NCBI RefSeq assembly: GCF_004010195.1
Contig: NC_057718.1
Span: 60,582,795-60,646,794, forward strand
DNA: 64,000 nucleotides
Source: Chiloscyllium plagiosum
Taxonomy: Eukaryota
Direction: 5' to 3'
Within the stretch, counting starts at the first letter, position 1, and each line of letters begins with the position of its first letter. Shown piece after piece: positions 1 through 64,000 of the stretch. Made by a program: the position numbers and the translations under genes. Under the pieces are notes generated by a model. It had not been told where the DNA came from, did not search any database, and saw only the letters and a program-made list of their open reading frames with translations.

Positions 1-152
1 GCAGTGGTGGACTCTCCCTCTTTATGGGCATTTAAACGGGCATTGAATAGGCATATGGAGAATAGTGGGCTAGTGTAGATTAGGTGGGCTTGGATTGGCG
101 CAACATTGAGGGCCAAAGGGCCTGTACTGCGCTGTATTTTTCTATGTTCTAT
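1..152 (+). mobile_element. CR1-clade LINE 3' end
   Basis: Typical shark CR1 3' UTR (gagggccaaagggcctgtactgcgctgt) ending in a short ttctatg repeat tail. Confidence 0.8.
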
Positions 153-1395
153 AACTTCCCTCGTCAGCCACGGCCACCGATGGCTCGTCCGAGGATCTTT
201 CTTCCTTTTTGGGATGAACTGATCCTGCAACTTCTGCATTATACACATAAATATCCGCCATTGTTCCTCCACTGTCATCCCTGCTAAGGTATTGCACCAT
301 TGAACTTTGGCCAGCTCCTCCCTCATAGCTCCATAGTTCCCTTTATTCAACTGAAATATTGTCACTTCCGATTGTACCCTCTCCCTCTCAAATTGCAGAT
401 TGTAGCTTATTGTATTATGGTCACTACTTCCCAATGGCTCCTTCACTTCGAGGTCTCTGACCAATTCTGGTTCGTTACACAATACCAGATCCAGAATTGC
501 CTTCTCCCTGGTCGGCTCCAGCACCAGCTGCTCTAAGAATCCATCTCTGAGGCACTCCACAAAGTCTCTTTCTTGTGGCCCAATACCATCCTGATTCTCC
601 CAGTCTACCTGCATGTTAAAATCCCCCATAACAACTGTAGTGACATCTTTGCGACAGGCCAATTTCAGATCCTGATTTAACTTACATCCGACATCCAGAC
701 TACTGTTTGGGGGCCTACATGTTGCGCCCTTGGTCCTGACCACTGTTAGGAGGTCTATACACAACTCCAGTTATGTTTTTTTTGCCTTTGTGGTTCCTCA
801 ATTCCACCCACACAGACTCCACATCATCTGACGCTATGTCATTCAATACCATAGATTTAATTTTGTTCTTAACTAACAAGGCAACCCCACCCCCTCTGCC
901 CACCTCTCTGTCTTTTCGATAAGTTGAAAAACCATGGAGGTTTAACTGCCAGTCCTGACCCCCCCTGTAACCAAGTCTCTGTGATGCCTACTACATCATA
1001 ATCATTCACTATTATCTGTGCCATTAGTTCATCGGCTTTGTTACGAATGCTACAAGCATTCAGGTAAAGTGCCTTAATGCTAACATTCTTATCATTAGAG
1101 ATATTGGAAGTCATAAGATGTCCTAAGTTATCCTCCTTTTTGTTGCATTCCTAAACTGCCTCCAGGTTAAATCCACCTGCGTACATGCAATCTTCCTGCT
1201 TATCTTTCCATTTAACTCCATACTCCCTGTCGCTTTCACTTTCCCTTCCCCCCAACTCAGAAGTTTAAAGTCCTACTGAACACCCTATTTATCCTCTTCG
1301 CTAGAACATTGGTACTAGATCGGTTCAGGTGGAGACCGTCCCAACGGTATAGATCCCCCCGGTTCCAAAACTGATGCCATTGCCCAATGTCACAC
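153..1395 (-). mobile_element. CR1 LINE fragment: ORF1 esterase C-terminus plus ORF2 AP endonuclease, frameshifted
   Basis: Minus-strand peptides FWNRGDLYRWDGLHLN (SGNH esterase-like), YLNACSIRNK...VVGITETWL and GRGGGVALLVK...GVVYRPPNS (APE motifs). Confidence 0.9.
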
Positions 1396-2877
1396 CTGAT
1401 CTTGGAACACATCCTGCCAATGAGTAACCCGTGACTGCACAAATATAGAAAGTGATCCCGAGGGTGGCATTCAGTCCAGGATCTGAAAACTGCTGAAGGA
1501 ACATTGGTTTAGGATTGTCACCTTAGACAAGGTCAGTTTGCATAATGGGCAGGATGAATGTACTGGAATGAGAGGATCATGGCTTGATCTGTGACATTCT
1601 CTTTAGTGGACTTGAAAATCCTTTAAAATGCTGAAGAAACTAATTGATCCACTGCGTAATGCATGGAAATACCTGAAATAAAATGGCACCCACCTTAAGA
1701 AAAAAAAATGACTTTGTGCAGCCTGGGAAAAAACATATTCCAGACTATTTGACTTAAAATGCAGACTGTCTAGTTCAAAAATCAGATGAAGAGCAATTCT
1801 GTCAAACAACCTTACCAATCAGCAGTAAAAATATAACAGCACAAACATAGTAAACCCAGCACCTACTATCTCACCCCTACAGTAGGCACACTACAGAATC
1901 AGTGAAGCAACATATAAATTAGAGACAAATGTAGCTCCACTCTAAACCACTTAAGATAGATTGAAGACATTTTAAAGGATTGCTTGCAAATTAGCCTGCA
2001 GTGGAGTTTATAGGGGATTCATGGAAAATAATGCAATTTGTTGCATCTCAACTAAAATAAGGTTTGAATTGAAAGAAGCTACAAGGTCGATTTGTGTTAG
2101 GTAAAGCAAGCAGCAGCCAAACATTTCGAAGAAATTGCAGATTGCATCATGGTTTTAATACCCTTGACATTGTTATTTGTGAGAAACAGAAATTATTTTA
2201 AATCTTGTAGTCAATATTCTTTCATGAGGCAGGAAGAAAATGGTCACAAAATGCCAACCATTCTCTCCAATATTTGCAGATGAAGAAGTCTGAGGTAGCT
2301 TCCTTTTCAATCACATTTTCTCATGTTCATTGCATCACTTTGAGCTGATCACTCGTCACAATATCATTCTTTCTGAACAAGTTGCTTACCAAGCACAACA
2401 GATGCTGATAATCTATTTCAGTTGGTAAGAAGTAAAGCTATTAACTTATGCACTTATTAAGAACAGATATTGATATTCCAGGAAAGGGTTATTGTATTAA
2501 ATGACTACTCATTTAATTATAACACCAAGCTGCTAATTTTGCTGTTTCTATGCACCTTCTCACTGAGAAATAGCTAAACTAATAAATATTGGATGTAATC
2601 ACCTGGTCCAGTCATCTAAATCAGAATAACTCTTAACCTTTGAACCAGATGTTCACCTGTTTGAGTTCTACAATTATCTATCACATAAATAGAGTTTGCA
2701 CCCGGAACAAAAATACGCTTTTGCTCATATTGTGAAGTTTGGTCTCCCCTGTTCCTATTTAAAGATTCAGTCTAAGGTCAAAGATTAGCCATTACTATAT
2801 TCAGTAGCAGAACAGGGTCAAGGGATGCTGTAGCCCACTCTTGCTCTTATTTGTTATGTTCTTATGTTACATGTTAG

Positions 2878-3400
2878 AACAACAGCAGCTTGCATTCATA
2901 TAGCGCCTTTCCTGGAGTAAGACATTACAGGCTATTTAAGGCAGGTGACCAAGGGCTTTGTCAAAGAGGTAGGTTTTAAGGAGTATCTTAATGGAGGAAA
3001 GAGGGGAGATAGAGAGGTTTAGACATGGAATTCTAGAGCTCAGGGTCTTCACAACTGCAAGCATACTTGTCAATTGTGGCACAACAAAATCAGACGTGTA
3101 AAATGCCAAACATACAAAAGGAGAGTTTTCTGAAAACTTGAAAATTTGAAAACAATCTGAAAGGAGAAACCAGTAAGACTTGTGAATGTCACAAACTGAT
3201 TTAACTGATTTTGTGTACCATAAAATGGAGCTCATTTATTTATAATTATTACCGATTTTGCACTCTGGGATGGAGGAGAATTTTAAAATTGAAGAGTTGC
3301 TCAATTGGGAATTATTGTAGATAAGTGAACACGGGGTGAAGGATGGAGAGGACTTGCTACAAGTCAAGAGAGGAACAGTCATGTTTGGATAAGTTCACCT
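2878..3400 (-). mobile_element. Old L2-clade LINE 3' end
   Basis: Tail cagcttgcattcatatagcgcc and minus-strand ...KILLKTYLFDKA, the usual L2 ORF2 C-terminus. Confidence 0.65.
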
Positions 3401-4944
3401 CTATTACCAGTCTTGGCTAAAATGAGGAAGAAAGGGATGGAAAGCCGTCTGAAACAATTGGATGATTACTCAGCAATTTATGAAAGAAAAAATGGTTTCA
3501 CATTTTTGAAGCTGTGGTATCATCACAAAATTGAATATAAGCAAGCGTTTATCCAGTAAACTCTTAAAACTTGTTTATTCTTGTCAATTATCCTCTATCC
3601 CCCAACTCTCCATCCCCACCCAACCCAAAAGTACTTATTAAAACTCAAAAAGCATTCTCCCTCATTTGTATCTGGTGTTCTCGATAAATAGGAGGAAAGC
3701 AAGATTATCCAAGAATTCACCCACTGCCTAACTTGTCCTGAAGCTTTGGGAAACAATTGACTTTACCTATACTCCACCCCCATCATTAACATCAAACAGA
3801 CACTGAGGTACCCCATCGCTGAGAAAAAAGTGTTAGTATTCCATTGGTAATACAAGCAGTTGGACTCCAAAGCTATTTTATATCAAGTAGAATTAATCAT
3901 ACACTATGAACTAAAAAAAATGAACACAGTATAAGCATAAAGTTTTGCTCCTTCTGCTTTTTTAATTGGCTGACTATTACCATCGTTCATCAGAGGACCA
4001 TTGTCTGCACGTAAGAACAGCCCAGTTTTCCCTCGCAGTACACAAATTTGTTTGAGGCTATCCTTTCACAAAATTCGAATATTAATGGTCTTAAGTAATA
4101 AAATAATCTATTTTGTAAATGTGCAGCAGTGTTTGTTTAGAGTCCCTTCACAAAAAAGGGATAAACTATCACCAGGATGCTTGTCATTTGTTTTCAGATT
4201 CAAGGTCTAAATGGATTTGTCTGTAGCTGCCAATGTACAGTAGCTCACAATAAATGCAAATTCAGTTGATAAACATGGTAAGAAAAGGCTGCAATTTAAT
4301 CTGAAGTATGGCATTCATCAAAAACCGCAAAAAACAATATGCACAATTTCAGCATATTTTTAATTCACGAATTGTAAGAAATGGGATATCACCCCCGCCC
4401 CCAAGTGTTAAAATTAAGCTGCATCCATGTCTGCTCTTTTTAGTTCTTAGATTTGCTACAAAAACAAATGATGGCGCCATCTTGTCTGCCCCATGAACAT
4501 TGCAATAGAAATCTTAAGGATATGTTTGACCATTTTGGTTAATTCTTGGAGCAACAACTTTCCTACATGCAACATTTTAAGAAAGAACAAGCATACTGGT
4601 AAGCAGAATTTATAGAGCCACTGTGTATTTGTTTTCACTTTTCAAACAATGAGATAAAATGTTTGTAACAGTTAATTTTTTATATCTGTCATATCCCTAC
4701 TTCAGAATACCTTAGACTCATGAAAGTTCAGGTATATATTAGCTATAAGAGAAAAAGGTTTTGTGAAGCATTATTTTTTAAATTAAAACATAGATCCAAC
4801 TTCGTTATAAAATACAATCAAATGTAAACCATCTTCAGTCTTATAATTAGAGTGAATTATTAACTTAGATCTGTATTAGCACAACTATAAGCTTCTATTG
4901 ATTAATAGCAATGGGTTCAAATTGAACTTCTTTTCATCTATATT

Positions 4945-7299
4945 AATAGAACATAGAGCAGTACAGCACAGAACAGGCCCTTCAGCCCATGATGTTGTGC
5001 CGACCATTGATCCTCATGTGAGGTAAACCTAATGTACAAACCTTCAAATATCTGTGACCATATGCATGTCCAGCAGTCTCTTAAATATCCCCAATGACCC
5101 TGCTTCCACAACTGCTGCTGGCAATGCATTCCAAGCTCTCACAACTCTCTGTGTAAAGAACCCGCCTCTGACATCCCCTCTATACTTTCCGCCAAACAGC
5201 TTAAAGCTATGACACCTTGTGTTAATAATTTCTGCCCTGGGCAAAAGTCTCTGGCTATCAACTCTATCTATGCCTCTCATTATCTTGTAGACCTCAATGA
5301 GGTCCCCTCTCTTCCTTCTTTTTTTCCAATGAAAAAAGTCCGAGCTCAGTCAACCTCTCTTCGTAAGATATGCCCTCCATTCCAGGCAGCATCCTGGTAA
5401 ACCTCTTCTGAACCCTCTCCAACGCATCCACATCTTTCCTATAATAGGGCGACCAGAACTGGACACAGTATTCCAAGTGCGGTCTAACCAAAGGTTTATA
5501 GAGCTGCAATAAGATCTCACGGCTCTTAAACTCAATCCCACTGTTAATGAAAGCCAAAACACCAAATGATTTCTTAACAACCCTGTCCACTTGGGTGAAA
5601 ATTTTACGGGATCTATGTACCTGCACACCAAGATCCCACTGTCCCTCCACACTGCCAAGAATCCTGTCTTTAACCCTGTACTCAACTTTCAAGTTCGACC
5701 TTCCAAAATGCATCACTTTGCATTTATCCAGGTTGAACTCCATCTGCCACCTCTCAGCCCATCTCTGCATTCTGTTAATGTCATGCTGCAGCCTACAACA
5801 GTCCTCTATACTGTCAACGACACCTCCAACCTTTGTGTCATCTGCAAACTTGCTAACCCATCCTTCAATCTCCTCATCCAAGTCATTAATAAAAATTACA
5901 AAGAGTAGAGGCCCAAGAAAGAGCCCTGTGGAACACCACTCACCACTGACTTCCAGGCAGAATACTTTCTTTCCACTACCACTCGCTGTTTTCTGTCGAC
6001 CAGCCAATTCTGTATCCAGACAGCTAAATTTCCCTGTATTCCATTGCTCTTGATCTTCTGAACGAGCCTACCATGGGGAACCTTATCAAATGCCTTGCTG
6101 AAGTCCACATACACCATATCCACCGCGCGGCCCTCATCAACTTGTCTAGTAACATCCTCAAAGAACTCAATAAGATTTGTGAGAAATGACCTGCTCCTCA
6201 CAAAGCTGTGTTGACTGCATTTAATCAAGCCATGCCCTTCCAGTATGGTCATAAATCCTATCCCTCAGAATCCTTTCTAACACCTTGCAGATGACAGGTG
6301 TGAGACTGACTATAATTGCCGGGGATATCCCTATTTCCTTTCTTGAAGAGAGGAATTACATTTGCCTCCCTCCAGTCCGCAGGTACGACTCCGGAGGATG
6401 CAAAGATCTTCGCAAGCGGCGAAGCAATTGCATTTCTCGCTTCCCAAAGCAGCTGAGGACAAATCTGGTCTGGCCCTGGCAACTTGTCAATCTTAATGTT
6501 TGTCAAAATTTTCAGCACATCAGCTTCCTCAATCTCTATCCGTTCCAGTATGTGTACCTGCTCCTCAATGGTTTCATTCCTACAAGGTCCTTTTCTTTAG
6601 TAAAGACAGAAGCAAAAAACTCATTTAGGGCTTCCCCTACCTCCTCAGACTATATAAAAGTTCCCTATGCTATCCCTGATCGGCCCTGTTCCTTCTTTGA
6701 TCATTCTCTTATTCCTCACATATGTGTAAAATGCCTTTGGATTCTCTCTAATCCTTCTTGCAAAGCCTTTTTGGTGCCCCCTCCTGGCTCTCCTCAGACC
6801 ACTATTGAGCTCCTTCCTCACCTGCCTGTAATCCTCTAGAGCTGAGCAAGACCCTTGCTTCCTCCACCTTACGTAAGCTTCCTTCTTCTTTTGATGAGAA
6901 GCTCCTCAGCTCTCGTCATCTAAGGTTCCTTTATCTTACTCTTTCTTGCCTGTCTCAGAGGAACATATTTATGCATCACTCGCAACAACTGTTCCTTAAA
7001 CAGTCTCCACATGTCTATAGTGCCCTTTCCATGGAACAATTACTCCCAGTCCATGCTTCCCAACTCATGTCTGATAGCATCATAGTTTCCTTTTCCCCAA
7101 TTAATTATCCTCCCATTGTGCCTGCTTCTCTCCTTCTCCATAGCTATGTAGAATGTCAGGCAGTTGTGGTCACCATCACCAAAATGCTCTTCCACTGCAA
7201 GATCTGACACCTGCCCCGGCTCATTGCCGAGCACCAAATCCAAAATGGACTCTCCCCTCGTCGGCCTGTCAACGTACTGAGCTAGGAAACCCTCCTGAA
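4945..7299 (-). mobile_element. 5'-truncated CR1 LINE (end of EN, RT, 3' UTR), frameshifted
   Basis: Peptides PTRGESILDLVL, DFSKAFDKVPH, GVPQGS, KFADDTK and LVRPHLEYCVQFWSP; tail (atagaac)n at ~4945. Confidence 0.95.
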
Positions 7300-8579
7300 T
7301 TAATGAAGACAATATTCTGATGAACTGGTAGCTAAATGAATTTGTTATGAATGTATCAATGCAATTGTGTACTAATTCCATTCAGTACAATTTCACCACA
7401 AAAAATAAAAGGAAGGTGACTAGATTGTTAATTTTCCCAGCATATAAATTGCTTATTCATTTTACAGCTTTCTGAGGTTCAAAGTCATGGCACACAGGTT
7501 GCTTCTCAATCCTGAGAAGAAGTGAATATAGATGCAGAAGTGTGAAGCATACACCAGATTTTACATTGTTGTGGATTGCCTCCTTCCTAGCTATTAACAG
7601 AGGTCTAAGTGGATCTGTACCCATGCAGAGCTTGCATGTGCTGATTCCAAAAGTATTAGCAATGCTTCAGTGTCACACATTGAGGTCAACATCAAGATGA
7701 CTCCATCTTGCTCTTTTTGCCCCATTAGTTGCTTGATGGCCTGTATTGTACTGTCACTCCCTAATCACATTCTCCTTATTTCATCATAACATTAAATTGG
7801 TAATTTTACAGTCCAGTTGATTCGACTTAAGAGAATTCCTTACAAATTCATATTTCTATTGTTGAACAGAAATTGGAAAACTCACAAGTGTTTCTGTTTA
7901 CCATTATTTTATTCAGTCTTGTGACCTGAATACAGCTAGCTGTAAATTTCTGTAATGGGGATTTGTTCTGCCTGAATTAGACCTTTTAGTATGTTTATAT
8001 CCTAGATTACACACATTCATGCTCATGTTCAATAAATACCTTTTCATTTTTAATCAAAGTATGGCAAGTTTGCATTGTAAACAGCATTAGTTGCCAGGGT
8101 TTTGTAGGATGCAGTTTACAAATTGCTGCCTACAGATAAATGCCATGTGACCGTAAGATTGAGATACTCATAATGTCTTTAATATCACTTTATGATGGCA
8201 GAAGCAAGAGGGTGTGACCGTGAGGCATGAAGGTGCGGGGAATCCACCATATAATGGTGGAGGAGTTTCAGCCCTTTATTTTGAACAACAGATGTGAAGT
8301 ACTTAGGACCTGGGTGGCTCAGATCAATGTTTGCAAATTGATGGGCAAACTGACCACAGCAGGATATCTTACAAGTAGGTAGTCAGGGAAAAAATAGTCA
8401 GGGAAATAGATACAAGTCCTTGCAGCCAATATTTGCAGTTACAAAGGTTGCCTGCCTGGTGCCAGTTGCTATGCCATGAAGGAACCCAATGATGTGAGTC
8501 ACACTGGAAGTGAAATTCTGTTGAGAGGCTTTGAATAGCTAGGGTCAAAATTAATAGCACAGATCCTCAGAAGTCACAA

Positions 8580-8990
8580 GTCTCATTCCAGAAATAGATA
8601 GTAACCTTGGGGATAAATAGTGAGGAAATGAAGGAAGTTAATATCAATGGAGAAAATGTATTGGAGAAATTTAATTGACTAAAATGCAAGAGATCTATGA
8701 GAGTTGCACCCTGAAATTCTAAAGGAGGTAGTGACATCACACTGACTTTTTTAATTTTCCAAAACTCTACAGGTTCATGTCTATTAGAATGGATGCTGAC
8801 AAATGTTGGGCCATTTAAGAAAGGAGAGAGATTTAAAACAGAGAAGGACAGAGCAATTAACCTAAAATCAATGGTTGGGAAAGTGCTGGAATCCATTATT
8901 AAGGAAATCCTAATGATCATTAGAAACAAGTATCATTAGAATATGTCAACATGTTTCTTTTAATCAAAAACGCATCCTGTTTGACAACAT
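8580..8990 (+). mobile_element. Degenerate CR1 RT-region fragment
   Basis: Decayed match to W..ANV.PLFKKG and VGKVLESIIK motifs; interrupted at ~8990 by a PLE. Confidence 0.65.
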
Positions 8991-8991
8991 T

Positions 8992-9700
8992 TGTGGAGAG
9001 AAGGCAGAGTTTATGTTTTGGGTCCAGTGACTGTTCTACAGAACGGATTGTAACTGGGAAAAGATTGGTATATATATGCTGAAAATGGGGTAGGCGAAGG
9101 GGAAGGAGTAAACAATAAGGGATATGGAGACTAGAGAGAGAGAAAAACAGTTGGTCAGACAAAAGAATTGGTAAAGATCAGCCTCGGAGAATGAGTCGCT
9201 GCCAACAGGTCTTCTAGTAGTTGACAATTGGCTGTTTGTGGTGGCAACCCATATGAGGTCTGGTGTGTGGGGTTTGAAGTAAGGACTTGGGAGAAGGTGC
9301 TCAATATTGAATGCAGATGGCTCAGGATCCCCCATTTGGATGCCAGGCATTATCATCACATTGCTTCTACCTCAAACACCCCATTGTCAGCTACTATTGG
9401 TGCCCATTAGCAGTTATTTCTTGTCCTAAGCTGACTTTTACTCACTCCTTCATTGCTCAACTGTTTTTCTCTTTGTTTGGTCTCCATCTCCATTTATTGT
9501 TTACTCCTCCATCCTCCTTCCATTCAACATCAGCATATATACCAAACTTTTCCCAGCTATAACCAGTTCAAAAGAAGAGTCACTGGACCCAGAATGTTAA
9601 CTTTGATTTCTTTCCACAGATGCTGCCAGACCTGCTGAGTTTTTTTTCCAGCAATTTCTCTTTCTGTTTCAGATTTCCAGTATCTCCACTTCTTTGGGTT
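8992..9700. mobile_element. Old Penelope-like element terminus in inverted (hairpin) arrangement
   Basis: 9000-9250 is a diverged reverse complement of ~9380-9620. The right arm ends in gatgctgccagacctgctgag...ccagca, the same terminus as the family-1 PLEs, with a decayed hammerhead at ~9568-9600. Confidence 0.7.
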
Positions 9701-10114
9701 TCTGTTTTATATTAATAGAGATTTTTTTATAAGTTAATTATTCTGTCATGTGACTGCAGCAGCGAATAACTGTCAGAGGCCAATTTCATAAAAGTGAGAA
9801 TGAAAATTGAAAGTTGAGACTTTCATTCTGAGATGAATTGTAACAACTGTACTAACTGTTTTATCTTAAAGTACCTTGTGGCTCTCAAGCTCTAAGCTTT
9901 TAGCAAAGGTTTAGGAATATACTTGATCTAGTTCTGCATCTCTGAACACTGATTGGAACATATTTGTCTAAATTTGTAAGGCCTATGTTGAACTGCCAAT
10001 TCTTTAAGTATCAGCAAATGCCTAACCCTTAGATTTTTGAACCTGAAGAGATGATTGTTACTTTGCAGCAGGGGCACTATGTTTGGATTGGAAGCCATCA
10101 ATGTCAAGAACAAC

Positions 10115-10460
10115 TTTTTTTATTTGTTCACAGGACAAGGACGTCACTGGCTAGGTTAGCATTTATTGTCCATCCCTAGTTGCCCAGAAGACAGTTAAAG
10201 GTCAATCACATTGCTATCACATATAAGCCAGACCAGGTAAGGATGGCAGTTTCATTCCCTAAAGGATATTAGTGATCCAGATGTGTTTTTCCAACAACTG
10301 GCAATGGATTTGTGGTCATCATTAGATTTTTAGTTCCAGATTTGTGTTAAATACAAATTCCACCAGCTGCTGTGGCAAGATTCAAACCTAGGCCACCAGA
10401 AAAATTACCTGCTTCTCTGTGTTAACAGTCCAGTGATAATATCACTAGGCTACTGCTTTT
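10115..10460 (-). mobile_element. tRNA-derived SINE (second shark family)
   Basis: Reverse complement of the family at 14045-14388 (ccagaccaggtaaggatggcag..., A-rich tail). Confidence 0.75.
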
Positions 10461-11539
10461 CCAGGTGTCCGCAATTTTTGTAGGATGACCTCTAACATGA
10501 AAAAGAGCAGTAGTTTCTTGGGATATTGTAAATCCTACATTTGTTTCAAAAGCTGTGTTTTGGTTAAATGAGAGGAGAGGAGATCATCGTCTTCAATGGA
10601 AGGAATGCATGCCATTTGCAGACTCAGCCAAGATTTCCTTTTGGAATAGATATGTGCGGACTTCTGAAACTTTCTATCTTAAACTATAAAGTTACTCCCT
10701 ATCTGCATATTGAGTATGCTCAAAAGCACCTTCTAAGGATAAATACTTTCAGTCATTAATTGTATAAAGCTATGTCTGTATAATTCATTCCAGAAGTTTC
10801 TATGAAACCCATAAGGGCTTTCTCAGCTCTTTCTCAATTCAACTCTTTCACCTTTTGCCTGGACTTGAATATGATCCAGACTGAAGGCAGTATCGTTTGT
10901 TCTCACAGCTTCCAATGTTACTTTACACACGGAAAATAAAAATATTCACTTTCTGTTAGAAGGAATAAATGTCAAACAGATTTTCCAGAATTGTTGGATT
11001 TGGAACTTGCTACTTTTGAGAACGTAATCTTCTTAGTGGCAGTGAAAATTCAGCAGCCAATCACAATGGACAATTCAATAATTCAGTATTGATGTTTAAA
11101 ACTTCAAGTAGCCATTTAGTGGGGGAGTTTTCAATTTTAGCTGAAAATAACTGAATCACGTAAGAAAATACCTTTTTAAATGTACAGTCAAAGTATTCAA
11201 AATATATTTTGAATGCCTAAACCTAAAGAAATTATATAATTTCAAGATAGTAGTAATATAGTTAGAAGTAATAGTGCTAAATTACACAGGTGCAAGTATT
11301 GACAGAAGAATGTTTAAAAGGATATTGCTACCTTTTATGCCTTGAGCTATGCAGAGATGAGTTAACAGGCTATGTTGTGTGAGTTGAGTAAGCATTACTG
11401 ATAACCATTGATTGTGCTCTATTTTGTTTCCTCCTTGGGTAACAACATCATCAAACAGGCTGAACAGCACATCGACATCTGACAAAGCTGATGACATAAT
11501 CTTCCGGAATGTGCTGGGTGCCGAATTTAATTCACAAGG

Positions 11540-12560
11540 CTTTCTGTGGCATACCCACCTTTGCGTGTCTCAAAAGCTGTAAACATATTGATTTTGTTCC
11601 ACTAGTGGCGTCTCATGTCGGTTCCACAAAGAGTCTGAGACATTTAATAATATTGATAGTTCCAAAATAGTAGGAAGTAGATAGTCTTCTGGAATGATAG
11701 CTTTGTTGACCACCTTAAATTCAACAGGTAGTCTAAGTTTGCTGTTTTTATGTTGATTAGGTTCAATATCCACGGTCTTAGGTTGATTCACTCAATTACA
11801 CTGAGTTGTTTCAGCTCGCATGACACTTTGGCATGGTTTGTAAATGGCAATGTTCGCAAATTGTGCAAGATTGGCAAATTAATGAATCACTGAGGGAGCA
11901 TGACAGTAACACTTAATCTTCCCAGATTGGCTAAATAAGGAAGGATTCTGGCTCATATAATCTGGGCCATTGATCACACAAATGATTCACACCAATCAGC
12001 AATTTTTCCATCATAAGGTTTCTGATGCTGGGTACATAGAACGTGAATCTATCTATGGTGATATGTTTGTAATTTGATGGAATACAATTCATTTCCAAAA
12101 TTGGAATCATTGAGTCGTCATAAATTTGAAGACACTCCATCTCAGAAGTGAAGAAAGGTTAAAAAAAATGGTAAAATGTGGATGTAAATGTGAAACAGAA
12201 ACATTCGCTCCAGCATTGAGGAGCTGACTGTGGTTTCAACTAAGCATTCCTCAAAATCATTTTGTGCTTTACCTTCTCTGGTAATGTACACATTCCATTC
12301 CTTATTGTCAGCAGAGTTTCCTCCATATTTGAAACCAATAGAATCCTCTTCTTCTTTGACACAAATAGCTTTTCAAAGTGATTCCACTTTAAGCTGAGCC
12401 AGGAGGAACGAATTGAACTTATCTGAAGTTTGCCTCTCCTTGAAGATCAGCTGCTGACCTTCTTCTACTTACTAGGATATCCTCAGTGGCATCAATATTA
12501 TATTGTGAGAGCTGATCATAATGTTGTACTACCTTGTCAATTGTGGAGGAATAAACAAAA
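11540..12560 (-). mobile_element. Decayed Ty3/Gypsy gag-pol fragment
   Basis: Minus-strand KNSKLRLPVEFKVVNKAIIPEDYLLPTILEL (Gypsy RT N-terminus), preceded by protease/gag-like remnants. Confidence 0.7.
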
Positions 12561-14044
12561 TGTGTTCAATGTGGCTACATAGTGTTGAGTTCATGGATGA
12601 GTCTCCTAGATCAATATATTACACAAAGATGGTGAGGAGGCGAGGTTGGGATTTTTTTTATCACTGTTGAGAAATTGAGGGTTGAAGAACTGTGTAACCC
12701 ATCTTTTGAAACTGTGAACGCTTATCTTTTGGAAGTTTACTGGTCTTGAAAGATTGCTCCACTTGCAAGTGTCCTGTTCATGAGCAGCTTAGTGAGACAG
12801 TATGGAATGTTTGAATGAGAACAAGGGCATATTTTGAGCTCAATAGAGAAATCAAACCCTAAAAAAAAGCTGATTGAAGTAATTACAAATAAGGGCTTCA
12901 CTTTTGACTGAAAGAAAATAAAATAGGAGATGAAGGTAAAACAAATGTCATCCTCACCACGATGAGGCCAGTGGCTTTTGATATAGTGTCCAATCAGTGT
13001 TACCTGAGGGACCCTGTACTATGGAATACACTAAAATAAATTAGATTATTATGGCTTGGCTAAGAATCACACTGAGATTTGCATTCCATCAAAGGAAATG
13101 GTTGCCAAGTGAGACAGTAGCAGAGTGCATTCTTGACCTAAAGCAATTCTCTTGCCACTGTGGGTGTTACATTGTTAAAAATGATTTAGGAACTGTACAT
13201 TCATGTGTATGTCTGCAGAAGTATCCAGAGTACTATATCACTCACTACTGCATTACAGTTTGTGTGTTGAACTAACAAGGTATTAGTCCACAGCAAGTGG
13301 TGAGATGTCAGAAGCACTAGCATTTCAGTCTCAAAATATGGCTCTTTGGTACTTCTGAAAAGCACAAGATACAGTTGATGGCTGCAGTTGTCGGTGAGCA
13401 AAAGGCAAGCATTATAAATGAAATAAGTGCTGAATTAAATTGAGAAAAATAAAAGCAACTCAAGTTAATGCCAGATGGGAAGAAATTAACAGAGTGTATG
13501 ATACAAAAATTAAAATAGATGCTGATAGAGTAATGAGCACACATGCCCAGTTCATGAAGCCAGTGATGTCATCGAGGTATTTAAGAATTTAAAATATAAG
13601 TTCAAATTGACACTTGGTAATTTTTGAAAAAGTACAAGTGAAAAGGAAAGGGTCAGCTCCATCCTTTTGTGGGCAGGAGAGAAATATTTGGGTATTTTTA
13701 ATCGCTGGAAGTTGAGTGAGGATGATAGAAAAGAAACTAGACAAAATTCCAAAAACTTTCAGCACCTAGCTCCAGTCAAAGTCAAACACCGATCTGAAAT
13801 TCTGAGCTTGAATCAGCAATCATATGAGCCCTGTTAATACAGTAAATTTGTTAGTGAGATTGTGAAATGCAAAAGGCACACATATCTTCAAAGAAATAGT
13901 GAAAACTCATTTGGGGCTTTGTACACCCTCAAATACAAAGAAAATTTTGCTTTTCTATCCATTCATGGGACAAGAGCATCAATGGCTAGTTACAAAGGAT
14001 AAGCTTGCAATACTAAGGGCTATTGACACTGCCAAAGCACAAGA

Positions 14045-14388
14045 GGAGGCGATTGCCTAGTGGTATTATCGCTGGACTGTTAATCCAGAGACCCAGGTAA
14101 TATTTTGGGGACGTGGGCCTACAGTGTAAAAAGTGGAATTTTAATCCAATAAAAATCTGAAACTAAAAGTCAAATAATGACCATTGCCAATTGTCAGAAA
14201 AATTGCCAATCTGGTTCACTAAAGTATTTTAGGGAAGGAAAATACCATTCTTAACTGGGCTGGCCTACATGTGACTCCAGGCCCACAGCAATGTAGTTGA
14301 CTCATATCTGCTCTCTGGGCAATTGGGAATGGGCATTAAATGTTGGCTTAGCTTGTGACGCCCTCATCCAAAGAACAAACAAATCAAA
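14045..14388 (+). mobile_element. tRNA-derived SINE (second shark family) inserted in Gypsy gag
   Basis: Head ggaggcgattgcctagtggtattatcgctggactgttaatccagagacc; tail (aaac)n. Confidence 0.75.
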
Positions 14389-14641
14389 CCCACAAGTAGA
14401 CAAGTGAAGACACTGGCTAAGCAAATGGCTAGCCTTCAGTTAAGACAAGGGTTGATGCAATTAAACAGCAACAATAAAATGCACACCAGACAGAGAGGAA
14501 GCTGTTCACAGAGTTTTGGACAATGACATGAATCCACAATCAGAAGAAAATGTCCTGGACATGAAAATTATAGAGATCATGGAATGCCCAGTCACTGGAA
14601 AAGAATGAGCAGAACAAAGAAAGAAAATGGCAAAGCACCAG

Positions 14642-15276
14642 TGTTATGGACCAGGCCAGACCCCCTCAAACATTTCAAGAAAGTAGCCCGGACCCTAACT
14701 TTGCTCGATGTTTTAAGCAGGTTTATCGTGGATATTCCAGAAGTGATGCAGCTGGTCAAACCACTTAGTTTTAAACAAAACATAATTTATTTGCAAGATT
14801 ACCAAATGAAACACAAACAAAAGAGAACCAAATGTAGGATAACTTTAGATATCCGAAAACCCAACAGATTATCCCAACATAATGATGCGGTTCCAAATTC
14901 CTGCAACAATCCCCATAAATACCCCTTGACAAAAAAGGTAAAATCAGACACAGGGTCTTACAGTAGAGACAGAGATGGCAGAGAGATTCAGCACGGAACA
15001 CTTCCTTCCATGTAGCTGTTTCTTCGACCAGCAGCTTCAAACTGAACTGCTTTCATTGACCAGCCAGACTGCTAAAAAAAACCAAACCAAACCCAACCAG
15101 AGAGAAGCTGAGCTGGGAGAAGTGGCCACTCCCCTTTCATTCTACAAGTTTTTTTTAAGCTTAAAATCTTCCTCAAGTAGATTAAGCCCAGACATTTTGG
15201 AATTGCTGCTTTTACAACTTCTCTGAGAAAAAAGCCAAGGACAGCGTCACCTTGTTAAAGGAGCAGCATCATCACA
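14642..15276 (-). mobile_element. Solo LTR (635 bp), Gypsy-type
   Basis: TG...CA ends (tgttatg / catcaca), 4-bp TSD CCAG at 14638-14641 and 15277-15280, AATAAA on the minus strand (~14786-14791). Confidence 0.85.
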
Positions 15277-15356
15277 CCAGAGAGAACAAGTATGAAAAGA
15301 CACCAAAGCATCCATGCCCTGAAGATGATGATAGTTTTGAGAACACAATAGAGATT

Positions 15357-16072
15357 GGGCTGAATTTACCCAGAAACCAGCTAATTTTGGGGATTTTCAT
15401 GAATGGGGCTTCCTTTGTGAACATTCACAAACCTGCCTTATTCACCATGCACCAAATCATTATTGTATCCCACTTGTCATATTCACCCCCTCACCACAGG
15501 CAGATATACTGGGCACTGCCAGGACTTCCTGCTTCCAGCATCATCAGTGAAGCCCAGCCATACACTTGGTCAAGTGTTGGCAGTCTGCACTGTCTTCATC
15601 AATTGCCCCAGGCATGTTAGCACATAGGGAAATTGACACCTCGCTTTGCTGAGCAGGACCTGGTGGGTGAGAGGTGTGTGTGCACGCTATCCATGAACAT
15701 GCCTTGAGATGTTGGTGCCTGGAGTCCAAGACTGGGGGGGGGGGCTGGAATGTGATGGAGGAGAAAATGGTGAGCTGGAGTTGCTAATTAACTCCTCTGA
15801 CTTTCATGTTGGGAATTGTCACTGTCTACTTTCTATCCAGCACTTAGTAAGATGGAAAATGAGCTGAGATTATGTAATAGCGACATAGTAACATGCGCTA
15901 ATATATACAGATAAGCCTCTTGCTCCTCACTGGCTGGAATCTCACTTCAACATTGAACAACTGGTTGGAAAAAAGGGAGATTTTGCTCTGAATGTCAGGA
16001 ATCTCCTTATTGCAATTCGACCAGTTTTCTTTCCAGTGCCCACATCAGTCAGCGACTGGGAGGTTTCTGTCC
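15357..16072. mobile_element. Probable non-autonomous PIF/Harbinger-like DNA element
   Basis: Imperfect TIRs gggctgaattt / aggtttctgtcc with 3-bp flanks att/ata. Removing it joins the Gypsy frame as ENTIEIGSI. Confidence 0.45.
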
Positions 16073-17794
16073 ATAGGAAGTATACCACGGTGCAAAAAGT
16101 CTGAAAGTGACAGTCACCAGAGAAAAGAAATTCACAAAAGCATTTAAAAGTGTGAAAAAAAATCAACGACCATAAGTCAGCAGCTGAAGCTTGATACCAG
16201 TACATGGAGTAATATCGTCCTGCTCAGACTACACCAAAAAAACCTGAATGAAATATAGTTATCCACAGAAGGATGTTGTGAAATCAGGCAGTGTTTTACT
16301 GGTGGACTGTATTGATACTGAGAATGAACAACCACAAATGATCCAAATCAAAGGGACACATAAAGGAAAAGACATGATCGACATATTCTAAGTCACTGGA
16401 ACCTAAGATTCCGAGGCGAAGAAGCAGCAACAACCTGGGTACATTCCCCCCCCACCTCTCCCCCACCAGTGAAAAGTATGCTCTAATCAGAATCAAGAAA
16501 GGCCTGGTCCAAATGTATCTAAAATGTTTTCAATAGATAATTTGATCATTTGAAGACTTTAGTATCACGTTGCTATTGCTCTAGAGAAGGAACCAATTAA
16601 TCATCCCCAACACAGAGCTGAAAGGAAGGCTTAAAGCAGAGCTCCAAGGGATGGAGAAGAACAAGAAAGTGATTCACAGAGACACAGCGCCTACAGATTG
16701 ATTAAATTTCTTTCAGTGAGAGAGAATGCAAGTGAACAGCAGTACATTTATCTGTATCCCAAAAATCATAATCAATCACTTAGAGAAATCACAACTCCAT
16801 TCAGACATTGAAAAGTAATATGCCAGCATTGGTGAGTGCAAACACCTTCAGCAAGTCTGATACTTGAAATGGCTACTGAAATATGAAGCTTGATGAGGAA
16901 TCTCCACTGTTGACAACAATCGACGTGCCCTTTGTAGATGAGAAGATCACGAATGAAGTCATGTGGAGAACCAAGAAAGCTGGGACCAATCTAACTGTAG
17001 AGAAATGGATTGTGAAGGTGACAGAATGCCACTTCTTTGGAACATTGTAAATATATTGAAAAAGGCAAGCTGAGTCCTGATAATGGCACAACTATCTTGG
17101 ATATGGAAGTTTCAAGAGGTGAGAAAGGGTTGAGAAGCTTTCTTGGCTTGATCTAACACATGAGACATGCCTCATATCTCAGAACAAACAGCAGGCTTAT
17201 GAGGACTGAAGAGACAAGATGTTGACTGCTAATCACCACAGTAGCATGAGAGAAGGAGCTTGACCGCTCATGGTCAGGGGACTATCCAAGTACAGTCCAG
17301 GAAGTGGGCAACAGTCAGTCCTGTCGGGAAACACAAGCAGTCAGGTCTTCGTGTACCACTACTCGAAGCTCCAAAAACAGTGGTCAGAGTCTGAGCAGTC
17401 ATGTAAAGGGGCTGCTCATGGAAGTTGTCAGAGATCTGGGGCAAATGAAGTAAAGGAGGCCCATCTGTCGATCATTAAGAATGGTCCAAATCGGGCCTGT
17501 AGAGGGAAATGCAGAGGAATTTGGAGAGGTGATAACAAATCATGATGGTCAATGGGGTGTACACATGCGGGCAATGGACATCGGGGACAGGTTAGTGCAT
17601 ACTACAAAGGATGTTCATACAGGATGCAGTTATGTGCATGCTAAATAGCAACTAGGCTGAGAGAATGAGGTTATATGTGTGAAGGAATGTCTGTCATGTG
17701 GGCTATTTGCTATGGACAGCATGGCCTCATGGCTGGTGTGCCATAATATTGCTGGAGAGGGTCAATATTGTATTGTGACAGTTGTCCAATTGCA

Positions 17795-18150
17795 CAATTA
17801 ACTGAAGCCCTACAGTGTGGAAGCAGGTTATTTGGCCCAACATGCCCACACTGATCCTCCAAAGAGTATCCCACCCAGATCCATTCCTCTACCCTATTGC
17901 TTTACATTTCCCCAGACGAATGCAGCTAACCTACATATTCATGAACACTATGGGCAATTTAACGTGGCCAATTCACCTAACCTGCACATCTTTAGATTCT
18001 GGGAGGAAACCAGAGCACCCAGAGGAAACCCACGCAGACACGGGGAGAATGTACACATTCTACACAGACAGTCGCCCGAGGCTGGAATCGAACCTGGGAC
18101 CCTGGCACTGTGAGGCAGTAGTGCTAACCACTGAGTCACTATGCCACTGG
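17795..18150 (-). mobile_element. HE1-like V-SINE
   Basis: Minus-strand tRNA head gtggttagcactactgcctcacagtgccagggtcccaggttcgattcc, V-domain gggtttcctctgggtgctctggtttcctccc and CR1-like tail. Confidence 0.9.
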
Positions 18151-18224
18151 GAAACTGTTTTTTTTGGCAAATATCACTGGGTGACGAGTTGGTCTATAAT
18201 AAGTATGTGGTAAGGTAGGGCTAG

Positions 18225-18560
18225 AATCATGGAATCGTGGAATCCCTACAGTGTGGAAGCAGACCATTTGGTCCATTTGATTCACACCTGTCCTCCAAAA
18301 AGCATTCCATCCAGACCCATTGCTGATCTTATCCCTGTAAGCCCACATTTCCCACGGATAATCCATCCAACCTGCAAATCCCTGAACACTGTGAGCAATT
18401 TAGCATGGCCAAACCACCTAACCTGCATATATTTGGACTGTGGGAGGAAGTTGGAGCACCAGAGGAAACCCACGCAGATGCAGGGAGAATGTGCAAACTC
18501 CACACAGACATCATCTGAGGGAATCCAGGTACGGCACTGCTAACCACTGAACCACCATGT
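18225..18560 (-). mobile_element. HE1-like V-SINE
   Basis: Same head, V-domain and tail as the adjacent copy. Confidence 0.85.
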
Positions 18561-18789
18561 CAGGCCTAATTGATGCCACAACGATTGAGTAGCTAGTTAA
18601 GGTGCCACTTTGGTTAAAAATATGGTGAGAAAACTCATTAGATCTCATGATGGACATCCCTTCAAAAACTCAGATTTAGCCAAAAATAGCCCAAAGTAAA
18701 AGGAATTGCTATACTGATGAGGCATCTTTTTTTTAAAAAAAGCGATGTAATATTGTTATATCATTCTACCTTTTAAACATTACTGATAA

Positions 18790-19200
18790 ATGGGATGTGA
18801 GTGTACTGGGCTCAGACAGGATTTACTACCATTCCTAATTGCCTTTAAGAAGATGGTAGTTTTTGAACTGTCAATCCATGTGCTGTAGGACTGTTAGAGA
18901 AGGAGTTCCAGGATTTTGCTCCAGCTACAGCGAAGGAATTGGAGCTTGCTGTGGGTGGTGCTCACACACACATCTGACTTTCTTGCATTTTTTTACATGA
19001 TAGAGGTTGTGGGTTTGCAGTGCGCTGTCAAAGGAACTTTGGTGAGTTGCTGTAGTGCATCTTGTTGGTGGTTGACAGCTGCTGCCACTGTGCGTCAGTG
19101 ATAAAGGGAAGTGAATGTTTCTTCAGATGGTGAATGGGATGCCAGCCAAATGGGCTGCTTTGTACTGGATAGTGTCAAACGTCTTTAATGTTGTTGGAGC
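18790..19200 (-). mobile_element. LINE 3' end sharing its tail with the second SINE family
   Basis: Starts gggatgtgag...cctaattgcc, like the SINE tail, then continues into LINE-type 3' sequence. Confidence 0.5.
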
Positions 19201-19239
19201 AAAGGGCAATGCATTTCTGACAGTTTGCCAGGATAGCTT

Positions 19240-20800
19240 AATGCCTTATGCACAGTTAAAACAATAAATAAATATGCGACTTGATTAGAAACAACAGGGC
19301 AATTAAGAAGGTGAATAGCAGTGATGGGAGTCCAGAAGATGAGTCAGTTCAGATTTGTGGAGATAAACAAATGATAAATAAGGATATTGAGGATAATAAT
19401 TAGCCACCATCTACCAGTAAAAGTGAGATTCCTAATTTAGCCAATGGGAAGGTGTTCAATAAGATAGATCTTTCAAATGCATAATTGCAATGAGAATAAA
19501 CTGACAAGGTCAAGGAATTGCTTGTTATTATTCATACAAACAAATGGTCGTATCAATATGAAATCTGGGTGCCTTCTGTTTGCAGTGGCCTCATGGATCA
19601 GGAGAAAGTGAGGTCTGCAGATGCTGGAGATCAGAGATGGAAATGTGTTGCTGGAAAAGCGCAGCAGGTCAGGCAGCATCTAGGGAACAGGAGAATCGAC
19701 GTTTCGGGCATTAGCCCTTCTTCAGGAATTCCTGGCTAATGCCCGAAACGTCGATTCTCCTGTTCCCTAGATGCTGCCTGACCTGCTGCGCTTTTCCAGC
19801 AACACATTTCCACCTCATGGATCAGGTACTAATTGGAATGAAAAGAGCGTGCTGTTTCAGAGATGACATCCTTATTAGCAGTAAGGTAGAGGAAGGGCAC
19901 ATTGTAAGGTTGGACGACATCTTACATTGACTTCACGAATGTGGCACCAATGAAGAAAAGCACAAGGGTTTCTTAATAGTGTCGGATATAACATAGCTGG
20001 ATCATCTAACAGATGGTGAATGTATCCGCCCAAATGAGGACAAGGTTGAGGAGATTTTGAAAGCTAGCAAACCAGAGAGATCTTTGAAAATTCATTGTGG
20101 TTGTTGTGCATTATTTCAAATTCAACCTCAGTATAGCTAGTAAATCCACTTCACTCTATCGATTGCACAAAGATGGAATAGATTGGGAGTGGTCTGCATT
20201 TGACGCTATTTTGGCTCACAATGAAACCAAGAAAAAAATTGTTTCAGTATGTGATACCTCCCCATAATAGTCAGGGTTGGTGTTAGAAAGGTGGTGTGGA
20301 GAAAATTCTAGTTTTTTTCTTGGTGTGGGTTAACAAAATCAGAATGAAGTCACCCATAAGATGTTAGTGGTCATAAATAATGTTACAAGTTCCTCAGTAT
20401 CTGTGCATGAAGAAGTTCACTTTGTTAACTTACCACCAAGCCCTTATGACCATATTCAGGTCACAGAAAGGTATCAGGATGGCTTCAGAGATGGGCATTA
20501 ATTTTGATGTAATCATTAATTTTGATGCCTCAGCAGTGCAATGGTAAATATTATAAGTAAGCTGATTTTACAAATGCAGAATTTTAAAAAATTTCCTAGG
20601 AAGACTGATTCATTCTTAGCCTTTGACTTACTTGTGAATTACTCTGCATGCCAGAGTCTGCCACAGACATTAGTGAAGAAACTGACATGGTGCTTAGTGA
20701 AGTATTCAATTATATCATGAATGACTGGCCTAAGCAGGTAATGAGGAGAAACTACAGGATTGTTTCACACATAGAAATGAACTGTGTGGTAGATTGGAGC
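19240..20800 (+). mobile_element. Decayed Ty3/Gypsy pol (RT and RNase H)
   Basis: Peptides LANGKVFNKIDLSNA, MDQVLIGMKRACCFRDDILIS (YxDD-like) and LAHNETKKKIVSVCDTSP (RNase H). Confidence 0.8.
19601..19812. mobile_element. Family-1 PLE terminal hairpin insertion
   Basis: Near-perfect inverted arms centred on caggaattcctg; TSD cctcatggatcagg at 19589-19602 and 19813-19826. Confidence 0.9.
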
Positions 20801-20968
20801 TATCACTTTTAATATACTGGTATCAGTTGCAGTTCTGTGCTGTCCTTGTTTTTGCTGGGTTTTGTTTTAGTTAAATCAATAGATCCCAGAGCAGTAATGA
20901 TGCAGGATAAGATGTATATTTTTGTACTTTCACTTGGACATTGCACAAAGATGAAAATGAAGTATCAG

Positions 20969-21712
20969 AGAATCACCCAACACTAAGCTCAAATTAAGAT
21001 AAGAGAGCCCTTACAGAATCCATTGTGTTGGCCTTCTGGTCATTCCAATGTTAATAAAGTCCAGGAGGTCCTATTAACCGAATGCATATCCTCACCACTG
21101 GACTTTACTCTCTGCTCACCACCCAAGCAACACTTCACACTGAGGTGGTAAAAACAAACATTACTTCACAATGTCACTGTGACCTAAAGTAGTTATTTGC
21201 AAACACATCTCCACTTCCATCAGATATCCCCCTTGGCCCTGCAAAAGATTTGTAGGGTTTACATCCTCTCAATCCATCAGAATTTCAGGGTTATATAGCT
21301 GATGTCTCCAATGGCAACATGAAAGATCCAGTTGCATAAAAGTTGAGAACTGTAGTGATCTTGACAGTTTCAAACAGTCGTCCCTATGGTTGGAGGTCAA
21401 ATTCTAGGAGACAGCAAAAGTCTGTCGCTGTCTCCCTATTGTAATGAGCCTTTGACCCTGTAAAGTAGGTGCGCCTCTGCCTGTAGATAGGGTTTGTTTG
21501 TAAAAGCTGGTAAGGGCAGTTCTCTTGTGATTTCCTCCGACCTGCCTCACATCCCTACTTTCATCTACTCTTTTCTTCGAATAAACAAAAAATCTGAATT
21601 CTCCTGGAAACACCAATCTCCCAAAGTACTATTGCTGCAACTAGAAATTTGACAGGCAAAATTCTGTGGCTCAAATTAGCACAGAAAGAATCACCCAACA
21701 CTAAGCTCAAAT
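20969..21712 (+). repeat. Isolated 26-bp exact direct repeat
   Basis: agaatcacccaacactaagctcaaat at 20969-20994 and 21687-21712. Confidence 0.85.
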
Positions 21713-22774
21713 AAAATGGCACTTTCAGAGCTTCTTTTCAAAACACGGTGGCATCCATTTTAAATGACAATTTCTGAAGGATCTCGGAACACAATATATG
21801 CCTGTGGGAAAGGAAAATTCTGTTTGGAGCTTTCAAAGATTTAAATAATAAAATGAAGCTTTTCCCTGTTTTTACAACAATTTGTTTTTAAAGATCAAAA
21901 CTCCCAATCTACCCTCACTTTCCTTTGTGAATGTCCTTATAAATCAAGTGCACTTCATTTATTCTTTGGTGAAACATTATTTGCATTGATCTTGTAATAA
22001 TTCCTGCTATTTTGAATCAGATCTGTTGCCAAAAAAAAGATAGTAACTCCCTAAATTCTGTCACCACTTGCACAATGATTGCACCCTTCAGCACTACCCC
22101 CACTGGGTAAGAAGAGATTAGTAAGGATAGAGCTAACAGGCAGACACATTCTGGGTGTCTTTTGATCCTAATTGACTGTCCACCAGAGCTCTGCCCAAAA
22201 ATCAGCATAAAGGCCAGTGGAAAAATCACAGTAAGTGAAGTAGTTGATTTTCCTTTCTATTACAAGCAGAGTTTTGCTGCACAATAGAAGCTGTGTAACT
22301 GAAACAGCTCTGTGGGAGCTGATTTCTGCACTCTGTGGAACAAATGTCATAGTGATTTCCCCAGCTTATCAATATTTCTGTCAGCTGTGAGACCCAGTAG
22401 TTCTGTTGGTGTAATGTGGAGGCTGAGATGGAGACATATAAAGCATGCTGAGAATTTAACCTGAATCCTTAAATACTGGTGAATTTAACCTGAAGCTGAG
22501 CTACTGCAATGCCAAAAGAGCTGATTTTTAGAGTTGACAGTTGCATCTGTGAATTTCCTAACTTAATGACCTTCCTATCCAATGATTTCTGAGACATAGC
22601 TTATGCAGATACATGAAGTCATGGAAATGCTAGAAGACAAAAAGAAAATGCCCCAAAGCATATAAAGTTGTTCCAGAATTTCTTGAATAGGCAACATTTT
22701 ATCGAAGTTCACTATCCTCTTAATCAGTTGCAGTAAATTTGATTATCCTTCCAAAGATCCTTCCAATATCTTTT

Positions 22775-23450
22775 TAGAAAAAAACCTTATATTTAATATA
22801 ATGCCTTTCATGACCCAAAATGCTTAACAGCCAATGAAGTACTTTTGGAGCATAGTCTCTGTTGTGATATAGGAAACCTGGCAGACAATATGCACACAAC
22901 AGATTCCTGAAGAAGGGCTTATGCCCGAAACGTCGATTCTCCTGTTCCCTGGATGCTGCCTGACCTGCTGCGCTTTTCCAGCAACACATTTTCAGCACAC
23001 AACAGATTAACCAAGCAGAGTGTTAATGACCAGATCATCTGTTTTTGTGATGTTGGTTGAGGGATAATTATTAGATGGGACATCCAGCTAAGGGACAACA
23101 TTTTAGTGCAGAGGGTGGCGTGTGTATGGAATGAATTGCCAGAGAAAGTATGGAGGCTGGTACGATAACAACATTTAAACAGCATCTGGATGTTTACATA
23201 AATAGGAAGGGTTTCGAGGGATATGGGCCAAATGCTGGCAAACGGGAATAGATTAATTTAGGATATCTGGTCAGCATGGACATGTTGGACTGACGATTCT
23301 GTTTCTGTGCTGTACAACTCTATGACTGTGACTCTATGACAACTCCCTCAGTGCTGCATCACAATGTCAGCCTGGACTTTTGTGCTCAAGCCCTATATTG
23401 GAATTTGAACCAGGACCTTGTGACTCAGAGTATTGCTAATGTTCGAGCCA
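22775..23450 (-). mobile_element. Deu-domain SINE (SacSINE1/AmnSINE-like) with a nested PLE piece and a CR1 3' fragment (~23100-23340, +)
   Basis: ctccctcagtgctgc...tgtcagcctgga (Deu domain, reverse complement), tRNA-like head near 23400-23450 and L2-like tail at 22775-22890. Confidence 0.7.
22903..22938 (+). ncRNA. Minimal type-I hammerhead ribozyme motif within an 89-bp PLE insertion (22906-22994)
   Basis: CUGAAGA (22907-22913), one extra A, stem II GGGC-UUAU-GCCC, GAAA, palindromic ACGU then C (GUC site). TSD gcacacaacagatt at 22892-22905 and 22995-23008. Confidence 0.75.
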
Positions 23451-25559
23451 CAGTTTACTAACCTGTATTATATGATGAGCAGAAACAATGGGGAGCTTCC
23501 TCCTTAAATTAAGATTAGATTAGAAGTAGAATAAATTATTAATCGGTGTAACTGCGAAATAAAATAAAACATAGGCATTAATTGTCCCTGTTTGCAATGA
23601 AAGCCTAAAGTATTTTATTTCGCAAGAAAGCAGTTACCATTTCTGGTGCTGCCACTGTACACATCGTTTATAAATTTCTTTCAAGTGATGCCCTATACCA
23701 ACTCCACATGCCATTATTTCCATGTTCAGGACTGTAATCTATGAAGTCACAATTAAGAATGCACATAAAATCTGACAACATAGAGGGTCAATAACATATC
23801 CACACGATGTGGACCACTTTAATAATTTTTGGATACTGTGGGTGAAAGTCCCATAATGTTTTGGAATGCGAGAGGTACGATGACGAATGCCAGTGGCCAT
23901 CAAATATCTGCTGTTGCTTGCCATGCACCAGGCAATTCCTTGCATGAGGAGAATAGAGCGGGTGTGGCATTGGGAAAGGAGACTACTGTGTGAATGGGTC
24001 AGCAGCACACCAGGAAGGCATGTCTAGATTTGTGCAACAGTAAATGACATTTTGTATGTCTGAGCACAATTGCGTTCATTTGATGTTTGATGTGTTCTCC
24101 AGCATTGAAGAACTGTTATTGCAATGAGGTCATGCTTTATTACAGATATAAGACAACCCTTCCCTAACCATTTCATGATGGATGCTTCAGGCTTTCAGGC
24201 ACCTTGTGCAGATGAACTCAAGTATTTACAGGCAGCTAACAATTACCCAAGCAATTTAATTAATCTCAGTACCTATTTACAATGACTACATCTTATGACA
24301 TTAAAGAGTACATCACCATTATATGTCATATCGTCTGTCCTCATAACAGCATATCTACCAATATATTGTAGCCATACCCCAGAGATGATATATTGGGTAT
24401 GGATCAAAAAAACCTGCACTGGGTAAAGGAAGTACTGGATTAAAGATTCTCCATACATGAGAAATACACAGGCATTTGACTTGTACACTCAAATCTCAAG
24501 TATTATCAGTGTCCTCTCCAGAGATGGTTAAAAATTGTCTTTATCTACCAAAAAGGAAAACTTTCCACACATAGCAAACAAATCTTGAGGATTTTGCTTT
24601 TTATTCAAATAATTTTCTTTCACTTTTTGAAAACCCACAATTTTCAAATTGCACAGAGTAATACCTGATTGTAAAGCTTCAGCAGTTCTTATGTCATGCT
24701 TTAACTAAATTACCAATGCTCTGAATTCAAAAGGTATACCTGCATTGCTATCTTGGCCTTTCCCTGAACCTTCCAGTTTAACTCACTACTCTTGTCTGAT
24801 CTTGCTGTGCCTGAAGGGAACTTGAAACTTGGTTGGTAAAATTCCAGATGAGGCGCATGCAAAATTAGAAATCCAATTGAGGCAAGTCAACACATCAGGG
24901 AACGTTTTTAAAGTTATTTTTTACCAAGTGAACGTGAGAACATAAAAATCCAAGAACTGGAGGTGCATATCTTTGCATGCATCCAGCAGAGCATGTCAGT
25001 GCAATGGTATAGCACTGGTGGGATTCAGCTGATGCAAAGTATAAATCTTAAAAGATGGGAATGATATTAATACATTCTATAAGCACAAGGACAAGTCTGA
25101 AATCAAGGTAGCTAAATTATTTTGAAATAAATGTTATGACCAAAAAAAAATATGATACATATCTGCATGTATTTTAAAAGTTGGTCTAAATCGAAAAGAA
25201 TGGTAATTTTAATGTTGGAAAGAAATGAACTAAAAATATGGGGAGGAAACACAAAGTGGTAACAAACAGGAGTGAGGAAAGGCCACTTGACCCCTAGAGC
25301 ATACACCTTCACTCACACTCACCATAATCCTTTAGTATCAAAAAATCCATTGATTTTGAACATGAATCAGTATGAATAACATGGATGTAAAGATGACCAT
25401 CAAAATGGGCACTTGCACATGCAGAATGGGTAGGGTAGTGTCAGTTATCGACAAGAGGTTCCGTAAACCAGAATGAATCTGTAGATATCTGACTGACATT
25501 ACTAGGCTCTCTGTGTAATGATATTGCACTGGCTGTGCATGTACTGAGGGCCCTACTGA

Positions 25560-26170
25560 ATGCACTGAATGGCCAAGCATCCAAAACTCCCTGGGATAGA
25601 GAACTGAAAAATCCACAACATTTTGATTGAAGAATGTTCTCCTTATCTCAGTCCTAAAAGGACTGCATTAGACACATACTCACCAGCCAAGGGAAGCATC
25701 ATTCCCCCCACCTTCTCTATCAATTTCTTTAAGAACTATATTGGCTTCAATGACATTACTTTCTTCTAAATTCTAGGGAATTTAAATTAGACTATATTAC
25801 CTCTGATTATAGGGCAATTCTCTCATCTCAGGACAACTCATTTTCATTGCAGTGTCTCTAAAACATCCTCCCATAGTTCAGGATAAGTAAGAACGCATCA
25901 GGTGTAATCTTACCAAGGCTCTATAGAAATTTGGTAAGGTTTCTTATTCTTTTGGAATATTGGTAATCAAATTATTTGTTAACTCAAATGTTGTACTTGT
26001 AAAACATCTTCTGTGATTAACAGGCAGTCAGACCTAGAGCCGTCTACAATAACAAATAAAAATATCAATATTCCCTAGGCTCTCAGCATTAAACGAACGT
26101 TCTTCTTTTCAATTTTCTTCCCAATAGATTTAACTTCAATTTCTTCATATTATATTCCATTGAACACATC
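25560..26170 (-). mobile_element. Old CR1 3' region
   Basis: Decayed match to gagaattccaaagattc / gaagaaattcctcctcatctcagtcc / ggtgtggtctcaccaag type sequence. Confidence 0.55.
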
Positions 26171-26184
26171 TGTACATGCACAGA

Positions 26185-27190
26185 GGTCGTCATGTAGTAG
26201 TAAATGTTAGTGGATCAGTAATCAAAAGGCCCAGGCTAATGATCTGCAAAACACAAGTTCAAATTCCCCCACAGCAACTGATGTATTTTAAATCCAACTA
26301 ACTGAATATGAAATTAAAACTAATCTCAGTAACTTTACGAAGACCACGAAGCTATTAGGTTATTGTAAAAATGATAGGATCGGAAGGAAATCTAACATCC
26401 TTATCCAGTCTGGCCTATAAGTGGTTTCAGAGACATAGTAATGGGGTTGGTTCTTAATACCACTCTCAAATGGTCAGCAAGCCATTCGGTTGTACCAAAC
26501 TACACCAGGAAAAATTAAAAACAAAAGAAACTTGAAGAACTACCCAGCCTCAACCAAAGTTCAGGAAAGGACAATATCACACCTATGTCAGTTGACCTCT
26601 AGTAACATCTGAGGGCTTATGACAAAATTGGGAGTACTGTCCAACAATCTAATATTGGCATAATCATATTCACCAATCATACCTCACAACCAATAATCCA
26701 GAATTCCCCATCCCCGATACCAGAGGCCGATGTATAGTGGTATGTAGTCAGGTGAGAATTGCACTGGGAGTCTTCAACATTGGCTTAAGACCTCACAAAC
26801 CTTCATGGTATCACATCAAACAAAGGCATGAAAACATGCTGGTTGCCATCTAGTGCCCTCCTTCAGCAGATAAGCCAGTACTCCTCCATGTTGAACAATA
26901 CTTTCAAGAAATACTGAGTGTAGCAAGGGTGCAGAATGCACAACCATAACCCATGACCCAGGCAAATGGTCCAACATGTCCTCACTCCACCATCAAGCTG
27001 GGGGGATGAAACCTAGTTCAAAGAGGTGTAATTAAAAATCTGTCTAACTCAGCTTTAAATATCTTCAATGACCCTAGAAAGAATTCCAAAGACTAACAAA
27101 TTTCTAAGTGAAAAAATTCCTTGTCACACCTTGTTTAAATGAGGGAAGTCTTAGTTTGAAACTGTGCCCAAGTTCAAGACAACCTATGAG
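26185..27190. mobile_element. Degenerate SINE head followed by LINE endonuclease remnant and a CR1 3' scrap
   Basis: SINE-like 26185-26480; EN-like sequence ~26590-26940; CR1 3' UTR reverse complement ~27030-27190. Confidence 0.45.
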
Positions 27191-28597
27191 GCTGTGATAG
27201 TCTCACATCTGTGAATTCTCTACGTCCTCCGCTTTAGGAGTGGGTGGGGAGATCAGTGTGGTGAGGAGGGGGAGGATTGGAAGAAGTAAGGTTTGTGAAA
27301 TAAACATTTTTTTTTGACACTACCATAGCTTCAAAATGAAATGTAAGTTTCAGGCCAGTGCAACTCTGAACTCAGCAATCCAATACCTGAGCTATGGACA
27401 AAACCAGGGTCCTGTCTCAGAAAGTAAAGCAAACACAAATGCTGCATCACAGACTCTAACTTTATAGCTTCAAGCCAACTGAGTAATCAGTGTGTAGTGT
27501 GGAGTATGGAAGATCATACCAGGAATATGTACATGGAAATGATGTGCCAGCCTGATGATGCTATGGTATTTCTATGCTTAATTATAGGATCCTGCAACAC
27601 AGAAGGTGGCCATTCAGCCCACCATGTTTGAATACCAACTTGTGAGGGAACATTCTAATTTAGTTCCACATTCTAGTTATTCTAGCAACTCTTCCAAAAA
27701 TGCTGTAACGTAGTGCTCTTCAAACCACGAACTGCAGACTTAAAATTCTACACAGACACACGGACCCCACACCCAGGCATCTACACAAAAATATGCATTA
27801 CTGGCAAATCCTTTCTAGCTTCATGCTACATTAGCACCATTGAGATCTAGAGAGCACTGAAAATTTGCATTTCCCATTTCCATTTCCTATTTTTATAAAA
27901 GCTTCTGCCTGAAAGTTATATTCTTGACCTTGTTTCCCACTTTCTAAATTAAAGGATTTTCACTTTACATTAAATATAAAATACCAATATACTAAGTAAT
28001 CCACTAATAAGATTATTTTTTATTTTACTACAAACCTAACTACAGCTACATTGATGCATTTTACGCTGTTCCTTCTTTCGTCTTGCTGTTCAGTTACATA
28101 AGCATGGTGAGTTCTAAAGCTGCTTACTGTTTAACAATGACCAGATCCTATTGCACATTACCCTGTTACTCACATTATTCTATTACTCACAGTACTCTTG
28201 ACTAAATCAGCATTAGATTGCACAGTTCCCATCCAAATGTTCGGTGTGCTGTACTTTATAATACCAGTTAGAAACCTGGTCTAATCTGCTCATTGTTGCA
28301 AATCAGCTCTGTCTAAATTGGAAGTAACTGAGGTTCAAGCACAGGTCTTTCGTATATCCAACTAATTATAGCATGCAAAAACAAGGAACTAAAAGCTTTG
28401 CATTTATATAGCACCTTTCATGACCTCAGCACATCCAAATCAATGAAATTATTGTTAATGAAATATTTTTGAAGTGTATTGTACTGGAAATGATCATTTT
28501 GTCTTTGATCCCTGTTTTCTGCCCATTAGTAATCCTCAATGCGTGCTACTATGTTATCCTCATTCCCTGAGCCCTAACCTTTTGTCATAACATTTTA

Positions 28598-29457
28598 AGA
28601 CTAAAATTGGGCCCTTGAAGACAGAAACGGGGAATATATTACGGGGAACAAAGAAATGGCAGAAGAATTAAATTGGTACTTCAGATCTGTGTTCATTGGG
28701 GAAGACACAAGCAATCTCCCTGAGGTAACAGTGGTTGAAGGACCTGAACGGAAGGGAGTTTATATTTGCTAGGAATTGGAGTTGGAGAGACTGTTAGGTC
28801 TGAAGGTTGATAAGTCCTTGAGGCCTGATGGTCTACATCCCAGGTACTGAAGGAGGTGGCTCGAGAAATCGTGGATGCGTTGGTGATTATTTTCCAGAGT
28901 TCGATAGATTCGGGATCAATTCTTGCAGATTGGAGGGTGGTTAATGTTGTACCACTTTTTAAGAAAGGTGGGAGAGAGAAAGCAGGAAATTATACACCAG
29001 TTAGCCTGACCTCAGTGGTGGGAAAAGTGCTGGAGTCTATTATAAAGGCTGAAATTACGACACATCTGGATAGTAGTAACAGGATAGGTCAGAGTCAGCA
29101 TGGATTTATGAAGGGGAACTCATGCTTGACTAATCTTCTGGAATTTTTTGAGGATGTAACTCTGAAGATGGACGAGGGAATTCCAGTAGATGTAGTGTAC
29201 CTGGACTTTCAGAAAGCTTTTGATAAAGTCCCACATCGGAGGTTAGTGAACAAAATTAGGTCGCATGGTACTGGGGGCAAAGTATTAACTTGGATTGAAA
29301 GTTGGTTGGCTGACAGGAAACAAAGAGTAGTGATAAACGGCTCCATTTTGGAATGGCAGGCAGTGACCAGTGGGGTACTGCAGGGATCAGTGCTGGGACC
29401 GCAGCTTTTTACAATATATATTAATGATATAGAAGATGGGATTAGTAATAACATTAG
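28598..29457 (+). mobile_element. Young CR1 RT fragment, cut at its 3' side by a PLE
   Basis: ORF 28856 onward: WRVVNVVPLFKKG, YLDFQKAFDKVPH and QGSVLGPQLFTIYIND; stops just before KFADD. Confidence 0.95.
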
Positions 29458-29458
29458 A

Positions 29459-29780
29459 GGAGAAAGTGAGGACTGCAGATGCTGGAGATCAGAGCTGAAA
29501 ATGTGTTGCTGGAAAAGCACAGCAGGTCAGGCAGCATCCAAGGAACAGGAGAATCGACGTTTCGGGCATAAGCCCTTCTTCAGGAATGAGGAAAGTGTGC
29601 CCAGCAGGCTAAGATAAAAGGTAGGGAGGAGGGACTTGGGGGAGGGGCGTCGGAAATGTGATAGGTGGAAAGAGGTCAAGGTGAGGGTGATAGGTCAGAC
29701 TGGGGTGGGGGCGGAGAGGTCAGGAAGAAGATTGCAGGTTAGGAAGGTGGTGCTGAGTTCGAGGGATTTGTCTCAGTCAA
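29459..29780 (-). mobile_element. Family-1 PLE 3' terminus with hammerhead motif
   Basis: Reverse complement cctgaagaagggcttatgcccgaaacgtcg at ~29555-29585; purine-rich 3' UTR like 50140-50400. Confidence 0.85.
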
Positions 29781-29889
29781 CTCATCGAGCCCTCCACAAT
29801 CACCTGATGAATGAGCATTGCTCCAAAAGCTAGTGTGCTTCCAATTAAACCTGTTGGACTATAACCTGGTGTTGTGTGATTTTTAACTT
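29781..29889 (+). mobile_element. Family-2 PLE terminal arm (partner of 37542-37999)
   Basis: cacctgatgaatgagcattgctccaaaagctagtg...cctgttggactataacctgg, near-identical to 37862-37965. Confidence 0.85.
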
Positions 29890-30299
29890 CCTTAGATTGG
29901 TTTGATTGAAGTCACCAGTCACAATAAACAGGCCTTGGGATATTCCATCTCCAGGGTGTTAATTGTGTAGTACAGAACATCCAGAGCTTCCTCAACCTTT
30001 GCTTGTGGCGGTATGCACACAGCAGTTAGTATAGCAGCAGTAAATTCCCGTGGTAGATAGAAGGTGTGGCATTTGATGGTGAGAAATTCAAGTTTTGGGG
30101 TACAATGGTTGCCCAGGTTTGCAATGTTCATGCACCACAAGCTGTTGATTAAAAAGCAAATTCCTCCACCCTTTGTCTTACCTGAGGAAGCTGTACTGTA
30201 CGGTGCATACAACGGATAGAAAAACCATCAGCCTGAAGTGCTTAATCGGAACAGATGGGTTGAGCCAGGTTTCTGTGAAGCAGAGTGCGCAGCACTCGC
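29890..30299 (-). mobile_element. Rex1/Babar LINE, 5' (endonuclease) half
   Basis: Minus-strand LCFTETWL, GKTKGGGICFLIN, FYLPREF...VCIPPQA and TGDFNQTNLR. Confidence 0.85.
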
Positions 30300-31925
30300 A
30301 GGACAAATATGTTAAACCTAAATAAGGAGACGTATTGGGCATGAAAGCTGAGTTAGCTCAAATGAACTGACATTCTAGGCTAGGGGGCAGATCAATGGGA
30401 ATACAGTGACAGACATACAAAGGGATATTTCAGAATACTCAGAATAAGTATAAAGAAAATTTCTAGAGGGAGGACAGACTTAAAACGTGAAGCTGTTCAC
30501 TTTGTCAGGAAGAATGAGAACGCAGACCAATACTTGAACTGAGTCCAGCTGCAGAATTCTGAGGGTGCAGAGGGATATAGGTGTTCTTGTGCATGAATTA
30601 CAAAACATTACAATATGGAACCAGCACTTAATCAAGAAAGTTAATGAGATGTTATCCTTTATTAGAGGGGAATTGAGCATAAAAATGAGGATGTTATGCT
30701 TCAGCTATGCAGGGCACTGATGAGACCAATTCAGTTTTGGCCTCCCTATTTAATGGAGGATGTAAATATGTTGGTGACAATTTTTAAAATTCATTCATGG
30801 GATGTGGATATTTGTGTTGCTGACTAGGCCAGCATTCATTGTCCAGAGGGCATTTAATAGTCAACCACATTGCTATGGGTCTGGAGTTACATGTGGACCA
30901 TACCAGGTAAGAATGGTTGCTTCCTTCCCAAAAAGATATTAGTAAACCAGATTTTGTTATTCTGACAATCAGCAATAGTTTCATAGTCATCGCTAGACTC
31001 ATAATTCCAGGTTTTTATTGAATTCAAATTCCACTATTTGCCATGGGAGGATTTGAACCTGTGACTCCAGAGTATTACCTGGGTCTCTGAATGAAAACTT
31101 TAGCAATAATACAATTAGATCATCAGCATAGGATTCCTGAAAGCCTTTTGAAGATAGTTTGGACAAGCTAGGCTTATTTCCACCTGAGTTTAAAGGATTG
31201 TGATTGACTTGATTGAAGTTATAAGATCCTAAATGGTCATGACAATGTGGATAGGGAGAGGAGATTTCCTCTATGGGTCAATCCAGAACTAGGGGACACC
31301 GCTTAAAATGTCATTCTTTCAGGACAGAAATAAGAGGATTTTTTTTTGTCACTGAGAGGATTGTGCAACCTGGGAATCTCTGTTACAGATGGTGGTGGAG
31401 ACAGTCTCACTGAATATTTTAAAGACAGAGCTGGATGGATTCTTGTTAGGTGGGGGAAATCAAAGAATATGTGGATAGATGCTAATGTTGAATTCAAAAG
31501 CACAAACAGATGTTTGTGGTACGGTGGCTCAGTGGTTAGGACTGCTGCCTCACAGTCCAGGATCCTGGGTTTGATTCCATCCTCAGGCAACTATGTGGAG
31601 TTTGCACATTCTCCCTGTGTCTGTGTGGGTTTCCTCCTGGTGCCCTGGCTTCCTCTTACAGTCCAAAGATGCGCAGGTTAGGTGAATTGGCCATGCTAAA
31701 TTGCCCACAGTGTTCAGGGATGTGTAGGCTTGGTGCATTAGTTAGGGGGAATGAGTCATGTTGGGATACCCTTTGAGTGTTGGTGTAGACTTGTTCGGTC
31801 AAATGGCCTGTTTTCACACTGTAGGGATTTTATGATACGATCTGCCATGATGTTATTGAATGACAGAGCAGGTTTGAGGGGCTGTATGGTCTACTTTTGC
31901 TCCTATGTTATATGTTCATACCAGT
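30300..31925 (+). mobile_element. Old CR1 (post-EN to 3' end) with nested SINEs at 30785-31125 (-) and 31515-31835 (+, HE1-like)
   Basis: LNLNKGD...MKAELAQMN, CR1 RT C-terminal remnants and tail tcctatgttatatgttc; SINE heads are recognisable. Confidence 0.7.
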
Positions 31926-33877
31926 ATGAATAATTACAAATGCACAGGCTTTCATAAAGAACAGTATTGTATGGAACAATGTAAGCCATCCAGGGTAAAT
32001 TACAAATATCAATCTTTTTTACTTCAAAAGCATGGTAAACTTAACGAGAAACTAATCCAGAAGCCTGCTGGGATTGCAGCACATAGGAAGTATTGATGAT
32101 TGTTGAGAGGTAGTGGAGCAAGCCATAAAAGCATAATCTAGAAAATTGCACATGAACAAAAAAATACTTCAGGCCAATTATAATTATTCAAATCTACAGG
32201 TGATAACTCTAATGTATTCATTCAGTTCTCAAGCAATCTGTAGTCAAGGTACTTTACATTCAGGTTAGCCATAAATTTGTGCCATGCATCAAAAACACAG
32301 CTCACAATAACTGCTCATTCAGATTGTCCCTTTTTCAGAAAATTCCTGATAGCAGAAAGCACCAAGTTTAAACTGGCAATGGAGCACAGTGAAAAAAACT
32401 ATGCCATAGAAGTTATAACAGATGCTACAGAGTAAGAATGCATACATGATGTTGGCATTCAATGTTTGAGGACACTGGATGCAAAGGTGTGATGCTTGAA
32501 TTAATAGGGGGCTGGCTCCTACACTGGCATAAGTGCTGATGCATAACAACAAGTATTTTGCTCTCAAATCACTACCAGTACTTTTCCATCCAGAGCCTCC
32601 ATGAAACTGATGAGAGAAGACACAATCTATGTTACTGAGACCGGGACTTGCTACTCTGGCACACAGGAAGGATTATCCAAGATTGTAACATGTCAAGGTA
32701 AGAGCTCTCAAGAAGACAGCTGCTCTCATTAGAACATCACTCATAAATAAAACACGAGAAAGATTATTTGCACTAGTGGAAAGAGCAAAAAGGGAAAACA
32801 CAGCTGCATATCACATTAAATACCTTCAATGCTGTTGAAATGGAAATGCAGCATACTTCCTTTGACTTTCAGGAATTGCTTTCTTTCAACATTTCTGTTA
32901 TCCATACAGAGGTCAGAAGTAACGATTCTTTAAATGGAAGGGAAGATAAAATCATTTAAACTTTTACTCCAGACACATTAAGAGAAAATCTTGAAAAAAT
33001 GACCAAAGGAGTTTAGACAATATCATGGTAACATGTTACAAATATCATTGAGGACAGGTTTCACCATGGGAGTTTCTGTACTTTAACCCTGCATTATCAT
33101 GCAAGATAGCTGCAACATGGAGGAGTTCAACATCTCCAATTCATATCACTAAAAATCCAATGAGAATGACATATTAACCTCTTAGTTCAGGATTCTTTTT
33201 GACTATCATTATCAAAAGACAGGTCCCATAACTGAAAATAGAACATACTGTAGGGTCCTTTCATTGCAGTTCATACTTGACTTTCTCTGATCTCAGTTTT
33301 TCAGCAAAATCCTGCTTCATCTTCGTTTCTTCCTTGCTCATGTCTTCCTCTGCTCCCAGCCCACTCTCTTTCTCTTTCTGTTCCCAAGCCACTTCATTTA
33401 TCTACTGTTGGATTTCCTTTCCTTCCTGCATCACTCCCTCTGGTGTTTGTCTTCCCAATTTTCCATCCATGCAGCCTAAGTGGCTTTAGCCTTGGGAGGG
33501 AGCTGAGATTTGGATAGAAACCAAACAGTGAAAACATAAGAACATCACTGATGAGGAATGGCAAGTTCATAATCATTATTAACTTAAAAATGAGATAGTT
33601 CTATCGAACAGACACAGTGGCATTGGTAAACTGAGCACAATTATGATATGGTAATAAGAGCAACAGTTCAAATACTATGTTGATATTTCACCAATATTAC
33701 ACAAGATGGATAAATACTTTTGGCACATAGTAGCCTATTGCAGGATTTTAATCAAATGTGCAAAACAAAACAAGGTGTCATTGCAAAAGTAAGAAATTGC
33801 AAAGGGAAAACAGAAGTTGAAGGTAAAATGCCAAATTGAAGGAAGAAAATGTGTTCTTTTCTCTGTTACCTTTTATT

Positions 33878-34153
33878 CAATAGACAATAGGTGCAGGAGT
33901 AGGCCATTCAGCCCTTCGAGCCTGCGCCGCCATTCAATATAATCATGGCTGATCATTCCTAATCAGTATCCTGTTCCTGCCTTATCTCCATAACCCTTGA
34001 TTCCACTATCTTTGAGAGCTCTATCCAACTCCATCTTAAATGCATCCAGAGAGTGGGCCTCCACTGCCCTCTGGGACAGAGCATTCCACACAGCCACCAC
34101 TCTCTGGGTGAAGAAGTTTCTCCTGAGCTCTGTCCTAAATGGTCTACCCCTGA
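33878..34153 (-). mobile_element. Young 5'-truncated CR1 3' end
   Basis: IRGRPFRTELRRNFFTQRVVAVWNAL...; tail (caataga)n. Confidence 0.9.
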
Positions 34154-36399
34154 TCATTTTTGAGAAGAGTTATTTTTCTTCTATTCCTTTTTAAATGTAT
34201 TTCTTACTTTTGACAATATAATTTCATGTACTAAAAGAACACTGGTAGATTACCTTTTTTTGCTTTATTACACATCTTGGCCCATTTTGGTGAGCAGTTT
34301 TTCAGATGTTATCTGTACGTTCTTAAAGATCTTCTTCCTTGTATTTTAATTCATGAGTCCAGTTCATCAACCACTTATCCCACCTTTCTACCAGTCAAGG
34401 TGGCAATGAATGAAGCCATGACCATCTTCATATATGTTGCCTCCATATCCTGTGGTTCTTCTGAATGAAGCAGAATTCATCAGGAATATGTTGGTGTTCG
34501 TCAGCTTTGCTATTCTATGGATGAGGAGGAACTAACATAATCAAAGTGGTTAACAATGTTGGGCCTGAAGTCTTTGGGTTTCCTGTCTCATCTTCAATCA
34601 TTCATACATATAGCATTAATATAAAGCTTACTGAGGCAGTGTCAGGGCTTTTTAAAATAAATCAAGAACATTTCAGGTCAAATTCGTTTTGGTGCCCCTA
34701 GGTTGCAAGATGTTGACTCTCAAAACTGGGTCTTATTCAGTCAATTTTACATTCATAAAATAGTACACCAGGTACAATTCCTATCACCAAGTGTCACTTT
34801 GGTGTCTGATTCATTGCTAGAACTTGAATGTGCATTTTCCCATTTTAATGCAAATCATGTTTTTCTTTCTGTTTTACCAAAATGGATTCCATAAGTCAGG
34901 GAGCAAAATTGTATTCATGTTTATTTTCCGATCAATTGCTAATTTTTGTTTTGTCAATTTTCTTTTTTCTGGACCCTCCTCCTGAAAGAACAGATCTGTT
35001 GTTATGATACAGGTCTGGAATAAACAAGAGCACTCAAACTGGCAGTCCAAACGGCAATCTGTCTTACATAAGCCTCAAAGGGAGTCAACTGGTTACTTGA
35101 ACATAAAGAGTTCATGGCTGAATTGGATTCTGAGTCACCTGATATCCTTTCTGGCAGGGAGTCACTGAATGGGAAAAACGAAGAAGAACTCAGACTCAAC
35201 ACCACTTCATATTGATACCAGCTGAGTGTCAAGGTGAATCCTACACTCAACAAATAACATAAATCTATGTAGGTCACTGCAAACCAAGTTGTGCCTTCAC
35301 TATAAAAGAGAACATTTAGCAGTTTCTGACATTTAACAAGTTGGGATTACTTTACTTTCTAATCTACATATTAGCCAGGACAATGTAACTGTCCCATGAA
35401 TTTATTTCTATCCACATTTGCAGAGGAATATGAATTGTACATGGTCTATGACTTCCCTGCTAAAAGTAATCTTGACTAATCTATTTACTTGATTGTATTT
35501 TCTTATGTAGGAATAGATATTCAATTTATATTTTCCAATCAATCTGGCTTTCCATTTTAGATAGTGCATGGCATAAGAAAATTTGAAAAGTAGGCCAATC
35601 ATGAATAAAAAGAGACACTAAATATAACATTAAGTTAAAAAATAAAGCTCAGCTCCAAAAGGGATCAGTAAACCTGAGGATTAGAAGCAAAGGATGACCA
35701 AAAGATTGATAACAAAATTGAAAAATGCAATGAGTAAACTATTGTTATGATCCATCGTTTGACTGCAACAGGCTTTTTAAAACAAACTTGATTGCCAATT
35801 CACTGAGTGTTTAGCTGAGTAAGTACAGTGCCTGTAAAAGACACACATAGACATGTTTTCTTGTATTCTTTTCAAAAAGTGAACAATATTTATTATACTT
35901 AGCACTCAAAGATTCACACGCACAAGCACACACATTTAGGATGGATGGAGACAGAAAGTGGAAGAGCCCAGTCAATAACAATTTTTCTCTGTGACTTAAA
36001 TTTATTCTCAAATTTGGACCTGGAGAAAACAAAGGTCCCTAAAACACAAAAGATGGTAATTTGATTCATCATACCATCATCCTACACAAATTGATTAGTT
36101 ACCCAAACATGGTCATGCTAAATTGATTCTGGGTCTGTTGTTTAAATTGAAAAGTTTAAACAAACTTTATCACTGTACTTAAGTATATACGATTAAAAGA
36201 AATCAAATCTTCAAATAAATGTCATTACATTATGGCAGTAGAGTTCCCTTCTCAACAGGATCTATTATCCATGGGCATCTGCTGGCTTAGTCTACACCCA
36301 GCTGAATGCTGAGGTGCTGTCTGGGTGTTTTGTGAATGGGTCAAGGAGATGGACTTTTCACATTCCTTTAAGATGATTGTCCATGATCATTTTTTTCCA

Positions 36400-37540
36400 G
36401 GCACAGGAATGTAAGAGCGGGGAGAAGCCATTTGATCCTTCAAACCTGCACCATCATTCAGTAAGATCATTGCTGATCTATCTCTGGTGTTAACCCTGTC
36501 TGGCCATCATAGCACCTATCAAAAATCTATTAAACACAGCTTTGAGTAAATTTAATAATCAGCTTCCACTGATTTCTGGAGAGGAGAATTCCACATACTA
36601 ATGATTCCAGGGAAAAAAATTGAAAAAGTGATCTCTTACTCTAAAATTGCGTCTTCTAGAATATTGTAACTTCTGAAACTTATTCTAAAACATCTCTCAT
36701 TCATGACACCCTCATAACCGGAAACATCAACCTAGTATCTACCTGTTAAGTCCCCTTATTAATTTATTTGTTTCAATAAGATCATCTCCCATTTAACTAA
36801 ACTCAGATACGTAGAGGCCGAACCTATTTAACATTTCTCCATAAGTCTCTCATTCTTGGAATAAATCAAGTGAAAATCCTCTGAAGAGCTCTGAATTCAA
36901 TTATATCCTTTTCTAAATGGGACATCAAAACTGTACATTGTATTCCACATGTGATGACACCAAGATCTTGTACATCTGCAATACAATTTTCATTATATAT
37001 TCATTTCCCTTCTAATAAATGCCAAGTTTTAATTTGCCTTCTGAATTATTTGCTGTGCCTATATACTAACATTCTATGATTCATGTTCTAGAAAACTCAG
37101 ATTCCTTACACCATAGAAGTTTGCAATTATTCTCTAAGTCAATGATATCCTTGTACTGTTTATCTATTCTCTCTGCTAAAGTCAACAAGTTCACATTTTT
37201 CTACATTATATTACATTTGCCAAAGCTTTGCCCACTCACTTACCCTTTCTGTGTTCCTTTGTACACACTTCACTACCCCTTGACAACATACTTTCCTATC
37301 TATCTTGCTGTCATTTCAAGCTTACAGATTTAGCTGCCATACATTTGGTCCTTTGTCTAAGTTATTGATCCAGATTGCAAATGATTTACCTATCGGAACT
37401 GACCCTTGCAGCTGTGCTCCAGTTACAACTTCCCAACCAAAAAAGACTCATTTTTCTACACTTTCTGCTTCCTGTTAACTGGCCAATACCTTACTGAAAT
37501 ATTTTATGTATTGTTAATATATTATTCTCCAACTCATGTA
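36400..37540 (-). mobile_element. Old CR1 (RT to 3' end), truncated at the inversion breakpoint
   Basis: Decayed CR1 3' UTR at 36400-36660 and RT-region reverse complement ending ...ctccaactcatgtag. Confidence 0.65.
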
Positions 37541-37541
37541 G

Positions 37542-37999
37542 AACTCTGAGCTCAAAAACTGCATGAATTTATGTAAAACTCTGTTATCTCACTTTTTAGA
37601 TTAGAATCAATCTAAACATCAGGTCATAGGCAGAGAACACAGGGTGCTAACACCTTCAACATATTGTCTAGCTAACACCATTGTTAACAGCTAACCCGAG
37701 AATGCAACTTGAAAAAAAAGGGTTTTGTGATTTACACATGAAAGAAGTGAAACTATCACTGTATTCTAACAGATGAAAGGCTTAACAGACAATCAATTTT
37801 TCAATGTATAATTTCAGTTACATCACACTGTAAATTTTTGCTATAAATTCTGTGTTACGACCGAGCCCTCCACGATCACCTGATGAAGGAGCGTCGCTCC
37901 AAAGGCTAGTGTGCTTCCAATTAAACCTGTTGGACTATAACCTGGTGTTGTGTGATTTTTAACTTTGTACACCCCAGTCCAACACCGGTATCTCCAAAT
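37542..37999 (+). mobile_element. Family-2 PLE 3' terminus with hammerhead-like motif
   Basis: cacctgatgaaggagcgtcgctccaaaggctagtg at ~37877-37911 (GAAA core mutated); ends ccccagtccaacaccggtatctccaaat. Confidence 0.85.
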
Positions 38000-40136
38000 C
38001 AATCTAAGGAAGGTGTTGCCCAAGTAATACCAGAATATTACCTGCCCCACCAGGGGCCCGAACTTTTTAGACCACTGCTACACCACTGTGAAAGATGCTG
38101 TGTTTCTTCTCCTGGCTTACAGGCAAAAACTCAAGCAGGAGACCCCCTCGCAGATCCAGATCCAATGCTGGTCAGAGGATGCAGAGAATCAACTCCTGTA
38201 CTGTCTAGAATCAGCTGATTGGACCATGTTCAAACATTCCGCATGTACGTTGGACGAGTATGCCATCACCATCACAGACTTTATCAGCAAGTGTGTGGAG
38301 GACTGCATACCGAGGAAGTCAATCCGGGTGTTCCCCAACAGGAAACCCTGGATGAATCAGGACATACAGAACCTGCTAAAAACCAGGCATGAGATCTTCA
38401 GATCTGGAGACCCAATCAAATGTAAGGAATCCAAGTATGACCTTCACAGAGCCATTAAGACAGCCAAGGGTCAATACTGATCCAAACTGGAGACCCAGAC
38501 AGACACCCAGTGATTATGGCAAGGACTGAATGACATCGCAGGTTCTAAAAAGAGCCAGTACATGATAGCAGACGATGACACATCCCGCCAGATCATCTCA
38601 ACGTCTTCTATATTCGTTTTGAGCAGAATTTCGGCAGAGAGGTAACACATATTCCATCAAGTCCTGACAAACTATTCCAACAGTCACTGTATAAGTTTTC
38701 CCTTGTGTAAATCCAAGGAAAACTATGGGACCAGACAGAGTACCAGTTCATTTACTCAGGGCATGCGCAGATCAACTGGCAGAGGTCTTCTCGGGCATCT
38801 TCACCCTCTCCCTGCAGCCGGCTAATATCCCTGCCTGTTTCAAGAGGGTCAACATCATCCCTGTGCTTAAGAAGGCTCATGCAGCATGTCTCAATGATTA
38901 CCACTCAATGGCCCTAACTTTGGTGATCATGAAGTGCTTTGAAAGGCTGGTCATGGCATTAATCAACTCCAGCCTCCCCACTACTCTTGACCCACTCAAA
39001 TATGCCTTTCAAACCAACATGTCAAATGACATACCACTTGCCCTTCACTCCTCCCTAGAACATTTCGGTACCAAGAACAGCTACATAGGAATCCTACTCA
39101 TTGACTACAGTTCAATCTTCAAAACTATTATCCCCTCGAGACATAATCTTGGACTAAGCCCCACTCTCTGCAACTAGATCCTCAGTTTCCTGACCCACAA
39201 GCCACAATCAATGAAGATTGGGGACAATATTTCATTGTCACTAACACTCAACACTGGAGCCCCCCATGGGTGTGTATTCAGTCTCTACAGTACTCACTGT
39301 ATACCCATGGCAGCATCATCAAATACCAGACTAATGCCATTTACAAGTTCGCTGATAACACCACCATAGTCAGTTGACTCTCAGATGGCAATAAAACTAC
39401 AGACGAGAGGTGGAAGACCTGGAAAAGTAGTGCACTGAGAACAACCTAGCTCTCAATGCTGGCAAAACCAAGGAACTCATTATTGACTTTCGGTGGGATG
39501 TTACTCATGCCCCCCTACACATTAACAGCACAGAAGTGGAACGAATGGAGAGTGCCAAGCTCCTGGGAGTGGTCATCCACAACAAGCTTTCTTGGACTCT
39601 TCATGTGGACACACTGGTTACAAAGGCCCAACAACGTCTCTTCTTCCTCAGGTGAATACCTTTGCCAAATTTTATAGGTGTGCCATCGAGGGCATTCTGT
39701 CTGGATGTATCACTACCAGGTATCGCAACTGTACCATTAAAATCATTGTGGAGAGTGGTGAACTCAGCTGAGACAATCATAAAGGCGAACTTTTCATCTA
39801 TAGAATCCGTTTACCAGGCCTGCTGTCAAGGAAAGGCTGCCAGCATTCTGAAAGATCCATCCCACCCTGGCAATGTTTTCCACAACCTCTACCATCAGGG
39901 AGAAGGTACAAAAGCCTGAACACATGCACCAACCAGTTTTGAAACAGTTTCTACCTTACTGTTGTTAGAATACTGAATGAACTCACAAATTCTTAACATT
40001 TGCCTGTACCTGTGTTTTTGGTTTTGCCGCTGTTTACCTATTACTGACTTATCTCTGTGATCTGCTTGTATTGCTCGCAAGACAAACCTTCTCACTGTGC
40101 CTTGGTACATGTGATAATAAATTCAATTCAATTCAA
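38000..40136 (+). mobile_element. Rex1/Babar LINE, 3' half (EN end, RT, tail), frameshifted
   Basis: NLRKVLPK..ITCPTRG, FPNRKPWMN, ACADQLAEVF, MKCFERLV, GAPHGCVFS and KFADNTT; tail (attca)n at 40121-40136. Confidence 0.9.
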
Positions 40137-40720
40137 TTGTCCTAAACACCTCATTTCCTTTTCAAACTGGATGTTAAATTCATTTATATCATGGTTACTA
40201 CTGCTTAACATACCTTAATTCTGAGGTCATTAAGTAAATTCTGTCCCATTACATGCCTCGTCTAATTAGACTGCTCTGTCGTCAGTTCCAGAGCTTACTG
40301 CTCCAAGAAACTCTCTCAAATGTATTTTATGAACTCCCCATGCATGCTACTGCAGCCAATCTAATTTTTCAAGTTTCTATTTAGATTAAAGCCACCTGTG
40401 ATTATTGCTATCTCTTTATCACAAGCAGCCAATATTTCTTCTCATGTACTTTGTCACACAAAATGTGGATCATTCCCACAAACAACCTCTTTCTCTGTCC
40501 CTCACCTTCACCCAACCCTATTCCTCATCTTGACCTCCTGAATCAAGATCACCTCTAACTACTGCACAAATGCCATCCTTACTTAATAGTTCAGCCCTCC
40601 ACTTTTACCAACCTTATTATTTTTCTTAACTGTCATGTACCCCATATTATTCAGGATACATTCCCATCATAATGTAGCTATGACTCTGTAATGGTTCTGA
40701 AAATATACGTATTTTCTTCA
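40137..40720 (-). mobile_element. Old CR1 endonuclease region (5' partner of 30300-31925)
   Basis: Reverse complement resembles the EN sequence at 300-1050; its minus-strand frame ...IQFEKE... continues into 30300 onward. Confidence 0.65.
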
Positions 40721-40736
40721 ATGTGGAATTTTGCCT

Positions 40737-41525
40737 TGTGATGAAAGGTGTTTGATTTATATATATAAATAATCAACAACAGTTTTTGAATAAGATTTTA
40801 AGCTACTGACATATGAATTTAGTTTATTTGTGCAAAAGGATTTAATAAGTTACTCAGGATTAATATATTTTAGAACCATAATTTTAAACTAGCTTGTGCT
40901 CAAGTTCAGATGACTGAAGGCCTCTTGGAGTGTTGATGGAAGTTTGCGTATAATATGGTGTTTCCAGCAAGACACAAAGAAATATTAAGCCATGAGCTTA
41001 GCAGAAGCTAGAACAAGTCCTTTTGCCAAAAGTTAGTTAAAAGCCTTTGAATTTATATCAAAAGAGACCTGACTGAAGTTAGTTGTAAGAATAGTTTCTC
41101 TTCAAAAAAAATAGCTTGCTTGAATTGTTAAAGAATTAGGTTACCTTTGTGTAAGGATTCAGTTTGTGAAAACTGGGCATATTTGTTTAGAAATCTGTGT
41201 GTTAATCAAAACTGAAAAAGTCTAAGATCTCAGTTGTGAGAGTCAAAGAAAACACTTCAAAGTTCAGAGAATCAAAATTGAAAATAAACAGTTATGTCAA
41301 GCTACAGTTCTATTTGGGAAGGAAAGTTTCACTGGATTTTAATTCACTGTAAGACAATTGTGCTTGGGAATAGTTAAGAGTTTGTTTTTTTGTCTGTTTT
41401 AAGTCTTTCAACTGTGTTATCTGTAGATAGTTTGGCTTGTTTCATTTTAGTAGTGTAATAAACTTTTGTTTTATTGTCAAAACCAAATCAGCACAGATTT
41501 TCATATTTTTACAGTGTTGATCCCA
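40737..41525 (+). mobile_element. Probable old solo LTR
   Basis: Starts tgtgatg, AT-rich body, aataaacttttgttttattg near 41457 as in the LTR at 14642; right end and TSD not resolved. Confidence 0.35.
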
Positions 41526-43381
41526 AATATACAAACTTGAAGAATTAAATTCTGAATGTTACTGTGCTACTTGTTGCTGACCTTCTTGTTGCTGCCTCGA
41601 GAATATTAGTTTTCAATTTTTATAATAGGGTAGCATTGGAAAATAGTATAAAAAGTACTACCCACTTGTCCCTGCCTCTTTGCAAGATCATGAGTAAATG
41701 TGTTTGTTTCATAGTGCTGTCACTCTACATCATCCAGAAATTGAATAACAGGTGGATGCTTTGGGTCAGAATGTAGTTTTTAAGTGAGTATAATGATATT
41801 TGACCAGCACTGTTTCAAACCAGCCACATCCCCACAATAGTCTCTGCAATATGGAATTGTATAAGCTTCTATCTTGCCTTCTTTCAGTTTTTGAATGTGT
41901 CATTTAAACAAAAATAAGTACCACAGCTTTATGCTTTAAGCAAGATAATGTTTCAGTGAAAAAGTACCATGTTAAATTAATCAAAAACAAAACAATGATT
42001 TATCATTTCAGAGTTCTTCTGGAATCTGAATTGTCCAGTGCTAATATCAAATGGAATCAGAACAGCTGAAATTAGATATCTTTTGCTTATAATTTTCCAT
42101 TCCTCCCAAGTATGTGAATCATTATTCACCTCTCATGCTTTAGTTTTCAATTCTAGAATTGTACGCCGGTTATTAGTATGCACCATAGATTGGTCATAAG
42201 TTCTTAAATTTCCTTACTGCTGATGGTGTCACAGAGGACATATTTGGTGTTATGAACTGCCCCTCTTCTGGGCAGCAATGATGACTGTGGAAAGTAGATT
42301 ACACAATTATGACACTGCAGAGGAACATCTCTCGACACTGGAACAATTCAGTCAAACAGCACAGAATGTGCAGTGAGCTGTAAGTACCTTAACTTTAGAA
42401 AATGCATGAAGCACCACGTTTGAGTGGACCCTGGATGTTTGTGTGCCAGCTCAATGCAGCTGCAGGCCTGAAAGTACAATTTGGTCATTTGTACAGGAAA
42501 ATCTGGGAGGCCATGTTGTGGAGCCAGAACTGTGAGTGGTGGCATCAGACTTCATTATGTTGTTACTGTAGTCTGTTGTAGTGGTTCATTATCCACGACT
42601 GCAACTCTGTTGCATAGACAACCAGCAATTAGACCAAAAAGGGACATTGGGAGAGAGATTTTTGATTGAGTGTGTGTGTGGGAGAAGAGCTGGGAGAAAG
42701 AGATGGTGAATGAGTGTATCAGAAGAGGAAGGGTGTTGGGAAGATCGGTACCTGTGTGCAGATATGTGAAAGTAAGTGTAAGTAGGGTGAGAGGGGCTGA
42801 CTGCAAAGGTTCCATGAGGAGGGGAGAGAGCTTTCACGAAGTCTTCTGTCACCAGGCAATTTGGTGACCTTGGCTGAGATCTAATTGATTTCAGGAAATT
42901 ATAACATTTTGCAAAGTATCTTAAAGCACTGATTTCCATTTTTTAAAATGGTATCGATTTGTAATATGCAAACTTTTAAGAATTAAATTCTGAATGTTAT
43001 CAACTACTTTTTGCTGACCTTTTTGTTGGTGCCTCAAGAATGTTGGTTTTCAATTTTTAAAAGAAGGTGATATTGGAAAATAGCACAGAAAGCACAGCCC
43101 ACTTGTCCCTGCTGCTATTGCAAGATCATGAGTAACTGTGTTTGCTTCACAGCACTATCACTCTACTTCACACAGAAATTGAATAGCAGGCAGATGAGCT
43201 GGGTCAGAATGTACTTTTATGTGGGTTTAATGATATTTGACCAGCACTGCGTCACAGCAGTTACATCCCCACAATAGTCTCTGCATTATGAAATTGTATA
43301 AGCTCATCTCTTGGCTTCTTTCAGTTTTTGAATGTGTCAATTTAAAATCTAAACATGACAGCTTTATGCTTTATCAAGACA
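41526..43381 (+). repeat. ~420-bp diverged direct duplication (41526-41946 and 42963-43381)
   Basis: Both copies run aagaattaaattctgaatgtta...cccacttgtccctgc...cccacaatagtctctgc...acagctttatgcttta with scattered substitutions. Confidence 0.85.
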
Positions 43382-43741
43382 GAAGTTTTGTTTATTACTT
43401 GACTATTGTTACAATTATTTAAGTACAATATGATAAAAATAATCATTAAAGTGCGGTGATTAAGAATTCAAATAAGATCAAAAGTCATGCATGAAGATTG
43501 AAATGAGATCAGTCTCTGGTGTCATTGCACGTCTGCCTTGCTTAAAGGTTACTTTTGAAGTGAAACTAGTGAGAGGTTGAAGTCAGATTCAGTAGTTGTG
43601 ATGTCTTCAGTGGCTAAATAGTTGCTCCCCCACAGGTATATTGAGCAGAACAGGTTCAGGAAACAAGTGAAGACTCCTCTGTTTTTCTCTTATAGGTTGT
43701 GGCTCTTGTTTAACAGGGAAGTCCTGAACACTCGTGTGCCC

Positions 43742-44518
43742 ATTGTTGTGGTTCTGTTCGCCGAGCTGGGAATTTGTGTTGCAGACGTTTCGTCCCCTGT
43801 CTAGGTGACATCCTTAGTGTTTGGGAGCCTCCTGCGAAGCACTTCTGTGATGTTTCCTCTGGCATTTATAGTGGTTTGTCTCTGCCGCTTCCAGTTGTCA
43901 GTTCCAGCTGTCCGTTGCAGTGGTCGGTATATTGGGTCCAGGTCAATGTACTTATTGGTTGAATCTGTGGATGAGTGCCATGCCTCTAGGAATTCCCTGG
44001 CTGTTCTCTGTTTGGCTTGTCCTATAATAGTAATGTTGTCCCAGTCGAACTCATGTTGCTTGTCATATGCGTGTGTGGCTACTAAGGATAGCTGGTCGTG
44101 TCATTTCGTGGCTAGTTGGTGTTCATGGATAAGGATCGTTAGCTGTCTTCCTGTTTGTTCTATGTAGTGTTTTGTGCAGTCCTTGCATGGGATTTTGTAC
44201 ACTACGTTGGTTTTGCTCATGCTGGGTATCGGGTCCTTCGTTCTGGTGAGTTGTTGTCTGAGAGTGGCTGTTGGTTTGTGTGCTGTTATGAGTCCTAGTG
44301 GTCGCAGTAGTCTGGCTGTCAGTTCCGAACTGACAACCGGAGGCGGCAGAGACAAACCACTACAAATGCCGGAGGAAACATCACAGAAGCACTTCACAGG
44401 AGGCTCCCAAGCACTGAGGATGTCACCTAGACAGGGGACGAAACATCTGCAACACAAATTCCCAGCTCGGCGAACAGAACCACAACAACGAGCACCCAAG
44501 CTACAAATCTTCTCACAA
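43742..44518 (-). mobile_element. Family-3 PLE (Poseidon-like GIY-YIG endonuclease 3' end) with inverted terminal repeat
   Basis: Minus-strand TNVVYKIPCKDCTKHYIEQTGRQL...HEH. 44328-44488 is the reverse complement of 43744-43902. TSD actc(g/t)tgtgccc at 43730-43741 and 44519-44530. Confidence 0.9.
44411..44450 (+). ncRNA. Minimal hammerhead motif, family 3 (second copy on minus strand at ~43781-43820)
   Basis: gca-CUGAGGA-U-guc...gac-GAAA-caUC-ugc; stem I gca/ugc. Confidence 0.6.
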
Positions 44519-44659
44519 ACTCTTGTGCCCTTCTAGAGGAACAGGGACTGCTTCAATTTGTTTCGCTCGAGATCTCCACCAACATGATTGCTTGCAGCCA
44601 GATTTATATACAGATCAAGACTTAAAATTACTGCTCTCGCAAAACTGTTGAATTATGGG

Positions 44660-46070
44660 AGCATAGGAACAGGAGTATGCCATTCAGCCCCTGAAGGCTT
44701 TTCCACCATTCAATGAGATTGTGGCTGATCTGTGGACTAACTCTATATACCTGCCCATGGCCCATATCCCTTCATACCTTTGCTTAGCAAACATTTATCT
44801 ATCTCAGATTTAAAGTTATACTGAGCCAACATCCACTGCCAATTGTGGAAGACAGTTCCAAATATTTAATACTTTGTGTGTAGAGTACAATGGCACAGTG
44901 GTTAGCACTCTGCCTCACAGCACCAGGGACCCAGGTTCAATTCCAGCCTTGGGTGACTGCCTGTCTGAGGAGGTTCCACGTTCTCCCTGTGTCTTTGTAG
45001 GCTTCCTCCCATAGACTAAAGATGTACAAGTTAGATGGATTAACCCTGATAATTAACCTGTAGTATCCAGGGATGTGCAAGCTAGATGGATTAGCCATGG
45101 GAAATGGGGGTTATGGTGATAGGGTGGGTCTGGGTGGGATGCTGTTCAACAGGTTGATGCAGATTGGATGGGCTGAATGGTCTCTTTCTGCAATATCGAG
45201 GTTCTATGAGCTGCACTGTAGCCTCTCTCCTGAATGATTTGGTCCTAATTCTCAGACAATGCCCCTGGTTCTAGAAACTCAAACTAGTGAAATAGTTTAA
45301 TGTTATCTACTTTGTCTTTTCCTATTAATATTTTGAAGACTTTGACTTCTTAACCTTCTAAATTCCAGGGAAAACAGGCTTAATTTGTATAATCCCTCCT
45401 CATAATTTAATCCAAAATGTGCAGATATCATTCTTGCAAACCTACATTGTACTACCTCCAAAACCAATCTCGCCTTTCTGAGGTGTGGTGCCCAGATACT
45501 CCAAGTGGAGTCCAAGCAGGGTTTCGTATAACTGCAGCATAACTTCTATATCTTTGTACTCCAGCTTTTGAGATTTAAATAATGTGGAGGTGTTGGACTG
45601 GAGTGGACAAAGTCAGAGGTCATACAATACCAGCTTATAGTCCAACAGGTTTATCTGAAACGTGAGCTTCAGTCCACTTCACCTGATGAAAGAGAAGTGC
45701 TCCAAAGGCTTGTTATTTTAAATCAACATGTTGGACTATAACCTGGTATCATTTGATTTCGGACTTGGAGATATAAAGGCTAGCATTCCATTAGTTTTCT
45801 TAATTATTTTCTGCACCTGCTTGTGACATTTTGAACAGCTACGTACCTGAACCCCCAAGTCTCTTTGGACGTCCATTATATTTAACTGCATACTATCTTA
45901 AAAGTATCCTGATCTATCATTTATCAGACCCTAATCTGTCCTTTTTCAGTCCAAAATGGACAACCTCACAGTTGTTTACATTGAACTCCATCTGCCACTG
46001 TTTTGTCATTCACTTTGTTTATCAAAATCCCTTTGTAGTGTTATGCTATCATTGACATGGTCTACAATGC
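44660..46070 (-). mobile_element. Old CR1 3' part with nested HE1-like SINE (44888-45210, +) and family-2 PLE hairpin (~45582-45767)
   Basis: Minus-strand WAPHLRK...QCRFARMI...LFSLEFRRLR; SINE head gtggttagcactctgcctcacagcaccaggg; PLE ttatagtccaacagg / tgttggactataa inverted pair. Confidence 0.75.
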
Positions 46071-46349
46071 TATTTATTATGCTTCCATAAAATATATTGG
46101 GTTATCTGAAGTCTGGGCACTGACCCATCCATTGACTAGATTTTTGGACTAGCTAATTAATTTTTGAACTGTTTCAGCCATTAGTTTGGACAATTATCAT
46201 TCTGTCAAGTGTTTCATGACCTATGAAGATCTATTCATACCTCTCAGGAAAACAAGTGTTCATATTTATCCTTGGAAGTGTTCATTGAATTAAAGAAGTT
46301 TTTGTGACTTTTTCTTGAGAAAATTGTAGTTTTGTAATTATTATTCAAG

Positions 46350-46688
46350 TGTGATTGCCTAGTGATATTCTCACAAGACTATTAGTCCAGAGACCCAGGT
46401 AATATACTGTGGACCTAATTAAATGAATTTGAATTCAACAAAAATCTGGATAAAGGTGTAATGATGACCAATAAATTGAGACAATTTTCAAATATTGGGA
46501 AAGTCCATCTGCTACACTGACGTTCTTCAAGGAAACAATTTCAGTCGTTACCTGGTCTGGCCTGCATGTGACTGCAGACTCACAGCTATGTGGTTGTCTC
46601 TTAACTGCGCTCTCAGCAATTGGGAATGGGTAATAAATGTTTGTCTAGCCAGTAATACGCTCATCCCATGAATGAATAAAATAAAATA
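46350..46688 (+). mobile_element. tRNA-derived SINE (second shark family)
   Basis: gattgcctagtg...ccagagacccaggtaat...catcccatgaatgaataaaa. Confidence 0.75.
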
Positions 46689-48769
46689 ATACCAGCTGAA
46701 TCCAAAAGGATAGTTATGTGATATCTGTAGTCATTTTATAAGATTCTTTGCCCATTTTGAACACGGATCAACTTTCGTTACAAAGTACATATGGTAGCCA
46801 TAGCTGATGAAAATTGTTATGATATATTCAATTAGCTGTTTAATATTAATGCACTCAATATATCAGAGCTTCCAGAAAGCAAAATGAAGTTGTGCATTCC
46901 TAACAGCATGCAGAAAACCCCCCAGAAAAGTAGCCCTCAGTGTTTGCATTATTTGTGCATTATCTACAACCAAATGGAACAGCAGTTGAAAGAAGCTGGA
47001 CTTCCCATAAATGCTATTTGCAAAATGGATATGTTTTCCCTTTTGTCAGCATACAACTGTACACATATAAAGCAAATGGTATTGAAAATATGTAAATTTA
47101 TTCGCAAACAATGAATGTATCTATACAAACAATTATATAAACTAACTGTTCTCGAAAAAGATATCGAATGAATGAGAAAAATGCAATGAGTCAGTCAAAG
47201 ATGTGCCTTTTCTGCACGTTTCCAATTTTTAGCACAACACCTGAGTTACCAACAGACTGTTCTAAACAGGGCCAACGTTTTCTTTATTTTTGAAATGAGC
47301 CTTCACTAAATCTACATTATGTTGTTCCTGAGTGAATTGGAAACAAAAGCAAGCTAACATTGCCAATGCCATAGTGGAGGATAAGCAGGAGATCACAATT
47401 GCATTCCACCACTTACAATTATGCAAGATTTAATTGGCTCAGAAATATTGTATCATATCATGTAGAAATAAGAAGTATTCCTTATTTTATCAAAATTAAA
47501 ATTGATTAGAAAAGATGATATAATTTTTTTTATTTCATCAAAATGAACCGAGTTGGCAAACTGATTTAATGATGTAACATGACATTCAGTGTTGATGACA
47601 GACAACAATATACAGACAGATGGATAGGGGCAGAATAGTATTACATCCTTATGAGCCTTGCGATAAGGAAAAAAGTAAAGCAGGATATATACAGAATGGC
47701 AATTCATTCTGGCAGCAATTAAAATATATTACTTTCTGGATAAATTAGGATAGAAAGAAGAAGTGTCTTCCTCTGTGCAAACCATTCACAACTGAATAAT
47801 TTTTTAATCAGGATTATTAACATTGCTCACTGCCACATAATAGTCAGGTGCCAGCATGTAGAATGCTGGGTACAATGTGAACTGAAGAATCAGAACAATC
47901 TGTCATTATTATTTACCAACTATAATTTTAACTTTAATTTAGCGCTATCAGAAATGGTATATGCTTTTAAAAATAAAACAAGCAATGGAACAAATTTGAT
48001 TGAATTAATGTCTTCTCAATGTGCTGTACTGATGTGCTAAACAGAAAGTTCTTGGTGGTTTCAATTAAATTTGCGTTAAGTTATGCAGAGACATACATAA
48101 CCCACTATTGTCGTCCTACATTCAAGCTGAGTGTTACGATGATTATTATAAGACTGAGATCATGAAAGATAACTGACATTGTTTAGATTCAGATAATCAT
48201 AGAATAGAATTTAACACAGAAGCAGGCCATTTTGCCTGTCTGTGATGACTGTTTACAGGAAGAATTCATAGTCCGATTCCTCCAATTTCTAAAAGAGCCC
48301 TGTAATTTTTATATCATTAGATAATCTTCCAACATCCTTCTAACAGTCTCACTTCAGTCTATTGCCATACACCTTTCAGATTCTAATCACTGACTTCATA
48401 AAAAATGTTTTTTCCACATGTCACCATTGCTTACATTTGGTCTCACTTACTGAGAAGCTACCAGTGTAAACTCGATGTTGATAATCATGTCATGCCTGTT
48501 AAAAAAAAGACACATTGTGAATGGACAGCACCATATAAGTATTCAACATTGCAGTTAGTCAATTGTTAACAACCCTTAACAATGCCATCACTGCTGCTGT
48601 TGCAGCCTCCTTTGGGAATAGGATTCTCTATTCCTACTCATGTACCAAAGTAAGGTACTGTATGTTAACTTCTATCTGTCAATGCTGATGTCCAGGGCCA
48701 ACATAAAATATCTGTCATGTAGCCTGATGTAACTGGCATGCTTTCATTGTTTTTTGAAAACTGTGTGTT

Positions 48770-49140
48770 ATGTATCGCTCGTTTGGTGCCATCCTCTCGT
48801 TTAAGGCAAAAAGTTCCACTGCAGCACTTGAACCCAAACGTTAAGGCTGAAGTTTCAGTGTAGTACTGAGGGAGTACTGCACTGTCAGTGGTGCCACATT
48901 TCAAATGAGTTCTTAAACCATCTGCCTTCTCTAGTGAACATAAGAGACCTCCACTATTCTGAAGAAAAGAAGATGAGTTATTCCCAGGCTAATGTTTATC
49001 CTTCAATCCACATCACAACACCTAGTTCTGTGGGTGTTGTCACTTTACTCTTTGTGGGAGCTACCTGTGCACAAATTTGCTGGCACATTTCCTCCATTGC
49101 AACTTTAAGTCCGCTTTGAATGTCTTTCCTTGCTATTTAG
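48770..49140 (+). mobile_element. Deu-domain SINE (SacSINE1/AmnSINE-like)
   Basis: cagtgtagtactgagggagtactgcactgtcagtggtgcc, the Deu core. Confidence 0.7.
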
Positions 49141-49999
49141 CACAGACTCAGAGCTAGGCACTTGTCATGGTTACCAATAGTGATCAGTTAAGGGAATAGA
49201 CACTGTCTTCTATGACACAAAGCTGCATCAATGTCACACCTCCGGTATGTGCCATCAGTTTATATAGTAAATTCACTGTATGTGCTTCCAAATGGATATG
49301 TCCAGAAAGAGTCCTAGGTTGAGTCAAGGCGGCTATTATCAGTCAGGGGTCCCTCTGCAGTCAGTCAAGAGCAATCCTTGATCTCAGTCCAGGGTGTTGA
49401 GCAATCTGTGTCAGGTGCTCTGTATCACAACATCGCAGGTCTGGGACATAGATAGTCCTTCAGGTCCAGCATAGCCAGTCCATGCATTAGATGTAAGTTA
49501 ATGAAGAAGCTTCACATAGATCAGCCAACAGTCCAGTCACTCCACAGTCAGGGCTGTCCTTCCAGCTTGGTCTGGCATGTCAGCCACAGTCGATTCAGTA
49601 AATCTACTCGTTGAAAGTCAAAGGGAGCTATCAGAGACACTGCTGGGATAGGGAAGTTGGGGAAATCAGTTGTGGGGAGGCAATATGTTGGGATACAGAG
49701 GAATAATAATTGGAATGGGGCTACTCAATATATAAGGGTGAGAAGTTACGTTGCTTAAGTTTCTGCAGGAATAAATAGGGGGGGATATCGTTGATAGTAA
49801 CCACTGTCCTGGCTCCAGTGGGGACAGAGTCTCATGATGGTTAACATGACTAAGCTGTAAGACCAAAGTTTAGCGGAAGTGGTAGGAGATGAAGGAAATG
49901 AAAGGGTTGGGTGAGAATGTGCGGCAGTTCAGAACTGTTGAGGTTGACAGGACAACGAGGAAAAAAGGAACACGAAGGTTTGGGTTGTCATCTCGACAA

Positions 50000-50765
50000 G
50001 GTAAAAACAAGAGCTGCAGATGCTGGAAACCAGATTCTGGATTAGAGTGGTGCTCGAAAAGCACAGCGGTTCAGACAGCATCCAAGGAGCAGGAAAATCG
50101 ACATTTCAGGCAAAAGCTCTTCATCTGGAATACAGGCAGTGTCTGAAGGGTGGAGAGATAAATGAGAGGAGGGTGGGAGTGAGGAGAAAGTAGCATAGAG
50201 TACAATAGGTGAGTGGGGGTGGGGATGAAGGTGATAGGCCAGGGAGGAGGGTGGGTGAAGGTAGCAAAGAGTACAATGGTTGGATGGGGGTGGAGATGAA
50301 GGTGATAGGTCAGAGAGGAGGGTGGAGTGGATAAGTGGAAAGGAAGATAGGTAAGTAGGACAAGTCATGGGGACAGTGCTGAGCTGGAAGTTTGGAACTG
50401 GGGTGAGGTGGGGGAAGGGGAAATGAGGAAACTGGTGAAGTCCACATTGATGCCCTGGGGTTGAAGTGTTCCGAGGCGGAAGATGAGGCGTTCTGCCTCC
50501 AGGCATCGGATGGCGAGGGAGTGGTGGTGAAGGAGACCCAGGACCTCCATGTCCTCGGCTGAGTGGGAGGGGGAGTTGAAATGCTGGGCCACAGGGTGGT
50601 GTGGTTGATTGGTGCGGGTGTCCCAGAGATTTTCCCTAAAACGCTCTGCTAGGAGGCGTCCAGTCTCCCCAATGTAGAGGAAACCGCTTCGGGAGCAATG
50701 AATACAATAAATGATATTGGTGGATGGGCAGGTAAAACTTTGATGGATGTGGAAGGCTCCTCTAG
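50000..50765 (-). mobile_element. Family-1-type PLE 3' fragment (Neptune-like GIY-YIG C-terminus, 3' UTR, hammerhead-like terminus)
   Basis: Minus-strand TNIIYCIHCSRSGFLYIGETGRLLAERF...VAQHFN...LGTLQPQGINVDF; TSD gtcatctcgacaa at 49987-49999 and 50766-50778. Confidence 0.9.
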
Positions 50766-51589
50766 GTCATCTCGACAAAGGCTGAGCCTATGACTCACTT
50801 TTCAAAGCACCACTTATGTTGCCTTATTCCTCATCCAAATCACAAGTGCTCAATGGAAATAAGAAATTACTGCCCCAAATATGGAGTAAGGATTTCTTCT
50901 GAGCACGGAGGCACATCTTGTGAACTTAACGAGTGTCTTCAAGAAGCAAGTTCATTAATCAGGGCCTTATTCAGTCTAGGTTAAAGACATCTGCAACCAT
51001 AGTACTATACATAAGAAACACTTACAAGTGAGCAACTTACGGGAAACAAGAAATCTGCACCATGCTATTAAGCTTTGTGAAGCAGATAAAATCACAGGCA
51101 TCCTTAAAAGTTTCACCTGCAGGCTACAATTTAAATGCCATCCAAGGTTTCATAGGCTACATAAAGGCATAGAGCTGTTCTCCTCTCACTTTGAACTGTG
51201 AGTATTTCTCAAAGCGCTGCTGTAGGCTGTGCTGCTCACTGCCAGATGATACTCAGGTGTCACCATTTTTGGGTGATGTGGATGATCCTCCTGCACTTAC
51301 AATCGCTGAGTGTATTTATATGGCATGATTTATGCCGCATAATCAGAATAATGTCTCTATGTCAAAAATCTAGATACAGACTTCCCCTGGTCCTAATTTT
51401 CAGAGTTCTCCATGTCCTATCGTATTGAGGAATAACATTATTTGTGTATGATGTGAATGCTGACTGCTCAAATTACTAAAGACCTGCTCTGTTCCTGATA
51501 TTTCCCACACAGGTTCCTGGCATCCGCAAAAAGCAGGGGATTCATCATCGTGATTGTGGTACATTGACGGTGCAGAGAAACGGAGGAGG

Positions 51590-52640
51590 AATAAATGCAG
51601 CAGCAAGCCCAGGACCAGCATCAAGCTCCAGCAGCAGCCACACAGTTTCCATGTGAAGAAATCATAGGTAAAGATTCCCTCAGATTGCAGAGACGTGCAG
51701 GAGGCTCAATAAAACTTCTGCCTACTGCGCAAGGTGCAATGTCACCACAGACAGAAGATATCCCAGAGCACCATCTCATGTCATCTGCTGGAATGGGACA
51801 TGTGACCTGAAAGTGAGGGTGACCATCTTACCCCAGTGACCATTGAAGTGATAGTTGTGTTAAATTCTTTGGTTACTGGCTGCTTCTAAGGAATCCCTGA
51901 GGGTATTTGTGGGATATTTCAATCCACAAATCTCTCAAGATTATTACCGATGAATTGTACTTCCCCGTGTTGAGGTCAGTGCTACAGTCTGAGCACTAGG
52001 CTTTACCAACACAGCTGGTTTCAGCCAGGTACAGGGCACTATAGATTGGACACGCGTTGCTTTGAAAGCACCATATCATACCAAAGCAGACTTTATCAAC
52101 AGAAAATAGTTCCATTCCATCAAAATACAAATCATCTGTAACCATTTTCGAAAAATGCATCAGGTTGCCTAGAAGCTGCTGTGACATCTTTATCCTTTAC
52201 AACTCCAGGTCCCTGCTTTATTTGAAGGCCAGAGCATTTATAATGATAGTAACTGAGAGACAATGGCTATCTTCTGCAATCATGGCTGATGACTTTGCTA
52301 CATAACCCCTGACTAAGGGCATGTGGCCATATTGCAGCCCATTCTTCAGCCAGGGCCATGGTGGAGCAGATGACAGGCCTCCTAAAGATGACATTCCAAT
52401 GTTTGAATTGGCCTGGCCTTGTCATCCAGCCCAGACAGAATGTGCAACCGAATCCTTGCACGCAGAGCTTAGCAAAGCTGGAGCAGGCAAACAGGGGATT
52501 TGATGGAAATTGAAGAGCTAGGGAGGCAGCATCCATCTTCCAAGGAGGAAGCTGAGGACATTAAACTGGAGGAACATCACCTTCACCATGATAGAGCACA
52601 GCATCAGGCAGGACTTTACTGACAGCTGCTTTCAATAGAT
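51590..52640 (+). pseudogene. Decayed PIF/Harbinger DDE transposase (HARBI1-like family)
   Basis: PVTIEVIVVLNSLVTGCF*GIPEGICGIFQS; AGFSQVQGTIDWTRVALKAP...FINRK*FHSIKIQIICNH; DNGYLLQSWLMT; ARAMVEQMTGLLKMTFQCL. Contains stops and frameshifts. Confidence 0.85.
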
Positions 52641-53084
52641 TTGGATTAGATGAAGCGATCACTCATTGACTGTACATTTGTTGCTGTTCAAAAGATAACC
52701 AGCCTTTGTACATTCATAAAATCAGATGCAGCTTGTTTTTATTTTCTTTGCTTTTCCTATTCTTCAATAAAAGACAACATTTTCAAATGTTTTAGGGTTT
52801 TTCAATTTGGGATGCTCCCATACTAAAGAAAGAAAAGATGTTATGCCAAACTGGGCCTTAGGGAAGGAGTAACACTCTCTTAGGCAGGGTTCTAGCATGG
52901 CATATCACTAATGACAGTTAACCTGCAGAACTTGGTTTTGTAGTTGCAGCCATGATGACAGTTAATCAGATAGTGATGATGCAAAATAACAATACAATTA
53001 GAACAAGATCATCTATTTGTAGTGATGCATCATCTGTGCCATCTATGTCCCTTTCAAAGCTGTTATTTTTGTTTTCCTCTCTCA

Positions 53085-53268
53085 AGAAAATAAAGAGTCA
53101 CCCAAGTCCTCCTCTTCCATTAGAACGAAACAACTTAGGATGGTTTAACCTCCGGCAAGGAGTGAGATGGGAAAGGGCAGCCTGCATGGTAACCTCAACT
53201 GGTGCAGGAGTTGAACCTGTTCTGCTGGCTTGCTCTGCATTACAAACCAGCCATCCAGTCAACTGAGT
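53085..53268 (-). mobile_element. Short tRNA-derived SINE (third family)
   Basis: Minus-strand ctcagttgactggatggctggtttgtaatgcagag...ggttcaactcc (A/B-box-like). Confidence 0.6.
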
Positions 53269-53869
53269 TGAACAACATCGTCTGAGTGCAATGGATGTGA
53301 ATGTTCCCATCTCACCTTTTTCAATCTGTCTGCAGCTTTGGACATTGTCGATTGGCCATCCTTCTCCAATGCCTTTCCGCTTGTTATCTAACTGGGTGAG
53401 ATTGTACTCATTTAGTTCCATTTTCATCTATGCAGGTGTAGCCAAAGAATCACCTTCAATGGCATCGCCTTCTGTTTCCATGCTGTTATCTCAGATGTTT
53501 TCCTACAGTTTAATGTTTGTTCCCTTCTATTTATCATCCACGTGCTGCCATTTTGTGATACCACTAATATCCATAGCATTGGCATCCTCATGGACAGTGA
53601 TGAGCCACCCCTTTGCCCCACCACAACTCCTTCACGGTCTCTATCTTCTCAGATTGCTTATCAGGTGAGCATAGATTTCCTCCAACTAAATGTTGGAAGA
53701 ACTCCACCTGATGTATTAGCCCTCTGCCACCAACTCCATTCCTTTGTGACTGACACTATTCTTTTCCCTGTCTTGTCTAAGATGAAACCAGATTATTTGT
53801 AACTTTACTACCATGTATTGGGTGACAAGTTGAGCTCCTGACCACAGAAATGCATTCCAACACTAAGAC

Positions 53870-54590
53870 TGTGTGTTTCCACCTCTGTATGATCACCCAA
53901 TGCAGCTTATGTCTCAGCTCATGCCTTGGTATATCTACAAATTGATATTCCAACACAATCCTGGCTGGTCTCCCACATTTTATCCACTATAAATCTGAGG
54001 CTAATGTCTGTGCTATAAAATTCACTCATCACCCCTGTTGGCTGGCATAAATTTTCTCCTATTCAGCAACACCAAGCTTTTAAAATCCTCTTCCTTGTGT
54101 TCAAATCTCTCCCTGGCTTCAACTCTCTCAATCTCCTCCAACTCTTCCATCTACCGAGGTGTCTGTGCTCCTCCAGTTCTGACTTTCTGAAGTCCCTGAT
54201 TTGAATTGCTCCATCATTCACATCGTCACCTGCCAAAGCTCAAAACTCTGGAATTTCTGCAACAGAGACAGAAATTGCTGGAGAAACTCAAGTCTTCCTG
54301 AGTCAGCAGATCTGGCAGCATCTGTGAGGAAAAAAAGCAGAGTTAACATTTTGAGTCCAATGACTTTTCATCAGAATTGGCTTTGTTTTATTATTCTGGA
54401 ATTCCTGTCCTTGCTCTACCTCCCTTTGCTCCTTAATGTGCGCCTTAAAATCTATCTATATGCCCAAGTTTATTGTCATCTCTCTGCATTATCTCTTTAT
54501 GTGGCTTGTTATCAAATGTTGATTGATAATAATCCAGTAAAGTGCTGTGGGGTGTTTTACTATGTTAAAGGTTCTATTGTTGTGTAAAAT
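53870..54590 (+). mobile_element. Old L2 3' end with nested PLE terminus (~54261-54377, -)
   Basis: L2-type ctcatgccttgg...gatattccaac...ctggctggtctccc and tail. The PLE reverse complement ttctgatgaaaagtcattggactcaaaatgtta lies between repeated tctggaatt. Confidence 0.7.
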
Positions 54591-57500
54591 AAATTACCCT
54601 GCCCCGACCTGTCAACATTGCTTGTGGAATAGAAATGGTTAGGGATGAGCATTAAATTGAGATACACTTGGAAAAACTTGAATTTGGGTCAGCAGAATTC
54701 TGAGGTCATTGTCATTTTAAATAAAATGAAGATTCAATTGTACTCATGCTAAATTCATGTAACTAGATTACTTTGGTTTTTAAACCAACAAAATTACATG
54801 CCCTTATATCTGTGCACCACCAACATTTTAAAGGAAGGTCAGTTCTATTAAATGTCTGCATTTAATCTGAAAGAGGTGTATGTTTAATGGTGCTTGGAAT
54901 TTCCCATTCAATTTCTGACAGTCAATGATAAGGACATGTGAAGGCTGATTAATAGTTATACATTCACCACTCTGTTGGTGATGGATTAATGAATATGGAT
55001 TTGAGTTGCTTTATCTATATGAGACATGCTATGAAAATGCCTCCCTTGGAAGAAAGATGCATGTTTACCATGTTCAAGTAACCAAAGATTTGGCTAAATA
55101 TTTAGTATGAAAACCCAATGTTCCTAGCCATGATCATGAGTGTAAGTGAGTCAATTCAATCTTTTCATACATGCCCAGGGAATAAGAAACACTTGGGATT
55201 CGCACTTGGGAACAAAGTGATTGAGAAGAAAGCGAAGGATATTTCTTCACTCACAGGTGTGAGATTCTCGAACTGAAGCCAAACTTCAAACCTGAATTTA
55301 CTAAAGGCTTCTTTGTCAAAAGCCCTGCAGCTCAGAAACTTTTCTCTCAGGTTGAAAAAACAGAAACAAGTTGCTTAAAGATGCAATGAAACATGAAAAT
55401 TCAAGTTCAAGAAAAGAAATAAAAAAGTGGTTCACACAGAACAAGCTACTGCAACAATTAACTTGAAGAATGACAAAGGAAAGAATGTTGGTTGTCATCA
55501 TGCTCTGCATAGAAACAGAATTAAGTCAGTGCAAAAAACTATCAGCATTTAAATGGAAGATACAGGGCAAGGTCACAGACTTCCTTTAGAACCATCTGTA
55601 TTACTATGCTTGAAAATATTAACAATGTACTTACAGAGACTTTATATCTTGTCAGTAACATTCCATAAATAAAGCTGAATGACAGCTAGTCATAAAGCTG
55701 CCTTTTCTCAAATGAAGTAATCTGGTGGCAAATACTTCTTAACCAAATGAGTGTCGACTGGACCAAGCCATAACACCTATATTTGCATATTTCATAATGT
55801 AAACACTTTATTTTCATAGGCTGTATCTTATTTTTTATATAAGTAGCACTCTGTAAGAACCATTTGCAAAATAATTTGCTCATATATCAAACATTTCAAT
55901 AGTAAGTGGCGAATTGTTGCATTTGCATTGATAGGTCAACAACAGAAAAGCCTGTTTTTTTTAAAAGCTAAAATGTTATTCAGCATTTAATTCCCAAGGT
56001 CTTCCAAGGATGTGATAATAACAATATTTTTAGATCTTACTTTACTTTCCTCTTCTGACCTATGGCCTCCACAAGCTGTAGACAGTGGTAAGGTGCAATG
56101 GACCATAAAGTTGTCCCACAACATCATCCAATGATATATTATAATTAATCCAACAGAAAACTGTCTGCCTAAAAAAAGAGCAACAGAAGTTAAGGCTGAA
56201 ATTAGATGTCTACTAGAAGGTTGGCTTAAAATATGCAAAATAAGTATACAGAGCTACTGTAAACGAATGTAAGGTTTCAACTTAGAATAAAACCATTATA
56301 ATACAAATAGTTTAAGTACTAAGATGTGCAATCCAATCCATGTTTCAACAAAATGAATAAAAGGGGATTAATATTGTGCATTAATAAAAATGACCTCATT
56401 TGCCTTTCATCACCATTTTATGTTGCTTGCTTCATCAAGCATCTATGTTGCATTGATGCAAATATGGCCCCATCTGGTGCCTTAGAAGCGTAAACTGCAC
56501 TGTAGATTCAGAGCGCTCAGTGGCTTGGAATTCCTTAACCTGTTTTCATTCGCACAATTTCAGGGACATTGAGGCACTATAGTTTTGCTCAAAAATCTCA
56601 TGAGTTTTCACTTATCACAGCTAACCACTCATATTGACAAAGTTCAGATTGATTGCCATAGACTGAATTGTGGAAAATCTGACCACTACTCAATTTAAGG
56701 TGCATGTGATAATTAGGAGTCTATAGTACAACTCTTCCAGATAATTGCTGCACATAGTTTATAATGCAGCCTGTAAAAATCCACAGAAGGTTTAGGGTAG
56801 TTTTATTTGCTCACTGTGAAGATTTTTTCCTTTCAATTGTTTCCTCAATATATTGGCACTGAAGTTGGCGGTGCTTGCTGCCACAGAATGTGTTTAAGCA
56901 GATGTTGTCCCATTAATTAGCTCTGGACCTGGTTTTATGAGAGAATTCCCAACTCTCATTCCAAAAGGGATAGGTCCCAGAGTGTGTGCTCTAAATCCAC
57001 ATTCCATAGCCAGCTCTATAGCAGCAACAGTGGAATTGCTGCAGGTCTGTGTAGAAGGTATAGTTCTTTATTTCTAATTTTATGTTATATTTCACAATCT
57101 TAAAGTCAAAGTAATAGGAAAGGTCAGTGATGTCAGGGTGGAAGCACTTTGTTACATGAGTGGGGCATCCACAGGTAAAACAGTTGATTATCAGATTAAA
57201 TACAGTGACAGTAGTCAATGACAATTTTATAGCTGTACAATCATCTGTTTTCTTGAAATCCTGCCTAGATTATCTTAATTCATGGCATGACTTTTGTTTA
57301 TTAATGTATAACCAAGGATTAATTTTAGGTATTGCTATATAGTTGAGTTGTTGATCTTTCCTTGCAACAGCAGTCTTTCTAAGATAACACATATTGTTGT
57401 GCAAATGTGCTAAAATTGTCCGTTCAGGTTTGTAAATATCAAAACTGGGGGGAGTTCCACCACAAATAAAACAGAACCTGTAAACAGACAATCTTTGGGC

Positions 57501-57612
57501 TTCAGTGAGTTATTCTCATGGATTTTGAATCTCCTCCTTCCCAACTTATCAGCCCTGCCCCACATAAACTTAATTAATTCATTGGCTTTGAAATTTACCA
57601 TGTGCAGTATTA

Positions 57613-57838
57613 GAGCTGAAAAATGTTGCGCTGGAAAAGCGCAGCAGGTCAGGCAGCATCCAAGGAGCAGGAGAATCGACGTTTCGGGCATAAGCTCTTC
57701 TTCCTGAAGGATTCCTGAAGAAGGGCTTATGCCCGAAATGTCGATTCTCCTGCTCCTTGGATGCTGCCTGACCTGCTGCGCTTTTCCAGCACCACATTTT
57801 TCAGCTCTGATCTCCAGCATCTGCAGTCCTCACTTTCT
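57613..57838. mobile_element. Family-1 PLE terminal hairpin insertion with an intact + strand hammerhead core
   Basis: Inverted arms around cctgaaggattcctg; TSD ccatgtgcagtatta at 57598-57612 and 57839-57853. Confidence 0.9.
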
Positions 57839-58214
57839 CCATGTGCAGTATTATTCAATTAATACAGGCAGCTTCTCTCGCTGCTTAAATAACATGAGAA
57901 GGTTTAACACACTTGTATGTAAAGCATTTGTGCACAAACATGACATTGCACAATTACACACAATGTAATGCCAAAGCCAGTGTTCACTGCTATTCCCATT
58001 GCAGTCACTGTTCACAAATTGACAGCAAATAGTGTCATTGTTCTAGCTGCACAGTAAGCGTGGTAGGTGTGGATGTAGCAAGTGATTTGGACTGGCAGTG
58101 TGGAGTGAATGACTTAATATTTTACACTTTTTTCCTTACTGATTTTTTGATCCAGGTTAAAAGAAACAATCAACTGCAGTCTTTGTAGAAGGAAAAACAC
58201 CCAACAGGGACTTA

Positions 58215-58558
58215 AGGGGCAAACAGTGGCTTGGTGGTTAGCACTGCTCTCTCATGTACCAGGAACCCAGGTTCAATTCTACCCTTCGGTGACTGTCTGT
58301 GTGGACAGATTCTCCCTGCATTTGTATGGGTTTCCTCTGGGTGCTCTGCTTTCCTCCCATAGTCAAAAGATGTGCAGGGTGATGGATTTGCCAACCAAAT
58401 GGCCCATAATGTGCAGGCTAGGTGGATTAGCTATGGGAAATGCAGTGTTACAAGGATAGGGTAGGGAGATGGATCTGGGTGAGATGGTCTTCAGAGAGTT
58501 GGTGTGGACTTGATGGGCCAAATGTCCTGCTTCCACACTGCAGGGATTCTACTCTATG
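58215..58558 (+). mobile_element. HE1-like V-SINE
   Basis: gtggttagcactgctctctc...ccaggttcaattc, V-domain and tail ccacactgcagggattct. Confidence 0.85.
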
Positions 58559-61500
58559 AAAATGTTGAGAATTTTTGTAACATTAGGGTTAATAGCAGCC
58601 AGAAGAAAACTGCAAGTTGGCTACTGGCAGGTAGAGAGAATCTTCTATTTTCAAAATAACTTTATTAAACAGTCTGTTTTTGTAACAACAGTCTGTTGTT
58701 TCAAAACAATTCAAGCTTGAGAAAATCAATTCAGTGATAGATGATATTTGTACATCCAGGTTTTTGAAATGACATTGTAATATGTTGATGTGCACAAGCC
58801 TATTTTTATCTAACAGGACAAATATACTTGGGTTTTCTCCATCAAACCAACACAGTATTTCCATGTCAGAGGGGCATTATATCCTCGCAGTTTGTACCAG
58901 CCAGTGCATAAGGAATGATGCTATTAATTCTCTTGGGCAATCTTCAGGTCTGATTATTGGTGAAATAAATTTGCATGCTGAATATGAGGTAGGTGAATCA
59001 CGGACTATACAAATTATATTTCCTGACAGTGGTTAGCCGATGGTACGGCACAGCTTGTTTTTTTTTCTCTTTGTTGAAAGCTGGAGTATTTCAATTCATT
59101 ACATGAGATTGGTTAGAATTCCAGTCTCTTTTTACTTGATATTGAGTCTGTTATCTCTGCATGGACTAGCATTTTCCCCTGAGTACCCACCTAATCACTA
59201 CTTAAAAAATCGAAATGTATAGTTAGTGTCATGATTTAGATACCAGAGAAGCTTTATTTATCAGTACCGTGAGATAATTTCAATTTGAAACTTTATCACT
59301 CTCTGCATTTAACTGATTTGAAGGCTTTTTGCATATTGTGAGTGGGACAACTCCATATAGCCATTACATTGTGCCCAGTGATTTTTAAGCAATTCAAGAC
59401 AGGATTCATACTTCATGTGAAAATAGGTTACCATGGATATAACTAATGAAAGCAGGTTTAAGGAACAGATAGTGAAAGTATGAGTAAATATATTTCAGAT
59501 ATGCTCTATCAAAATCCTGCATTGTCAAGAAGACTTGGCCCTTTGTGTATAATGCTTAAATATGAGATGTGGAGCTGCTGTATTGCACATGAATATTAAA
59601 TTTTATATTCAAGCAATAGACGTGATCTTTTTTTGTACCAAAGTATTAACGTTAAAGAACTTCATTCAAATCACTCATGCTTTCAATACCTGGAGTAAAA
59701 TAGCTGTGAAAATTAATTTTAGACATTCCATATTAACAAAATAATGAGATGTTACTGTAGAGAGGCACAGCCGGCAATGGAAGGACAATCCTATCAAAGC
59801 CTGTCATTTGCTGTCAACACTGACAATTAATTCTTTTCATACATTTTCATGCACTTTTCCAAAAGCAAATTATTTGATTTAATAATCAACAAAGGAAAAT
59901 ATAACAAACTGGTGCATTAGTCCTTTAATCATTTGAAAGCAAAGAGGACATGTCCATTTTGGTCTACTCAAAGTTTATTGAATTATAGTTTATGTATTTT
60001 AAATAGCTCAAATATAAGTATTTCCATATTAAAAATTATATTCTAACTAGTAATACCAGGACTGTTAAATTGCGGAGTGAGTATTATCATTGGCCTTATA
60101 TATTATAAAACTGATGAAGTGGTAAGACATTTTATTATTTGTGTGTGTGAATGTGAACATGTTGACAGGAATGATTTTTCAAAACCATGTAAGATAATTC
60201 ATCCTGAAACATGTTTATTGAATTTCCTGGATCTGATGGCATGATATAGTTGTGATAAAACATATATTATACAAAATGAAATTAAACATTTAACCTTTTA
60301 GAATCTTATTAATGCTGACGTCAAGAAAGGTTGGTAATGGATATTTCAGAGGGAAAGAACATGTGCCCACGTGTGCTAAAGTCAGCCTGAACTGGTTAGT
60401 GAGCACATTGCTATATACATTCATCTAGTCAACTAATGCAGACTTGCTCATCACATCACTTAAAAACAATGAGACGCAGCAATATAACAGTGCTTTTCAT
60501 AGTATTATGGTAACTTAAAAGCCAGTAAATGTTTAATAATGAATTGAACTGGGAGCATCACAAGAAATACTGTCGGTTTGCACTGCTACTACCAAACATG
60601 CATGAGAACTAGCATCTCATATATTTATAACGTTGGGTATGATTTTACAAAATATAATCACTGTGCTATCTTTAGATTAGAGTACATCAGGAAATGTCCT
60701 CAATGTATCATTTATTGCAGAATATTGAAAATTCTATCAGAAAGATGCCTATACAATAAAATGCAGGTACAAGAAAAACCTTAACGAAAAACCTTCTGGA
60801 GGTGTACAAAATTATTTTTATTTTATTAATTTTTATTTTTAAATATCTAAGTCAGTGCTGAATAGATAGTCCCATATTCCCGTGACTATGTGATAACAAA
60901 CAATTTGTTTTGAAAATTGTAAATTATACATTAGTTGAGGTTATTGAAATTTGTTTGTCTTTCATAGTGGTTAAAATGTTGCACTAATCAGTATTAATCA
61001 AGTAATATTCTGCACACTATCTCACTGAACTTATAATACGTAGAATATCTTTTAGGTAAATAAACACACACCAGTTCGAGGAGATGTAAAGTAATCATAG
61101 TAACATAGTAAAATTTTCCAGTATTTTATATTCAAAGACTAAATATTCATCTTGTAGCAGCTCCACTGACCACACTCACTTTATTCATTATTCCATTTGT
61201 GATATTATGTAAAATGTCCACACTTATTAATCATACAATGGAGCAACAAACAAAATGGTATTTGATAGACAGCCTGAAGAAAACTTGCTATGTGTCAGAA
61301 CTCAGTCACATATAACTGAAGGATCTAGCTCATGTGTGATTTGACCTTATAGGCTGCAAGCATGGATTGTGCATTGACCTATCATAACAATGCAAGAATT
61401 TCAAATGACCCATGCAACTGACAGAATGTTTCACCTTTCAAATGTAATGTAATATTTTCTGATAAGAAGCTTACATTAGGTTTCTTTAGCTGGAAAACAC

Positions 61501-64000
61501 GTGACTAGTATTTTATAGAAATGCTAAGTTGAACAGTGAAGCATCCTTGACTGTGATGGAACAAAGCATGCTTTTAGGGTAGATTTAACGGTGGTATTTC
61601 ATTGGACTCCATTTTCTTGCAATGGTTTAATGGATGCATGTTCATTAGGGTAGTATTGTGTATCACTTCTACTCTGACATCAATATGTTTAACCCATATT
61701 CAATAAAGTGACACTGTGCATTGATGTGACCTGATTTCAGTGTTCAGTGTAAGAGAGTGATTAGGCCCTGTACCAAAATCAGTGCTTATGAGTTTATTCA
61801 CTGGAGCAATACTGACCACTAAATCGGATTACATTATTAATCATACTTGCGGTGTGCTGCACAGGTGATCTTCCTGGTATAAAATGACATCTTCATCACC
61901 ACACCTGGAGAGAAAATACAGAAAAACAGAACATTAATACTTGGAAATGACCGTGTCATTGGAAGGAAACTCCAAATTAAGGTGTATAAGACAATTTGTG
62001 TCATTTGTGAAGTTTTAATGTTGTGTCCTCATGGATTTTTGACCATCATTTTGGTAAGGAGGTTGGTGCAGCTACAGGGAGTATTAGTCAGAGGCACGCA
62101 GAACAGGAAAAACTTGATGTCAGTAAATTGTGAATTGATGTGAGTGCTGCTACTTCTAATGTAAGTACTCCAACAAATGCCCTATCTACAAGCCTCATGT
62201 AACTTCCATTTGCAACCAATGCTACTTAAAGGAATTATCAAATGTGCTTAGATTAGTTGCTGATTGATTTTTACTGGTTGCTGTAGACTGTGTAGAAGTG
62301 TTTAGTCATTTGCATGCTGAAGTCTTTGCAACATCAAGGAGTGTATTGACTAATAATTTTTGAGCTGTTTGATAGAAAGCATCAGGGATAAAGACAGAAG
62401 GTCCGAAACCAACAGACATACCCTTACATTGACATACCCCAACATTCTGGACAGGTAAAACTTTGTATTAGAGAGAGTGAGCTGAATAAGTCATTTCGTG
62501 GAGTATGAAATCAGAAGTTCAGGGCTACAGTTGCCCACTCCAAATGTTGGCCGCGTGTTTATCTATAGGACTTCCGGGTTCCCTAAGAATAGATACCTCT
62601 CCTCCTCTGCACCTTCTTTCTGAGGTTTTCACTGTCACAATTGGAAAATCTTGGAACTCACTTCTTGCTGTATTGCACGGACATTTAGTTTTCTTGTAGC
62701 ACGCACTTTATTCTGCAATGTGTATCAGTATTTGAACCAGCCAGAACATAGCTCCACTTTAATAGGTGTATTCCAGCTTTAAATAGTGCATGTTCACTGG
62801 TCCCTCATGGTATTTCACATATGCAACCACATAGCAGCGTTCAGGAGCCATTTAAATTGGCTGTGTGTATACTGTTTGCAATGGATGGTGGGCTAAACCT
62901 ACACTCTGATCCAGTGTTCATTTCCTCACCATACCTGATTTTGCAGCCACTGTGTGCAGGTCCTATCCTTAGATTTGTGTATGTGATCATAAATTGAATG
63001 AAATAATGCAAAATATAGGTTCTGGTTGACGTCGACCATTGCACAGAATTCAGAATTAACCTTATGCATACAGAATCATTCATAATGAGGTGAGCTAACA
63101 CTGAAATATTACTATTTATGGATTGCCTACAGTCATGGACATTAACACAAAATGGAGATGTCCCAGCAGGTACAGGAGTATTGCATTCTGGTCTTGTTAT
63201 GAACATTGGTCATTTTCTTAACAGCTGCCTGTCACTCGGCTCTTGGCAGAGACAGGTGCTTAATTGTGAAATTTCTCTATTTAAATGAAATATAATTCCC
63301 TATCAACAGTTACAATGTGAAACATCATATTTAATGGGAAAGGAAGGGACATTTAGTACAGGGATTAATGTGTCATCTTTAGATATATTACATGGATTGC
63401 CTACTGGCATGTGACAGATTCTGAAAATCAGTGTGGATCACATCTATATACCTAAGGAGCTTAGGAGCAAACTGCAGCTCAAATATATGTTCATGTGCAA
63501 ACATTGCTTGAACTCTTCTGAGGGATTAGCTAATGTACGAAACAATTCTTTCCGGTTCTGGAACGCCATTGTGATATTGTACATCATGACATCAAAACAA
63601 AGTTGTTATGCAGTTGAGATGCTTGTCACTCACTGATTTTCCCATAAAATATTACCAAATGTTTTAATTGCTGTTGCTGACACAATGGCAAGCATTACAT
63701 CCTATCTCCATTCCAACACTCCACATGTCATTCCACAGGGAACTCATCAGATATCCACCTGAAGGCCAGCACCCCTTACATCTTGAAGACCATCTTCAAG
63801 AGTCTATAGTGCTCCTTAGAGAAGCACTGGCATCTGCCCTACCCATGACTGGTCACTGGACAGACATGGCTGACAAGGGCAAATTAGCACAGAGTCTCCG
63901 ACAGGAACCTGAAGGGACTGGTTATTGGGACAATGCATAGTAAGGCTATCGCATCCCAGAGGACAGACAGAGGAAACACTGCCACTGTACAATGTCAGCA

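Follow-up and report, generated by a model that had tools for sequence, protein, structure and literature searches.

Organization of the locus

The locus is built of transposable elements nested in one another. A Rex1-type LINE, itself lying in an older CR1, is present as two halves on opposite strands, and each half adjoins one arm of a Penelope-like element (PLE) of the family that we call family 2, together with one copy of a 13-bp target-site duplication (TSD). An arm of a second PLE, of family 1, lies further to the left (Table 1). The LINE names Rex1 and CR1 were assigned from motifs and are provisional; a Pfam search gave no relevant match to back them. The window, meaning the whole stretch of 64,000 bp that was analysed, comes from Chiloscyllium plagiosum (GCF_004010195.1, NC_057718.1:60,582,795-60,646,794), and its coordinates are used throughout. 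The source assembly comprises 3.56 Gb in 101,977 contigs; the window has no N, its closest gaps being one that stops immediately ahead of position 1 and one that opens at 131,323. Wider samples consisted of 664 kb for searches of words and TSDs and 1,264,000 contiguous bases (24,735 N) for PLE ends. Words from the block between the family-2 arms are found in public runs with the same species label at a share of 0.62-0.90 (8 rows, 2 studies), which proves that the block sequence exists and nothing more, and in runs of two relatives at 0.24-0.36.

Table 1. Features at the split family-2 insertion, in window coordinates.
Feature	Position	Strand	Basis or remark
Young CR1-type LINE fragment (RT region), 3' remainder missing	28599..29457	+	90.5% to intact neighbour copy; name assigned from motifs
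Family-1 PLE arm with tail, without partner arm or second TSD	29458..29770	-	
13-bp family-1 sequence in opposite orientation (hairpin-tip remnant or templated piece)	29768..29780	+	
8-bp copy of the other breakpoint (37530-37537)	29778..29785	+	Word search
Inverted block	29784..37537	.	7,754 bp including short arm; 7,651 bp without it
Family-2 PLE short arm, tailless; left end of inverted block	29784..29889	+	End mapping
PLE target-site duplication, inverted copy	29887..29899	-	
Rex1-type LINE, 5' (endonuclease) part	29900..30299	-	Alignment to relatives; name assigned from motifs
LINE 7-bp TSD, inverted copy	30300..30306	-	
Old host CR1, downstream half	30300..30760	+	Register in relatives
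Old CR1 fragment cut at right breakpoint	36400..37537	-	
Family-2 PLE long arm with tail, 466 bp	37534..37999	+	End mapping
PLE target-site duplication, upright copy	38000..38012	+	
Rex1-type LINE, 3' part	38013..40136	+	Alignment to relatives
LINE 7-bp TSD, upright copy	40137..40143	+	
Old host CR1, upstream half	40137..40470	-	Register in relatives

As assembled, the block is inverted relative to the right flank, because the 13-bp PLE word, the reading frame of the LINE, the LINE's own TSD and the host CR1 all continue in inverted order. The first-pass annotation had placed the 13-bp TSD on opposite strands, and each copy is indeed the only one on its strand, at 38000 (plus) and 29887 (minus), both in the window and in 664 kb. 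The minus half of the LINE reads ...GDFNQTNLRK and the plus half goes on as NLRKVLPK; among 19 relatives fetched, 6 are without the 5' half, and in all 13 that span both halves the overlap is exactly the 13-bp word, which bears out the earlier reading of one LINE split into a minus and then a plus half. Halves from different subfamilies or divergence classes had been named as what would speak against that reading, and the two prove alike in their divergence from the per-column majority of the relatives: 32/354 (9.0%) for the 5' half, 128/1467 (8.7%) for the 3' half. The 3' part also has an internal deletion of about 48 bp compared with its relatives, in window positions 38000-38500.

The LINE's 7-bp TSD was likewise found inverted, as annotated. 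This word alone is common in the window (12 forward and 4 reverse copies) and is informative because it is found at both LINE ends. The proposed division of the host CR1 into a plus part from 30300 and a minus part from 40137 agrees with its register, since the former follows the latter with an offset of at most 4 bp in six of nine relatives and at most 9 bp in eight of nine, though five of the nine alignment scores are not above the shuffled maxima. Eight of the 15 listed open reading frames of the inverted block were run against Pfam with no match, and no affected gene was seen.

Two Penelope-like families and their usual layout

PLE insertions are described as having an inverted pLTR, an optional tail of 30-40 bp on one arm, and a TSD (PMC3846280, PMC8557442; available portions). 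A longer family-1 copy matches GIY-YIG (PF01541) above the Pfam cutoff (E 2.8e-5). Family-2 pieces have no Pfam match; the C-terminal part of family 2 matches family 1 (34% over 58 aa, E 6e-8), and its N-terminal piece gave no useful match. An RT-like frame with YIDDIF occurs in a long family-2 locus, with no match in Pfam or PDB, and family 2 ends in a tail of about 34 nt. A pattern for a hammerhead core-like motif hits the short arm and the family-1 arm and is absent from the long arm; an Rfam search for hammerheads in window positions 19000-59000 found none. Judged by sequence, families 1 and 2 qualify as EN+ Penelope-like elements both by GIY-YIG and by inverted arms, tail and TSD. The tailed and tailless arms, the 13-bp TSD and the GIY-YIG family are as in the canonical EN+ insertion, and the putative hammerhead-like core motif may be so too, as far as it is described in the accessible text of PMC3846280, PMC8557442 and PMC11167929. 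Unlike that insertion, the arms at this locus are 7.65 kb apart in the same orientation (both plus), with one TSD copy inverted.

Three PLE families account for the 183 3' ends found in the 1,264,000 contiguous bases, where 42 pairs of a tailed and a tailless arm stand head to head with matching flanks of 8-18 bp (one tandem cluster is counted three times); over the 1.24 Mb of called bases this amounts to some 34 young two-arm pairs per Mb. Half of the young tailed family-1 arms (18/36) have a hairpin partner. Intact two-arm insertions in the window were used as controls (among 19600-19816, 43736-44520, 57609-57840 and 22903-22996), in a set that also includes one lone tailless arm that has a direct TSD. 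A case of one PLE nested in the junction of another occurs some 86 kb to the left of the window start (-86256 to -83583), where a long two-arm insertion of family 2 has a family-1 hairpin at its tailless end and TSD. At L205:1359-2770, tailless and tailed family-2 arms stand tail to tail, separated by about 33 bp, and another arm follows. The window also contains an old degenerate palindrome at 8966-9644, its arms about 69% identical, which probably derives from a PLE hairpin by decay, and a direct 450-bp duplication at 41490-41938 and 42925-43373 (82% identity).

One insertion with its arms apart

When 1,356 same-family pairs of tailed and tailless ends lying 3-200 kb apart were compared for matching flanks, the arm pair 29784/37534 was the only one that matched, with a score of 15 against 9 for the next best pair. 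The two arms have one derived site in common and differ at 6 of 106 sites, in which they resemble intact family-2 pairs, and they share an identical run of 61 bp. Measured from the tail end, the 5' end of the short arm is at 140 nt, which places it at the upper limit of a cluster of 5' ends (120-145 nt) that holds 21 of 39 family-2 arms. The comparison supports the view that a single family-2 insertion gave rise to both arms, one tailed and one tailless as is normal, and that the block between them is inverted. The mapped arms also agree with the first-pass annotation, in which each TSD copy bears a family-2 3' arm whose 5' end is joined to distant DNA.

The common route to inversions bounded by transposable elements is ectopic recombination (PMC2603318, in the portion available), which here would have taken place between separate family-2 copies in opposite orientation; related retroelement copies bound the block here too. 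That route requires a pair of inverted copies, and its products should include two TSD pairs with exchanged members as well as a reverse-oriented arm at the right junction. The locus has one TSD pair, both arms on the plus strand and two non-homologous 5' junctions, an anatomy that contradicts recombination of this kind, and we think it can scarcely be right.

The two junctions

As assembled, the DNA to the left of the block was not originally adjacent to the block's far end; this flank stops in the family-1 arm, which lies inside the young CR1. An intact neighbour copy of that CR1 extends 903 bp past the point where the match of 28599-29457 stops. The remainder of the young CR1, the family-1 partner arm and its TSD were not found in 664 kb, and one exact genome-wide pattern for the same missing pieces returned no match, in a search where a single substitution would hide one. 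If the young CR1 had a complete 3' end, the event would be unbalanced, an inversion together with a deletion of at least about 0.9 kb on the left. The inverted block first placed at about 29781-37541 is real, with its limits corrected to 29784-37537, whereas the expectation that re-inverting it would restore a contiguous locus is not supported: the locus does not look like a clean two-break swap, because the left break lacks DNA and coincides with the end of a second PLE.

Nothing of the family-1 second arm survives at the left junction beyond 3 bp. The reversed piece at 29768-29780 forms a 7-nt loop plus these 3 bp, and one other family-1 copy (L052) begins its second arm with the same piece. 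The junction 17-mer there is unique in the genome, the ordinary form having 2,206 copies, and no exact hairpin with such a tip was found elsewhere. A recurrent 7-bp micro-inversion was considered as the origin of the reversed piece and rejected, with 0 continuing copies against the 2,206 ordinary ones. The left break lies at the cut end of the family-1 PLE rather than at an arbitrary site, and from these 13 bases the spot looks like that element's hairpin tip.

The 8-bp copy of the other breakpoint has 3 bp in common with the left piece and 2 bp with the right arm, which leaves 3 of its 8 bases unshared; the 8-mer has 35 copies in 664 kb (2.7e-5 per position). At the right junction the block's far end consists of an old CR1 interrupted in mid-element, which overlaps the long arm by about 5 bp, and no upstream part of this CR1 ending at the matching point was found in 84 kb. 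Neither junction retains any piece of the opposite arm. Since the left filler copies 8 bp of the other breakpoint as well as a reversed family-1 piece, it would appear that all ends belong to a single repair event.

The copied filler argues, too, against misassembly. Unique segments might be misjoined through family-2 repeats in an assembly of so many contigs, where N gaps often lie beside PLE arms, where these arms share their 61-bp identical run, and where PLE inverted structures are of a kind that troubles assemblers (PMC8557442, available part). The window is without N, however, and a single flip cannot yield the observed order because the arms are direct repeats, so that two errors and a loss of sequence would be required. 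Moreover, both arm 5' junctions join unique to repeat sequence, and one copies 8 bp of the other. On this anatomy we consider an artefact very improbable.

Seen another way, the left junction repeats the customary two-arm arrangement, tailed against tailless and head to head, except that its tailed arm is of family 1 and its tailless arm of family 2; the ages of the two are indistinguishable. Simultaneous family-1 and family-2 insertions about 9 kb apart that swapped their cDNA ends could produce this, as proposed for synchronous L1 events (10.1101/2024.08.27.596794, in the part available). Such an exchange should have left a fourth arm and a family-1 TSD, neither of which was found in 664 kb or with the exact genome pattern, and it requires that two germline insertions, each a rare event, coincided in time at neighbouring sites; it strikes us as distinctly improbable.

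Origin of the inversion

Drawing on this one locus in one assembly, we consider it probable that the block was flipped during the family-2 insertion, its new cDNA ends being joined not to each other but to another break, one that lay where an older family-1 PLE ends. On this view, cuts made by the PLE protein in the two strands, 13 bp from one another, would each have supplied a 3' end that the protein extended. Resection or breakage would then have moved the left end to a point at least about 9 kb distant, probably the family-1 hairpin tip; from one end of the block so released, this tip end would have copied several bases before it was joined to the short cDNA at the block's other end. The block's far end would have joined the long cDNA via the microhomology of about 5 bp, and the DNA between tip and block would have been lost. 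Two cDNA-bearing ends, which would exist at each insertion and normally be joined head to head, are plausible because an anole PLE protein, once purified, was shown to cut both strands and to extend them, starting at two sites that define the tail (PMC11167929, accessible text), and this lends biochemical backing to the earlier suggestion of two cDNAs primed at the two target ends. A far break at the hairpin tip would be explained by the folding of inverted repeats in resected single-stranded DNA (PMC10164571, accessible text).

The timing is put at insertion because the short arm keeps its native start, which looks like an untrimmed cDNA end, and because neither side keeps sequence of the opposite arm. 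That the insertion itself caused the inversion, as first proposed, is the best reading, favoured by the native start and the copied filler; to the original proposal must be added a probable deletion and a far break that does not look arbitrary. Age does not order the events. Distance from the majority is 5/312 for the family-1 arm and 14/564 for the family-2 arms (Fisher p=0.47), and family 1 is nominally the younger, whereas inversion at insertion needs it to be older or equal in age. Intact family-2 pairs are not homogenised, so that dating by homogenisation of the arms cannot separate early from late splitting.

A nominally younger family 1 would fit a later event, in which both PLE hairpins had been completed and both palindromes then broke at their centres and were cross-joined, losing one arm and flank. 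Both breakpoints are indeed PLE arm 5' ends, a random break would fall within 5 bp of a hairpin tip with p ~4e-4 (25 tips assumed, 664 kb), and inverted repeats are known fragile sites (PMC10164571, PMC2603318; available sections). However, arms of 106 and 466 bp give a loop of about 360 bp, and a cut in it should leave long-arm sequence on the short-arm side, where none is present; the short arm instead ends at the native start cluster. Two independent breaks would be needed besides. We regard later breakage as unlikely, and prefer inversion at the time of insertion.

Search for further cases

Split insertions of this type are rare. Set against 42 head-to-head pairs in 1.26 Mb, no other split pair was found (0/42, upper 95% bound 8%). 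Ten orphan family-2 arms, drawn from about 16 candidates, were traced to +/-10 kb with none split (0/10), one of them having 6.7 kb of N; a flank-collinearity test of 12 young orphans was informative for two, both collinear. Young family-2 arms without partner or TSD are common (L004, L011, L014, L127, L131, L133, L140, L143, L145, L147). L133 was taken up as a second split case and turned out instead to be a CR1 with a small deletion at the target site, which suggests that insertion-linked deletions may be frequent.

Relation to known rearrangements

The nearest counterparts are local inversions made by L1 (10.1101/2024.12.14.628481, as described in the part available to us). These share with the PLE locus an inversion of kilobase scale abutting the insertion, one TSD-like end on the other strand, and a deletion between the block and the far breakpoint; one L1 case has the insert within the inverted block. 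The L1 route involves resection and self-annealing of the break end. The features by which such events are recognized recur here: TSD copies on opposite strands at the ends of the inversion, a deletion (its size a lower bound), and microhomology or templated sequence at the junctions. Unlike L1, the PLE locus has cDNA on each end, a far break at the end of another element, and an age sufficient for 2-4% divergence. The L1 cases are somatic or from cell lines, with parental DNA known.

L1 twin-priming and synchronous insertions (10.1101/2024.08.27.596794, same proviso) offer a second likeness, in that two cDNA ends engage distant breaks, forming two bridges with the DNA between lost. Those events span megabases, unlike this one, and twin priming leaves one poly(A) end and one internal piece, whereas both arms here are the element's 3' region. 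For PLEs themselves, Penelope is found at inversion breakpoints in dysgenic crosses of Drosophila virilis too (PMC3681739), where, in the text available, the link is cytological, the insertions were already in the parents, and no split insertion is described at sequence level. The accessible parts of PMC12910113 and PMC9977147 describe no PLE insertion-mediated inversion, and our literature search, which covered openly available main texts, found none at the level of sequence. The outcome, already known for L1, would thus have a sequence-level PLE counterpart that appears to be new.

The locus may also bear on how the inverted second arm of PLEs arises. PMC3846280 favours self-priming, and PMC11167929 reports that both strands are cut and extended, with later steps left unvalidated (both in their available portions). 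If the split arose at insertion, arms that end on different DNA favour two separate cDNAs. A tentative reading, which we advance as possible at most, is that the locus is a frozen intermediate, showing the second arm of PLEs to be a cDNA primed on its own, its end left free, and not a snap-back product, and that germline inversions and deletions of this sort recur, with older hairpins fixing the position of the far break. If the insertion did cause the inversion, insertion-caused inversions would extend from L1 in tumours and cell lines to PLEs in the germ line. At about 34 young two-arm pairs per Mb, even a low rate might give many events genome-wide, and on the tentative reading PLE insertion would, in PLE-rich vertebrate genomes, be a recurrent source of local inversions and deletions.
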